Below, in pieces: positions 1 to 64,000 of a stretch of 64,000 nucleotides of DNA. The DNA is taken from positions 56,544,001 through 56,608,000 of the forward strand of contig NC_059427.1 in assembly GCF_021028975.2 (NCBI RefSeq). Direction: 5' to 3'. The stretch comes from Sphaerodactylus townsendi. Taxonomy: Eukaryota. How positions within the stretch are numbered: the first letter of the stretch is position 1; every line of letters begins with the position of its first letter. The notes beneath the pieces were generated by a model that saw only the letters and a list, made by a program, of their open reading frames with translations, was not told the DNA's origin and ran no database searches. The position numbers and the translations under genes are program-made.

Positions 1-1601
1 TTCACTATTATTTATGCCTTAAACATGTGAAATGATTTGTACATTCCACAGCAGAATTTGGCACTACTGTTTTCTGCATTTCAGTGGCATTTCCCATTCT
101 TTTGTTCCAGATATGCTCATAAGCACTGCATTATCTGATTACATCCTCAAAAATTAATATTAGAACGGATGAAAAATAATATAAAATTTTGTAAGCAGCA
201 ATGAATTGAAACTAAGTAGTAGAACCCAAAAGAGGAACTATGTCAAGATCTAAAGCTTATGCTGGCAAAGGCTGTTCATGTGCTTAATTAACGCAGGCAC
301 GGCTTGCTATTCTGAAGCATGCATCTGTGTTTCAAGAAAAAGTAGGGGAATCAAGTTGGCCAGAGGCAACACTAATTCCATGCCACCACCCTAAAACAGA
401 ACTGCTTCAGAATATTCTGAAAAGACTGAGAGTTGAAAGGAATAGAGGCTGCAGAAAAAGCTCAAGCACATGGTTACAACAGTAACAAAGCAATTCATCT
501 AGGCCATGCAAGCGCTCAGGTGTAAGGCTAGAGAAGAGCAGAGTAGAACACAGAGACACTGTTTTAAATGTGCAGTATCAGATCCCTCTCAACAGCTGGG
601 TTTTTCTACATATCATTTGGCATGTTCCCATCCACAGCCGCCAGTCGCAAGGGACCCCTCCAGCAACAAAGCCAATGCTTCTTCTTGGGCCATGCTGAGT
701 TGGGCAACCACATGCGCGCTCTCTCTCTCTTTCTCTCCCCTAGAGCCCGAGTCAGTCACCATCAGAGAGAGATCGGCCTTCACAACCATCAGAAATGAGA
801 TCCTGGGAGTCTTACTTCCAAACCTGAACAAGTTCCTTCTTGAAGTTGTAGTGATACTATAAAAGTACAGTCAGCTATAAAAGACACCAGAAAAGGCACT
901 GAAATGGAGTGATATCTTGTGGGATCAGGGATAGGACTAAAATGAATTTTACCATGTTCATACATAGATCCTGCACTTTTAAAACTTGAAAAGTAAATCA
1001 AAAGATCACTTACAATCTAAGGTTTATCAATACTATACATAAGACAGAAATATATATTTGGAATATAAATTTGCATGGAAGTCTACTATGAAAGATTTGA
1101 CATGTCACCTTATACAAATTAATAGCACACCTTCTAGTTCTAGCTGATACTATTCAGGAGAAGTTTTTTTTAAAAAAACTTTGCAACACACAGCAAACTA
1201 CATTGTGCTCCTGCAAATCTGGACTGATTTCATTTCCTCCAGAAAGTGGACTCTCTCTGGATATACAACAGCAGAAATTATTTTAGAACCTGGAAACTGA
1301 CATGTTCATGGCTTGGATCCACTGGATGATGTCAGTGCATAGAAGGGGGAGGTGATTTTCACCTATTTCCTGCTGCAGACCTCCAGTTTCCCCCAGCCCA
1401 TGCTATTTCTGCAGGTCTCATCTGCCAAAGAGCAACATTTTATGGGGCGTTTTGAGCTATAGCAGGAGGGTTTGGGAAACTATGCATCGCAGATGGAATC
1501 CATGGAAATTACTGATGGATCCAGACATACAGATATAAAGCCATAATTTATATTTTTAAATCGTTTTTCTTTCTAATTACATGAAAAAAATTATATGGAA
1601 T

Positions 1602-1604
<3 letters not shown>

Positions 1605-1676
<72 letters not shown>

Positions 1677-1804
1677 TATATATATATAGTTACTCAATGT
1701 TAAATAGCAGATTAGCATATTACTCAATGTTAAATGGCAGATTAGCATATTGTTACTTAATGTTATTAGCATATTGTTACTCAATGTTAAATGGCAGATT
1801 AGCA
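1605..1804. repeat. Compound (TC)n(TG)n(TA)n microsatellite followed by a ~30-bp minisatellite (TACTCAATGTTAAATRGCAGATTAGCATAT, ~3.5 copies)
   Basis: Directly visible. Confidence 0.95.
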
Positions 1805-2025
1805 GTGCCAACCTAAACAGTTACCCCCTTCTAAACCCTCTGACTTAGATGGATTTAACTTTGGCTAGGACTTCACTGTGTCTTCCATATACTGAACAAA
1901 TGCTCAACTCTGGTGTTTGCTGCTTAACATTCTGAATCTTAATTAAAACCTTCAAAACTTTAATAACATGGAAACATTAACAATGAAAAAAAATTAAAGC
2001 TTGTTATAAAGAGTATTTCACTAAC

Positions 2026-2127
2026 CGCCAGCTGGGGGGACAACTTGATCAAGGAGTTTCATACTAGTTTTCTTCCAGATTTTCTTTATAACAGCTCTGA
2101 GTTCTTCATTTGCTTGCTCTAAGTTCC
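2026..2127 (-). CDS. CACNA1D: CACNA1D exon ~40 (102 nt): [33 protein letters not shown] (pre-IQ)
   Basis: ccccag|GG AAC ... GGC G|gttagt. Confidence 0.97.
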
Positions 2128-2465
2128 CTGGGGAGGGGAGGGGGTAGGGTAGATATATATGGAGAGAATGGTGACATACTGAGCAAAATTTCATTTTAGA
2201 AACAAAAAGGAAATAAAGTACTGCCATTCAACATATTACTTTACCACCTTTCAAATGCATCACCTATTTTGATATTTGCATGCTGGTATGCATGTATTTG
2301 TGTATATAGGGGGCTGAAAATTGGAAAAAAATGTCCATCCATGATGTCACAAAACCAGACCAGTATGTGGGTAATGCTTTCAATCATCACTCTGATAGAA
2401 TTAACCAAATATGGACTTTGCTTTATGACATCATAAAACAGTGAAATCTGATTGGTTCTGAGGTA

Positions 2466-2843
2466 CAGTGGCGTACCTTCAGTAATTGCAAATACTGAAA
2501 GTGTCCCCCCCCCCCCCGCAAATTATGCCCTCCCTCAAAACTGTGCCCATTCTTGCTTACCTCTCTGGTAGATGGTAAGTGAGCAGGGCAAGCAGCAGGC
2601 AAGTGGGGCAGGGCGGACAAGGGATGGGCAAGTGCCATGGGTTGGGCTGGGTGAGTGCTGCAGGCTGAGCCAAGTAAGTGGTGTGGGCTGGGCAAGTGGC
2701 AGGCAAGTGGGGTGACTGGAGTTTGGCTAGGACTGGGCACAAGGGAAGAGGAAGGGGACAGGTGCCCAAAATTCGCCCTTCATGTGTCTAGGTGAATGGC
2801 ACGTGGGTCATTGCCCCCTCTTGCCCTCCTAGATATGCCATTG
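2466..2843. mobile_element. Non-autonomous hAT-type DNA transposon
   Basis: Ends CAGTGGCGTA... / ...TATGCCATTG; perfect 8-bp TSD CTGAGGTA (2458-2465, 2844-2851). Confidence 0.85.
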
Positions 2844-2989
2844 CTGAGGTATCCTTGGCAAATCTGTTCTGAGTGATGGCAATACTTTCTGCCACATACT
2901 GATTTGGCTTCATCACATGGCAAAGTATGGTGAAGTAACAGCAAACATTTCCCCCCTAATGATAACAGATTTATTCAGATTTTTGCAGA

Positions 2990-3200
2990 CAAAGTGGCAG
3001 ACTAGGATGAGGGAGACCCAGGTTTGAATCACCACACTGACATACAAGCTTGCTGGGTGACTTTGGGTAAATTACAGATATACTCTTAGCCTAACCTAGT
3101 TTGTAGGGTTGTTGTGGGGATAAAATGGAAGAGGGAAGAATGCTGTAAGCTGTTTTAGGTCCCCATTAGAGAGAAAAATGGGTATAAATAAAGTACATAA
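2990..3200 (+). mobile_element. Degraded tRNA-derived squamate SINE (Squam3-like)
   Basis: B-box-like GGTTTGAATC, GCTGGGTGACTTTGGG, GGGTTGTTGTGGGGATAAAATGG core, A-rich tail. Similar copies at ~17105-17340(+), 34133-34312(+), 35860-36020(+), 40990-41135(-), 47230-47345(-), 49740-49995(-). Confidence 0.7.
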
Positions 3201-3987
3201 ATTAATTAGTTAATTAAAGTAGATTTAGATAACTAGTCGATGTCCCATGAAGATATAAATATGTGGCAAATGTTGAAATACATTGCAAATATTGAAATGT
3301 ATTTCATTTTTGTTTTAATAAAACACCTGTGTGTATGCATTACTCAGTTTATAAAATAATTTTACAACTATATAAATATTTGTTCAGAAAATTAGACTAT
3401 GATTAAAGGAAGCATATCTATCTCTCACAATTGAATTACTTACAATAGGAGCATGCTGAAATACTCAAACATTGTCAAAGGACTGAGTGGAATGAATTTT
3501 TAACTAATACAAAGTTGTAACGTATTAAATCACATACCCTCCAGTGACACAGATCGCAGCACTATGGATCTAGAGATGAAGCTTTAGGTACTTAGATTTA
3601 CATTCAGTCATGTTTCTTGTAAATCTATCTTCCTAGAGAACCAGAGATAACGTTTCCATCTAGATTTTTCTAAGGCAATTATTACCTGGTTTTCTGGATT
3701 GAAATGTTTTCTTCCCACTTCTGTTCTGTTTTTGATAAGACTACAGTAAGTAGTATTGGACAGATGGGAGCTAATGCTATTTCTTCTACAGCTGAAGAAA
3801 AGCATGAAGATAATATGCTATAACATGTCTGATAGTTCAAGAGTTTGGGGGAGGGGTTGTTTTCGTTCATAGTACTTTTGACAATGAAGGAAAAGCCTTT
3901 CCCACAAGGACTTAGTATTCATTTGGGAGTTTAAAAGTGTTCCCTTTAACCTAGTATGTAGACCTACCACATCTTCTATACAGTTTA

Positions 3988-4122
<135 letters not shown>

Positions 4123-4536
4123 TTAAAAAAATACAAAGAAATTACAGATTATTTTGGTTATACATCTGGAGAAAGAATATGAATATTTATAAATATGGAA
4201 CAATGTAAATATGGGGGTGAAATCATGACCAATTTCACACTGTCCTTAATTAAGAAATGAAACCAGTGGTATATTCTATGGCAGCAGTCTTTATTAGAAG
4301 CAATTCTCTCCTCCAGAGAATTTCTGTATTATGCACATCAAAATCTTCTTTAAATATTATTTATGACATAGAAAACTAGAACTTTAAAATAACTGACAAG
4401 CATTTCATTGTGTGGTATGCCATATTTCACTGCAAACAATGTAACATCTTCCATAATGTGCTTAATTCATTACTGGTATTTAAAAGTGCTTATTGGGCTT
4501 GCAAATCCTGTGTATTACCAAGTTGACCAAAACATA

Positions 4537-5018
4537 GGCCATTTCCGCACGGCCATCGAGGCGCCTCCACGCCAGCAAGAATTCTGCCGGAGTGGAGGCA
4601 GAGGCCGTTCGCATGCAGGCATGCCGACGGCCTCTGGAGAGGCCGGCAGGCTGCTCCGCATGGAGCCGCCTCTTCCCCCCTTCCCTTTCCCATGTACCTC
4701 TCGTGTCGCCGTCCTGCGGGCCTCCTCAGCCCCGCCCACGCTGCCCTCCAACCTCCAGGGGTTGGAGGACAGCGAGGGAGGGACTTAGGAGGCCAGCAGG
4801 ACGGCGACACGAGAGGTACATGGGAAAGGGAAGGGGAAACAGCGTGTTCTCGGCGGTGCGGTTGTTGTTTAGGGCGGCCTAACGCCGCCCTGGGGGAGGG
4901 GGAGCGCAGTCAGGTCGGTGCTGCTGCATTGCAGCAGCGCCGCCTGTGCGAACGGCGGCCTGGGGGCGGCGTTTTTACTGCCCCCAGGCCGTCGTCTTTG
5001 GCCCGTGCGGAAAGGGCC
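4537..5018. mobile_element. GC-rich MITE, PIF/Harbinger-like, with a long internal hairpin
   Basis: TIRs GGCCATTTCCGCAC / GTGCGGAAAGGGCC; 3-bp TSD ATA; perfect 41-bp inverted arms at 4677-4717 and 4796-4836. Confidence 0.8.
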
Positions 5019-6279
5019 ATAGTATTTGCGGCTCGGGGAACTAGACCAAAGGAGACTTCAAGATGGCTCTTTTTGAACATGTTTGTTACGAACTTTGAAC
5101 TACTTAATCAGGAATTTATAAGAGTCTTACTGCAGTTTGCTTTTTCACTCATAGCTGATAGAAGTAATCACACCGCTTGTTATTAAAAATATTCATCAAT
5201 TCAAACATAAATATTTTGATAAGTCAATAGGTAGACATAATATTTAGCAGCATGTATGAGCTAAATTGTAGAATGTTAAATATTTTTGTAACGGACAATA
5301 TTATTCGTTTCATCCACTGCAAATCAGCTTTGCTTTCTCAGCACCTTTTCTCTCTCTGAATTTAGCTTCTTTCCTAGGGCTATTGCTTTTCCAAACCAGT
5401 CTCATTTAACCTTGGGCTTGGAAAGGCAGTCTACAAGAACCTTGTTCAGATCTAGCAAGACAGTTTTAAACTTCTTAATAACTTGCCATTTATACAGACT
5501 CCTAGCAGGTTTTTGAACATTCAAAAAAACCAAGAAGCTGTTCCAAAAATTACAGGAGTTATTGTTTCATGGAATGATGTCATGGCTGAAATGCATGCCT
5601 TACAACCTTCTACATCCTAATCAACAACCTGCAGCCTTCACTGAGAGTAAATATTAATGCAATAAAGTATGAGAGACCCTGTTCTTTCTCAAGGACTGAA
5701 AGTTCATAGGACCTTTCCACACATGAAGTTTCAAATGATTCATATTATTGATACCTTTTCCCTACTTTTCTCTTCTGCATAATCAGTGACCATAAGAGAA
5801 GCCAAAGAAATGATTTCAACGTCATAGATGAAAACTTTATGTTCCTACCAGTAAAGATGTGTAGAATTGAACTATAGTCACATTACTTAATTTTAATTCA
5901 GATAGTAACAAATTTTGTGCTGGCAAGTATGTTGGAAAGTTCAATGTAATGAACCTCACTCTGTTTGCACAAGTATCAATGAAATTAAATTACTTCCTCT
6001 ATAAAGCAGGGAAGGAAGAAATAGAACTCTCAGTTGCCTCTGAATTATCCTTAAATTCCTTTCACAAACCATTCACACCCATATATTGTTCTGAACCAAT
6101 GAGCCAAGAAAAGAACAGGAGATTTCTTGTAAGGGTCAGACAAAACATCGGAAAAGCTATGGTCATTATGTTAGAGAATCAAGCTGCTCAAAGTTAGAGA
6201 AACCATTAATCAGTAATGACACTATGAAGAAATACTAATACAATAAACAGAAAATATTTGGCAAGAAATCAAAGCCTAC

Positions 6280-6376
6280 CTTACATGCAACTCTGTGAGG
6301 ACATAATTTACCAAAACCCAAAGGGGGTTGTATGCGTCGTAATAAGGTGACAACATCGAGGTGTTTTATTCTTCCC
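6280..6376 (-). CDS. CACNA1D: CACNA1D exon ~38 (97 nt): [32 protein letters not shown] (EF-hand region)
   Basis: ttgtag|G GGA ... TGT AAG|gtaggc. Confidence 0.97.
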
Positions 6377-6475
6377 CTACAAGGGACATAGAGTATTGAT
6401 TAAATACTTCCATTTGTCTTTTAAATGACTTTCTTTAGTCTTTCAATTTTTCATTTCTGTGGTAGACACATACTA

Positions 6476-6700
<225 letters not shown>

Positions 6701-8045
6701 CTATGTACATGCATATTAATATACCTATATCTATTTCCGTATATATTCCATAAATTGATTTGAAGTGTGTATGTTCTATATATATACACATACATATTTG
6801 TGCATGGGAAGAGGATGAAACACTTGCCCAGAACCAGAATGACTGGAGATGCTTTCTTCCACTAGGGCAGTGGTAATGAGCCTGGCAGGGTTTTTTCCCC
6901 CTTTGGTAGTCCTTGAAGGTATTTCCTTGAAATAATTCTCCAGGAGAGGTAATGGGGATGTTTTTACTTTTTGCCTTCAAAATGTCTATAAGGCCAGGTG
7001 ATTTAATAAGAGGTTTCTGAATCAATTATTTTGAATGTGGTAGAGAGACTTTCTCTGATGGTGTTTGTATTTGGCTGCTAGTATTTTGGCATTTCATATT
7101 TTCCTATATATGATATTGTGATTTTATTTATGGTGCCTCTCCAGAAAACCTGCTCAAGGTGGCTTACAAAGTAAAACATGATGAAAAATATAATCCAGCA
7201 TAAAATTGTTAAAAATTAGCAAGCTGTTGAAAGATCAATATTTTAATAAATAAATAATTCTAATGAAAGTTAGCATTAACTATTTCACTATTGTAGTTAC
7301 AGTTAGCCATGGCTAGTGTTAATAGATACACCAGAGGACCATGATCAGCTAACAAAACTGAAGGGCGTAGGGTTGCCAACGTGCCTGGATAAAAACTTCC
7401 TGTCCCTTTAATAGAAGCTTAATATGTGAAAATGGGCAGCTGCATTTCATGGCATGGTGGGGGGAAGAAATAACACCACCTAGAAAAGTTGATGGAATTT
7501 GTATATGAGAGGACAGAAGGAAAATTGTTGGAGTACCACAACTCCTTCCTGATCTCCAAGCCATGAAATAGTTGCCATTGAGCAGTAAAGTATACGCGTT
7601 ACAAACAGGAAAGGACTGGGTAAGATTACTAAACATGGCCTGGAAATTGGCACTGGGGATAGCCTAACTGGGGAAAACCTAGAAATGAAATCGAGAAGAA
7701 ACGTGAAGAAACCCTGAAAGTTAAAGACAAACCCCTATTAGTTTAACCCAGCAGGAAGACCTCTTACAGCTCCCTTGAGCCTCAATATGTCTTTGTCATA
7801 TGAAACAACAATGGAAATCTTCAGTTGGATTTTGAAGCTAGTAACTCCTGCAAATATGATCAGTGTGACTCTCCAATATAAACTATATTTACTGAACTGA
7901 ATGGTCATGTGATTTTGACTACAAATACAATTATATTGTTTCAAATGTTAACTCTGAAAGCATTTTATGAGCTCTGAGAATTATTCTCCAAAGTAATTTT
8001 CTGGGGAAATAGAGACTTTGAAGCTATTACTGTTCCTGGACTCAC

Positions 8046-8205
8046 CAAAAAAGCACACAACATATAGAAAGTAATGAAATACAGAATGGCAAAGTTGCTC
8101 CCACATGTGTTTTCTTCTCCCGGATTGGCATCAGACTCTGGATCACATCGTTTTCCTGGCAGACAAGCTAACATGATTTCTTGCCAAGCCTCTCCTGTTG
8201 CACAC
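8046..8205 (-). CDS. CACNA1D: CACNA1D exon ~36 (160 nt): [53 protein letters not shown] (domain IV pore/S6)
   Basis: ctatag|G TGT ... TTT TTG|gtgagt; TGEAW filter motif. Confidence 0.97.
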
Positions 8206-9399
8206 CTATAGTAAAGAACAAAGAAATGCCGGAATGAGCCAGATAGCATTGTTGTTCATTCAGAATGACAGCATTTAATGCTACTTGGCTTCTGAATAGC
8301 AGGAGGTGACGAAGGGTGCAGAGCTCTCACAAACAGAAATGTACTGGAGACTATGGGAAGTGAGATTTTTTACCTTTTGATCAATATGCATAAAAGGGGA
8401 AAATGTGGAGATAAATGTTGACCTGAGTTGTACTCACAAAAGTACAAATTAGTATCTAGCCATGAGAAGTTCAAAGTACAGAGGTCTAAGCTTGTCATGA
8501 ACATTTCCCCACAATTAACTTGAAAAGGGAAGTTATGTTCTTCAACAAAAATATGGTCATTTTTCAAGATGGTGCTTCCTGAGTTCTGATTTTCCTAACC
8601 GCAGTTTTAACAAGAATGGAAAAACTGAACATTTCAAGAGGTGGCTTCTGAGGAAAGTTTCAACTGAACAGCTCAGCTCTAAAACTACGGAACGTAACTT
8701 CTTCCCAAGTACCTTGCATTATCAATCAGGTTCCAGTCCCAAGAAAGATGCAGAACTTTCGAAATAAAATATCTACTGGAGTACTTGCCAAACGTCTCCC
8801 TTCTATAATCTGAAGTGTATTACTAATTAACAAGGAACAAATTAATTTTGAAACACAATAAGAGGGAAATGCAAGACCTGCAGCATCTTTCAGGCTTAAA
8901 TAACTTCACAGTTCTATTTGTTCTGTTTTAAGGAGAAAGGCTGTAACCTTCACCTTTCCTGTCACTACATTCATTGAGGGAAGGCAGGTGCAAGGTATTG
9001 ACTTACTGTCAAGCTGCCCAAGTGACTACAATCAAATGAGAACAACATTTGTGATTTGAAACATCTTAAACAGTAACTGAGTAAAAAACATTTATCATTC
9101 CTAAACTATCAGGAAAAAGCACTCTTATCTGCTGTTACTCACTTTGACTGGCAAGGGTCATTTAATTAAGCGGCACTGCAGACATCCCTACACATTTGAT
9201 AACCAAAATGCTGTGAAACTGTTTGGTTTTATTTACAACCACTCATTTTTAGCTTGTGTTTTAGGGACATGCAAAATTCCTGATTAATAATAATAGCAAT
9301 GATAATGTCATCAGTAATGACAATAATAATTTTTGGTGGATACAGGTACGGTTCAAGATGGTTCAATTTTTAAAGATTTTAGCTTACAAATACTAAGAT

Positions 9400-9600
9400 T
9401 GCCCCGGCTAGCTCGATCTTGTCAGGTCTCAGAAGCTAAGCATGGTCTGCCCTCACTGGTATTTGGGTGGAGACCACCAAGGAAGCCCAGGGTTGCTACA
9501 CAGAAGCAGGCAATGGCAAACCAACTCTGATTGTCTCATGCCTTGAAAGCACCATGGGATCATAATAAGTCAGCTGTGACTAAGTGCCACTTCCTACCAC
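9400..9600 (+). mobile_element. 5S rRNA-derived SINE (SINE3 / 5S-Sauria-like)
   Basis: GATCTTGTCAGGTCTCAGAAGCTAAGCA...GTATTTGGGTGGAGACC resembles the 5S internal promoter region, followed by a GGCAATGGCAAACCA body. Similar copies at ~17770-17930(+), 12490-12590(-), 57820-57925(-). Confidence 0.7.
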
Positions 9601-9623
9601 CAAGACCACAGTGTGCTAGCTAA

Positions 9624-12050
9624 TCTATATGTATAAAAAGCTAACAGTGACTTTGTTAGTCACACCCTAGCGTCGAAACGGCTGGACGGATCACCCCCAA
9701 ATTTTCACATGACGTTCCTCCCCGTTCTGGGCAGGTAATTGGACCTTCAAATCGCTGAAAGTCCATACCTGAGCCAGGTAAAATGTCTTTTTCCTGGTGC
9801 ACCAGGCCATGAAGCTGGCTGCGTTTAACTGTCACCCTTAGAATGTTCATGCAGCCTGTCTGTGGCCTGAGGGCTTGGTATGACGGCTTAGAATGTTCAC
9901 GCAGATGGGCAGAGATGAGCAGTGGAAACAGTAAATAGGTGACACTGTTAGGTAATATGAGTGGAAGTGAAACACATACACACTTTGCCGTGTGAGACGT
10001 CAGGTGGGGTTCCCCCCCCTCACACGCAGGTAACTTTCACTCTCTGTGCCTCACCCACTGCTACCACACAATACACATCCAGCCCATCCTCACACACCTC
10101 ACTCTGCCCTCCCTCACATCCAACCACCACTTACCCACTTCCTCACCCATATTCGCCACAGCTCTCTTTTACTAAAAGCAAGCTGGAGTTTGCCTTTTTC
10201 TTCTAAGAAAATCCACGGGATGGGGGCGAACCAACACTACTGGCTCCGCTTCTTTTGCACGTGGCCCTTTAAGAACCCAGGGAGCTGGCCTCGATCTGAG
10301 TGCATCACCACCCTGCCTCTGCCGCCTGACTGGGATAGCCTCCTTGCCCCAGTTCTGCCTTACCCAAGCCAGGACTGTGCGTGTCAACCAGCCTCATGGA
10401 CAGCAGGATTCGCACTCTGGACAGTTCTGTTGTGGAATGGAAAGGGTTACCTTATACCAGGGGTCGGGAACCCGCGGCTCGCGAGCCGCAAGCGGCTCAT
10501 CCGCCGCTGTTCTGCGGCTCCATGAGCCGAGCCGCCGGGCCCATCTTCACCCGCCCTGCAAACAGCAGGGCGGGCGCATCCTTCGCCCGCGGCCGGCCAG
10601 GCCGCGACGCGGGCCCAGCCTCCTGCCCGCCTCGCTGGTTGCGAGGCGGGCGCTTTCCCGGCAGCCGGCCAGGTCGAGCCACCGGACCCGTCTTCACCCG
10701 CCCTGCAAGAAGCAGGGCGGGCGCATCCCTCGCCCGCGGCCGGCCAGGCCGCGCCGCGGGCCCAGTCTCCTGCCCGCCTCGCTGGTTGCGAGGCGGGCAC
10801 TATCCCGGCGGCCTTCTCCTCTCTTCCTCTTGCCTTCTGTTTCCCCCTTATACCTTTCCTGCCTGTCAATCACCCACCAATCCCCAAGTGACCTCCTCTC
10901 CCTTTTTCTTGCCAGCCCTGCCCCCGGGACCGCTCCTCCAGGCTCCCCACCTCGTTGGCGTGGGCCGGTGTCGGGCCTTCTGCACGCTGTCTCCGCCCCT
11001 CTAGAGGGGCCGGAAGCCAGATCTGTCTCCCCTAGCCCCGGCTCCATTGTCCCCGGCATTGCCTCTCTTGGGGCCAGCGGTGCTTTCCCCCATGTCCCAG
11101 GGGAAAGGCGGAAGGTGCCTGCCTGCCTGGCCCCTTTCAGAGTGGCTGCAGCATTCCGCAACAACCGGCTCCCTCCCACCGCATTGGACGGCTATTCCCC
11201 CATCCACCTGGCTCTGTTCTCTCCTCTCCAGTGAGTTCGGTGGCTCTCGTCATGGCGGGGGGGCAACGCGGGCAAGTCCAGGGCTGAAGGCAAGGGTGGG
11301 TGCCCCAGACATTGTACTTCAAAATCAAATTCCAAAACATACCACAAAAGAAAAAAAGACATAAATTTACCAAATTATAAAGTACTTATAATATAAGCCG
11401 CCGGGCCCGTCTTCGCCCGCCCTGCAAGCAGCAGGGCGGGCGCATTCCTCGCCTGCGGCCGGCCAGGCCGCGCCACGGGCCCAGCCTCCTGCCCGCCTCG
11501 CTGTTTGCGAGGCGGGTGCTTTCCCGGCGGCCTGCCAAGCCGAGCCGCCGGACCTGTCTTCGCCCGCCCTGCAGGCAGCAGAGCGGGCGCATCCTTCGCC
11601 CGTGGCCGGCCAGGCCGCGCCGCAGGCTTTGCCTCCTGCCCGCCCCGCTGGTTGCGAGGTGGGCGGTCTTCCGGCAGCCAGCTAGGCCGAGCCGCCGGGC
11701 CCATCTTTGCCTGCCCTGCAGGCGCGGGGGGGGGGGTGAGCGGGCGGGGGGCGCGAGTGAGCAAGTGGGCAGGGGAGCGGAGGGGGGGGGCGTGCGAGTG
11801 GGGGGGGGTGAGCGGGGGAGGGTGAGCCAAATGGCTCTTTGAGGGGAAAAGGTTCCTGACCCCTGCCTTATACTAAAAAAACAAGACACCACCATGTAAC
11901 AATGTGAATTGAAAAGGGAAAGAGGGATTCCATTTGACCACCCCAAAAGACTATGCTGCGGATCATTGGACCTTCATGGACATCTGTGTGGGTTGCGGAC
12001 TGTGATGAGAAGGACAATTGGCACAGCAACGCATGGCCAGGTCCCGCTAG
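9624..12050 (+). mobile_element. Non-autonomous Helitron (interrupted by a nested hAT element)
   Basis: 5' end A|TCTATATGTATAAAA with a GAAACGGCTGGACGGATC...AAATTTTCAC motif; 3' end CACAGCAACGCATGGCCAGGTCCCGCTAG|T; inserted between A and T with no TSD. Confidence 0.78.
10458..11865. mobile_element. Young non-autonomous hAT (Charlie-like) element with internal 147-bp GC-rich repeats
   Basis: TIR CAGGGGTCGGGAACC / GGTTCCTGACCCCTG; perfect 8-bp TSD CCTTATAC (10450-10457, 11866-11873). Confidence 0.92.
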
Positions 12051-13081
12051 TTCTTCATATATATGTGAACCCATAATCTCTTACATGACAACAGCTTCAA
12101 GGAACTCAGAGAGTTCCACCTGAGTACAACTCAGCCCCTTTACTTCAGAATCTGAAAGGTTTCAAAGAGAGTTGATTCGTATTTATACACCACTGTGGCA
12201 ACTGTCCTTTTAATTGCTGTGGCAATTGTCCTTCTAATGGGTGCCTGGCCTGACTCACCTTCCCCTTCAGCGTATCTCCAAGGGCAGCCTGCATGCCAAC
12301 CATGCCACAGCTGAAAGAAAACCTGGATTTTAAAGGCAGGGGGCAGGGAATTTTGTGTGGGGCAGGGAGTTTTGGGTAGGGGTGGGGACAATCAGGGCAC
12401 CCTCCACATGACTAATTAGAGTGGTGCCCAGGGCTCAAGCCCTCTCATGCCCCAGGGCAGCAACACCTCTGCTTCAAAGACAACTGAGAAGCAGAGGTGG
12501 TTTGCCATTGCTTGTCTCTGCAGAGTTTTCTTGGGTAGTCTCCCATCCAAGTACTTAGCTTTCAAGATCTGATGAGATCAGGCTACCCCATGATGCCTTT
12601 CCTTCTCCTTATTCAAGCAAAATGATACACATTTTGTATACATTTGTCTCATGGGGTGTGTGATGAGTTCAGATGAAAAAGCAGGATGGCAAGTAGGCAG
12701 ACTGGAAGGGGATCTAAAAGAACAGAAGCTAGAAGGGGCAGGCTGATACACTGGTAAGGGCAGAGTGACATCCAAAGTCCCAAGCCTAGCCTGCAAACAT
12801 TTGTAGGAATGTGAGGTCAGAGGAAACAGAGAGCATCTATGCTGGAACCTAAATGGCTACTGCCCTTTTTTCCTTTCAGTGGCTCACAAGGGGGCACAGC
12901 ATCCAGACCAGAAGGTTCCCAGTTCAAGTGCACCTGGTAGATCATGCTACAGCAAGGTGCTTGGTCAACTTATTGTGCTTTTTGTCATATCTGAAAATAA
13001 ATACTGGAAGGAATTTTGACATTTACAACACACTAATTACAGTTCTACATCAATAACCAAATAAAGAATTACTGAAATCTA

Positions 13082-13174
<93 letters not shown>

Positions 13175-13381
13175 CTAAAAAATAATAATACAGAAACATT
13201 TACTTGCTTCTATTTTCATTCCATCCACCACAATTTTGATCATCAACAGTCCTGCTATATCAAATGAAGGATCTATTTTTCTATTTTATTTATTTTTTAC
13301 ATTAATACCCCGCCCAATCTCTCAAAGGACTCAAGCAGCTTTACATAGACATACATAATAAAAACTGTTCAAAAATGCAAA

Positions 13382-13522
13382 GGCCCCTTCCGCACACGCA
13401 AAATAATGCATTTTCAAACCACTTTCACAACTGTTTGCAAGTGGATTTTGCCATTCCGCACAGCTTCAAAGGGCACTGAAAGCAGTTTGAAAGTGCATTA
13501 TTCTGCATGTGCGGAATGAGCC
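13382..13522. mobile_element. Short Harbinger-like MITE (141 bp)
   Basis: TIR GGCCCCTTCCGCACACGCAAAATAATGCA / TGCATTATTCTGCATGTGCGGAATGAGCC; flanks AAA/AAA; degraded relative at ~49405-49555. Confidence 0.8.
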
Positions 13523-14924
13523 AAATACAAATATTTCCCTGTTTCTACAAATAACCAACCAGAAGCCTTGAGGAAGCCCTCACATAGAGAAAACAAGTTT
13601 GCTACAAGATTCAAGGAAAGAACAGGTCAGCATGCAACAGAGAACTTGATCTGCAGCTAGACATGATTACTTTGGTTTTGCAATATTAGTTTCTTTGACA
13701 AAAAAGAAAATAATGTTCAGTTTGAAAGGAGGATTTTGGACTTCTAGTTTATGAGTTTACAAATTTTTACACACCAAAATTTGTTACAATATTTAGTTCA
13801 TGAGGGGAAGAAATCACTAATTTAAAATGTTATACGCTGCTTTATTGCAGCATTCAAACCAGCTCACAATATTAAACTACAACAACATAGGCAAACAATA
13901 TAAACACAAATACCTCAGACTGTCATATGAATAAAACGTCCTCCACAAACCAGTTCATGGAACTGCTTTTGGCTCTTCTGGAAAAACCATGTTACTCAGT
14001 GGAGCCATTAATGGCTCCAGTGGGTAGTCTGGAGATGTGAAAACAGCTAAAGCAACTTTTCCATACTTCCTCAAACCACCTCATGGCATTCCAGGAGGCA
14101 CCAAGCTCACAATTTTACAAAGTAACAAAAACAAGTCGTTGGACATGAACAGAATAAAAGCTACCCATAAAACAGGAACAGATCATTTAAAAAAAACTTG
14201 GTAAGATAAAACCCCTAATTAGAAGACTGGATAAAAAGATATATTTTAACTTGGTGCATAACACAAAGCAAGACAGGTACCAGGTGAGTCACAAGGGGGA
14301 GAATATTCCAGAGGCAGGGTACCACAGGGTACCAAGGCAGGATACCAAGTACTGATGCGGTGCTGCCCCGCCACTCCCATGGTGGCTTCCCAGCAGCTTG
14401 AGGAGTCTTGAACAGTAAAAAAGCCTCTTTGCCATTGAGAAGCCTTCACTGGGCTGAATGGATTTACACTGCCTTTTAGATGGCATAACCCCCAGGCACA
14501 GATCACCAGCATAACAGCAGCTCCTCCCCTGGCCATGTCCCCGACCCACCCCTGCTATGCCAGCAGCAGGGGCCCTGGGATGCTGACACGGCCTCTAGAA
14601 CTGTTTCCCAGTGTTGGGGAGGGCCACAGCCATCGCACGCTGGTGGAATCACCCCTCCATGGGGGCAAGTGCCCAAGGAGGGCAAATCCACTGGCAAGGC
14701 CACGTGCTGTTTCCACAAGCAGATTTGCTCCCCCTTTAGATGGGGCTGTAAGTATTATGTGGGTGGAGTCTGGCTCTTCTTTACCTCTCAGGGTTAAAAA
14801 AGTTATAGCCTGCCTGTTTATTTGAAGAACATTTGGCTATATTGCAAAGGTATGTTTAGAGCTGACATAAAATGTAGAATAAATCCATAACATCCCATTT
14901 GATATGATAATCATTGTCAATTAC

Positions 14925-14990
14925 CTGCATTCCAATAACTGCATAGATGAAAAACAACATGGCTATCAAAAGAGCTACATATGGTAGAGC
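14925..14990 (-). CDS. CACNA1D: CACNA1D exon ~34 (66 nt): ALPYVALLIAMLFFIYAVIGMQ (IVS5)
   Basis: ccatag|GCT ... ATG CAG|gtaatt. Confidence 0.97.
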
Positions 14991-16210
14991 CTATGGAGGA
15001 AAAACAGATTATTTTTAAGGTAAGACAGTTTGTACCTCTTTGTAACTCTACATTCAATTTACCAACACATTTACTGCCACTGTGAAATTATTTGAATTGT
15101 CTGCAGCAAGTGGGCTATGGAACCTATAAAACTGCCTTACACTGAATGAAACCATTGGTCCATGTAGCCCAATGCCATTCGCTCTGATAGGTGGATGTTT
15201 CAGAGGTTCTTTTCTTGCATTGTTGCCTTTTAGTGATATGCAAAGCAATGAACATGGGACTATCTACATACAAAGCACATGCCCTGCCAAAACCTGTGGC
15301 TTAAATCCCAACAAAGTGTTTCCACTGAAAGGAATCCCCAGGAATCCAAAGGATTCAGGGATGAGGGTAATATTTTGCGAAGTGGTAGGGGGAAAGCAGC
15401 AAGGCAGTGACACTCTGCTGACAGGAGTTCTTGTGTCAGTAGAAACGCGCTGTGGGATCCAATCCTATAGAGTCCTCTCCCTTACAGTGACTGGCAATGG
15501 TGGCATTCTAATCATTAAAGAACACAATGGATTAATGGTGATCATATCCTGAAACTCAAAGGAACTTGCCTCCTGTGCTACAAGAGGTGCCTCTGAGAGG
15601 AGGAGGAGAAAAGAACTAGAGATCACTTCATCTGCAGTCAAATGTTCCACCACCGAGCTAGGCCTCTTTTTGATTTGTTCTTTTTTAACCAGCTATTTCA
15701 AAAGTTGGTTATCAGTGCTTCGAATTTATATCACAAGAATGTATTGCCTATTTTCAATTCAGTACACTGAAGAGAAAAGCAGATAGGAAATCATCAACCA
15801 CTTCCCAATGACGTTAAAAGTCTTTAGCTGAAGAAGTATTATGTAAAACTTCTAGAGATTACATCAACAATGTGTGGGACCTTTTAGATCACAGTACTGC
15901 AGATTATAATCACAGTTCGTGTCTCTGATTCACCACTACCAAGTATCAAGGAAGTTGGAAGAGAATTAGCAATAGAGTATGATGTACTGTATCAAACTAA
16001 AATTCCCCAACATATCATGAATATTCTAGAAACTAGATTTCGGCACTGCACTGCACTCAAGTCAAATGGATTCCTAAGTACCATAATTTAATCCAAGCAT
16101 CAGTAAAATAGTATTGAAGGTGATATTATTCCATTCACACTTGGTTCTGAAAACCCACCAAACACAGTGGCACTTGCTTCTGAGTAAACATGTAAAGAAT
16201 CAGGCAGATG

Positions 16211-16371
16211 TATTGTCAAAGGCTTTCATGGCTGGAATCACTGGGGTATTGTGTGGTTTCCGGACTGTATGGCTGTGTTCTAGTAGCATTTTCTCCTGAC
16301 GTTTCGCCTGCATCTGTGGCTGACATCTTCAAACGCTACTAGAACACAGCCAGGAAACCACACAACATCCC
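16211..16371. mobile_element. Penelope-like retroelement remnant (inverted pseudo-LTR arrangement)
   Basis: AAGGCTTTCATGGCTGGAATCACTGG...CCTGACGTTTCGCCTGCATCTGTGGC followed by an inverted partial copy; imperfect ~13-bp flanking duplication AATCARGCAGRTG. Confidence 0.8.
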
Positions 16372-17996
16372 AATCAAGCAGGTGGCAAATTGTTTTAAAT
16401 CCATCATGCTTGAGGCTGAAATTTGCAAATGCCTTTTAATTACTGTTAAAATAAAAGTGCTGAATGTTATTAACAATAACAACACCACCCATGGAGACAA
16501 ACAACTTAAATTAAAGATTAAAGTGGTGGCAAAGAGAACTATGATCTCCTGCCATGTGTATGAGCACTAGGTGATGGATGCAATGATCACCATTCTAACG
16601 ACATTGTTGGGAGAATGAGTAAGAGCTTTTTAAAAATCACACAGTGAAAGTACTGATTTGGATCCAGCGAAGCATTTCATGAAGCGGAAGGATTTATGTC
16701 TGCAGATTGTGGCTTTCTTGTCTCCCCCTCTTCTGCTAGAGTCCCAAATGCTGCCTGAAATGCTGCTCCAGACAGACAGCAAATGGCTTCTTCCCACTGA
16801 AAAACTCAGCTGGATCTAAGGCCTTCCAACTTTCAAGAACTAAAGCAAAACAAATTCATTTGTATTTTTAAAGGCACAGAAACTGCAAGTTAATGCACAC
16901 CTTAATCGGTGTTTCATAAATTCAGCACAGAAAGCTTACCATTTTACGTACTGTGCACTGTACATTTTAGGTTAATATACCACATTGGTGCTTTCTCCAC
17001 CAGTTCTTTTGTTCTCTAGATTAGGGACAACCAGGACACATTGCAACTAATGACATGAAGTATCCAGTGGAAGGAATGGATAAGGAAAGGACAGAATATT
17101 TTGAAAAGCCAGTGTAGTGTACGGTTAAAATGTCAGACTTAGATCTGGAAGACTTGGGTTTGAATGCCCAAGTCCACTTGCCATGGAACTTTCCTGGGTG
17201 ACCTTGGGCCTGACTTACACTCTCAGCTGAATCTACCTCACAGGGTTGTTGTGAGAATACAATGGAGGAAGGTGGATACAAGCCACTTTGGGTCCACATT
17301 AGGGAGAAAAGTGGTGTTTAAATGAAGTAAATAAATAAACTTCACACATTATACTCACACATTATATAAACCTGTTTATAATTCTGCATGCAAATAGTGT
17401 ATTATTGTGAACAGTATAATGTCTGAAGTATGATATGCTGCAGAATCTCAACACTTAATTGACATTTGAGAAATTTAGCTTGCAATTCTAAGAACACTTC
17501 TGTAGGTGTAAACCACGCAGAATATAATTAGTAAACCTGCTTAGAATTTTTCTCTTAAAAGCATCACTGCACTTAAATATGAAATTCATGTAATGCCTCT
17601 GAATATAAGTACTTTTCCTTCAGCATACTTTTCCTTCATCAGTGATCAACTGCATCTACAATGCTCACATTGACAAATAAAGCAAGGAATTTTGCCCTTG
17701 CAACATCAAACTAGCTTAAATCTTAGCTGGATTTAACAAAGGGCTGTTTATACTGGGACCTGACCTAGACAGCCCAGGCTAGACTGATCTCATCAGATTT
17801 TGGAAGCTAAGCAGGGGGGGCCTTGGTTAGTATTTGGATGGGGGAAATACCAGGGTCATGATGTGGAAGCAGGCAATAGTAATCTATTTCTGAATGTCTC
17901 TTGCCTTGAAAATTCTACTGTGTGGCATTTTCCACCAACAATGAATATTCTAACTTTATCCATGAATCAGGGCTGGATCTGGGTTAAAGTTATTCA

Positions 17997-18167
<171 letters not shown>

Positions 18168-18569
18168 CTAGAGAGTATTATGGAGAAACCAAACCAAATA
18201 AAATGCACAACATGCAACATTTTCAGGAGAAGAAAGCAACAAACAAATGCAAATGAAGATGTCTCTCTGGGGCCTTCTCAGCTTTGTAGGCATGATATGA
18301 CAGGAAAAATTACATGCTAGCACACAAGACCTATAGAAATGCTTTATATTTCACATGCATTTCCAAGTTTTCAAGTTTGTTAATAGGGTTGTGTTGGGTT
18401 TGTCTGTAGTAGAGTTTGATAGGTACATTGACAACAAATCAATCACTGCAGACATCTTTCTAGTAGGATAGTTATGAAAAGTACAGAAAAAACCAGTGGA
18501 GAGAAGAGATGATAAAAAGAATCAAATCAAGTAGAGGTACAATCACTGGGGTCAGTTCACTAGTCTTAC

Positions 18570-18608
18570 CCCAGACTCATCTGTTGTGACACTTTCAGTT
18601 GGCTTTGG
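18570..18608 (-). CDS. CACNA1D: CACNA1D cassette exon 32 (39 nt, IVS3-S4 linker): PKPTESVTTDESG
   Basis: ttttttaaag|CCA AAG CCA ACT ... TCT GGG|gtaaga; phase 0-0. Confidence 0.9.
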
Positions 18609-21600
18609 CTTTAAAAAATTAAGAACATTAGGCATTAAAATCAAATCAAATACCTTCAAAAATAATTCAACTTGACCACAAAGATGGAATAAGAACAGTT
18701 TAGAACAACTCTGATAATATGACACTGCCCAAATGGTGAGGAACCCATGAAAAATCTCCTTAACATGTTTTACCATACATGAATAAATTAAAGGGTTTTT
18801 TGTGGCAGATTAAATTACTGTACTAAAATACAGAGATATGGCAGGCTTCCCTCTTGAGTTGCAAGTCTAAGAAAACTTTTCCAGAAGGAAGTCCTATTGG
18901 ATTAAAATAGGACTTACTTCTGAACTGATCTTCTTGGGATTGTTCCTGAATCTATGGATTGTCAACTAATAGGCTGTGACCCATAAGTAGCTCACAACCT
19001 GATGTAGGCTGCAGCAACCCCACAATAATGTTATGATGGAAGAGAAAAGGGAGGAAAGAGAAAAAACAGGCAGAGAACAGGACAAATGTATGATTACAGT
19101 AAAGCAGGAACATGATACCTCAGGTTAAAAAAACAAAGTCTCCATGTTGCACACAAGAATTAAAAAGTGGCTCATCTGTAAAAATGGAAGGCCACTACTC
19201 TGAATTGAATACCATGAATTTGGTGTCTGGCCACTATGAACATACCTATCTCTATGGTTCTGCCTAAAGTGATACCTAAGAATATTAATATTCCTTAATC
19301 ACTATTGATCATTCTCTGAACTGGCAATGCAAGTGAAGCGATTGAACTTGAGATAAATCCTTGGGGAATTATGTATAAGAAACAGAAGTTTTGCAGTCAG
19401 CACAATGTGTGGAATACACAATGTTGTGAATCAACAGAAGGTGAAACATTTTGGTTGCTGAATTTCTCCCTAAGGAAGGGTAGACAATCTTCCAAAACTA
19501 TCTGTCTCCATCTATGCTTTGCTTTTATATTTATATTTAGAAATAGAACAATTCATATAAAGTAGTGTTCTCTCAGTTAAGGAAGCTAAAACTGGCAGTG
19601 CTGTCCAGGATACACTGCACCACTGACAGAGCATATAACCTTGGCGCTAACTGTAGCATATTGTTTCCTTGAGAAAATACTGTGAGCTGATAAAGCAGAC
19701 AAGAAGGAGTGACTATTGGCACTCCCATAAGAAATCCCATCTGCTAGCCTTGAAATAAATGAAGGCTCCCCCATGGCAATTCCATGAAGAAAGATTTCAT
19801 GGCAGCAGGTTTGTGAGGATCTTGTCTGAAGCTTGGAGAAAAGTCCAGGGAATTGTGTGGATCAAAGTGAAAGCCTCATTTGATCAGCAGATGTCAGGTG
19901 TCAAAACAGGCCGAAAACCTCTCAGCCACAGATATTTAGTTCAGAGATACCTAAGAAAATCTAGAAAATTGATGAGAAGTTATCTTGGTTTTTATCTGAT
20001 GCTGTGATGCCAGGTGGGAACATGTTATTTCAGATAACTTTTCAATTTGTTTTGTAAGTGGCTGCAAACCACAGTGCAGTCTAGGGCCATTTATGCATAC
20101 ACTAATTACCCCGCAGCTGAGAAGCAGTCGATTCTCTAACTTTGCTTAGCAGTTAGGGGTTTCCTGTTTACATCATTCTTTTTTTGCTTAACTTTTTTAT
20201 CTCCCTATTTTAGCTGACCCACCATTTTGCCTGCCGGCCTCTTTGTTGTTGCCTTGCAACCTCCATTTTGGGAGACAGCCTGCCACTTTTTTGGGAGGGG
20301 GGGGCATCTTTTGAATATTGACAGTTTGCAGAAACAGCCAGGCCAAGCTCTGCCATACCTAGCAATAAAAGCATAACATACTGCAGGACGCTCAAGAGGA
20401 AAGAAGATGGTGGTGGCAGAGGATGAGGGAGAGACAAGGAAGGCCAGGTGAAGCCAGCCTTGTCAGTTTCACTGAGTTCACCACTCCAGCGCTTGCCTTC
20501 AAATGTGGAAATAATTTTTAAAAGGCTATGAGAAAACCTCCCCAAATTTTCTGATCATCCTGAAATAGAGGCCAGTAGAGTGGGAGGAACTACTGTGGTA
20601 TGTGCAAGGGAAGGGGGGGAGCAAGAAAATCCAGGGAAATTTTAATGCATATGGATCTCTTTCACTTTCCCTGCAAAGGGAGAAAAAAAGTTGCACTACA
20701 GAGTTTTCAGAAACTGCAGGGATTCTTAGATCTGAGAATGGAGTGCCGAAGAGGAGAAAACACGTGTAACTGAGAATCAAACCTGAACAGTATGTATGCT
20801 CCAAGTGAAGGAGACCACACATGTAAATGGCCGGGGTGTGAAGCTCAAGAGTCTGGGGTTTTTCACTAAGAGGCCAAGGATTTTTCCCTCAGCCCATTCA
20901 CCTTACCATTTAAAGACATAGAAGACAGATTTGAAGACACTCTCTATGTCTCGAATTTAGTGCTCATTAGCCCATTTGTCATTACGTTAAAAAAATCAAA
21001 GAGAAAGGGAGGGATGCCTTTAAAAGCCTAACAGATCTCCAAATTGACAGTCTGCCATGGCTCAGCAACAATACACACAAAACTAATCAACCAAGCCAAC
21101 CAAGCACTCACCCACTCTTGGAGCAAAACAGGTTGTGAGAAACCCTGATTAAGGTTTCATTAACTGGGGGAGGAGAGAGATTTACCATTAAAGTGTGTGA
21201 AATCTTTTTAAACAGTCTACTTGGCTTCAGAAGCCAAAGTGGGTTAAAGAGCCCTCTGAACCTAAGAGCCTGTTATGAATGGGAAAAGTAAAAAACTGGC
21301 ATGGGAAAGATTCTAGGGAATCAGCGTTTCAGAGTTAAAGCTCAAACATCTTCAGGCCATGCTGGAAGACAATAACTTCCAGATGGACCATTACAACCTG
21401 GAACTACAAGCAAGGATAAATCCTTTATAGCAGCATTTCCCAAACTTTTTTTCCCATGGCCCAGTTATTTTCATACCTCTCCTCCGTGACCCACTAAAAA
21501 ATTTATGGCCTATTGATTAGAAAAATAAAACAAATTGGAATGTTATCCAGCCACATATCTGCCCATGCTGTCTTGGCAGGGCTGAGCCCAGCCCTGCACC

Positions 21601-21741
21601 AAGTCTCATCTGCTCAAGGTGGCATCAGGGAGGCTCCTTGTGGTGCTGCTTCTGCCCCCGCCTCCCTCGCGGCATCAGTGTCTGCTGCAAGCTGCAGGAT
21701 ACAGTAAAATTATCTACTGTTTGAAGATTTGTAGACAATTA

Positions 21742-22840
21742 CCGTATATACTCGTGTATAAGTCGACTTTTTCAGCACATTTTTTGCTGCCTGAGGGAAG
21801 TAGCTAATAACCCTCCTACCTTTCGAGAGAAATTGTAAATACAACAAACATTTGTATGTGGTAAAAAACATTTTATTAACGAAATTCGTTCAAGGTAAAC
21901 AAAAGCATAAGGTGCAGCATGGGGGTCTGATCTTCTGATCTGTGCACTGGGCAGAACAAGTGCTGTCCCCCAGACACCTAAATTTTTCTCAGCACGCCTG
22001 CTGATGAAAAATTATCACACACACTGGAGCAGCTGTGAGATTCCAGATGGGCGGTCGCCACTTCCTGAAGACTCATTGCAGCCAGGGGTGCAAGCCATCT
22101 AAGCCCATGGCTTGCTCCACCCCAAACCTCCTGAGGAGGTTCCACTAAAGTGGGTATTTTGCCCGCTGCCCCCCAGCTAAAGATCAGTCCCCCATGCACA
22201 AACCGCCAGAGAGCTGGGCCCCAGCTCCCGCCCACGTTTGCTCCAGCAAATGGGGAGGTGAAAAGGCCATATTTCATTGTTATGGTTTGCCATATTTCAT
22301 TGTTATACTGCACACTATTGTTTATGAAACAGAAAACAGATTTAAAGTTTCTTTTGTTGTAAGTCTGGTGAATGTTAAGGGTCACAAGGTGGGATCACAC
22401 AGTCAAAGACTTGAACTCCCTTTCCATATCAGATAATATCCCTCTTAAAATCTAAGTTGGGTTACATTTGGACATACAGATGATGATGAGGAATCCAGTT
22501 TTGAAGGATTTTAACTCTTGTGTTTTAGCTTGGTTGCTGATTGAGCTAAGGTCTTTGCACTTTTAAAATTATTGTTGATACCATATTGTTCTTGTTGACC
22601 CTCTTTTCCACTTACAGAGCTAGTTTACTGTTTTTCTTTGAAATAAATATTCAAAAACATTTAACCCACTGATGCCTCAATTAATGTAATTTTATTGGCA
22701 TCTATTTTTATTTTTGAAATTTACCAGTAGCTGCTTCATTTCCCACCCTAGACTTACACTCGAGTCAATACCCAGTTTTTTGTGGTAAAATTAGGTGCCT
22801 TGACTTATATCTGGGTCGACTTATACACGAATATATATGG
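21742..22840. mobile_element. Non-autonomous Tc1/mariner (pogo/Tigger-like) element
   Basis: TA|CCGTATATACTCGTGTATAAGTCGAC ... GTCGACTTATACACGAATATATATGG|TA; 26-bp TIR, TA TSD. Confidence 0.88.
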
Positions 22841-25499
22841 TAATAGTTATTCAGAGGACTAGGACTTCTCTCAGAAGAAGTTGGTATTGTGACACTGTTA
22901 TTATAGTCCTGAATTTTACAAAAGAAAGTTAACAATAGTGGATAGTCTTCAGAAAGGACAATTCAACTTCAGGGATGGGGTCCAAGTTTGTGGTTTGGCA
23001 GAGCATGAGTGAGAACCAGCAGCAGTGTGAGTTTGCTGAAAGTTTGCACCCCAGGATTTCTGTAGAACACTGAAGCTGAGTAGCCAATAGTATCTCTTCC
23101 AAATCATAAAACAAATTCAATGGCAAAATTCAAAAAATTAGAATGTCATTACTAGGAACTATGAGAGGGTGGGATTCCCCTAAAGAAGGTATAAAAACTA
23201 AACTGAGGTGTGATGGTAGGGCAGGAATTCTGGAAGATCTCAAGAGAAACTCTATTGCCACTGCTAGAGAGAAAGGTAGAGATTAAAGGATTTATGGGAG
23301 GGGGAGTAGAGACCTATCAACCCCTCCCTGTCTTTATATGGAAAGGTCCCCCATGTGACAGTAATATTTAAGGTCTGACTAGCTGATTAGAGTCAGCATT
23401 CCTGGCTGGGCTGCCCTCAAGACATTGTTTGCATCAAGTTACAGCTGACTTATGGCAACCCCATAGGGTTTTCAAAGCAAGAGATCAGATGTGGATTGTC
23501 ATTGCCTGTCTCTGTGTTATGCATCAAGACACAGCCTATAATGATAGGCTTAATTAATAATAAATTAAGCTTCTTACTGCTCCTTCTTGGGAGTGATGAA
23601 AGCCCAGCAGATTTGTCCTAAGGGCTCCTTTTGAAGTGACCCCTAGTAACAAGTCTGGTGGTATTGTAGACATGGGAAAAAATGAACAATACATTTTTGT
23701 TTATAACTATGCAGGCATGAAAGCTATAAAAATATTTAGAGGAACTGTCAAGATGATCTTGTGGTTTCATTAAAAACATGCACTTAGCCTTAGGAAACAG
23801 TTCTTCATGCTGGCTGCCTAGCACGCACACAAACAGGTCCAAGACTACATTTTTATCTTTCCTTGTAATTCATACCATTCCTCAATGACAGTTTTTAATT
23901 TTTATTCACAAACCTTAATAACAGAAAGGGCCTAACAGTTTGCATAAAAATTGAATTTGTAATGAAACAGTTTGTAAAGAAACTTAAATGTGTAAAGAGA
24001 CCGTTTGTAAAGAAACTTGAATTTGTATTATTCTTTGACTAAATTGCTCCAATGGACATTGGCCTGCATGAGGTAGTACACCTAATTATTGTATTCTAAG
24101 CAACAGCAAAAGAATGAATATATATTCACAATTAATCATCAGATATGGCATCTATAAAATATACACTCCATGATATCTTACATAGCTCAAGTAATAATTG
24201 TTCTGTCTTCTTCAGAATTCCACTTGGCTGAACTTGTGTTCCTTTGAACGGAAGCAAGTCATGCACCCAAGCAGATAAGGTACTTCAAGGTGACCACACA
24301 TAATAAAGAAACAGGCCTTGATAGAGCTCTTATTTAGAATATGTGACCCTTGAACGGAACTCAGTCTCACACCTCTATAACTGCTCTAAGTATTCTGTGG
24401 ATCCTAGGTCACATTTTATCCCCTTCTGGCCATTTTGAGGCCTTGCCCCCCCCCCCCCCCCCCGGGCCCCTTTTCTTCTGATTAATTTTACAAAGTCATT
24501 TTTTTCTGCATACTCGGGGAGTCCCCAGCTATGTCTAAAGTATTATGAGTAATACTGCACATATTTCTACTTATGGGTGGCGTTGCTGGGCAAGCGAGGT
24601 AGAGTACGGCATACTGATATGGCGTTATGCTGTTTTTTACAGCATTGCTAAATATCACGATCTGCTTTGAGTCTCAGCAAAAAAGGCAGACTATAAATAA
24701 AAACAAATAATTCATAATAAAGGACAGTCACTTTAGGGAGGGGGTTATTTTCAAAGTATTATTAGGCATACAAATCACTATACAAGGAACAGTAGCCTGA
24801 ATCTAATGATTATACATTACAATAAACAAATATATGAAGCATACTCTGTGGAGTCTGCTGAGTACACAGTGGCCATCTTGAGGGGAGGTGTCCACAGGCT
24901 GTAACTGAGTCCTAGTTTTTCCACCTATGCCACAATATATGTATATATACACAGGGCTGAAGTCAGGCTGTATTGGGGAATAGGAGGCTTACCTTTGCCT
25001 TGTGGCCCCATAAAGCCTAGTCAAAGATAGTGAGCCTGAAGCTTTAAGTTTATATTCCTACTCTGAGCAAACCAAGGAGGATTGCAGGGGTCTGGGAGGT
25101 GTATGTAGGCCTCCCATTCCCCATAATTGTCTGAAGTGTTGAATACTTGTGTGCCTGAACTAAGTGGGAAATAGAATTCTCATGTCCTATGTGGATTCTT
25201 CCCTATATAGAGATTTGCACCTGGTGGACTGCATCAAGATATCAAAATGTCTGACTAGGTACAGCTCCACAGGAACATTCTTCCTCCAGAATGAGGATAT
25301 CAGCTTGCCATGCTAATACATACATGTCTTGGCTTACATAGCTAATGTTTAAATGTGGCAGACAGGATCTTCTTTTCCTGATCACAGAAAAACTTCAGTG
25401 TGAGAAATAATACAGTATTAGCCTTGATCATCGAGTGCTAGTTGCATCGTGTCTGCACACAATGGATACTGCAGGATGAATAATCATGCAGTCATTTGC

Positions 25500-25990
25500 C
25501 ACTTTTAACTGTTAGTTGTTTTACACTTTAAAGGAGAGTAGTGGAGCTCAAAGCTAATTATGAAAGATGAAAGGCGCTTTCGAAAAACAGATAAGTGGTG
25601 TGGAAGGGGGAGTTGAGCTTTATGAAATAATGCACAAGGTTGAGAAATGGATAGAAAGAACTCTTTCTTCCATTTTAATACTAGAGTTTGGGGCATACAG
25701 TAAAGCTGATGGCCATAGAGATCATTCAACAGACAGCCTTTATTTAATGAATGATTAAATTAACTACTGAGGAATTACACAATTGACAATGAAGTTTATG
25801 TTATTTGGTTCCATCATCAACCATATGGGAGACTGCAAATGAGAAATCAAAAGGAATTTGACATAGGGAGGGCAATCATGAAGGATCTAGAAAAGATTAT
25901 TAATTGTAAGGATGTGTTGTGAGCCATCAAGATCAAATTAATTCATGTCATAGTATTGTCTATTAATATGCATGGGTGTGAAAGTTGCAT
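25500..25990 (+). mobile_element. Old RTE-clade LINE fragment (RT C-terminal region)
   Basis: Degenerate YLGS-like segment (TTATTTGGTTCC) and ...ATGCATGGGTGTGAAAGTTG (YGCESW-like); boundaries approximate. Confidence 0.5.
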
Positions 25991-26098
25991 TTGCAGAGTC
26001 AGCAACCTCTGGGGGGTGTATTGGGAGAGCCAGTCTCACAAGTACACTGGTCCCAGATAATCAAGAGCTTTAAATATAGGTACTAGTGCCTTGAAAAG

Positions 26099-26386
26099 GA
26101 TCTGGTATGCCACCTGAAGCTCATGGAAATTAGGTCTATCATTGGTAACTAGCCATGATGACTAAAGGGGTCTTCTACATTCAGAGGCCATAAGTCTCAG
26201 AATACCAGTGCTAGGAGACAATAACAGCAGCAACTGGTTTGCTTTTGTGTGATGCAGAATCAGACCATCAGATGATCTGGTACTCTACCTGAAGCTCATG
26301 GAAAATAGGTCTATCATTGGTAACTAGCCATGCTAAGAAACAATAACAGCAGCAACTGGTTGGCTTTTGTGTGATGCAGGATCAGA
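26099..26386. repeat. Local tandem duplication (second copy has an internal deletion)
   Basis: GATCTGGTA..ACCTGAAGCTCATGGAAA.TAGGTCTATCATTGGTAACTAGCCATG ... CAATAACAGCAGCAACTGGTT.GCTTTTGTGTGATGCAG.ATCAGA occurs at 26099-26264 and 26274-26386. Confidence 0.85.
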
Positions 26387-26470
26387 TGACCTTAAATCAC
26401 AGTGAGTCATGAGCCCTGTTTTTTATAATATTATTATTGTTGTTGTTGTTGTTGTTGTTGTTTGTTGTTG

Positions 26471-26726
26471 TATTGTCGAAGGCTTTCACGGCCGGAATCA
26501 CTTGGGTGCTGTGTGGTTTCTGGGCTGTATGGCCGTGTTCTAGCAGCATTCTCTCCTGACGTTTCGCCTGCATCTTGATAATTTGATCTTGATGGCTCAC
26601 AACACATCCTTACACTTAATAATCTTTTCTAGATCCATTAGATGCCAGTCACAGATGCAGGCGAAACGTCAGGAGAGAATGCTGCTAGAACACGGCCATA
26701 CAGCCTGGAAACCACACAGCACCCAA
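26471..26726. mobile_element. Penelope-like element, inverted arms, embedded in a (TTG/TTA)n microsatellite
   Basis: Arms at ~26501-26575 and ~26653-26726 are near-perfect reverse complements; TTATTATTGTTGTTG tracts on both sides. Confidence 0.85.
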
Positions 26727-28908
26727 AACATTATTATTGTTGTTGTTGTTATTATTATTGTTGTTGTTGTTGTTTATTACATTTGTGCACCGCCCTCCCC
26801 CGAAGGGCTCATGTTGAGTGTAATACAGTCACAGTTCATTGCTACTTTATCAAGCCAGCAACAGGAAAACTTTATTTACAAATAGACTACAAATTGATCA
26901 CAGTCTTTCACTGATGCACATGAAACTAATACCGAACAGCTATGTTAGGGAAATTATGAAGTGATTAAGAGTTAGACTGATGATTAAGCAGACCATGGTG
27001 ATCCAGCATCTATTATTGCTCATAGGTAATGTGCCCTAATTAATCCTGTATAAGATTATTCCTGACCAGTATGGCTGGAAATACAATTTTTCAGCCACTT
27101 CTGAGATTTAAATGAGGCACAGGACTAGGAGTGGTTCAAGAAGTAATTGCTTAACCTATGGACAGGACCTTCTAGGAGATAGCAAGTTAGCAGAATATTC
27201 TCTGACATTTATACAAACTTCCAAATAGTTGCCTGGCTTGCCTAATAGTAACTTGAATAGTCTGATCTTGCGGGGGGTGGGGGGTGGGGGTGGGGTTGGT
27301 AGTTATGGACCATCTTCACCTTGCCATAAACTAAAGAGGAGATGGATCTGACAGCATGGGTGTCTAATCCTCCAAACCTTTATGGCATGTTAGCAATTCT
27401 TCAAACAGGAAATTTAAAAAACTATTTAAAAATTCAGCCACTCCCCCACACCACCAGGATTTTAAAGTTTTGTTTAAATCAGTGTGAATGCAAAGTGTAC
27501 ATGCTCTCAAAGTACTATGCCATAGCCATCCAAACAATTTCTCAATTGTGACACGTTAAATATACACCATGTAGCATTTCAGAAATCTTTGAATAATTTA
27601 TCCCAAAGTTTGTTACTTATAGAGGTGCAGGACCACTGACAACCCAACTGGTGTTTCCCAATTATTATATATTTGATGTTCAGAGTGTAATATTCAAATG
27701 AGGCAGTTTAGATGACTATCCATAAAGGTTTTGTGTGTGATGTGACATTTCATTTAGACAAAATGTGACTCAAAATGTGAGGGTCCTTAACAGACCTTTT
27801 GGTTTGTATATGGTTATACTGTATATATTCACTTGCCTTTAAAAATTTCTAAAAATAAAACGAACATAAAAAAACAATTAAAACATAATAAAATGTATGC
27901 AAATCATCATTATTTAATGATAGATTCAATAAAATAAGCAGTTGCTCAAATCAAAACACTAAAATATGCTGTTGTAACACAATATGGTTTTTAGATCATA
28001 AGCCCTAACAGTACAGAAATGGGTCTATTTTTTGATCCACTTTAGCGGCTACTGTGTTGGGCTTGTAAATGCACATGGATTTTCATATGTTACCACTTGG
28101 AGTTTTGAAACTCTCCATCTCACAGTAGTTGCCAGCTTGCTCTCTACAAAACTTCTGGAAAACCATTACACTTGTCCTTGTCCTTTTATCCACAAGTCAC
28201 TTCAACAGTGAACTAAAGCACAACACTGGCCCTACAAATCTGGTTACATGTGTCAAAATGAAAGACATGGAGTGTCCATTGGAAGGGACAAACATAACAG
28301 CAATGTCAGTCTAGGCAGAGGCCTAAATGCCACATTTGTAAGTAAGCATGAAACGTTTCCTTGTTTTTTTGAAAAGGGAAATCAGTGAATTTCATGACTG
28401 CTCTAAGTTGGATAAGGGTATGAGGAAATATCCTTTTTTGCTTTTTCCAAATCAGTGGAACTGTACAACAACATTCCCATACATCATAAAAAAACAAGAA
28501 CACTGAAAAGCAAACATGACTCAAATATAAAGCTGCATCTGTGACTGTACAACATTAAAAAGTCTATTTCACTCACTTATTTAAATCTGTCAGAAATCAC
28601 TCTCATATTTATATAAATATGGAATAACTACAATATCGCAGTTTCTTGATATATTCCTGATACAAGCACTATTGTCTTGCCCATTTGCAACTGAGAACAA
28701 GATTGTATGTGGTCCTGGTGGTACACATATTTCTAGAAATGTGCCTTATGGTCAGCACTGCTTTTACATCAAGGTTGAATCATAAGGCAAACATTTGAAG
28801 ATGGCAGTGGGCACTTAAAACATCAGAGCAAAGTGGTAGTCTTTCTAGCAGAGCAATTGCACAGCGTCCCACACTGGGAGGGGGATGCCAGCTGGTGGAG
28901 GTGACAGG

Positions 28909-30099
28909 CAGAGACATAGGTATAGATTTTTATGGGAGGGGTTAGGGGGGGCCACCCACCTCTAGGGCATGGCCACACCTCCCCAAGCCCTGCCCCTGGC
29001 CTAGCATTTATAAAAGCAGCTCTCCGAGGTCAGGGATGGCAGACTCCCTTGCCCTGCCCTCCCCTGCCCCTCCCCTCTGGGCAGAGGCATAGAGGGAAAA
29101 TGGAGCCTGGTGCAAAATCTGAGTTTTGCGTGGGCAGCCGCCAGCCATGATAAAGGGAATTCACCCCCAAACAGCATCACGTTCAATGGTGTTTAAACTA
29201 GAGAGCCCAAATTCTCCTTTTAAATCCACCTGGGGTTCCTAGTTAAACAACATTGAAAGTGATGCTGTTTTGGGGTGGATTATCCCCCACCCTGAACCAG
29301 CATCACTTTAAATGTGGCGTAGTGGTTAAGAGCAGGTGCATTCTAATCTGGAAGAACCGGGTTTGATTCCCTGCTCTGCCACTTGAGCTGTGGAGGCTTA
29401 TCTGGGGAATTGAGATTAGCCTGTGCACTCCGACACACGCCAGCTGGGTGACCTTGAGCTAGTCACAGCTTTTCGGAGCTCTCTCAGCCCTACTCACCTC
29501 ACAGGGTGTTTGCTGTGAGGGAGCAAGGGCAAGGAGATTATAAGCCCCTTTGAGTCTCCTACAGGAGAGAAAGGGGGGATATAAATCCAAACTCTTCTTC
29601 TTCTTCTAAACTGAGGACCTCAGATTCTCCCTTTAAATCCATGCCGAAGGGGGTGGATTTAAAAGGAGAATCTGGGGAAATTTTGGGGGTGCCTGCTGTC
29701 AGGGGTGCAATTGTTAAGCTAGAAGCACCAAACGTTCAGGGTATCTTTAGGAGTCTCTCCTAAGGATACCACCCAGGTTTGGTGAAGTTTTTCAGGATGT
29801 CCAAAGTTATGGACCCTCAAAGATGTAGCCTTCATCTTCTATTAGCTCCCATTGGAAACAATGGAGGATGGGGCACCCCCTTTGGGAGTCCATAACTTTG
29901 GACCCCCAGAACCAAACATCACCAAACCCGGGTAATATCATCAGGAGAGTCCCTCAAACAGTCCCTGAAAGTTTGGTGCTGCTAGCCCAAACAATGCACC
30001 CCCTGCAGGCCAAAAACCAAAAAAGCACTAAAATGTTTTAAAAACCCACAAGCGGAGGGGCGGAGCTTCGGACATGAACCCCCCTTACATTTGTCCATG
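28909..30099. mobile_element. Non-autonomous hAT-like element with a nested SINE
   Basis: 8-bp TSD GTGACAGG (28901-28908, 30100-30107); imperfect CAG/CATG termini; internal repeated ATTCTCCYTTAAATCC and CATAACTTTGGAC motifs. Confidence 0.7.
29315..29607 (+). mobile_element. Young tRNA-derived SINE (Squam3-like)
   Basis: A box TGGCGTAGTGG, B box GGTTTGATTCC, (CTT)n tail. Confidence 0.85.
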
Positions 30100-33000
30100 G
30101 TGACAGGAAATGGTGGTGGACAATAGTTGAAAGTCAAAATGCAAACTGCAGTGCATTTTTGAAAGGACATACATTGCGAAAACTGGGTACTTCACTCTAA
30201 TTTAGAGTTGGTCAGGTGAGAATAAAGGGGGTGTAGAGATCCCATTCTTGACTTTTGCCAAGATTCCAGATTCATTAAGTCAACTTCATCAGAAGTTGCC
30301 ATCAGAGGCAACTTAAGAGGCTTATAAACCATATATGAGTGTCCTACACTGCAATCCTATGCAGAGTTACTCCAATCTGATCACTAAACTCAATGGACTT
30401 AAGTGCAGTAACTATGAATAGGATTGCATTGACATGTTACACCACTCCCTGACTCTCCTCAATCGTTACCAACTGGAATACCACCTTGATATTTACCCTG
30501 GATCTGCCTGAATCCATTATTGGTTTCCCCATTTCAATTTTGGGATGCATGGGGAAACTCAGGTACAAATGACAGTATTTGGTTAAGTCAGACACTCCTT
30601 TTGATATAGCATTATCCTTAGCCAAAAGAAACCTGGGGCAAATCCCTACTCAGTCATAAAGTCCACTTAATAAATTTGAGCCAATCACTATCACTTAACT
30701 CAGAGAGCTGTGGTGAGATGATAAAATATATATATATTCAGGGCCCATATATGCTACCCTGAGTTTCTTGGAAGGGCGATAGAATAAACAAGAAGAAAGG
30801 ACAGAAACATGGTTTACAAGTGCATCCAAACATAAGACTCACTCCTTGTCATACTGGGTTCAAAAAGCAATTCTAACCAGATTGCTTGTCTCAAGCAGAT
30901 TAAGCATATAAAAATTCAGTAGCTACTTTCATGGCATAAATTAATTCCCATATGACCTGGTGACCCAAGGTATCATATGTCACATGGCATATACAACACA
31001 GCATCTAAGGCTACCCAGTTGAAATCCCAGGATAGAAAAGTTTTCATATCCTCATGCTACCATAGGTTAGAATGAAAATAATGTCAACTGGTGCATTTGA
31101 GTAAAGTACAAAAATTTAGTGAGGGAAAATAAGTTGTTTAAAATATTAAACTTTAATTTTTAAAAAATTCAGTTAATGCCTCACAACAGGGCTTTTTGCC
31201 ACCATTATAATGATTTTTAAAAGCACATTTATAATAGAATTTATTATTAGCATAAAAAGTGAGAAGCTGATTTTATTCCAAGTGTACCAGAGAAGACAGT
31301 ATTAGTACACAAAGTGAAAAGTGTATTTTAAGCCAAGTGTGACAGTTGCCAAATGGTTAAGTTATCAGTTCTGTTTAACAGTAAACAGTTTTACAAGCTG
31401 AGATGTCCAACAGAACACTTTCTACTTTAAAACCCCAGGATGAATTAGTTACTTGACTTTTAGCAAAGCATTGTTGGGTGAACGCATGTGTATGCACCTC
31501 TCCATGTACATGCAAAAATCATGAAACCATTTTGCTGCACTTAGAAGTCTGGTTTTGTACTTGGAATGACATTTCTTCTAAATATCAGATATGCAAAGAA
31601 ATAGTGAAGTTTTAAAAGAAAACCAAGAGCCCTCAGGCTTGCAAGTTATCACAGTACAGTAGTCTTTGTCAGGAACATACAGTGATCATATTGTTCTCAC
31701 TTTCTGAAATACAAGTGTGAAAGTGTGTAGTCAATTTTAACTTATTGCTGTTATGGATTTTTTTTTCAAAATTGTACGTCATGAGGAGAGCTCTATAGGC
31801 TAGAGATGCAGGACCTAAATAACTAGAAATAACAGCTAGTCTTGAGTGAAAAGGTTATTTCAGCATCAAAGACATTTGGGAATTTCTTTTTTAAAAAGAA
31901 TGGGATACTCCAAGAAAAAGCAGTGTAAATGTAAATATATCCTGCTTGAAAAATAATAGGCATAGTACCCCCCCCCCTTTTGAAATGGCAGAAGGAAGGC
32001 CTTGATTTTATCTGTAGCTCCAATCTAGATATTGGCAAGCAGGATAAATATTTGTAGCTTGAGCAATTCTGGATGAGTCAGACAGAATCTTTTAAGAAAC
32101 AGATCCCAGGCAGCTAGGATGCAAAAGCTGTTTATTTCATTTGTGCTTCTAACTTCACAGGATGAATGAAATATGCTATTGCCCCCACCCTTGGATAAAT
32201 TTACCAGTCAAATTTTACAGTCCGTACATGTAGATACCTATGAAAATATATCACTGTAATGAACAAGCTCGTTTCCTTATAGTTAGGACATTCCAAAAGG
32301 CCACAGAGAGGTTTACATTAAATAAGTTGGTTATGTCAGACATAATACCAAGATATGAAAATGAATGTTGAGAGTTATCGTTTGACTGAAAAACTTGCTT
32401 TGAATTGAGCACTAGGAGGTTCAATTTCTCATTTTTGGCTCAACCGCAATCCAGCCTTTCTCATCCCTGATATTGATTGGAATAACACCATGATATGAAA
32501 ACAGAGGCCATCATATTGTAATCCACCAAAGTGCATACTTTGGGGACTGGTACATGCGTGTGTTGTCATATGGAAAGTATGATAATAATCTGGTAGCATA
32601 TCAGACTTCAGCAGCACTTTGGACATTATTATCGGGAAAGAAACAAGAGAGTTTACTGATGGATGTGGCAAACTAATGATGAAAAACTTATGTGGAAGCT
32701 TCCTGTACTCTGTTCTGGAGTTCTCCAGCACCTCAAGAATGAAGAGGACAACATATTCTCTTACTGGATGCTATTTTTTTTCTGAGACAGCAATTGGGGA
32801 AGGAACGGCTGTCCAAAAAGCAACAGCAGATACATACAGGTTTAAGGATTTTGAAATCAGAGACCACGGATCAAAGACATGGCCAAATTAGGCTAACTTT
32901 TCAGAAGTTACAGAAATTAAATTATTTTTGTGCAATCTGTGACCCATCAAACTGATTGCAATCATCTTTGTTTGGTCTTGCAAGGTGCCTGGTAGGCCCG

Positions 33001-33407
33001 CTCTATTTTTCCCTTAGTCTTAGGCAAATAGCAAAAAAAGGATGTTTATTGAGCCATTAACAAGCTGCCATATATAGTTAGTTGGCTATATTTGATTTGG
33101 TGGGTCAAAAATTATGCAAGTCTGAACTAACAGGACATCTGTATGCGGTATCTGAATTTGCTTTAGACAGCTTTATAACAGGATGCTCATACTGGATTTA
33201 GACTGTTTTAGAGTCTGTGTTTCCAACACCAGACATTAAAATGTGGATGATACAATCACAACTTTAACACAAAATAAAACAATTTGTTTCTGAAAAAAAA
33301 AGGTGGACAGGGATTTATGATTCATTAATTCTATTCTACTCGTCTATTCTACTTTAGTGCTAGATGGCAGGGATTACTTTGTAGTGGGGTGAACAGAGGT
33401 TACTTAC

Positions 33408-33491
33408 ATTAACTTCAGTTATAGCAATATCAACGACGCTACCAACAACAATTAAGGCATCAAAAGTGTTCCATGCATCAGTGAAATAGTG
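33408..33491 (-). CDS. CACNA1D: CACNA1D exon 31 variant B (84 nt, mutually exclusive IVS3): [28 protein letters not shown]
   Basis: ctaacag|CAC ... GTT AAT|gtaagt. Confidence 0.96.
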
Positions 33492-33787
33492 CTGTTAGGA
33501 CAAGCATTCAGTAGCATGAGAAAACAGAAACAAAAAAGAAAGAGAAGAAAAGGGACAGTGTTATAACACAGAAACACATTCTAAGCACCTTTCCACCTCA
33601 AGTCTGAGAAAATGGAAAACGAAAAACAACCAGCTGTGTTCCCAAAGCAATGTAACCTCACTATGACTGGCCTGTACACACAGTTGAGAAACATATCACA
33701 TTCTGTGACTTGTCCAGATAACAGAAATAAGTAAAGAGACAGAGAAAGAGAAGTGGGACTATGGGAGTGTGGCAGGGGTATACTCAC

Positions 33788-33871
33788 ATCAGCTTCACTG
33801 AGAACGATGTCTACTATGCTGCCAAGAACGACGAGGGAGTCAAACGAGTTCCAGGCATCACTAAAATAGCC
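33788..33871 (-). CDS. CACNA1D: CACNA1D exon 31 variant A (84 nt, IVS3): [28 protein letters not shown]
   Basis: gttcag|GGC ... GCT GAT|gtgagt. Confidence 0.96.
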
Positions 33872-34313
33872 CTGAACAGAGCAGGCAGGGGTGCAAACGT
33901 TTGTGATTACACATGAAATGTCAAAGCAGTCGCATACTTCTGTTTAGTTCTTTCATAAACAGAAATTACTTCAAAACAAAAATTAGTGGTGTAATGAGAA
34001 GACACGGCAACCCAACAATATGGAAATACTGAAAGAAAGGCTCACGTGGGTTATGATTTTATTACCATGTGCCAGCAAGAACCTGAGAAGAGTAATGGCA
34101 ATGGCAGCCTGAGTAGATTCGGCTGGGAGAAGTCTACAATCTGAGACCCAGAGTAGTGTAGTAGTTAAAGTGTCAGACTAGGATCTGGGAGACCCAGTCA
34201 TACTCTGTTATCGTAACCTACCTCACCGGGTTGTTGTGAGGATAAAATGAAGGGGAGGAGAAAGCTATAAGCCATTTTGGCCCCCAAAGGAGAGAAAGGT
34301 GGGTATGAATAAG

Positions 34314-35742
34314 TGCTGGGAGACTTCAACATCCATGTTGATTCGACCTCTTCTGTGGCAGCCGCTGATGTAGTGTAATCCATGGTGATGCTAGGCCTCT
34401 CACTCATGAACAGCAGAAGCCCCACACACCAACAAGGCCACACTCTGGACCTGATCTTTGATGATACTGGAGTGCGAGGGTCAGCCTTAGATTGGCTGCC
34501 CTCCTTTCTCCGAGACCGGCAATTGCAGGTGGCATTGGGGGGGAAAGAATTCCAGGCATCATCCTATTGATTGTGGGGTGCTGCAGGGGGCGATTCTCTC
34601 CCCAATGCTTTTTAACATCTACATGCACCCCCTGGCAGGGTTGGTCCGGAGTTTTGAGCTGCGGTGTCACCAATATGCTGATGACACCCAGCTCGTGTTC
34701 ACGATGGAGGGCCACCTGTCTTTGGCCCCTGGTGCTCTCCAGCATTGTTTAGAGGCTGTTGCCGGTTAGTTGAGAGCAAGTTGGCTGAAGCTGAATCCAG
34801 CAGACAGAGGTCCTGTGGTTGGGCAAGGTAGAGAGGTTGGTGGACTTTTGCCTGCCTATGCTGGATGGCGAGGCCTTACATCTAGCCCCAACTGTCCATA
34901 GTTTGGGAGTGATTCTGGACCCGGTGTTATCACTGGAAGCCCAGGTCACCCAGTCAGCCTGAGTGGCTTTCTACCATGTGTGGCAGGCATGGCAACTGGC
35001 CCCATATCTCTCCCGTTCTGATCTAGCCACAGTGATCCATGCAACGGTCACCTCCAGGTTGGATTACTGTAACTTGCTGTACACTGGCCTACCCTGAGTG
35101 TGATCTGCAAGCTTAAACTCGTGCAGAACGCGGCAGCCAGGCTCCTTACTGGAGCATCCAGCTGGGACCGGATTACGCCAGTCCTGTACCATCTTCACTG
35201 GCTGCCTATTGAGTTCAAGATCATGTTCAAGGTTTTGGTCTTGATCTTTAAGACCATGAGCCATCTTGAACCTGCATGCCTGAGGGACTGTTTCTCCCCA
35301 TATTGCCCCTCCAGGGCCCTCCGCTCTTAGGAGGAGTACCTATTGGAGTTCCCCAGCCCCAGAAACATCCGGCTGGCCTCTATGAGGGGCAGGGCTTTTA
35401 CTGCCTTGGCCCCCATGGTGGAACAGGCTCTCTAGGGAGGTTAGGGCCCTGTGAGACCTGCAGGAATTTCGCAGGGCCTGTAAGACAACCATGTTCCATT
35501 AAGCATTTCCACCTGGCAAGCTGGGAAGATAAATAAGATCACCTCAGCTTTACTATGGGTACAGAGGGGAGGGGGTGGGTTCTGTTGCCATCTGCTTTAC
35601 TGATTGGAATGTTTTTACTGGTTTTATATGATTTTATGCTGTTTTAAAATGTTGTACGCTGCCCTGAGCCCTTCGGGGGAGGGCGGGTTATAAATTTAAA
35701 GAATGAATGAATGAATAAATAAATAAATGAGTGAAATAAATA
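34314..35742 (+). mobile_element. L2-clade LINE remnant (internally deleted, frameshifted)
   Basis: APE endonuclease motifs (LGDFNIH, PTHQQGHTLDLIF) joined to RT motifs (QGAILSP, QYADDTQL) and a C-terminal LVQNAAARLL..ITPVLYHLHWLP; (TGAA/TAAA)n tail. Confidence 0.9.
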
Positions 35743-36800
35743 AACAAGTGCTGTTTTAATGGGGAAGTTGTGAATCTACAAGTTAGAGTGGTTCTGATGA
35801 TGCCCAAAGCTATGAGAAAAGTAAGATAACCCTTGCCATTTTTAAGACAAGGGTCTAGGGAAGCCAGTTCGGTGGAGCAGTTGGAGTGTTAGACTAGGAT
35901 TGCAGAGTCTCAGGTTCAAACCCTACTCAGCTATTAAGCTTAAACAGTGACATTGAGCCTAACCTCACAAAGTTGTTGAGTAGGCTGTCATGAGCTCGGT
36001 AGAAGAAAGGTGGAACAAAAATCGAAGAGTAACACCTAAACGTATTTCTCTTTTTGTGAGATCTCAAATCCTCTTAAAATATAGACGTTTCAACATCTCA
36101 AAAGGACAGAGACCACTAGCTTTGCCAGATGTTTCCACAGTGAGGTTTTAAAAGTAAACATTATTTTTGAAAATCCACTCATTCATCAGAATTTCTGAAG
36201 GACAGAGGATCATATTGTTCTTTCCAAGAATAGTTTGTCCATGAAGAGAAGAGTCAGAAAAGCTCCTCTTCATTTTTACCCTCCCGTCCTTCATGAGTAC
36301 ATAAGAAGATCTTCTGCAGTACATAAATGTTTATATGTTTTAAAATGTATTACAAAATGGTGAACTAAATCCATATGAACTAGCTAGGAATAAGAAACAA
36401 ATACCCACGAAGAACTCCTGATGGATGCAACTCTCCTTTACCACAGTAAAGGCCACTGAACCAAACTGACACTGTGCTGAAATGGTATTCCTGTCTTTGG
36501 AAGTGGAAGTACTTCTAGAGAATATAGTCATATGGGATAATGACAGAGTGTAGAATCCTCAAAGGATGTCACATTATGAATCCTTACCGTAAGCCTTTTC
36601 TATCAGTATGTACAAATATTGTTCTCAGTAATGTGTAAAGCCAAAGCAAGCAAAAGTAAACAACAACACTAATTAAGAGGAAATAAATATAATTCTGGAA
36701 AAGGGAAAAAATGTAAAATATGGACAAGTCACAGCAAGTAAACTGCAGCGCACACTTCACAGCCTTCATCACTGCAACAACCCAAAAGCAATCAACTTAC

Positions 36801-36830
36801 TAGCATTCTTTTCTTTTTTGCCACACAAAT
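36801..36830 (-). CDS. CACNA1D: CACNA1D cassette microexon 30a (30 nt): ICVAKKKRML, IVS2-S3 loop insert
   Basis: tttgtgtcag|ATT TGT GTG GCA AAA AAG AAA AGA ATG CTA|gtaagt; phase 0-0, consensus splice sites; resembles the 10-aa insert recalled from chicken Cav1.3. Confidence 0.82.
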
Positions 36831-37917
36831 CTGACACAAAATGGCAAGGGAAATTAATTCTGTAGTTATTTTGATACAAGTCTATTTGATGCTTTAGGTG
36901 ACAGTAAAGTATGCTAAGCAGATGTTGGCACAGTTAACGCCTATATAAATAATGGCATGCACAGAACAAAAAATATTTGAGTTGGCTCCGACCAGCTTTT
37001 CTGCTTAACTTCACCTCATCCTTCCCCCCAACCCCAAAAGCTGCAGGTCCTGTTTTGGGCTGCTTTTGTCTACATGGGGTTTACAATCTTCTGCCATGTC
37101 ACGGAATGTGCACAACAGAAAGGCCCAAGAGGACATTTTTATAAAGGGATTAAAACCACAATATAATCGACAACTCAGCACACTACTTCTATATGAGACA
37201 GTCTTATAGCCTATTGTACTCTTTATTGTATATACCACCTCCCCTTATGGTATACAGTTTGTGTTGCCTTAAACAGATTTTGGTTTGCATTGTTTTCCAG
37301 TTCCTATGGCATTGTTTATGGGAAACCATTAATCTTAATGCAATCCTAAGAACATTTTCCTGGGAGTACGATCCACTGAAAAAATTTCAGCAGGATTCCA
37401 AGTAGACCTGTTTCAGATTGAATTGGAACCGCTTTCCATATTTTGTAATATGCCTTGAGTCTCAATGAGAAATAATAATAACCCTTGGCATAGGCCTTTT
37501 GTGAGTGTTCAAGGGTACCCACTTATCTCTTTTGCTAATAGAGAAGCTCGTAGGATCCAACACATTGTCTATAAACTATTGACCATAAACATTTATTCTG
37601 TGAAATGTTTATCTAAACCATTCGTTTTATAAATGTGCATGCAATTTTTAAAAGATGCACATAACTTTCAAATACTGTTTTCTTACTATGAAATTTCTCA
37701 ACACCCACTTAGAAATCTTATGTTCATGGCCATGATCTGCAAACTGAAGCCCTTTCTGGGGAAACACGGAATCAACTTGCTTGCGTGGTTCAGAGATTCA
37801 CACAGGCACTGTACAAACAACTATACCCCTTTTCAGGGAAAGATGAGAATGTGGTCATGCATGCTGCAGTGGAATTGCAGCAGAGCACAACCGCATTGAA
37901 AAATAGGGCGGATTATT

Positions 37918-38908
37918 TAAAGATTAAAGAAGCTTACTTACACATTGGCATCGCCAAAACTGTTATCCTTTGCAATGGTAAACATAGGCCATTTCCGCAC
38001 TGAGAAATTAAATCTAGATAAACCAGGTTTCAAAAGAATTGGCACCTTTTCATCGAGGTTTCACCCTGCCCACTGCAGCGTGTGTGTAATGAGGACGTCC
38101 ATGTCTTTCATGCTTTCAAATAGTGCAGCAATCCCCACAATCACATGATCGAATGTGCGATTTGCTCAGTGGCTCTTTCTTCCTTGTCCTGATTGGCTAT
38201 TACACTGTGTTGGGGTGGGAATTTTTTTAATAGACTTTTTTTTAGCGCAGCTACACATGCGTAGATAGGACGGTAGCTGTTTTTCATGCTAAGCTATGTT
38301 TATGTGCGGCTTCAGTATTCTTTACCCATGCAGCTGTGCTGGCACAAAAGTGTCATTTTAGTGAACGGTTGGCACAGAAATCACGTTCCATGCAGCCATG
38401 TTTCCACGTAGCCTCTGCTAGAGCGAAACAAAAAAAAGAGCTGCGCGAATCACACGCAGCCCATTGTGCTTTGATTGGCTAGAAGGCTCCGCATCACTGC
38501 CAACAGCGGGAAATTAAATCTAGATTCAAACCCTGATCCTCCCCACCAATCTGCGTGTTTTTTTCAAATGATGCGATCAGGCGTAGAGGGAGTGCCAGAA
38601 CCAGGATGAATTCGTGTTCGGCGATCAGGCAGTGGGGAGTTCTTGCTGAAACCTGGTTATTTTGCGAGAGTATCACACGATTAATTGACTGTGGGGAATT
38701 GACCATAGCAACACTTTCACTTTCTACAGTTGCACCTGCCATTTTGTTTTCCTGCTGCAGCCCACAAAATGGTGAGTGCAACTGTGGAAAGTGAAAGTTT
38801 TGCCATATTGCCATCCAGAGCACTCTTTTATCAAACCACTATGTTTACCATTGCAAAGGATAACAGTTTTGGCGATGCCAATGTGGAAGTAAGCTTCTTT
38901 AATCTTTA
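37918..38908. mobile_element. Foldback MITE with ~70-bp TIRs (TA-flanked), interrupted by a Harbinger-like element
   Basis: 37918-37987 is the reverse complement of 38839-38908 with about 1 mismatch; second internal hairpin at ~38708-38802. Confidence 0.8.
37987..38704. mobile_element. Harbinger-like non-autonomous element
   Basis: TIR GGCCATTTCCGCAC / GTGGGGAATTGACC; 3-bp TSD ATA (37984-37986, 38705-38707). Confidence 0.72.
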
Positions 38909-40020
38909 CAGAGAGTCTTGGTGCAGGGAGGAGAGGAAGATGTGGCAGTTTAGTCCACATCTCCTCTCCTCTTTCCCTGAGAAATGGTATAGACATTGCT
39001 CTTTTTTTCTTATCACCTTTTTTGGCACCAGCCTCTCACAGAACACCACTGCAGTCCTAAACAGAATGACACTCTTCTAAGCGTGTAGACTTCAATGGAC
39101 TTAGAAGGGAGTAACTATTTAGGATTGAACTATGTATCAGTGTGCCTTTGAACAAAGAGCAGAATGTCCTGCTACTAGAAGATTATTGCTGCTACTAGAG
39201 AATTACTGCTCTGAGTGGAAAGGGAGTTTAAACACATTTGGTTTCACAGGGCAGTAATGCTTCAAGGCCACACATATGAAAAAGGATCAAGTTAGATCAC
39301 ATACTGAAATGATACAATTCATTTTATATTCATGTTCGACATTTAATTTAAAACTGGGAATTTCGAAAAGCACCATCTCTGTTTCAGTATTCATAGACAT
39401 GTTCTTGATTGTTTATACCTGTCTGCTCTTTTAAAATTACAATTAATCTCATTGTGGGGAGGATGCAGTGCAGGAGGGGGAAGCCATTAAAGCAGCTGTC
39501 TGCCGACAGATGTCTTGCACCTACAGAAACACAGCCCAGGACCCAGTCATGCTATGAAACAATGGTACAGTGCCACAGGGTGTGATAGGCTGTCACAGCA
39601 GTTAGATGTTCTGTCTGATTCTTCTTTGCATTTATTTGCTGGGGAAACTAGGCTTTGATAATCTTTCATAAATTTCACAATGGATCTTTTAAGGAACAAT
39701 TTAGAACCGGTAGTCAAACACTGAAGAGCAAATGTTTCAACATCAGAGTCATTAGCAAAGGGATGGCTTTATGACCTTAATATATATTCCTGGCCTCTCT
39801 ACTACTCAGCAATAGTTTAAAAAGCATTTCTATATCTCATTTCCTGTAGATGCCTATATAGCATTATCAGATTAAACATTTCTGTCAAGATGTCATTGAT
39901 ACATTACCACGAAAAGCATGCAGACACTTATTTGACACTCACGTACCTCACTGAAAAGAGGTGTAATTTTTAAAGAACTGATCCAAAGGCTATTTAACCA
40001 CACAGTGGAGAAGCACTTAC

Positions 40021-40131
40021 CTTGGGTTTAAAAGCAATGAGCTTCAGAACCATTTCAATAGTAAACACTGCAGTAAAAACCATGTTGAGAACATCCATTG
40101 CATCATTAAAAATTCTGGACTGCCCATAGTG
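40021..40131 (-). CDS. CACNA1D: CACNA1D exon ~30 (111 nt): [37 protein letters not shown] (IVS2)
   Basis: ttgcag|CAC ... CCC AAG|gtaagt. Confidence 0.97.
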
Positions 40132-41188
40132 CTGCAAATGAAATACAAGAGAGGTATTTTAAGCATTTGTGAGGTGTCCAAAATGAGCAGCATAACATTA
40201 TTTTGAGTTATTCCTGGACTTTTGCACAGGGTCCCAGAATCACTAAGACGACCCCTGAGTTATCAGTAACAAGAGGCCTTGCTATGTTCTTGTTTGATTC
40301 AGCATACCTTAAACAAAACAAGCTAAACAAAAACCTGTAGACTTATGGGCAACATTACAGTAAACTATCACTTTAAATGACTAAGGACACTGTTTTGACC
40401 CTTAATCAAACATCCACATGTTTAGCTCCAATTTCAGTTAGCAGTGGTGCACAGTTCAGACTCTAAAGAGGGACTATCCTAATAATTTAACCATGGGTAA
40501 TAAAGGTATCATTCTTTTTGACTTTGTATTTTTGCTCTGGAATCCTCACATATAGACAAATAGCAAAATTTGAAAGTGGAGTGAGGGAGAGGAAAAGCAC
40601 TGCAAGACATTTTTGTGGGTTTTGTTCATCGGCTCCTCTTAAGCTAAGTCACTTTGAACAGTTTCACAGAAAACTTACGTTGAAAACCACAATCGCTAAA
40701 ACACTGAAAAGTGTTTCATAATTGCCTGCAATAAACATATCCCCTATAAAACTGCCAGATGAAAGGTCTGTCTTTCGTTGTATATACTTTATAATGTCTG
40801 TTCTTCACTTTCCTTAAGACTTCTTAAGAAACCTGAGTATTAAAAAAAACTTCTCAAAAATAAAGATGAGGAAGTGAGACAATGAAGGGGCTCACAAAAG
40901 TTTGTGTGTGTGTGTGTGTAAACTGCCTTGAAGTCACAACCAACTTATTGCAATTTTGTAAGGTTTTCAAGGCAAGGGGCAGTCAAAGGTGGTTTGCCAT
41001 TGCCTACCTCTGCATGTTCTGAGAGAACTGTGAATGGCCCAAGGTCACCCAGCAGGCCTCATGTGGAGAAGTAGGGAATTGAACCTGGTTCTCCAGATTA
41101 GAGTATACCACTCTTAACCACTACCCCACATTGGCTTATGGTGGAAATTGTTTTGTTAATTATGGAAGTGTCGCAGAACTTTTATTTA

Positions 41189-41581
<393 letters not shown>

Positions 41582-43659
41582 TCAACTACAACTATGACAG
41601 TGGCAATGTAGGTTGGGAAATGACTATGAAGTCAAAACAAGCTTTGCAGTTTAATAAATGAACACATGATGGCTCCAGTGTGGGCACAGCACCTCACATG
41701 GGTAAGGGCTTCCAGATTTCTTCTTCAGCAGCATGTTCAGAATGCAGTTTAAAAGATCTGTGAATCTGAATGTGCCCACTAACTTTCAGCCTCTTTAATA
41801 ACTCCATTTTCCCATTTGTGGTTCTTGATAATAGCCACAATCTCCAGTAAACCAAATATCAGAAAACCAGTTCTTGGTCGTTTACACAACATGTTCGTTA
41901 AAGTATTAAAATATTTATACCCAAGGTTGCTGGTGGCTCAAGGCAACCGTCAAATACCATGAAGAAACAAGATGCACTTTAAAATATAAGCAGGACTCAA
42001 CTGATTTAGTCCTATTTTTCCAACTAGAATAGGCAGGAGACAACTTTTTAGGCTCCTTTTTACAATCTGAATACACTGAGGTGCTTGTCCTAACAGGCAA
42101 GGAACAGCCTAGCAAGGCTGTTTTAGGTTGGGAAAATGGCACAGGAGGAAGACTTAATGAAGTCCCTTCCTACATACTACAGTCCTGACCCAAATTCAGG
42201 CCTCATGTGCCAACAATTTAAGGGGGTAGGGAACATTCATTCACAGAACTCCCATCGCCATATCTGATTAGGATCCCTTGGGTCTAATGATGTAAATCAT
42301 TGTTCTTTTGTCTCTTCTTGATGCTGTCAACCAGACATGTGATGGAAGTTCCATGCTCACTTTATGGCCCACCCACCCTAGCAGAGGGAGGGGAGGGAGG
42401 GGTGGCATGCAAGGGAGGGGAGGGAAGGGGACCTGGCATCTGGACCTGGCCCACCCACTCTTGCAGAGGGAGGGGGAGGGGAGGGAAGTACATATGTACT
42501 CATGGGATATCTAGAAATTTTCCCTGCAGGTCAAGTGGTTTCCTAGGGACATTTCATGTTAGATAAGCGAAGTGTGTATGGGGAGAGCAGGGCTGCTTAG
42601 GCCCTTTCTCTGAATTGGTTTCTCACACACCTGGGAATTTTGTATAAATAAGTAAATAAATCTACATATCAAGTCAAATCTTATTACAACCAGTGACAAT
42701 CAGGCTTCTGACATGGAATTTGTACTGGTGTAGCTGAGGTAATGTTGCCCAAAAGGACATTAGGCTGATGCCTAAGTGAGCTGCTGGATTCTTTAATGGG
42801 ATGTTAGCAAGCTGGAGAATAAAGGTCCAGCCTCATTAATAGAGGCTTAATGGGATGTTATTTACCAGATTATGCTATTTACCCATGATGCTATAAAAAT
42901 TTTTACCTGACCATGAAGCCTATTAAAGAAGCAAGAATTTTTTTCCTCCAGGTCTTTGGCAACCCTACTCTTTAACTGGGCCTTTCCAATTTCCAAATAC
43001 ACTGTATATCTATATGACTGAAATAGTAGGAACTGTTCTCACTGGGTTCTTGGGAGAATCAATAAGGGCTTACTCTTGCAGTTCCACTAGACACTTTGTT
43101 CCCTCCCCATTATTTCCTGTAAAACAAGGGATGTTCCATGAAGGCAATGCGGGAGTCTGCTACACACACAAAGCTAGAAAAATAAAAATATGTACAACAA
43201 CTGTACGCAGCATTATTATCATCACATAAATGATTTTAACTCTGAGTAATACTAGCCAAATGTAAAGAGGGTTAAAGATTTGCCATCAAGAATGTATACA
43301 GAGAGCTTGACTTTCTACTTCACAGACAGAAAAGGAGGCTAGAACCACATTCATTTGATATGAGAGAATTTCACCAGTGTGTTCTCTACAGAGAGATATA
43401 ACGAAACTGCCTTATACCAAATCAGACACCTGGTGCATCAACTCTGACTGATAAGGTAAACCAGGGTCTCAACTGGAGGTTTTCCTTCTAACCTCTGCTA
43501 CTTGGGGATCATTAAGCTGGAACCTGAAGCTTTAAATACAACACTTGCTCTCTGCCACAAGGTTGTAGCTTTTCCATGAGCGTGACTCTACTCAACAAAG
43601 TAAGCAAAGCAAGGGAACAGCACCCTCTTCTGAGACAAGAAAAAAGACACCCCCTTTCA

Positions 43660-43905
<246 letters not shown>

Positions 43906-44829
43906 TTAACAAAAAAGAAGTAAAGGTAATTTCTTTTAAGTTCAATTAATTACAAGTTCCATTTTGCAGTTCATACACAAGAACTGTAAAACAAGAGTAT
44001 GTATGTGACTCTTAATGGCAAAAGATTCACTTCAGACAGAACTCTTCATTTAAAGAAAACAATAAGGCTCCAAAAACAAATAAATATTGCTTAATCAATA
44101 CAGATTGGTCCATAGGAAGATTGGGAAATTTCACTGATCTTCCTAAGATAAAAACAAGGTAAAGTTATGAAAAGTGTACTTCTGGGCACAATCACTAAGG
44201 CATCCATCCTATGAACGCATTTGTGATTAAGCCCCACCAGATTTGTTTCTGCATTAAAAGCCCTAAGATCGTGCTGTAAATCACTAAGAGAGGAGTTTTA
44301 AGTTTTTAAATGCAGTATGCTTTATTTTTTTTTTCAGAGAAAAAAAGGAACCAACATAGGGTTGGATCCAATCTGTTTTTCCACTGGTGAAAAGAACAGA
44401 GGGGTCCACTATGACCACACAAAAGGCTATGCTGAGGATCATAGGACCTGCACTGGCAAAAACCACATGGGAGTTGAAAAGGGAATTAAATGCAACTGAG
44501 TGGGAAAGCAAATTGGATCCAATCCATGAAGTACATATTGAAATTTTAGAACATTCATAATACAACTGTGTACTAAATAATTAGATTCAAAATATAGAAA
44601 ATATAGATCTTGTGTGGAAACATCTGAAGTACTACAAGTGGAGCATAGTTCACAGAACTGGAACATGTCACCTTCTCCTTGAGCCCATTGCTTCCTCAAC
44701 TGCTGGGGTCGGTCAGAGGCCTTGCAGGGACATCACAGATATGAAGGGGGAAATCAGCAAATAAGAAAATTCATCTGCTTTGGAACCTTTTCAGATTTCA
44801 GGCTGGGCTATGGGAGGGAGAATACACTC

Positions 44830-45410
44830 ATCGACTTATAGATGATCTCTGTCTGAATGTGGACAAAAGCCATGCCGCTTCATCACTCGATTTATCTGCA
44901 GCCTTCCATACTATGAATCATGCCACCCTATTGAGATGTTTGGAGGCAGATCTTGGTATAATGGAAGTGCTTTGAACTGGCTTAAATCATTCCTTATAGA
45001 TCAGTCTCTAAGAGTTGCTATCAGAGGCCAGTTGTCATCAGTGTGGGACTTGGCCTGTGGGGTTCCACCTAGTGCATTCTTACTCCCTTAGTGTTCAACC
45101 CCTATATGAAGCCCTTGCATTCATAGTATAGGAATTGGTTATCATAAATACATTAATGGCATCCACTTTTATATCTTGTTATGCAAATCTTCTGGTGGTG
45201 CAGTAGCGATCTTGAACAATGGCCAAACAGATGTGGTTAAATGGCTAACGGGGTGGGGTGGGGAAACGTAACTGAATCCTTATAAAATGTAAGAAATGTT
45301 AACTAGGAAGGATGAAGCTTTGAAGGACATCATACTTTTCAATTTTGATGGAGTTCAGCTGACCCTTGCTGACTTCGCTAGAAGTCTACAGGTTTTACTG
45401 AACCCAATAT
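44830..45410 (+). mobile_element. Old L2-like LINE RT fragment
   Basis: Degenerate LDLSAAF.T.NH and CGVP.(G/S).L motifs; boundaries approximate. Confidence 0.6.
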
Positions 45411-45759
45411 TGCCTACCTCACAGGACTGTTGTGAGGATGAACCAGAAATGAGCTCTAATTTGCCCATGCACCTGTATTTGAATAGTTGACAAACTGAAG
45501 TGAAACTGAAGGCTCCCCAAAGCCAGAGGCTCCTGACCACACTCTGTGCTTGATGGGAGAAGTGATGAGGAGAAGAGTGAGGGGAGTGCCCAAGCACTGA
45601 AACAAGCAGTTCCCCCATCACAGACAAACCTCTGACACCTCCATGATCTTTCAGTGATTCCCAAATAGATCATGCTCTTCAGAAAATATAACCAGCAGCT
45701 CATCATCCCCCAAATATCACCAAGACAGTTCATAAAAGCTTCACAGATGGTGCACTTAC

Positions 45760-45906
45760 GCGGGCCAGCCTTCAAAAGTGGACACAGTGAAAAGAGCCAT
45801 CATAGCAGCAAGCACATTGTCAAAGTTGAAATCACTGTTCTGCCATATTCTTTCCCTCACCATTGGACTATCGACATCTCCATCTTTGTAAACAATAAAG
45901 ATCCCC
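45760..45906 (-). CDS. CACNA1D: CACNA1D exon ~27 (147 nt): [48 protein letters not shown](A) (domain III pore)
   Basis: ctgtag|G GGG ... CCC GC|gtaagt; TFEGW filter motif. Confidence 0.97.
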
Positions 45907-46005
45907 CTACAGAAGAAAGAACAGCAGATGTTGGTGTCAATGCATTGGAAACAGAAGACACCATTGCAATGCCCTAATTTGCAGATACAAAGGAAAAACG
46001 CGTAC

Positions 46006-46058
46006 CGACATTCCTCAGGATTTTGTTTTGCTTCATCTGTGCACCGATAGAATTTACC
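46006..46058 (-). CDS. CACNA1D: CACNA1D exon ~26 (53 nt): [17 protein letters not shown](R)
   Basis: ttgtag|GGT ... TGT CG|gtacgc. Confidence 0.96.
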
Positions 46059-46188
46059 CTACAAAGGAAAACAACAGAAGTTGATCATATACTAGTCAGT
46101 CATTTTTAAAGCACCTCTCTGAGGTTCCCAGAGAATGACCTTGCCAGTGAAGTGCTCTTTACAGGACTGAAGATGTTACCATGACCTA

Positions 46189-46356
<168 letters not shown>

Positions 46357-46734
46357 TTATTCAGGCGACTGATCGTGATGCTTACTGGGTAATAATTTAA
46401 ACTGTACTTAATTTGTTTCTTGAGTGTACCAGTTAGAGACTCTAGTCAGGTCTTGCCAGCCTCATGAACAAAATTTGTAAACAATTGGTGGCGGGGGGGG
46501 GGGGGGCATTTTCTGTCCTAGAACATCATAATGACTTTCTAGCACATGACACTAGGTTCCATGATTGTATCCCTAACCATGGAACTTAGCTGCAAAAACT
46601 CTTATGTGTGCATGTGTGTTTATGTGATATGGATTGGGACTGGGGGGGGGGGGGGGGGAGGTTAATGTCCCCTGCACTCAGCACCATCACCCACATCAAA
46701 ATTGTCTCCCTCATTGCTTTAATACCTGCTAGGG

Positions 46735-46880
46735 CAGTGGTGGTGAACCTTTGGCACTCCAGATGTTGTGGACTACAATTCCCATCAGCCCCTGCCAGCA
46801 TGGCCAATTGACCATGCTGGCAGGGGCTGATGGGAATTGTAGTCCACAACATCTGGAGTGCCAAAGGTTCGCCACCATGG
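46735..46880. mobile_element. Palindromic hAT MITE (146 bp)
   Basis: Almost perfect palindrome centred on CCAATTG; 8-bp TSD TGCTAGGG (46727-46734, 46881-46888); partial relative at ~55503-55629. Confidence 0.92.
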
Positions 46881-47519
46881 TGCTAGGGGAAAAGGACAGT
46901 TGCCTATGTTACACCCTGTCCTTTTTCTTTCACAAATTCTTAAAACAGCATGGGGGCAGGACATCAGGTCAACAGTCCAAGGGGAAAGTTACCTCTCCCC
47001 ACCCACACATCCCATTCCTCAGCACCACAGCCACAATCTGTATCATTCTGTTACTGTTTTTGGCAAGTAGAATATGCACCTGGAGAGCCTATCATGGATC
47101 TGCTGTGTCACATATGGTGGTGGTGGTGGTGGTGGTGGTGGTGAAAAGTGCTATAAAGTCACAACGGACTTTATGATGACCCTGTAGGGTTTACAAGGCA
47201 AGAGAGGTTCAGAGGGGATTTGCCAGGGCCTGCCTCTGCATGGGCTGAGAGAGTTCTGAGAGAGCTATGACTAGCCCAAGGTCACCCAACAGACCTCAGG
47301 TGGAGGTTCTCCAGATGAGAGTTTGCCGCTCTTAACCACTGCATCATGTGGGTTACACTTTAAGCAGCTTTGCAAGGAAACCAGAAGTTTTGCACAGCAA
47401 AACAGGATACAAACAGACATTATCATTTTTTGTTTGTAAAAGCAAATCATATGTGTGCATGCACCCTTAACTTGGATTAGAACTGTGTGGAGAGGAGACA
47501 GATTTAATCTTTCACCCTG

Positions 47520-48250
47520 ACATGGTTAGATCACAGGAGTGGTCCATCTAGTCCAGCATCTGTCTCACACAGTAGCTATCCAGCTACTCTGGAGGTATAT
47601 AACAACAGGATATATAGGCAGAGGCCTTCCCCTGACATTACCTCCTGGCACTGGTATTCAGAGCTTTACTGCTTCTGAATATGGAGGTTCTCTCTGGTGG
47701 CTAAGGCTAGTAGCAAATGATGGATGTATCCTCCATTAATCTGTGTAACCCTCTTTTAAAGGCTTGTAGCCATCATTATGTCCTCTGGCAGGGAACTCCA
47801 TAATTCAGTCATTGAGCAAAGAGGTTCTTCCTTTTGCCTGTCCTAAAACTATTGCCCATCGGCTTTACTGGTTGTAGTATTATGGAAGAGGAACAAGAAG
47901 CTCTCTATCCACATTGTCTATCCTATTAATAATCTTTTGGCCTCTGTCATGTCCACCCTGAGTCATCTTTTTTCTAGACTGAAAAGTCCCAGACATTGAT
48001 CATAGGAAAAGTGCTCTGACTCCTTAATCATCTTGGTTGCCCTTTTGTGCACTTTTTCCCATCTGTAATATCCTTTTTGAAATACACTAATTACAAGTAT
48101 ACATAGTATTCTAAATGAGGGTGTATCATAGTTTTGTTCAAGGGCATTACAATATTGCCTATTTTATTTTCAATTTCTTTCCTAATAATGCCAGGCATAG
48201 AGTTTGCCTTTTTCACCATGGCTGCACAATGGAGTTGACATTTTCTGACT
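47520..48250 (-). mobile_element. CR1 LINE 3' fragment; a second short CR1 3' end lies in the opposite orientation at ~48460-48550
   Basis: GGTCCATCTAGTCCAGCA 3'UTR motif; reverse of the LGLFSLEKRRLRG-like segment (TTTTCTAGACTGAAAAGTCCCAG). Confidence 0.75.
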
Positions 48251-48833
48251 TTCATTATGCAAATTGAAATTACACTTCCTACTTTGTTAGCATTTTAAAG
48301 AGAAAATGATGTCTTCTTTAAAACCCTGTCTTCTCCCCTTCAAACTGCTAATAGTGCAGACAACCTGGCTTTATTTAACAAAACAGAGTAGTGTTTGAAA
48401 GTGCATGCATACGCAGTTTGGCTTTTACAATCAGACAGGGAGCCATGCTCTGCATCAGACTTTGCTCTCAGTAAGTGTCTGGCCACTGTGTGAGACAGGA
48501 TGCTGGACTAGATGGACCACTGGTCTGATCCAGCAGAGCTCCTCTTATGCTTTAATTGCCCTACACTAACTGATGCAAGGGACAAACAGAAGAGTTGATA
48601 GTGTAGAAAGGCAAGGAAGGGCCAGAGAAGAAGGTGGGCCAGAGCTTAAGTAAGCCCAGGGGGGAGGAAGATGGGAAGCAGTACAGCATTAGGATCCCTG
48701 AGGAAATGGAGAACCAGGAGATCCAATAGGAAGTATGAAGACTGAGGGCTGGGAGGAGAGGTCTGTAAGGCTTGGCCAAAAGTTAAATCTGGAAGAGAAC
48801 TGAACCACAGCATAGTGCTGAAAAGCTATATTA

Positions 48834-49070
<237 letters not shown>

Positions 49071-50933
49071 TTATTATTTGATATAATTTGCTTTCTGGGT
49101 CACAATTTAATACTCATGAACAAAAACCCATCAATTCTGCAAAAATTCTTATGCACTTATAAAAACAAATAATCCTTTGTAAACAAGAGTTTATGTTAAT
49201 TTGCATAGTCCAATTCATTTCTAAACAACTTTTTTTTCTACCTAAAGGATGCCTTATTTAAGCAGAAGAAAAAAAGATTTGTCAACAGAATGGGAATAAC
49301 TTGGGAAAATACTGCTTATGTAAGGAAATAACAACCCTCTCTGACATTAATTTGGTGTAACTTGTGAGCAATTGTAGATTTGTCTCAACCACTGTCAAAA
49401 TATAGGGTACTTTCACACATACTGAATAATGCACTTTCAATCCACTTTCAATGCACTTTAATAATAATTTGCAAGTTGCTTTTGCCATTTCACACAGTAA
49501 AATCCAGTTGCGAAGTAGACTGAAAGTACATTGTTTAGCATGTGTGAAAGTGACCATGTAGACTAGCAAATGCTTATATCTACTCTCAATGTACAAAAAG
49601 AACTTTGCTTATCATATGAGTTTTTGCGTGCCCATTGGGACCTTTATGTCCTGTATTTTTTCTAAATGAGATGACCCTCTATTGTTTGCCAGAATGCAAG
49701 TGTGATAATCTAACATTTAAAGCAATTAAACTGTGAGAATCAAGGTGGCTTAGAAACAACTTTTCCTTTTTCTCCCCATAACAGACACCTTGTGAGGTAG
49801 GTGGGGCTGAGAGCATTTTGAATGAACTGTGACTAGCCCAAGGTCACCCAGCAGGCCATCAAATGTAGGAGTGTAGAAGCAAATCCAGTTCACCAGATAA
49901 GACTCCACCACTCATGTGGAGGAGTGGGGAATCAAACCCAGTTCTCCAGATTAGAATTCATCTGCTCTTAACCACTATACCATGATGGCTCTCAAATGAA
50001 AACTGAAGTCTTCATGATGTTGAATCCAGTACCTGGTACTATCCTACATCTTATATTTACAATGTATGATGGTGAAATCACCTAGTACACACAATTTGAT
50101 CTACTGGAATCCATCTTCACACAATATTATCGTTGGAAGTGTGGTTGAAGTTATGTTGCCAGAGTGGAATGCAGATAGAGAGCAGATGTGATATAGTAGC
50201 CCTGAGGTGGATTTTAAGAAGACGGGGTTACAGAGCCATGCAGGAAGGGATGTAAAGAAAGCAGGGCACCTCAGAAAACATAACCCTTATAAATATAGTA
50301 CCCATGGATTCTATAATAAAAATAGCAATATAATAGTAGTTATAAAGCAAAATGATGAAATATCAATAATCTTTGTACATAAAGCAATATTCCATCACCC
50401 TCTATTAAGACCAAAATATGAAACCCAGGAATGGGCTTTACAAACCTGGGAATGGAATCTGTAGGGAATGGTAGGCTCCTGTATATCTCTTTATTTCTTT
50501 TTAGAAAAATGACCATCTGCCATTCATTCTGAAGAAGAGACTCTAAAGCACAGCCTTTGAGGACAGAAGTGCAGTAAGAGGAAGAGCAATATTTGCTTAC
50601 TGGGCCTCTCTACAGGACCTCCCTTCAGATTTCTCCTTCCGCTCACAAATTATGGACATTTTGAAAGTCTGCTTTATTTATCATACCTAAAAAGCCTGGC
50701 CACTACATAAAGCTCTGTTTCCTTGTTTCCCTTCTCAGAATGTAGAGGAAAGGTTAATTTTTTTGGTGGTGACATACGGTGGCTAAGCTGAGCTCCATTT
50801 GATGGCCCACTGCACTATTTGTTGCCTATCTGCTGGATGGGAAAATGAAAACTGTTTGAGTACCACCAAACAACAGATGAAAAAAACAAGAACAATGACC
50901 AAAAGTATTTTGAAAAGCTATTGTAATACTTAC

Positions 50934-51040
50934 TGAATGCCAAATGACACAAGAGAAACACCCACTACCAACAAGTCCAGCAAGTTAAAGTAATTCCGGC
51001 AGAAAGACCCCTTATGAAGGAATGCTCCAAACACGGTTAA
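50934..51040 (-). CDS. CACNA1D: CACNA1D exon ~23 (107 nt): [35 protein letters not shown](Q) (IIIS3)
   Basis: ttttag|TTA ACC ... ATT CA|gtaagt. Confidence 0.96.
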
Positions 51041-53467
51041 CTAAAAGTAGAACAGTCATATTTTACTCTTTGATCCTGCTTAGCTCAATTATATACATAG
51101 GCTGTTTACAAGATGCTCGCATTGAATGATAAACAAAGTATTGCTTATTAGGTTAGTCAAAATACAAAATTATAAACCCAATGTTAAAATTGATCAATTT
51201 GACTGATGCCCATTAATGCCATTAGATATCGAAAACTTTTGGGAGGCGTGGGGGGGGGGGGGGAGAGAAATGAATGTTCCTGTACTCATATATGAGGTTG
51301 CAACAATTTCCTCCAATTCCACCCTCAGGAACAAGATTTGGGGGGCTCATAGGCTGCATCAATGGGGGTGGGGCAATGTTCCCTGTAAGTTGTGTGGTCG
51401 GACAGACACCTTATCAGTACCATACAGATCGGGCAGCCAGCAGCAGGCGGAGCTCTCGTGGGCAGCTCTGTGCTGCTCAGTGGTAGGTAACATCCATGCA
51501 GTTCCCTACCACAGTTAGAGGGATTATTGGGGTGTCATTGCTACCCCTCTTAAAATATATATATTTAAATTTTCTTAATGATACAGTCAGATATAGGCCA
51601 TTATCTTGTAATCCTTACAACAACTTTGTAAAGTGGTTGGGTATTGTTATCTCCGGGATGTAAACAGTGGTTTGGGACTGATAAGCTACGGCAAGCCTAA
51701 GGCTACCTGTGAATTCAAAGCAAGGGTGAAAGTGGATCTGGGGCTCTCTTTCTCTGGCTGAGTGGGGCAGATTGGTGTAGCAGAATCACTACTCAAGAGA
51801 GTCCCTCAAAAGATGCCAGGATTCAGTACCAGTAAGTACCATCACAAAAAACCCTAATTAGAAATAATATATTAATAATAATAAAACAAAAGTTGTTTTA
51901 TTTTTAAAAAATCCTGCCAACCCACACTCACATTTTTTTTCTGCTTACATAATACTAAATGTCAGATTCAGCCTCTTGCCACTCAAGGTTATGGCATAAT
52001 TCAATTGGGCTGGAGGCTGAGCAATGTAACATCCACTGAAATAAGGATAAACTGAGCTTCCCGAGATATTCTTCTTTGCTCACTGTTCCTCTTTATTTCA
52101 ATACCTTATCATGTTAAATAGCTGCTCATTTGCCCAGGGAAATATGTCAGCAGAAGGATAAAGAAATATGACCTTTCTCATAATAAGCATGTTCCAAACC
52201 TCCATATTGCCATAAATTAAAATGGAATATATTTCAAAGAACTGCGGACAGGATCCTGACTGACAGGACAGTGGCACAGCTTATTGTGCTACATATTGTG
52301 TTTTCACAGAGGTAGGGAAAGTGCCACTGCCAGATTGATGGGTGCAATGCAACAAGCCTGTTAGGAGACAGTCCAGCTGCGCCATGGCTGTGCCTTTCCT
52401 GGTCACAGCACCGCTACCTCCTCTGGATTGCATTGCCAGTCGGTTTTGTATTTTTCTTTATTAATCTAAATCTAGCTTTCACAGTCACATAGCTCAGTTA
52501 CTGGGAAAACCCCAGCTAGCTTCCAGTGAATATTTAAAACTAAAAAAACCACAGCATATCTTGTAAACAGCCAAAATTACAATTATCAATTAAAAATACT
52601 GTAAAAAGGACACACAGTAATGTGAATAAAGTTGGAAATAGATTTGTTGTTACATTCAATTCTCAACTGTAAATGCAAAGTTTATGTACTGATTCTTATA
52701 ATACCAGGAGGTCTACAGTTACATGTCTGGGCTACTCAAGGGTTTGAAATCAGATTTTCCCAGTCTCAAAGGTTGTAAAATGTGTGTGCACATGTTTTAT
52801 ATATTCTTGTTTATTTCCCCAGCACCAATTTGCCTCAAGAGCATTTACACAATCAGTATGCCAAGCTAATTAATATGTCAGAATGCTAAGTGCCCCAGAG
52901 AATGTTCTTTGTAATCAGTACACAAGCCATACATCAAAATACCAGTTCTGAACTCATGCATGGGCAATACATTTAAGCAAACATGTTTATGCCTCTCTGT
53001 CTATTTAAATGTACACCCGATATAAAGCATCTTAGTATATTAAGGGCAGAGTATCTTGCAAGTCCCTTTGCAAGAAAACAATGACCTACCATTACAGTTC
53101 TATGTTCAGAAAGAGAAATGAGAAACTACATGCTCCCCTTTTAAAAGATTTAGGATCTTTCTTTTCAAAATGCCAGAAAAGGGAGGAAGAAAACTCATGC
53201 GCTGTGAAACATTGCCCCCCTCTTCTGACAAACTGTAAGCAGAAAATAGGGTCAAATGAAATGTCAGATTGATGTGATGACAAAAATGTAGCTTCTACAT
53301 GCATCCAAAATTCAAAAATCATGAATAAAAATCATGAAAAAAATCTCTTTTTTTAACAATTTAAATTTGCTTGTTGAGTGAAAAGGTGGAGAACACTTCA
53401 AGTGCCTTTTCTTGCAGGAGACACACAGACAAAAATCCTTAAGCAAACTTCTTTATAAACCTGTTAC

Positions 53468-53527
53468 CTTCAAAACGATTTCAAATGTAAACATACTAGT
53501 GAAGACATAATCTGCATACCCTAGGAT
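53468..53527 (-). CDS. CACNA1D: CACNA1D exon 22a (60 nt, mutually exclusive IIIS2 variant 2): ILGYADYVFTSMFTFEIVLK
   Basis: ccttccag|ATC CTA ... TTG AAG|gtaaca; same length and phase as, and paralogous to, the adjacent exon. Confidence 0.94.
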
Positions 53528-53604
53528 CTGGAAGGTAAACACAAAGTTACAAACATTATTGCTAGAGCTGTTTGAGCTAACAAGGACAATGAACAATTAA
53601 TTAC

Positions 53605-53664
53605 CTTTAACAGGATTTCAACAGTAAAGATGGCTGTGAAAGCATAGTCAAAGTAACCAAGTAT
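53605..53664 (-). CDS. CACNA1D: CACNA1D exon 22 (60 nt, IIIS2 variant 1): ILGYFDYAFTAIFTVEILLK
   Basis: ttgcag|ATA CTT ... TTA AAG|gtaatt; not in the ORF track. Confidence 0.96.
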
Positions 53665-54456
53665 CTGCAAGGCATAACATGTACTATATTAACAAACTCA
53701 TCTACAAATACTTTGATAGTAATTACAGTATTTACAGTTTTGTTTGCTTACATAGAAAGACATACTGTAAGAACATAAGGACTTTAGACACAGCAAATTA
53801 AATGTGCCATACAATAATTGTTTTAGTGAAAACTGCTTTTAAGCTTCACAAAATTATATTTTTTTTTCTTTAAGGCTATTGTTAAGTCATTCAGTCCCTG
53901 AAAATGTGGCTTATAACATAAATTGCATCTAAAAAATTCAACAAAATTGTAACTGTTAGCAGGATTTCATAGCTTCCAAAACCTCCTGAAGTGTGATTTT
54001 TCCATTCTCTTCGCTGACAAAAGTGAAGATTTGTTGTGTGTGCTCAGCCTGCTGTGCATTTGGTCCCCCCTTCCCATGCCCACCTAAAAGCAGTTTATCC
54101 TGCATTTGGCCAGCAGAACAGCCCAAAGAGAGAGAGAGAGAGAGAGAGAGAGTGTAAGAGAAGTGTAAGAGAAGTGTAAGAGAATCCCCAGTTAGCAATG
54201 AAAACCACAGAAAAAACCTACTGAGAAGAAAAGAGCCACAGGGTGAGCCCTGCATACATAATAGACCCTAGTCATGGGACTGGATGCAGCAGTCCAGACA
54301 CAAGGTTCACAGTTCTTGCCCAGGTTCACCTCCCACTCTTCTGCAGTTGTGGAAAAAATTATTCTAGCGTCTTAGAACCACAAGGACTCCCAGCCATGAG
54401 GGTCAGGAGGATGCAGTGGGGAGGCGGGAGGGAGAAATACGCTGCTTCCATTCTCT

Positions 54457-54773
54457 TAAGAACATAAGAACATAAGAACTAGCCTGCTGGATCAGACCAG
54501 AGTCCATCTAGTCCAGCATTCTGCTACTCGCAGTGGCCCATCAGGTGCCTTTGGGAGCTCACATGCAGGATGTGAAAGCAATGGCCTGCTGCTGCTGCTG
54601 CTGCTGCTCCTGAGCACCTGGTCTGCTAAGGCATTTGCAATCTGAGATCAAGGAGGATCAAGATTGGTAGCCATAGATTGACTTCTCCTCCATAAATCTG
54701 TCCAAGCCCCTTTTAAAGATATCCAGGTTAGTGGCCATCACCACCTCCTGTGGCAGCATATTCCAAACACCAA
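54457..54773 (-). mobile_element. CR1 LINE 3' end with a (TAAGAACA)n tail
   Basis: TAAGAACATAAGAACATAAGAACTAGCCTGCTGGATCAGACCAGAGTCCATCTAGTCCAGCA. Confidence 0.85.
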
Positions 54774-57224
54774 ACACTCTTCTGACAATTCTGAAAGAAT
54801 AATTATAACTATGCCTTTCATATTATTAGGAATTTTTTCTTTTCCTCTGTATGCACACGCTGTTTCTCTGCGATGTCTCTAATAGGATGGCATTGGGGGA
54901 ACATTTTGGGCACTTTTCTTCCCACAGGGCACTTTTCTTCCCTTAGGGCTCAAGGCACTTTACAAAAAAGAATAAAGTACTAAGTAGGCAACCCAACAAT
55001 ATTTTTTTTAGAATGGGCTGGTCAAGGCCTGTCAAGATGACTACTATGGGTCCAAGGTTGCAAGCCCTTAGGCTTCTACATTCCCCACTTCCGTGCCATC
55101 TGCAGCAGCAAGCCCCTGCAGCTCCCACTCCACCGTGGGACGTCCCATGCTCCCTGCTGCCACCCCCGAGAAGCTTCAAGACCAGAAGTGAGAGTCAGGC
55201 ATCCCCATCAACACAGGGCGCCAAAGTATCGATAAAATTACTAGAGAAACACTGGAATTGCCTCCTAAGAACCAAACATTTTAAACAAAAAAGTATAAAC
55301 TGCTTACCTCAACATATCCAATTACATATAGATTTGTTACCCTGAATTATACAACTACACCATATTTCAAAAATAAATACACAGGATTAGTAGGATTACA
55401 CCATTTATGGGACAGCTTAGATTATCAACTTTAAAATATATTACATTTTCCATTAAGAGGACATCATCATCATTTTAAGACATCATTCTGAACAGAATCA
55501 AAGTTTTCCAGATACTAGGAACTACTCCACCAGCTCTCTACCAGCATGGCCAATTGGCCATGCTGACAGAGGGGCTGATGGGAATTGTAGTTCCTGAACA
55601 TCTGGAGAGCCGCAGGTTCCCTACCCCTGATCTAGAATATATTTCATATATGAACATGTGACATTACAGCTTGTTTCAAACAGAAGTAAAGTGTTTATAT
55701 GAAGCCCAGGGTGGTGATTTGTAAACATCGTTGAACAGCAGACTATGATATTCTGGACTACTGAAGTAATTTTCAATCAAGACAGCATTATTTAGAGCTG
55801 GTTTTTGTAAATGGTGGCTGACCCCCATGCCAGAATTATACAAACATAGAAGTTTCAGCCAGAATGAAAAAAGGGAATTCCAAGAGAAAATATTAGAAAC
55901 GGTCTGAAAAGAAGTGATGATAAAGTTAGGATTGCTGCTTTTCCCTCTTCCTGTTTGTCTCCTTCTATGAGACTCTGGAAGCCAAAGAAGTTCATGCAAA
56001 TAGGGAGTGTCACCTAATTCTGACCACAATAATAAGGTACCTCGTCTGGGACTGGGATAATGCGTACATGGCTTCTCCTAGCATGAAGTATGTATGAAGA
56101 GAGAAAAGTCATCAGAAACTACTTTGGAAAGAGCCACTCCCTTGAGTGCAATAAATGAATACACATAGGTGGCAGTAATGCTGCATGCTATACTTTTAAA
56201 GACTATCATATTTACCCAAATTACCATTGTTTCTGATTTTTGTAGCAGACATCCTGTGGAACCTTCTCTGTGTAGGGCCAAATAAGAATTTCTAACAATG
56301 TTCAAAAAATAAAATTTCTTTGAAAAAAAAAAAAAATAAAAATTTCATAAAGGTCCCTCAACGCAGTCTCTGGCAACTGAAGTTAAAGATTCCTCAGAAT
56401 AACATTAAGAGATGGGAAAAACTCCTGAAATCTTGAAAAAGGAGTTCATATACCTGGATGGGACTTAATGGTGTTTAGGCTGGAATGTTCCACAGGGTAC
56501 TGAGACTGAAAGTTTTCTAAGTGTTCACATCCATACCCAGTTAATCAACACCTCATGACAGTACAATTGTACCCAGAAATTAAAATGCAATTTTAAGTAA
56601 TAATAGATCCTAAGGTAATCTGGACTCCCAAAAGATGCCCCCTTGAATCAAGTTGCTTCACATGCCCTTCCCCTCTTATCACCTAACATAAATCAGTGAA
56701 TTGCATGAAATAGTACACTTTATCTCCCCTGACAGAGAGGAAATATGCAGTCACTTTTGAAATAATTAGGAGTGCATTACTGGAATAATCAAGGGTGGTC
56801 TTTTCAGCTGAGTATTCATATGATGAAATGCCCACACGATAAGACTGCAATTAAATCTACTCACACTTGAAAAATTACTTAGTGTATGATAATCTGTGAC
56901 CTGCACCGCGATACCTCTACCGGGCAAAGTCAGCTTTGGTTAAGGTTGGAGATCATTTGGTACCAAAATATGTTTAAAGGGGGAAAAAATCAGTTATGAG
57001 ACAAAAAATATTGTAAACCATAATAAGTATCTTAACTCTGTAATTACCGGTACTAGGTGAGTCCAATATCCTACTGAACTTAAAGAAAACCCAAATATTT
57101 TCATATGGTTTGATCTAAACAAGCTACAGATATTCTTGTCCTTCATCATTTTATATTTTGAATGGCACTATGAAAAGAAGACCCCACAAGCACTTTCCTT
57201 TGAAAAGTCTATTTTTTTTCTTAC

Positions 57225-57354
57225 ATTATTTCGAAAAGAATGGCTGCGAATAGGATCTTCAGCTGCAAGGGAGGCACTGCTAAGCATGATGAAAACCAGA
57301 ATGAGGTTGGTGAAAATGTGGTGGTTGATTAGCCTGTGACATCCCACTCGAATC
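57225..57354 (-). CDS. CACNA1D: CACNA1D exon ~21 (130 nt): [43 protein letters not shown] (IIIS1)
   Basis: cttcag|G ATT ... AAT AAT|gtaaga. Confidence 0.97.
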
Positions 57355-57993
57355 CTGAAGGAGAGGAAGACAAATGGAACAAAACAGAACAAGTGGAAAC
57401 GTCAGTGATCTTGAAATAGAAAAAATGTAAAAATGTGAATAGAAATTACTGAACGAAGCCAAATAATTTAGGGTTTTAAAAAATTAATTAACAGGGAAGT
57501 CATATAATTAACTAACCTGACCTTTTAGAAAATTTTAGATTTTATATTCTGTATAAAAAGGGGCACATAAATATCATATAGAAAGTGATCAAATTTTGAT
57601 ACATGAATGAGATTAAGCAACAATTTGTCGTAGAATATGTTCTCTCAGCAAGGCAAGAAGCTCAGGTCTTTAGCGGCTTTTCAGGGAGTCTGGACTACAA
57701 AGGGATAACTCATGTTAAAAGGAACACATTCATTTTATTTTGCTGACAATTCAGTTTTAAACTAGATGGAGTCAGCCAGAACTTTGCTGTTCATGAGGAA
57801 ATCTTCATGTGGTTTTGGTAATGGAAAGTGCTGTCTCGCTACAGTCAATTTATAGCAACTAGGTGCCTACCCTGCTTAACTACCAAGATTTGATGAGATT
57901 GGGGTAATCTGAGCAATCCAGGTCAGGACCAGTGCGTTATTACTATTCAGTAATAAACCGTTTGGGGAAATACACTTTTACAAAATTATTTAC

Positions 57994-58141
57994 GGATTTG
58001 TATTGCTGAAAATAAAGAAGGAGCTCCCTTCAGGAATTGGTGTCATCTTCTCTTTCATATTAAGTTCAGATATTCTTCGGGGTCGAGGACCAGCTGGCAC
58101 TTCTGGCTCTTCTTCCTCCTCCTCCTCCTCTTCTTCACCTA
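57994..58141 (-). CDS. CACNA1D: CACNA1D exon ~20 (148 nt): VG(E)[38 protein letters not shown](P)
   Basis: aag|TA GGT ... AAT CC|gtaaat; tandem AAG/TAG acceptor. Confidence 0.96.
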
Positions 58142-59488
58142 CTTTAAGTAGAATGTACTTGTTTATTATATCAAAGATGTTTGAAGTGTTATAATAAACT
58201 GGTGCTTGAAACATTATCTAGTTAGATCATCTCCCTATCTGGGCAGATCTATGCATTTAAAACAAAGCAACATATTATGAGGATCGTTTTCATCATCATT
58301 GAATCAAATTTCAGATGCTACATTAGCATCTCATATTGATGGTCAAATCTCTGTACATTTCTGCTATACTGGAATATTGATGTATGAATATGAATAATTT
58401 CTAAGCCTTGTCTGTAGCTTTTGGATGAGTCTCATCCTGTTCTCTTTTTTTAGCTGTTCATATTCTTCTTGTTTTATTTGAAATGGGACAGCTTTTGCTC
58501 CTCCAGCAGTAAGCCATTTTATGGGACAGATCTTCGCTTGTGAACATAGTGTATGCACAATAGTAGCAACCAGCACGTTTGAACTATTACATGATAGTCC
58601 TACAAATAAAATTCCCACTTCAATATCTTGTCTACTGATTATGAGTAGGAGTAATGGCCTTGGTGTGAGAATGGCCATCTTACCACAGGAGCAGTAGTAT
58701 TCTGTGTACTTATAAATTTAGCTGGAGGTGTGTTCCGATGCAGAAACATACAGCAGAAAAGTATAGCCTTATATATGTTGGACCAAGTGCTGGATGTGAA
58801 ACTGGGAGATCTTGGTCTGTGGTAGCCTAAAGCTGTGTTAGCCTAAACTCACAGTACTATTCTCAAAACAAAACAGAATTACTATTCTGATCATCTGAGC
58901 AGAAGAGCAATTTTTAAAAAGTCTCATTTCACGGAATTGCATTGGTCTTGTTACTGGGCAATCACTTTTCTGCTGTTTGCCACTATAGCAGGAGAGCACA
59001 TAACTTCCAAATAATTTCTTAAACACTTCTTAAATGTTTCATAAAATCATGGAGACACTGACAGGTATTGTCATACTTATCACTAATTATCATCACAATC
59101 TGCAGCATTTATGCAATCCAATTCAGTAAAGCAGTCATGACATCAGTAGCAGGAAAAGGTCCAATATTTAGTAAGTACAAAACATTGTGGTTATATGTGA
59201 ATATGTGATCTCCCTCAAAAACTGTTGTCTGAAGGAAGATGTACAAATGAGTGCAATATTTCTACTGTGCAAAAAAGTCATTGTGTAATAAGGCTCTAAG
59301 AACTCCATTAAATGTATGTCAATGTTATTAACCTACACTATATATTTCAAGGGAGATGAAAGGTGGAAATCTGCTCTGGTAATTTAAAAGGTGATTATAT
59401 TCATATTAGTTAAATTATGGTGCCATGCAGCTTTGGTACACTTGACCTGACTTTTTTCCCCTCTCGGTTTACACAAGTGAATATGTAC

Positions 59489-59555
59489 CTGGAACATCAC
59501 AAGGTGGATACGGATCTTTGTCTTCTTCTTCTCCTCCATATTCATTAATTGTAAC
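59489..59555 (-). CDS. CACNA1D: CACNA1D exon ~19 (67 nt): VTINEYGGEEEDKDPYPPCDVP
   Basis: gatag|GTT ACA ... CCA G|gtacat. Confidence 0.95.
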
Positions 59556-59648
59556 CTATCATATTAACAAAGAAAATGCTTGAGAAAGAAATCACGTCAG
59601 CACTTCGCCATTCCTAGTTTTAAAAATGTTCAAGATAATCAGTGTTTA

Positions 59649-59926
59649 GTTGAAGGCGTTCATGCCAGAATCTAGGATCACTTCATGGGTTGTTCTGGTT
59701 GCCTTCCATAATGTTCCAGTAGCATTTCCTCCTGATCTTTCACCTGAATCTGTGGCTGGCATCTTCAGAGGATCTGATGGTAGTAGTAGTAGGGCCAAGC
59801 TTTGTACTACTCATCACTGATCCCTCCTAGAAGATGCCAGTCACAGATGCAGTAGTGGCTAAAACGGGTCCAGGAGAAAAATGCTACTGGAACACGGGCA
59901 TACAACCTGGAAAACCCACAACACCC
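59649..59926. mobile_element. Penelope-like element with inverted arms and a hammerhead-like core
   Basis: Perfect 13-bp flanking duplication TAATCAGTGTTTA (59636-59648, 59927-59939); CTGAAGA...GAAA core on the minus strand at 59771-59731. Confidence 0.8.
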
Positions 59927-60279
59927 TAATCAGTGTTTAATTTAAAACTTTTGATTGGATAAATAAACCTAAAGAATCAATAAATGGTTGGATCCTACCA
60001 GTCTACGCAAACTAAATATACAGCTCAAGAAGCTACTCCTTAAATAGTTTGATATTGACCAACAGCACCTCAGTCTTGTCTGGAGTTACAATTACTCAGC
60101 CATTGTACATCCCATTTCCTTCTTCAAGCACCAGACTGGGCCCTTAGCCACAAAATGACCCATGCACAGGTTCAAGAGGTATATATTTCAGTTAGGGATA
60201 ATGTGTTGTAGATGGATGGTTGATAAGTGCTGTTCTGAACAAAAAGCTGTCTTTGCTGACATACACAGAAATAAATTAC

Positions 60280-60349
60280 CTTAGCATCCTTGGCCTTCTT
60301 TTGTTCGGCTTCACTTTTGTCTCCCTTTTTAGTGTCCAAACTCTCTTTT
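60280..60349 (-). CDS. CACNA1D: CACNA1D exon ~18 (70 nt): (R)KESLDTKKGDKSEAEQKKAKDAK
   Basis: tgtgtag|A AAA GAG ... GCT AAG|gtaatt; phase matches neighbours. Confidence 0.93.
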
Positions 60350-60438
60350 CTACACAGAGCCAACCAAAAACAAAAGACAAAATAATAAGCAAGCCAAACA
60401 ATAAGCAAGCCATACTGATTTTGTTAAATGAAAAAATC

Positions 60439-60659
60439 AGGGTCACCAGCCTCCACATAGTGGCTAAAGATCTCCTGGGATTACAACAGATCTCCAGGCA
60501 ATGGAGATCAGTTCCCCTGGAGAAAATTGTCATTTTGGAAGGTGTCCTCTGTAACACTACTCCGTTGAAATTCCTCCCCTCCCTTCCCCAAGCCCTGCCC
60601 TCCTCAGATCCTACCCACAAAATATCCAGGTATTTCCCAACCCGGAGCTGGCAATCCTA
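60439..60659. mobile_element. hAT-like MITE with (T)AGGGTTGCCA-type ends
   Basis: AGGGTCACCAGC ... GCTGGCAATCCTA; related ends at ~7369 and ~42958. Confidence 0.5.
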
Positions 60660-60804
60660 GAAACGCAGAATCCACAAAAGCATAGATTTGGATTTACAGA
60701 GAGATAGGAATGGCAGACAGTCATCAGCACTCTGTAGCCTTTTATTTTTGCTTTATTTAATGAATGTACATGGCCCCCAATAAAACTGCAAAACTTGCCA
60801 GTTA

Positions 60805-60948
<144 letters not shown>

Positions 60949-61408
60949 CTATTTTAAGGATTCCGCAAGTATTACAACTGAGAAACATAAGAAATTCATT
61001 CTAATTAAATATAAACTACTATGGTACTTAGATAATGAGGTTTCTGTGAAAATAAATTAAAGCCCAGTTGAGCACAGAATACATTATGATACTTTCATGG
61101 CAAACTAAGTAGCAAGTCAGCTTTTAGGTTGTTAGAAATATAGTAAATTTCAGAAACAAAATTACAAAGGGTTGAAAAATTCAGCATATTACATTGTCTT
61201 TTGTATTTTCAGATGCGTCCTTAAGTTACATCTTTCCTTTGCAATATTTTCATTGCACACAATAGTTGTACAACAAATACCTCCCTGGTAGAATTGTGTA
61301 ATTAGCATGAGTTGATAAAGAATAGCTATTCAAAGGGCACAATTTCACTAGAATATTATGTTGCAGAAATTCTATGGAAAGAAATTTATTCTGTTTGGGC
61401 TTAATGTA

Positions 61409-61528
61409 TTGTTGAAGGCTTTCATAGCTGGAATCAACTGGCTCTTGTGACTTTTCTAGTCTGTGTGGCTGAGATATGGTAGTTTTTGCTCCTAATATTT
61501 TGCCCACATCTGTAACTGGCATCTTCAG
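61409..61528 (-). mobile_element. Penelope-like element fragment
   Basis: TTGTTGAAGGCTTTCATAGCTGGAATCAACTGG...CATCTGTAACTGGCATCTTCAG. Confidence 0.7.
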
Positions 61529-61529
61529 T

Positions 61530-62500
61530 GGGTGGGAAGGGTGGGTGTAAATGGGAAGTTCTCACAATGGAGAGATGTAGGGAGTGGTGTCCCCCAAGGA
61601 TCCATTTTGGGACCAGTGCTCTTTAACCTATTCATAAATGACCTGGAAGTAGGGGTGGGTAGCGTGGTGGCCAAGTTTGCAGATGATACCAAATTATGTA
61701 GGGGGTGAGAACTGCAAAGATTCATTTGAGAAAGATCAAAGGCTGGATCTTTATAAATTAGATCAGTAGGCTAAGAAATGGTAAATGGCTCAGTTGTGTA
61801 GCAAAAATGTAAAGTGATGCACATAGGGGCAAAAAATCCAAACTTCACATACATGCTACAGGGGTCAGTACTATCAGTCACAGACCAGGAAAGGGATTTG
61901 GGTGTTTTAGTTGGTAGTTCCATGGGAATATCAACTCAATGCATAGCGGCTGTGAAAAGGGGAAACTCTATGCTCGGGATCATTAGAAAAGGAATTGATA
62001 ATAAAACTGCAAAGATTGTCATGTCCTTATATTATTTATTTATTTTATTTTATTGGATTTTTATACCGCCCCTTAACTCCTCCATAAGTGATGTAATGCG
62101 ACTTGGAGTACTGTGTTCAGTCTCTGGAGTAACTACAATGTCTCAGTCTAGTTCGGCTTTACATCTCAAAAGGGCAAAGGATATCAGAGAGATTAGAAAA
62201 AGTGGCAGAGAAGCGGAAACGAGGAAATGATTGAGGGACTGGGAGCACCCTCTCCCAATGAGGAGCGGGCTACAAAGCGCTTTGGGACTCTTTAGTTTGG
62301 AGAAGAGATGTCTGAGGGGGGATATGATTGAAGTCTATAAAATTGTACATGAAGTTGAAAATGTTGACAGAAAATGTTCTCTCTTTCTCACAATACTAAA
62401 ACCAGGGGGCATACATTGAAAATGCTGGAGGGAAGAATTAGGATTAATAAAAGGAAACATTTCTTCATGCAATGCATCATTGGTGATTGGAATATACTCT
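61530..62500 (+). mobile_element. CR1 LINE RT fragment inside the U12 intron
   Basis: [43 protein letters not shown] and LGLFSLEKRCLRGDMIEVYKI motifs, with frameshifts. Confidence 0.9.
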
Positions 62501-62735
62501 TGACAACACTTGTGACAAGAACAGTCATTCATATGGTGTGATCTGCCCTGGATCCCTTAGCTAATATACTCCAGTCCTCAGTTTGAGCAGATCACTGGTT
62601 AGTCAGAGAATGCACGGGGCCATCGATGGAAATTAGAATATGAAATTTTGTTTAACTCTCTAATCGAAACGCTACTTACATTTTACACTTATGACATAAG
62701 AATGGATGCAAACATATCTTAACATGAAAGGATAC

Positions 62736-62829
62736 AGTTCCCACAGATGAACAGAATAATGAAGTATATACAGACTACCATTCCTGATGAGGATGGGCCA
62801 CCATATGCCATAATGCCATCATACATAAC
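62736..62829 (-). CDS. CACNA1D: CACNA1D exon ~16 (readable 3' part): [31 protein letters not shown](Y), domain II pore/S6
   Basis: Direct translation; donor T|GTATCCTTTC. The expected 5' part (ILTGEDWNA) and acceptor are not recognisable. Confidence 0.85.
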
Positions 62830-63493
62830 CAACCCATGCCAATCATATTTATTAACATAGAATTCCAATACCAGCCATTAAATTGTTTTAGATACACTTT
62901 AAAATAGCTTCAACTCTTACTTTTTCTGCTTTTATTTAAATAAGGATGTATTGGAAAAGAAAATTTAGTTGTGTCAATATTTATTAAACTCACAGATTCC
63001 ATGCCAGTCAATTGCATGCATGGTTCCAAGATTTTTTAAAATTCAACTCCTTCATTAGATGCCTAAATTAACATTTAGGACCAAGTATGGCATAACATTT
63101 CTTACCCACACAAATTGCTCCAGTTGTCCCTAAGCATATCTTTACATATGACATGAATCTAGCAATAATGCTTAGTATTTATACAGCACATTTTAAGCAG
63201 TGAGACACTTCACATATCTTATCTCAGCATTTCTTAACAATGGCTCTATCAGATGAGCCAATATTATTATCCCCATACAGCCACACAGTGAGTATGCAGT
63301 TGAGATGAAATTCACTCTCATAATAGCCAAGGTTCCCCATAACAATTAGCTATGGAGAAGATTTCCATTAATTTCCCCCTACCACCACAGATGCTCATTT
63401 TGCCCCATGCCATTCACGAGGATCCTATCATTCCAGCTGAAGAGGTTTAGGTGAATGGGTAAGCTGCATTGAAGGAAAGGGGGAGAACACTAC

Positions 63494-63986
63494 GGCCGTT
63501 TCCTCAAGATGGTGCCAGGATGCCTCACGCCAAGAGTTCTGGCGGCGTATGCAGCCCGCTCGCATGAACGGGCAAAGGCTGCAGACGGCAGGCGGCTCCT
63601 CGCGACGAGTCGCTTCTTCCTCGTTCCTCACTCCACCACGTGGTGGATTTGTCAGGCCGTTGCTGGAAAGCGAGTCTCTCGGCCTACCGCTGCCCCCTCT
63701 GACCCCGGAGGTCGGAGGACAGTGGGTGTGGGCTACACCAGCAGGCGCACGAGGACACCGCGGAGGGGCGGGGATCGGAGACAAGCGTTTTTGCGCGGTT
63801 CGCACCGCGCCATTACGAGAAGACGCTTTCCCCAACAACAACCCTTTAAAGGGTTGTTGTTGGGGAGGGAAGCGCAGTCAGGTCGCCGCTGCTGCATTGC
63901 AGCAGCGGCGCCTGTGCGAACGGCGGCCTGGGGGCGGTGTTTTTACCGCCCCCAGGCCGTCGTTAATGGGCCGTGCGGAAACAGCC
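63494..63986. mobile_element. GC-rich Harbinger-like MITE, same family as 4537-5018
   Basis: The last ~110 bp closely match 4905-5018; 3-bp TSD TAC (63491-63493, 63987-63989); internal palindrome CCCAACAACAACCCTTTAAAGGGTTGTTGTTGGG. Confidence 0.75.
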
Positions 63987-64000
63987 TACCACAAGTTCTG

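Follow-up and report, generated by a model that had tools for sequence, protein, structure and literature searches.

A 30-nt microexon of CACNA1D in Sphaerodactylus townsendi, orthologous to the optional IVS2-S3 insert of vertebrate Cav1.3 channels

RESULTS

The CACNA1D locus and the position of the microexon

The window, i.e. the whole stretch of 64,000 nucleotides of S. townsendi DNA analysed here, was searched by tblastn with a chicken alpha-1D protein as query, and about 25 exons of CACNA1D could be placed on its minus strand. All features of this gene are therefore given below in minus-strand orientation. Over eight of the exons (254 residues), 228-232 residues are identical to those of five squamate proteins as compared to 217 for chicken and 216 for a turtle. 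An earlier note on this DNA had described the microexon reported here as a likely squamate counterpart of an exon known from birds, and a squamate host is consistent with these counts.

The exon at positions 40131-40021 encodes the end of transmembrane segment IVS2, and its top match in the PDB is human Cav1.3 (7uhf_A 1226-1262). An intron of 6149 nt separates it from the IVS3 exon at 33871-33788, which is the first of a tandem pair of 84-nt IVS3 exons; the second one is found at 33491-33408, and the two are likely mutually exclusive. Within this intron, at a distance of about 3.19 kb to the donor and 2.93 kb to the acceptor, a stretch of 30 nt at positions 36830-36801 is preceded by gtgtcag and followed by gtaagt and reads ICVAKKKRML without a stop codon. 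As the exon at 40131-40021 ends on a whole codon and the exon at 33871-33788 begins on one, the microexon can be inserted in phase 0-0, where it would act as a cassette exon of the cytoplasmic IVS2-S3 loop. Length, frame, flanking splice signals and location in a 6-kb intron thus agree in every detail with what the earlier note had read from the letters.

The RNA around the microexon showed no unusual structure (z -0.12). In an AlphaFold model of the domain IV segment of Anolis, calculated with 25 sequences, the insert forms a coil between the S2 and S3 helices; with a mean pLDDT of 51, and values below 50 for the insert, this model is too weak to be used.

Homology of the microexon as compared to chance

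When splice signals alone are considered, the microexon takes only the 15th place among the open in-frame AG..GT candidates of the host intron, of which there are 266 with a length of 9-60 nt. Its homology to known inserts, however, sets it apart. Compared with the chicken insert at the same junction, IFVRKKERWL, it obtained a BLOSUM62 score of 24, the highest of all 6119 ten-codon windows of the intron, with the runner-up (23) being devoid of splice sites. Among the 28 candidates of the form AG, 30 nt, GT in the intron it was again at the top, with 24 versus 5.

Furthermore, a profile was built from 13 distinct non-squamate inserts, from which the squamate copies were kept out. Against this profile the microexon scored 33.3 as compared to 18.0 elsewhere in the intron (z 7.2), and when both strands of the window were taken together, it ranked first among 127,936 ten-codon windows, the runner-up reaching 24.6. 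Left out of the profile were three 11-residue junction inserts (P0179, P0180 and P0304 of our protein set) and two long ones (P0182 and P0205); these five odd inserts were set aside as unrelated gene-model artefacts or paralogues. A similar 10-mer at 53428 was dismissed for lack of splice sites. Since the best homology score among the 6119 windows of the intron, and likewise among the 127,936 of both strands, falls exactly on AG and GT, the microexon is not a product of chance, and we count it with high confidence as a live exon.

Orthologous inserts in other vertebrates

In a first search covering 120 proteins, the IVS2-IVS3 junction was readable in 74, six of which carry IFVRKKERWL, including the chicken isoforms 5, 6 and 7 of UniProt. 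The chicken sequence that the earlier note had given is therefore correct. An enlarged set of 304 proteins had a readable junction in 256 cases and a 10-residue insert in 56, with 14 distinct sequences; the value of 56 out of 256 is not a prevalence, as the enlarged search was designed to put insert carriers first. The exact 10-mer ICVAKKKRML was not present in any of the 304 proteins. In 55 of the 56 carriers the insert runs on into the first IVS3 exon, which may reflect a coupling of splicing but is biased by the query and can serve as a lead only.

At this junction, skate proteins contain VCVKKKERWL (P0151 and P0301), while VCVEKKERWL was found in one shark and one electric ray. Inserts of teleosts are e.g. 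LCVEKKDRML and LFVPKKERTL. The same 10-residue exon is shared by the teleost cacna1d models P0155 and P0158-P0178, the salmonid versions of which end in DP. The tuatara insert is ICVSKKERTL, turtles have ICVRKKERWL and IFVRKKERWL, and birds have inserts such as the IFVRKKERWL of chicken. Many of the bird and turtle models may have been projected from the chicken protein, and such models show the exon in the genome rather than its splicing. The motif KKKER of the skate channel was equated with the IVS2-S3 junction by the alignment made here together with reviews. As it aligns into the same exon, the lizard microexon is its orthologue.

Among squamates, ICVPKKKRYL occurs in Anolis carolinensis, Crotalus tigris and Pantherophis guttatus, in 4 of the 17 squamate proteins. 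These are the RefSeq models XP_062825988 and XP_062825982 (Anolis), XP_039216835 (Crotalus) and XP_034292970 (Pantherophis), and each of the three species also has isoform models without the insert. The exon is thus not hidden, as had been supposed, but already part of the RefSeq models of these squamates. Shorter proteins were also searched for transcript-derived fragments carrying a squamate insert; 4 matches were obtained from 27 candidates, and none of those examined was a new carrier. When sequencing runs were searched with positions 33350-43300, four runs from a single study contained the DNA, and no RNA run was among those listed. On the level of protein models, as opposed to genomes, the insert was found in none of the 42 mammalian alpha-1D proteins with a readable junction (43 listed) and in none of the 31 proteins of frogs with a readable junction (33 listed).

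By its distribution over skates, sharks and rays, teleosts, tuatara, turtles, birds and squamates, the exon is ancient. The earlier note had expected the 30-nt frame to be conserved in sauropsids, and 10-residue inserts are present in tuatara, turtles, birds and the three squamates. Its term 'sauropsid-conserved' nevertheless turned out to be too narrow, since cartilaginous and bony fish share the exon, and the link to the KKKER motif of skates, for which a mechanism has been published, had been missed.

Conserved residues and charge of the insert

V3, K5, K6 and R8 occur in all 14 distinct inserts without exception, and L10 is present in 13 of them. All five residues are kept in ICVAKKKRML, and each of its residues is used elsewhere at the same position. 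Positions 1-3 are hydrophobic throughout. At position 2, Cys is found in 11 and Phe in 3 of the 14 distinct inserts, with Phe present in all bird copies seen, in two turtles and in two teleost lineages. This exchange across species argues that a hydrophobic residue matters at position 2 and that a lipidated Cys is not required. The suggestion of the earlier note that the Cys of the insert is a possible palmitoylation site is therefore weakly supported.

Position 7 is occupied by Glu or Asp in 13 of the 14 distinct inserts. Lys at this position was seen in squamates only, a pattern that rests on four species, namely the three mentioned above and S. townsendi. Without an acidic residue at position 7, ICVAKKKRML lies outside the KKER/KKKER class of skates, birds and turtles when this is taken literally. 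Squamate inserts carry a net charge of +4, the highest among the copies seen, as compared to +3 for those of skates, birds and turtles, +2 for tuatara, +1 for the inserts of the shark and the ray, and 0 to +2 for teleosts. In the literature, which was searched without reptile terms and with key primary papers and supplements outside its range, we met no report of the squamate change from Glu to Lys.

The three squamate RefSeq copies are identical to one another and share 8 of 10 residues with ICVAKKKRML, including the Lys at position 7; the two differences are Ala for Pro at position 4 and Met for Tyr at position 9. The chicken insert, which belongs to the same gene and junction and has the same length and phase, shares 6 of 10 residues. 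Here, Cys replaces Phe at position 2, Ala replaces Arg at 4, Lys replaces Glu at 7 and Met replaces Trp at 9, with charges of +4 versus +3. The proposal that the microexon is the counterpart of the bird hair-cell insert is borne out by these features together with the top homology rank. We take the IVS2-S3 insert of chicken hair-cell alpha-1D to be the one of Kollmar 1997, labelled 'exon 30a'; our literature search returned no paper for this label, nor for IVS2 in combination with chicken hair cells. The skate insert VCVKKKERWL at the same junction is likewise identical in 6 of 10 residues, and both inserts contain four basic residues. In ICVAKKKRML, the basic run lies one position later than in the skate insert and includes no acidic residue (AKKKR versus KKKER).

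Splice sites and putative regulatory motifs

To judge the strength of the splice sites, matrices were built on 22 acceptors and 20 donors of CACNA1D from the window, with one acceptor and three donors omitted. The 3' splice site of the microexon (36850-36831) is weak and has a short and interrupted pyrimidine tract. Its score of 1.9 is below those of all 22 real CACNA1D acceptors (4.6-16.7, in-sample) and ranks 63rd among 400 intronic AGs. The 5' splice site gtaagt (36800-36795) scored 4.9, in the low range of the 20 real donors (4.1-12.7), and ranks 16th among 331 intronic GTs. A weak acceptor fits a regulated exon, but it would also fit a decaying one.

The earlier note had pointed to two motifs upstream of the microexon, and both were found at the positions it gave. 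A UGC at 36846-36844, corresponding to positions -16 to -14 of the acceptor, might act as an SRRM3/4 enhancer. A TGC between -20 and -4 also precedes 90 of the 400 intronic AGs and 2 of the 22 real CACNA1D acceptors, and the motif is therefore not above background. A possible RBFOX site, UGCAUG, is located at 36961-36956, 126 nt before the microexon. It is one of eight TGCATG sequences in the host intron, and at the rate of the window the chance of such a site within 150 nt upstream is about 9%. Of the suggested control by SRRM4 and RBFOX proteins, the motifs as such thus remain, but near background they say little about regulation. By the strict definition, neural microexons comprise 3-27 nt. 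With its 30 nt the exon exceeds this range and is a microexon by wider definitions only.

DISCUSSION

A possible role in low-threshold gating

The results presented here make it likely that the microexon is an ancient optional exon of the Cav1.3 IVS2-S3 loop which is spliced in by hair cells and similar sensory cells, is skipped elsewhere and lowers the opening voltage of the channel via its four positive charges. Its weak acceptor would make skipping the default, and some tissue factor would bring about inclusion in hair cells and perhaps in related cells; for S. townsendi, this splicing pattern is a prediction. The insert would then place four positive charges beside the voltage sensor of domain IV, by which the channel should open at a lower voltage. 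We infer this gating shift from work on the skate channel. In the study of Bellono from 2017, the charges of the insert reportedly push the S4 helix of domain IV toward the activated state.

For the channel of electroreception, a review describes the insertion of four positive residues, KKKER (PMC5993716, accessible part). The Cav1.3 of skates is reported to activate at a lower threshold and more steeply and to inactivate more slowly (PMC10064067, in the text available to us). Another review states in its available text that the Cav1.3 splice isoform of sharks and skates activates at a decreased threshold and that the auditory and vestibular organs of the pigeon express it; the low threshold could just serve to tune hair cells (PMC9167971). 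Zebrafish is described as being without the crucial motif in the accessible portion of PMC11903689. Together with the charge of 0 to +2 in teleost inserts, this means that the presence of the exon alone does not imply a low threshold.

The exon as such is already known, since it has been described in the literature from chicken, skate and pigeon, and its orthologues are found in squamate RefSeq models. It is the proposed source of the low threshold of Cav1.3 in skate electroreceptors and a mainstay of the idea of magnetic induction in the inner ear of the pigeon. The long Cav1.3 isoform of this organ was reportedly proposed for magnetic induction by Nimpf et al. in 2019. Squamates have no ampullary organs. 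The presence of the exon in squamates weakens readings in which it is specific to electric or magnetic sensing. For the long isoform of the pigeon (PMC9167971; bioRxiv 10.64898/2026.10.07.757263), the available text of the latter reports the induction model together with a physical challenge to it, so that this model is contested.

The intact and more highly charged squamate exon completes a natural series from 0 to +4 within one 10-residue scaffold. With this series, it can be tested directly whether the electrostatic gating model holds, and likewise whether the exon is a marker of electric or magnetic sensing or serves the plain tuning of hair cells. One may go further and regard the exon as a natural charge dial that was retained across the jawed vertebrates, with losses in mammals and frogs. 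Provided that the shift is set by charge, Cav1.3 of squamate sensory cells would open at an even lower voltage than that of the skate electroreceptor. This extension is speculative, and we put it forward with considerable reserve. Should it be true, the presence of the exon in the pigeon ear would be a general feature of hair cells and would not point to a magnetic sense.

Alternative explanations

Inclusion of the exon might instead be broadly neural or neuroendocrine under the control of SRRM3/4 and not specific to hair cells, a possibility that deserves serious attention even if we do not expect it to hold. The UGC in front of a weak acceptor is what such control would require, and only two of the real CACNA1D acceptors have one, but the same motif precedes 90 of 400 intronic AGs. 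The isoform appears in the genome annotations of snakes and of the anole, and a cacna1da microexon, which is not named in the text accessible to us, is mis-spliced in zebrafish srrm3 mutants (PMC13281805). Mammalian CACNA1D contains an SRRM3-regulated microexon as well; this target, however, is a different, 9-residue C-terminal exon, as stated in the available part of bioRxiv 10.1101/2024.06.13.598849. In addition, a mouse hair-cell study places, in its accessible text, the exons of Kollmar 1997 with those that were not identified as targets of SRRM3/4 (PMC7652395), which also speaks against the SRRM4 control suggested earlier. This is a weak negative for the microexon, because the work was done in mouse and mammals seem to lack it.

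It is unlikely, although conceivable, that the exon mainly serves membrane anchoring or the binding of a partner, with a hydrophobic start and a basic patch, possibly aided by palmitoylation of the Cys or by binding of acidic lipids, and exerts no direct push on the voltage sensor. The hydrophobic positions 1-3, the Cys in most distinct inserts and the invariance of K5, K6 and R8 even at a net charge of 0 to +1 would be in line with such a role. Evidence against it comes from the Phe that birds, two turtles and two teleost lineages have in place of Cys, and from the reviews, which in their available parts attribute the low threshold to the positive charges (PMC5993716, PMC9167971, PMC11903689). 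We consider it improbable that the microexon is a decaying relic, i.e. a recognisable orthologue the splicing of which was lost in this lineage. Such a fate would account for the weak acceptor and for the two differences from the other squamates, and the insert was not seen in the proteins of mammals or frogs, so that loss may happen. Nevertheless, the frame, both splice dinucleotides, the gtaagt that matches the consensus and every invariant residue are intact, and the two differing residues, A4 and M9, are both used by other species at those positions. A mere chance AG..GT stretch, for which the large number of open candidates in the intron and the 15th rank on splice signals could be held up, is refuted for practical purposes by the first rank on an independent profile and by the right length, intron and phase.

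Further features of the window

A 39-nt exon at 18608-18570 encodes the IVS3-S4 linker, matches chicken in 12 of 13 residues and is optional among the isoforms of relatives. A UGC and an AT-rich tract are located upstream of it. The linker has a length of 13 residues in sauropsids as compared to 15 in mammals and 11 in several teleosts, and frogs and a catfish have a second small exon at this site; a scan of positions 33390 to 18168 found no extra small IVS3-S4 exons of this kind. Two tandem 60-nt IIIS2 exons with AG and GT ends at 53664-53605 and 53527-53468 probably form another pair of mutually exclusive CACNA1D exons.

The intron of the microexon also contains, on the plus strand at about 34200-35500 and thus antisense to CACNA1D, a broken remnant of a LINE-type reverse transcriptase, which matches Pfam RVT_1 at 34491-34766 (E 1e-11). 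No Pfam match was obtained for a remnant of similar appearance near 44700-45300. GC-rich 147-nt tandem units at 10528-10813 and 11396-11723, apparently forming blocks in opposite orientation, possibly represent a non-autonomous transposon, and another GC-rich repeat is located near 4400-5050.
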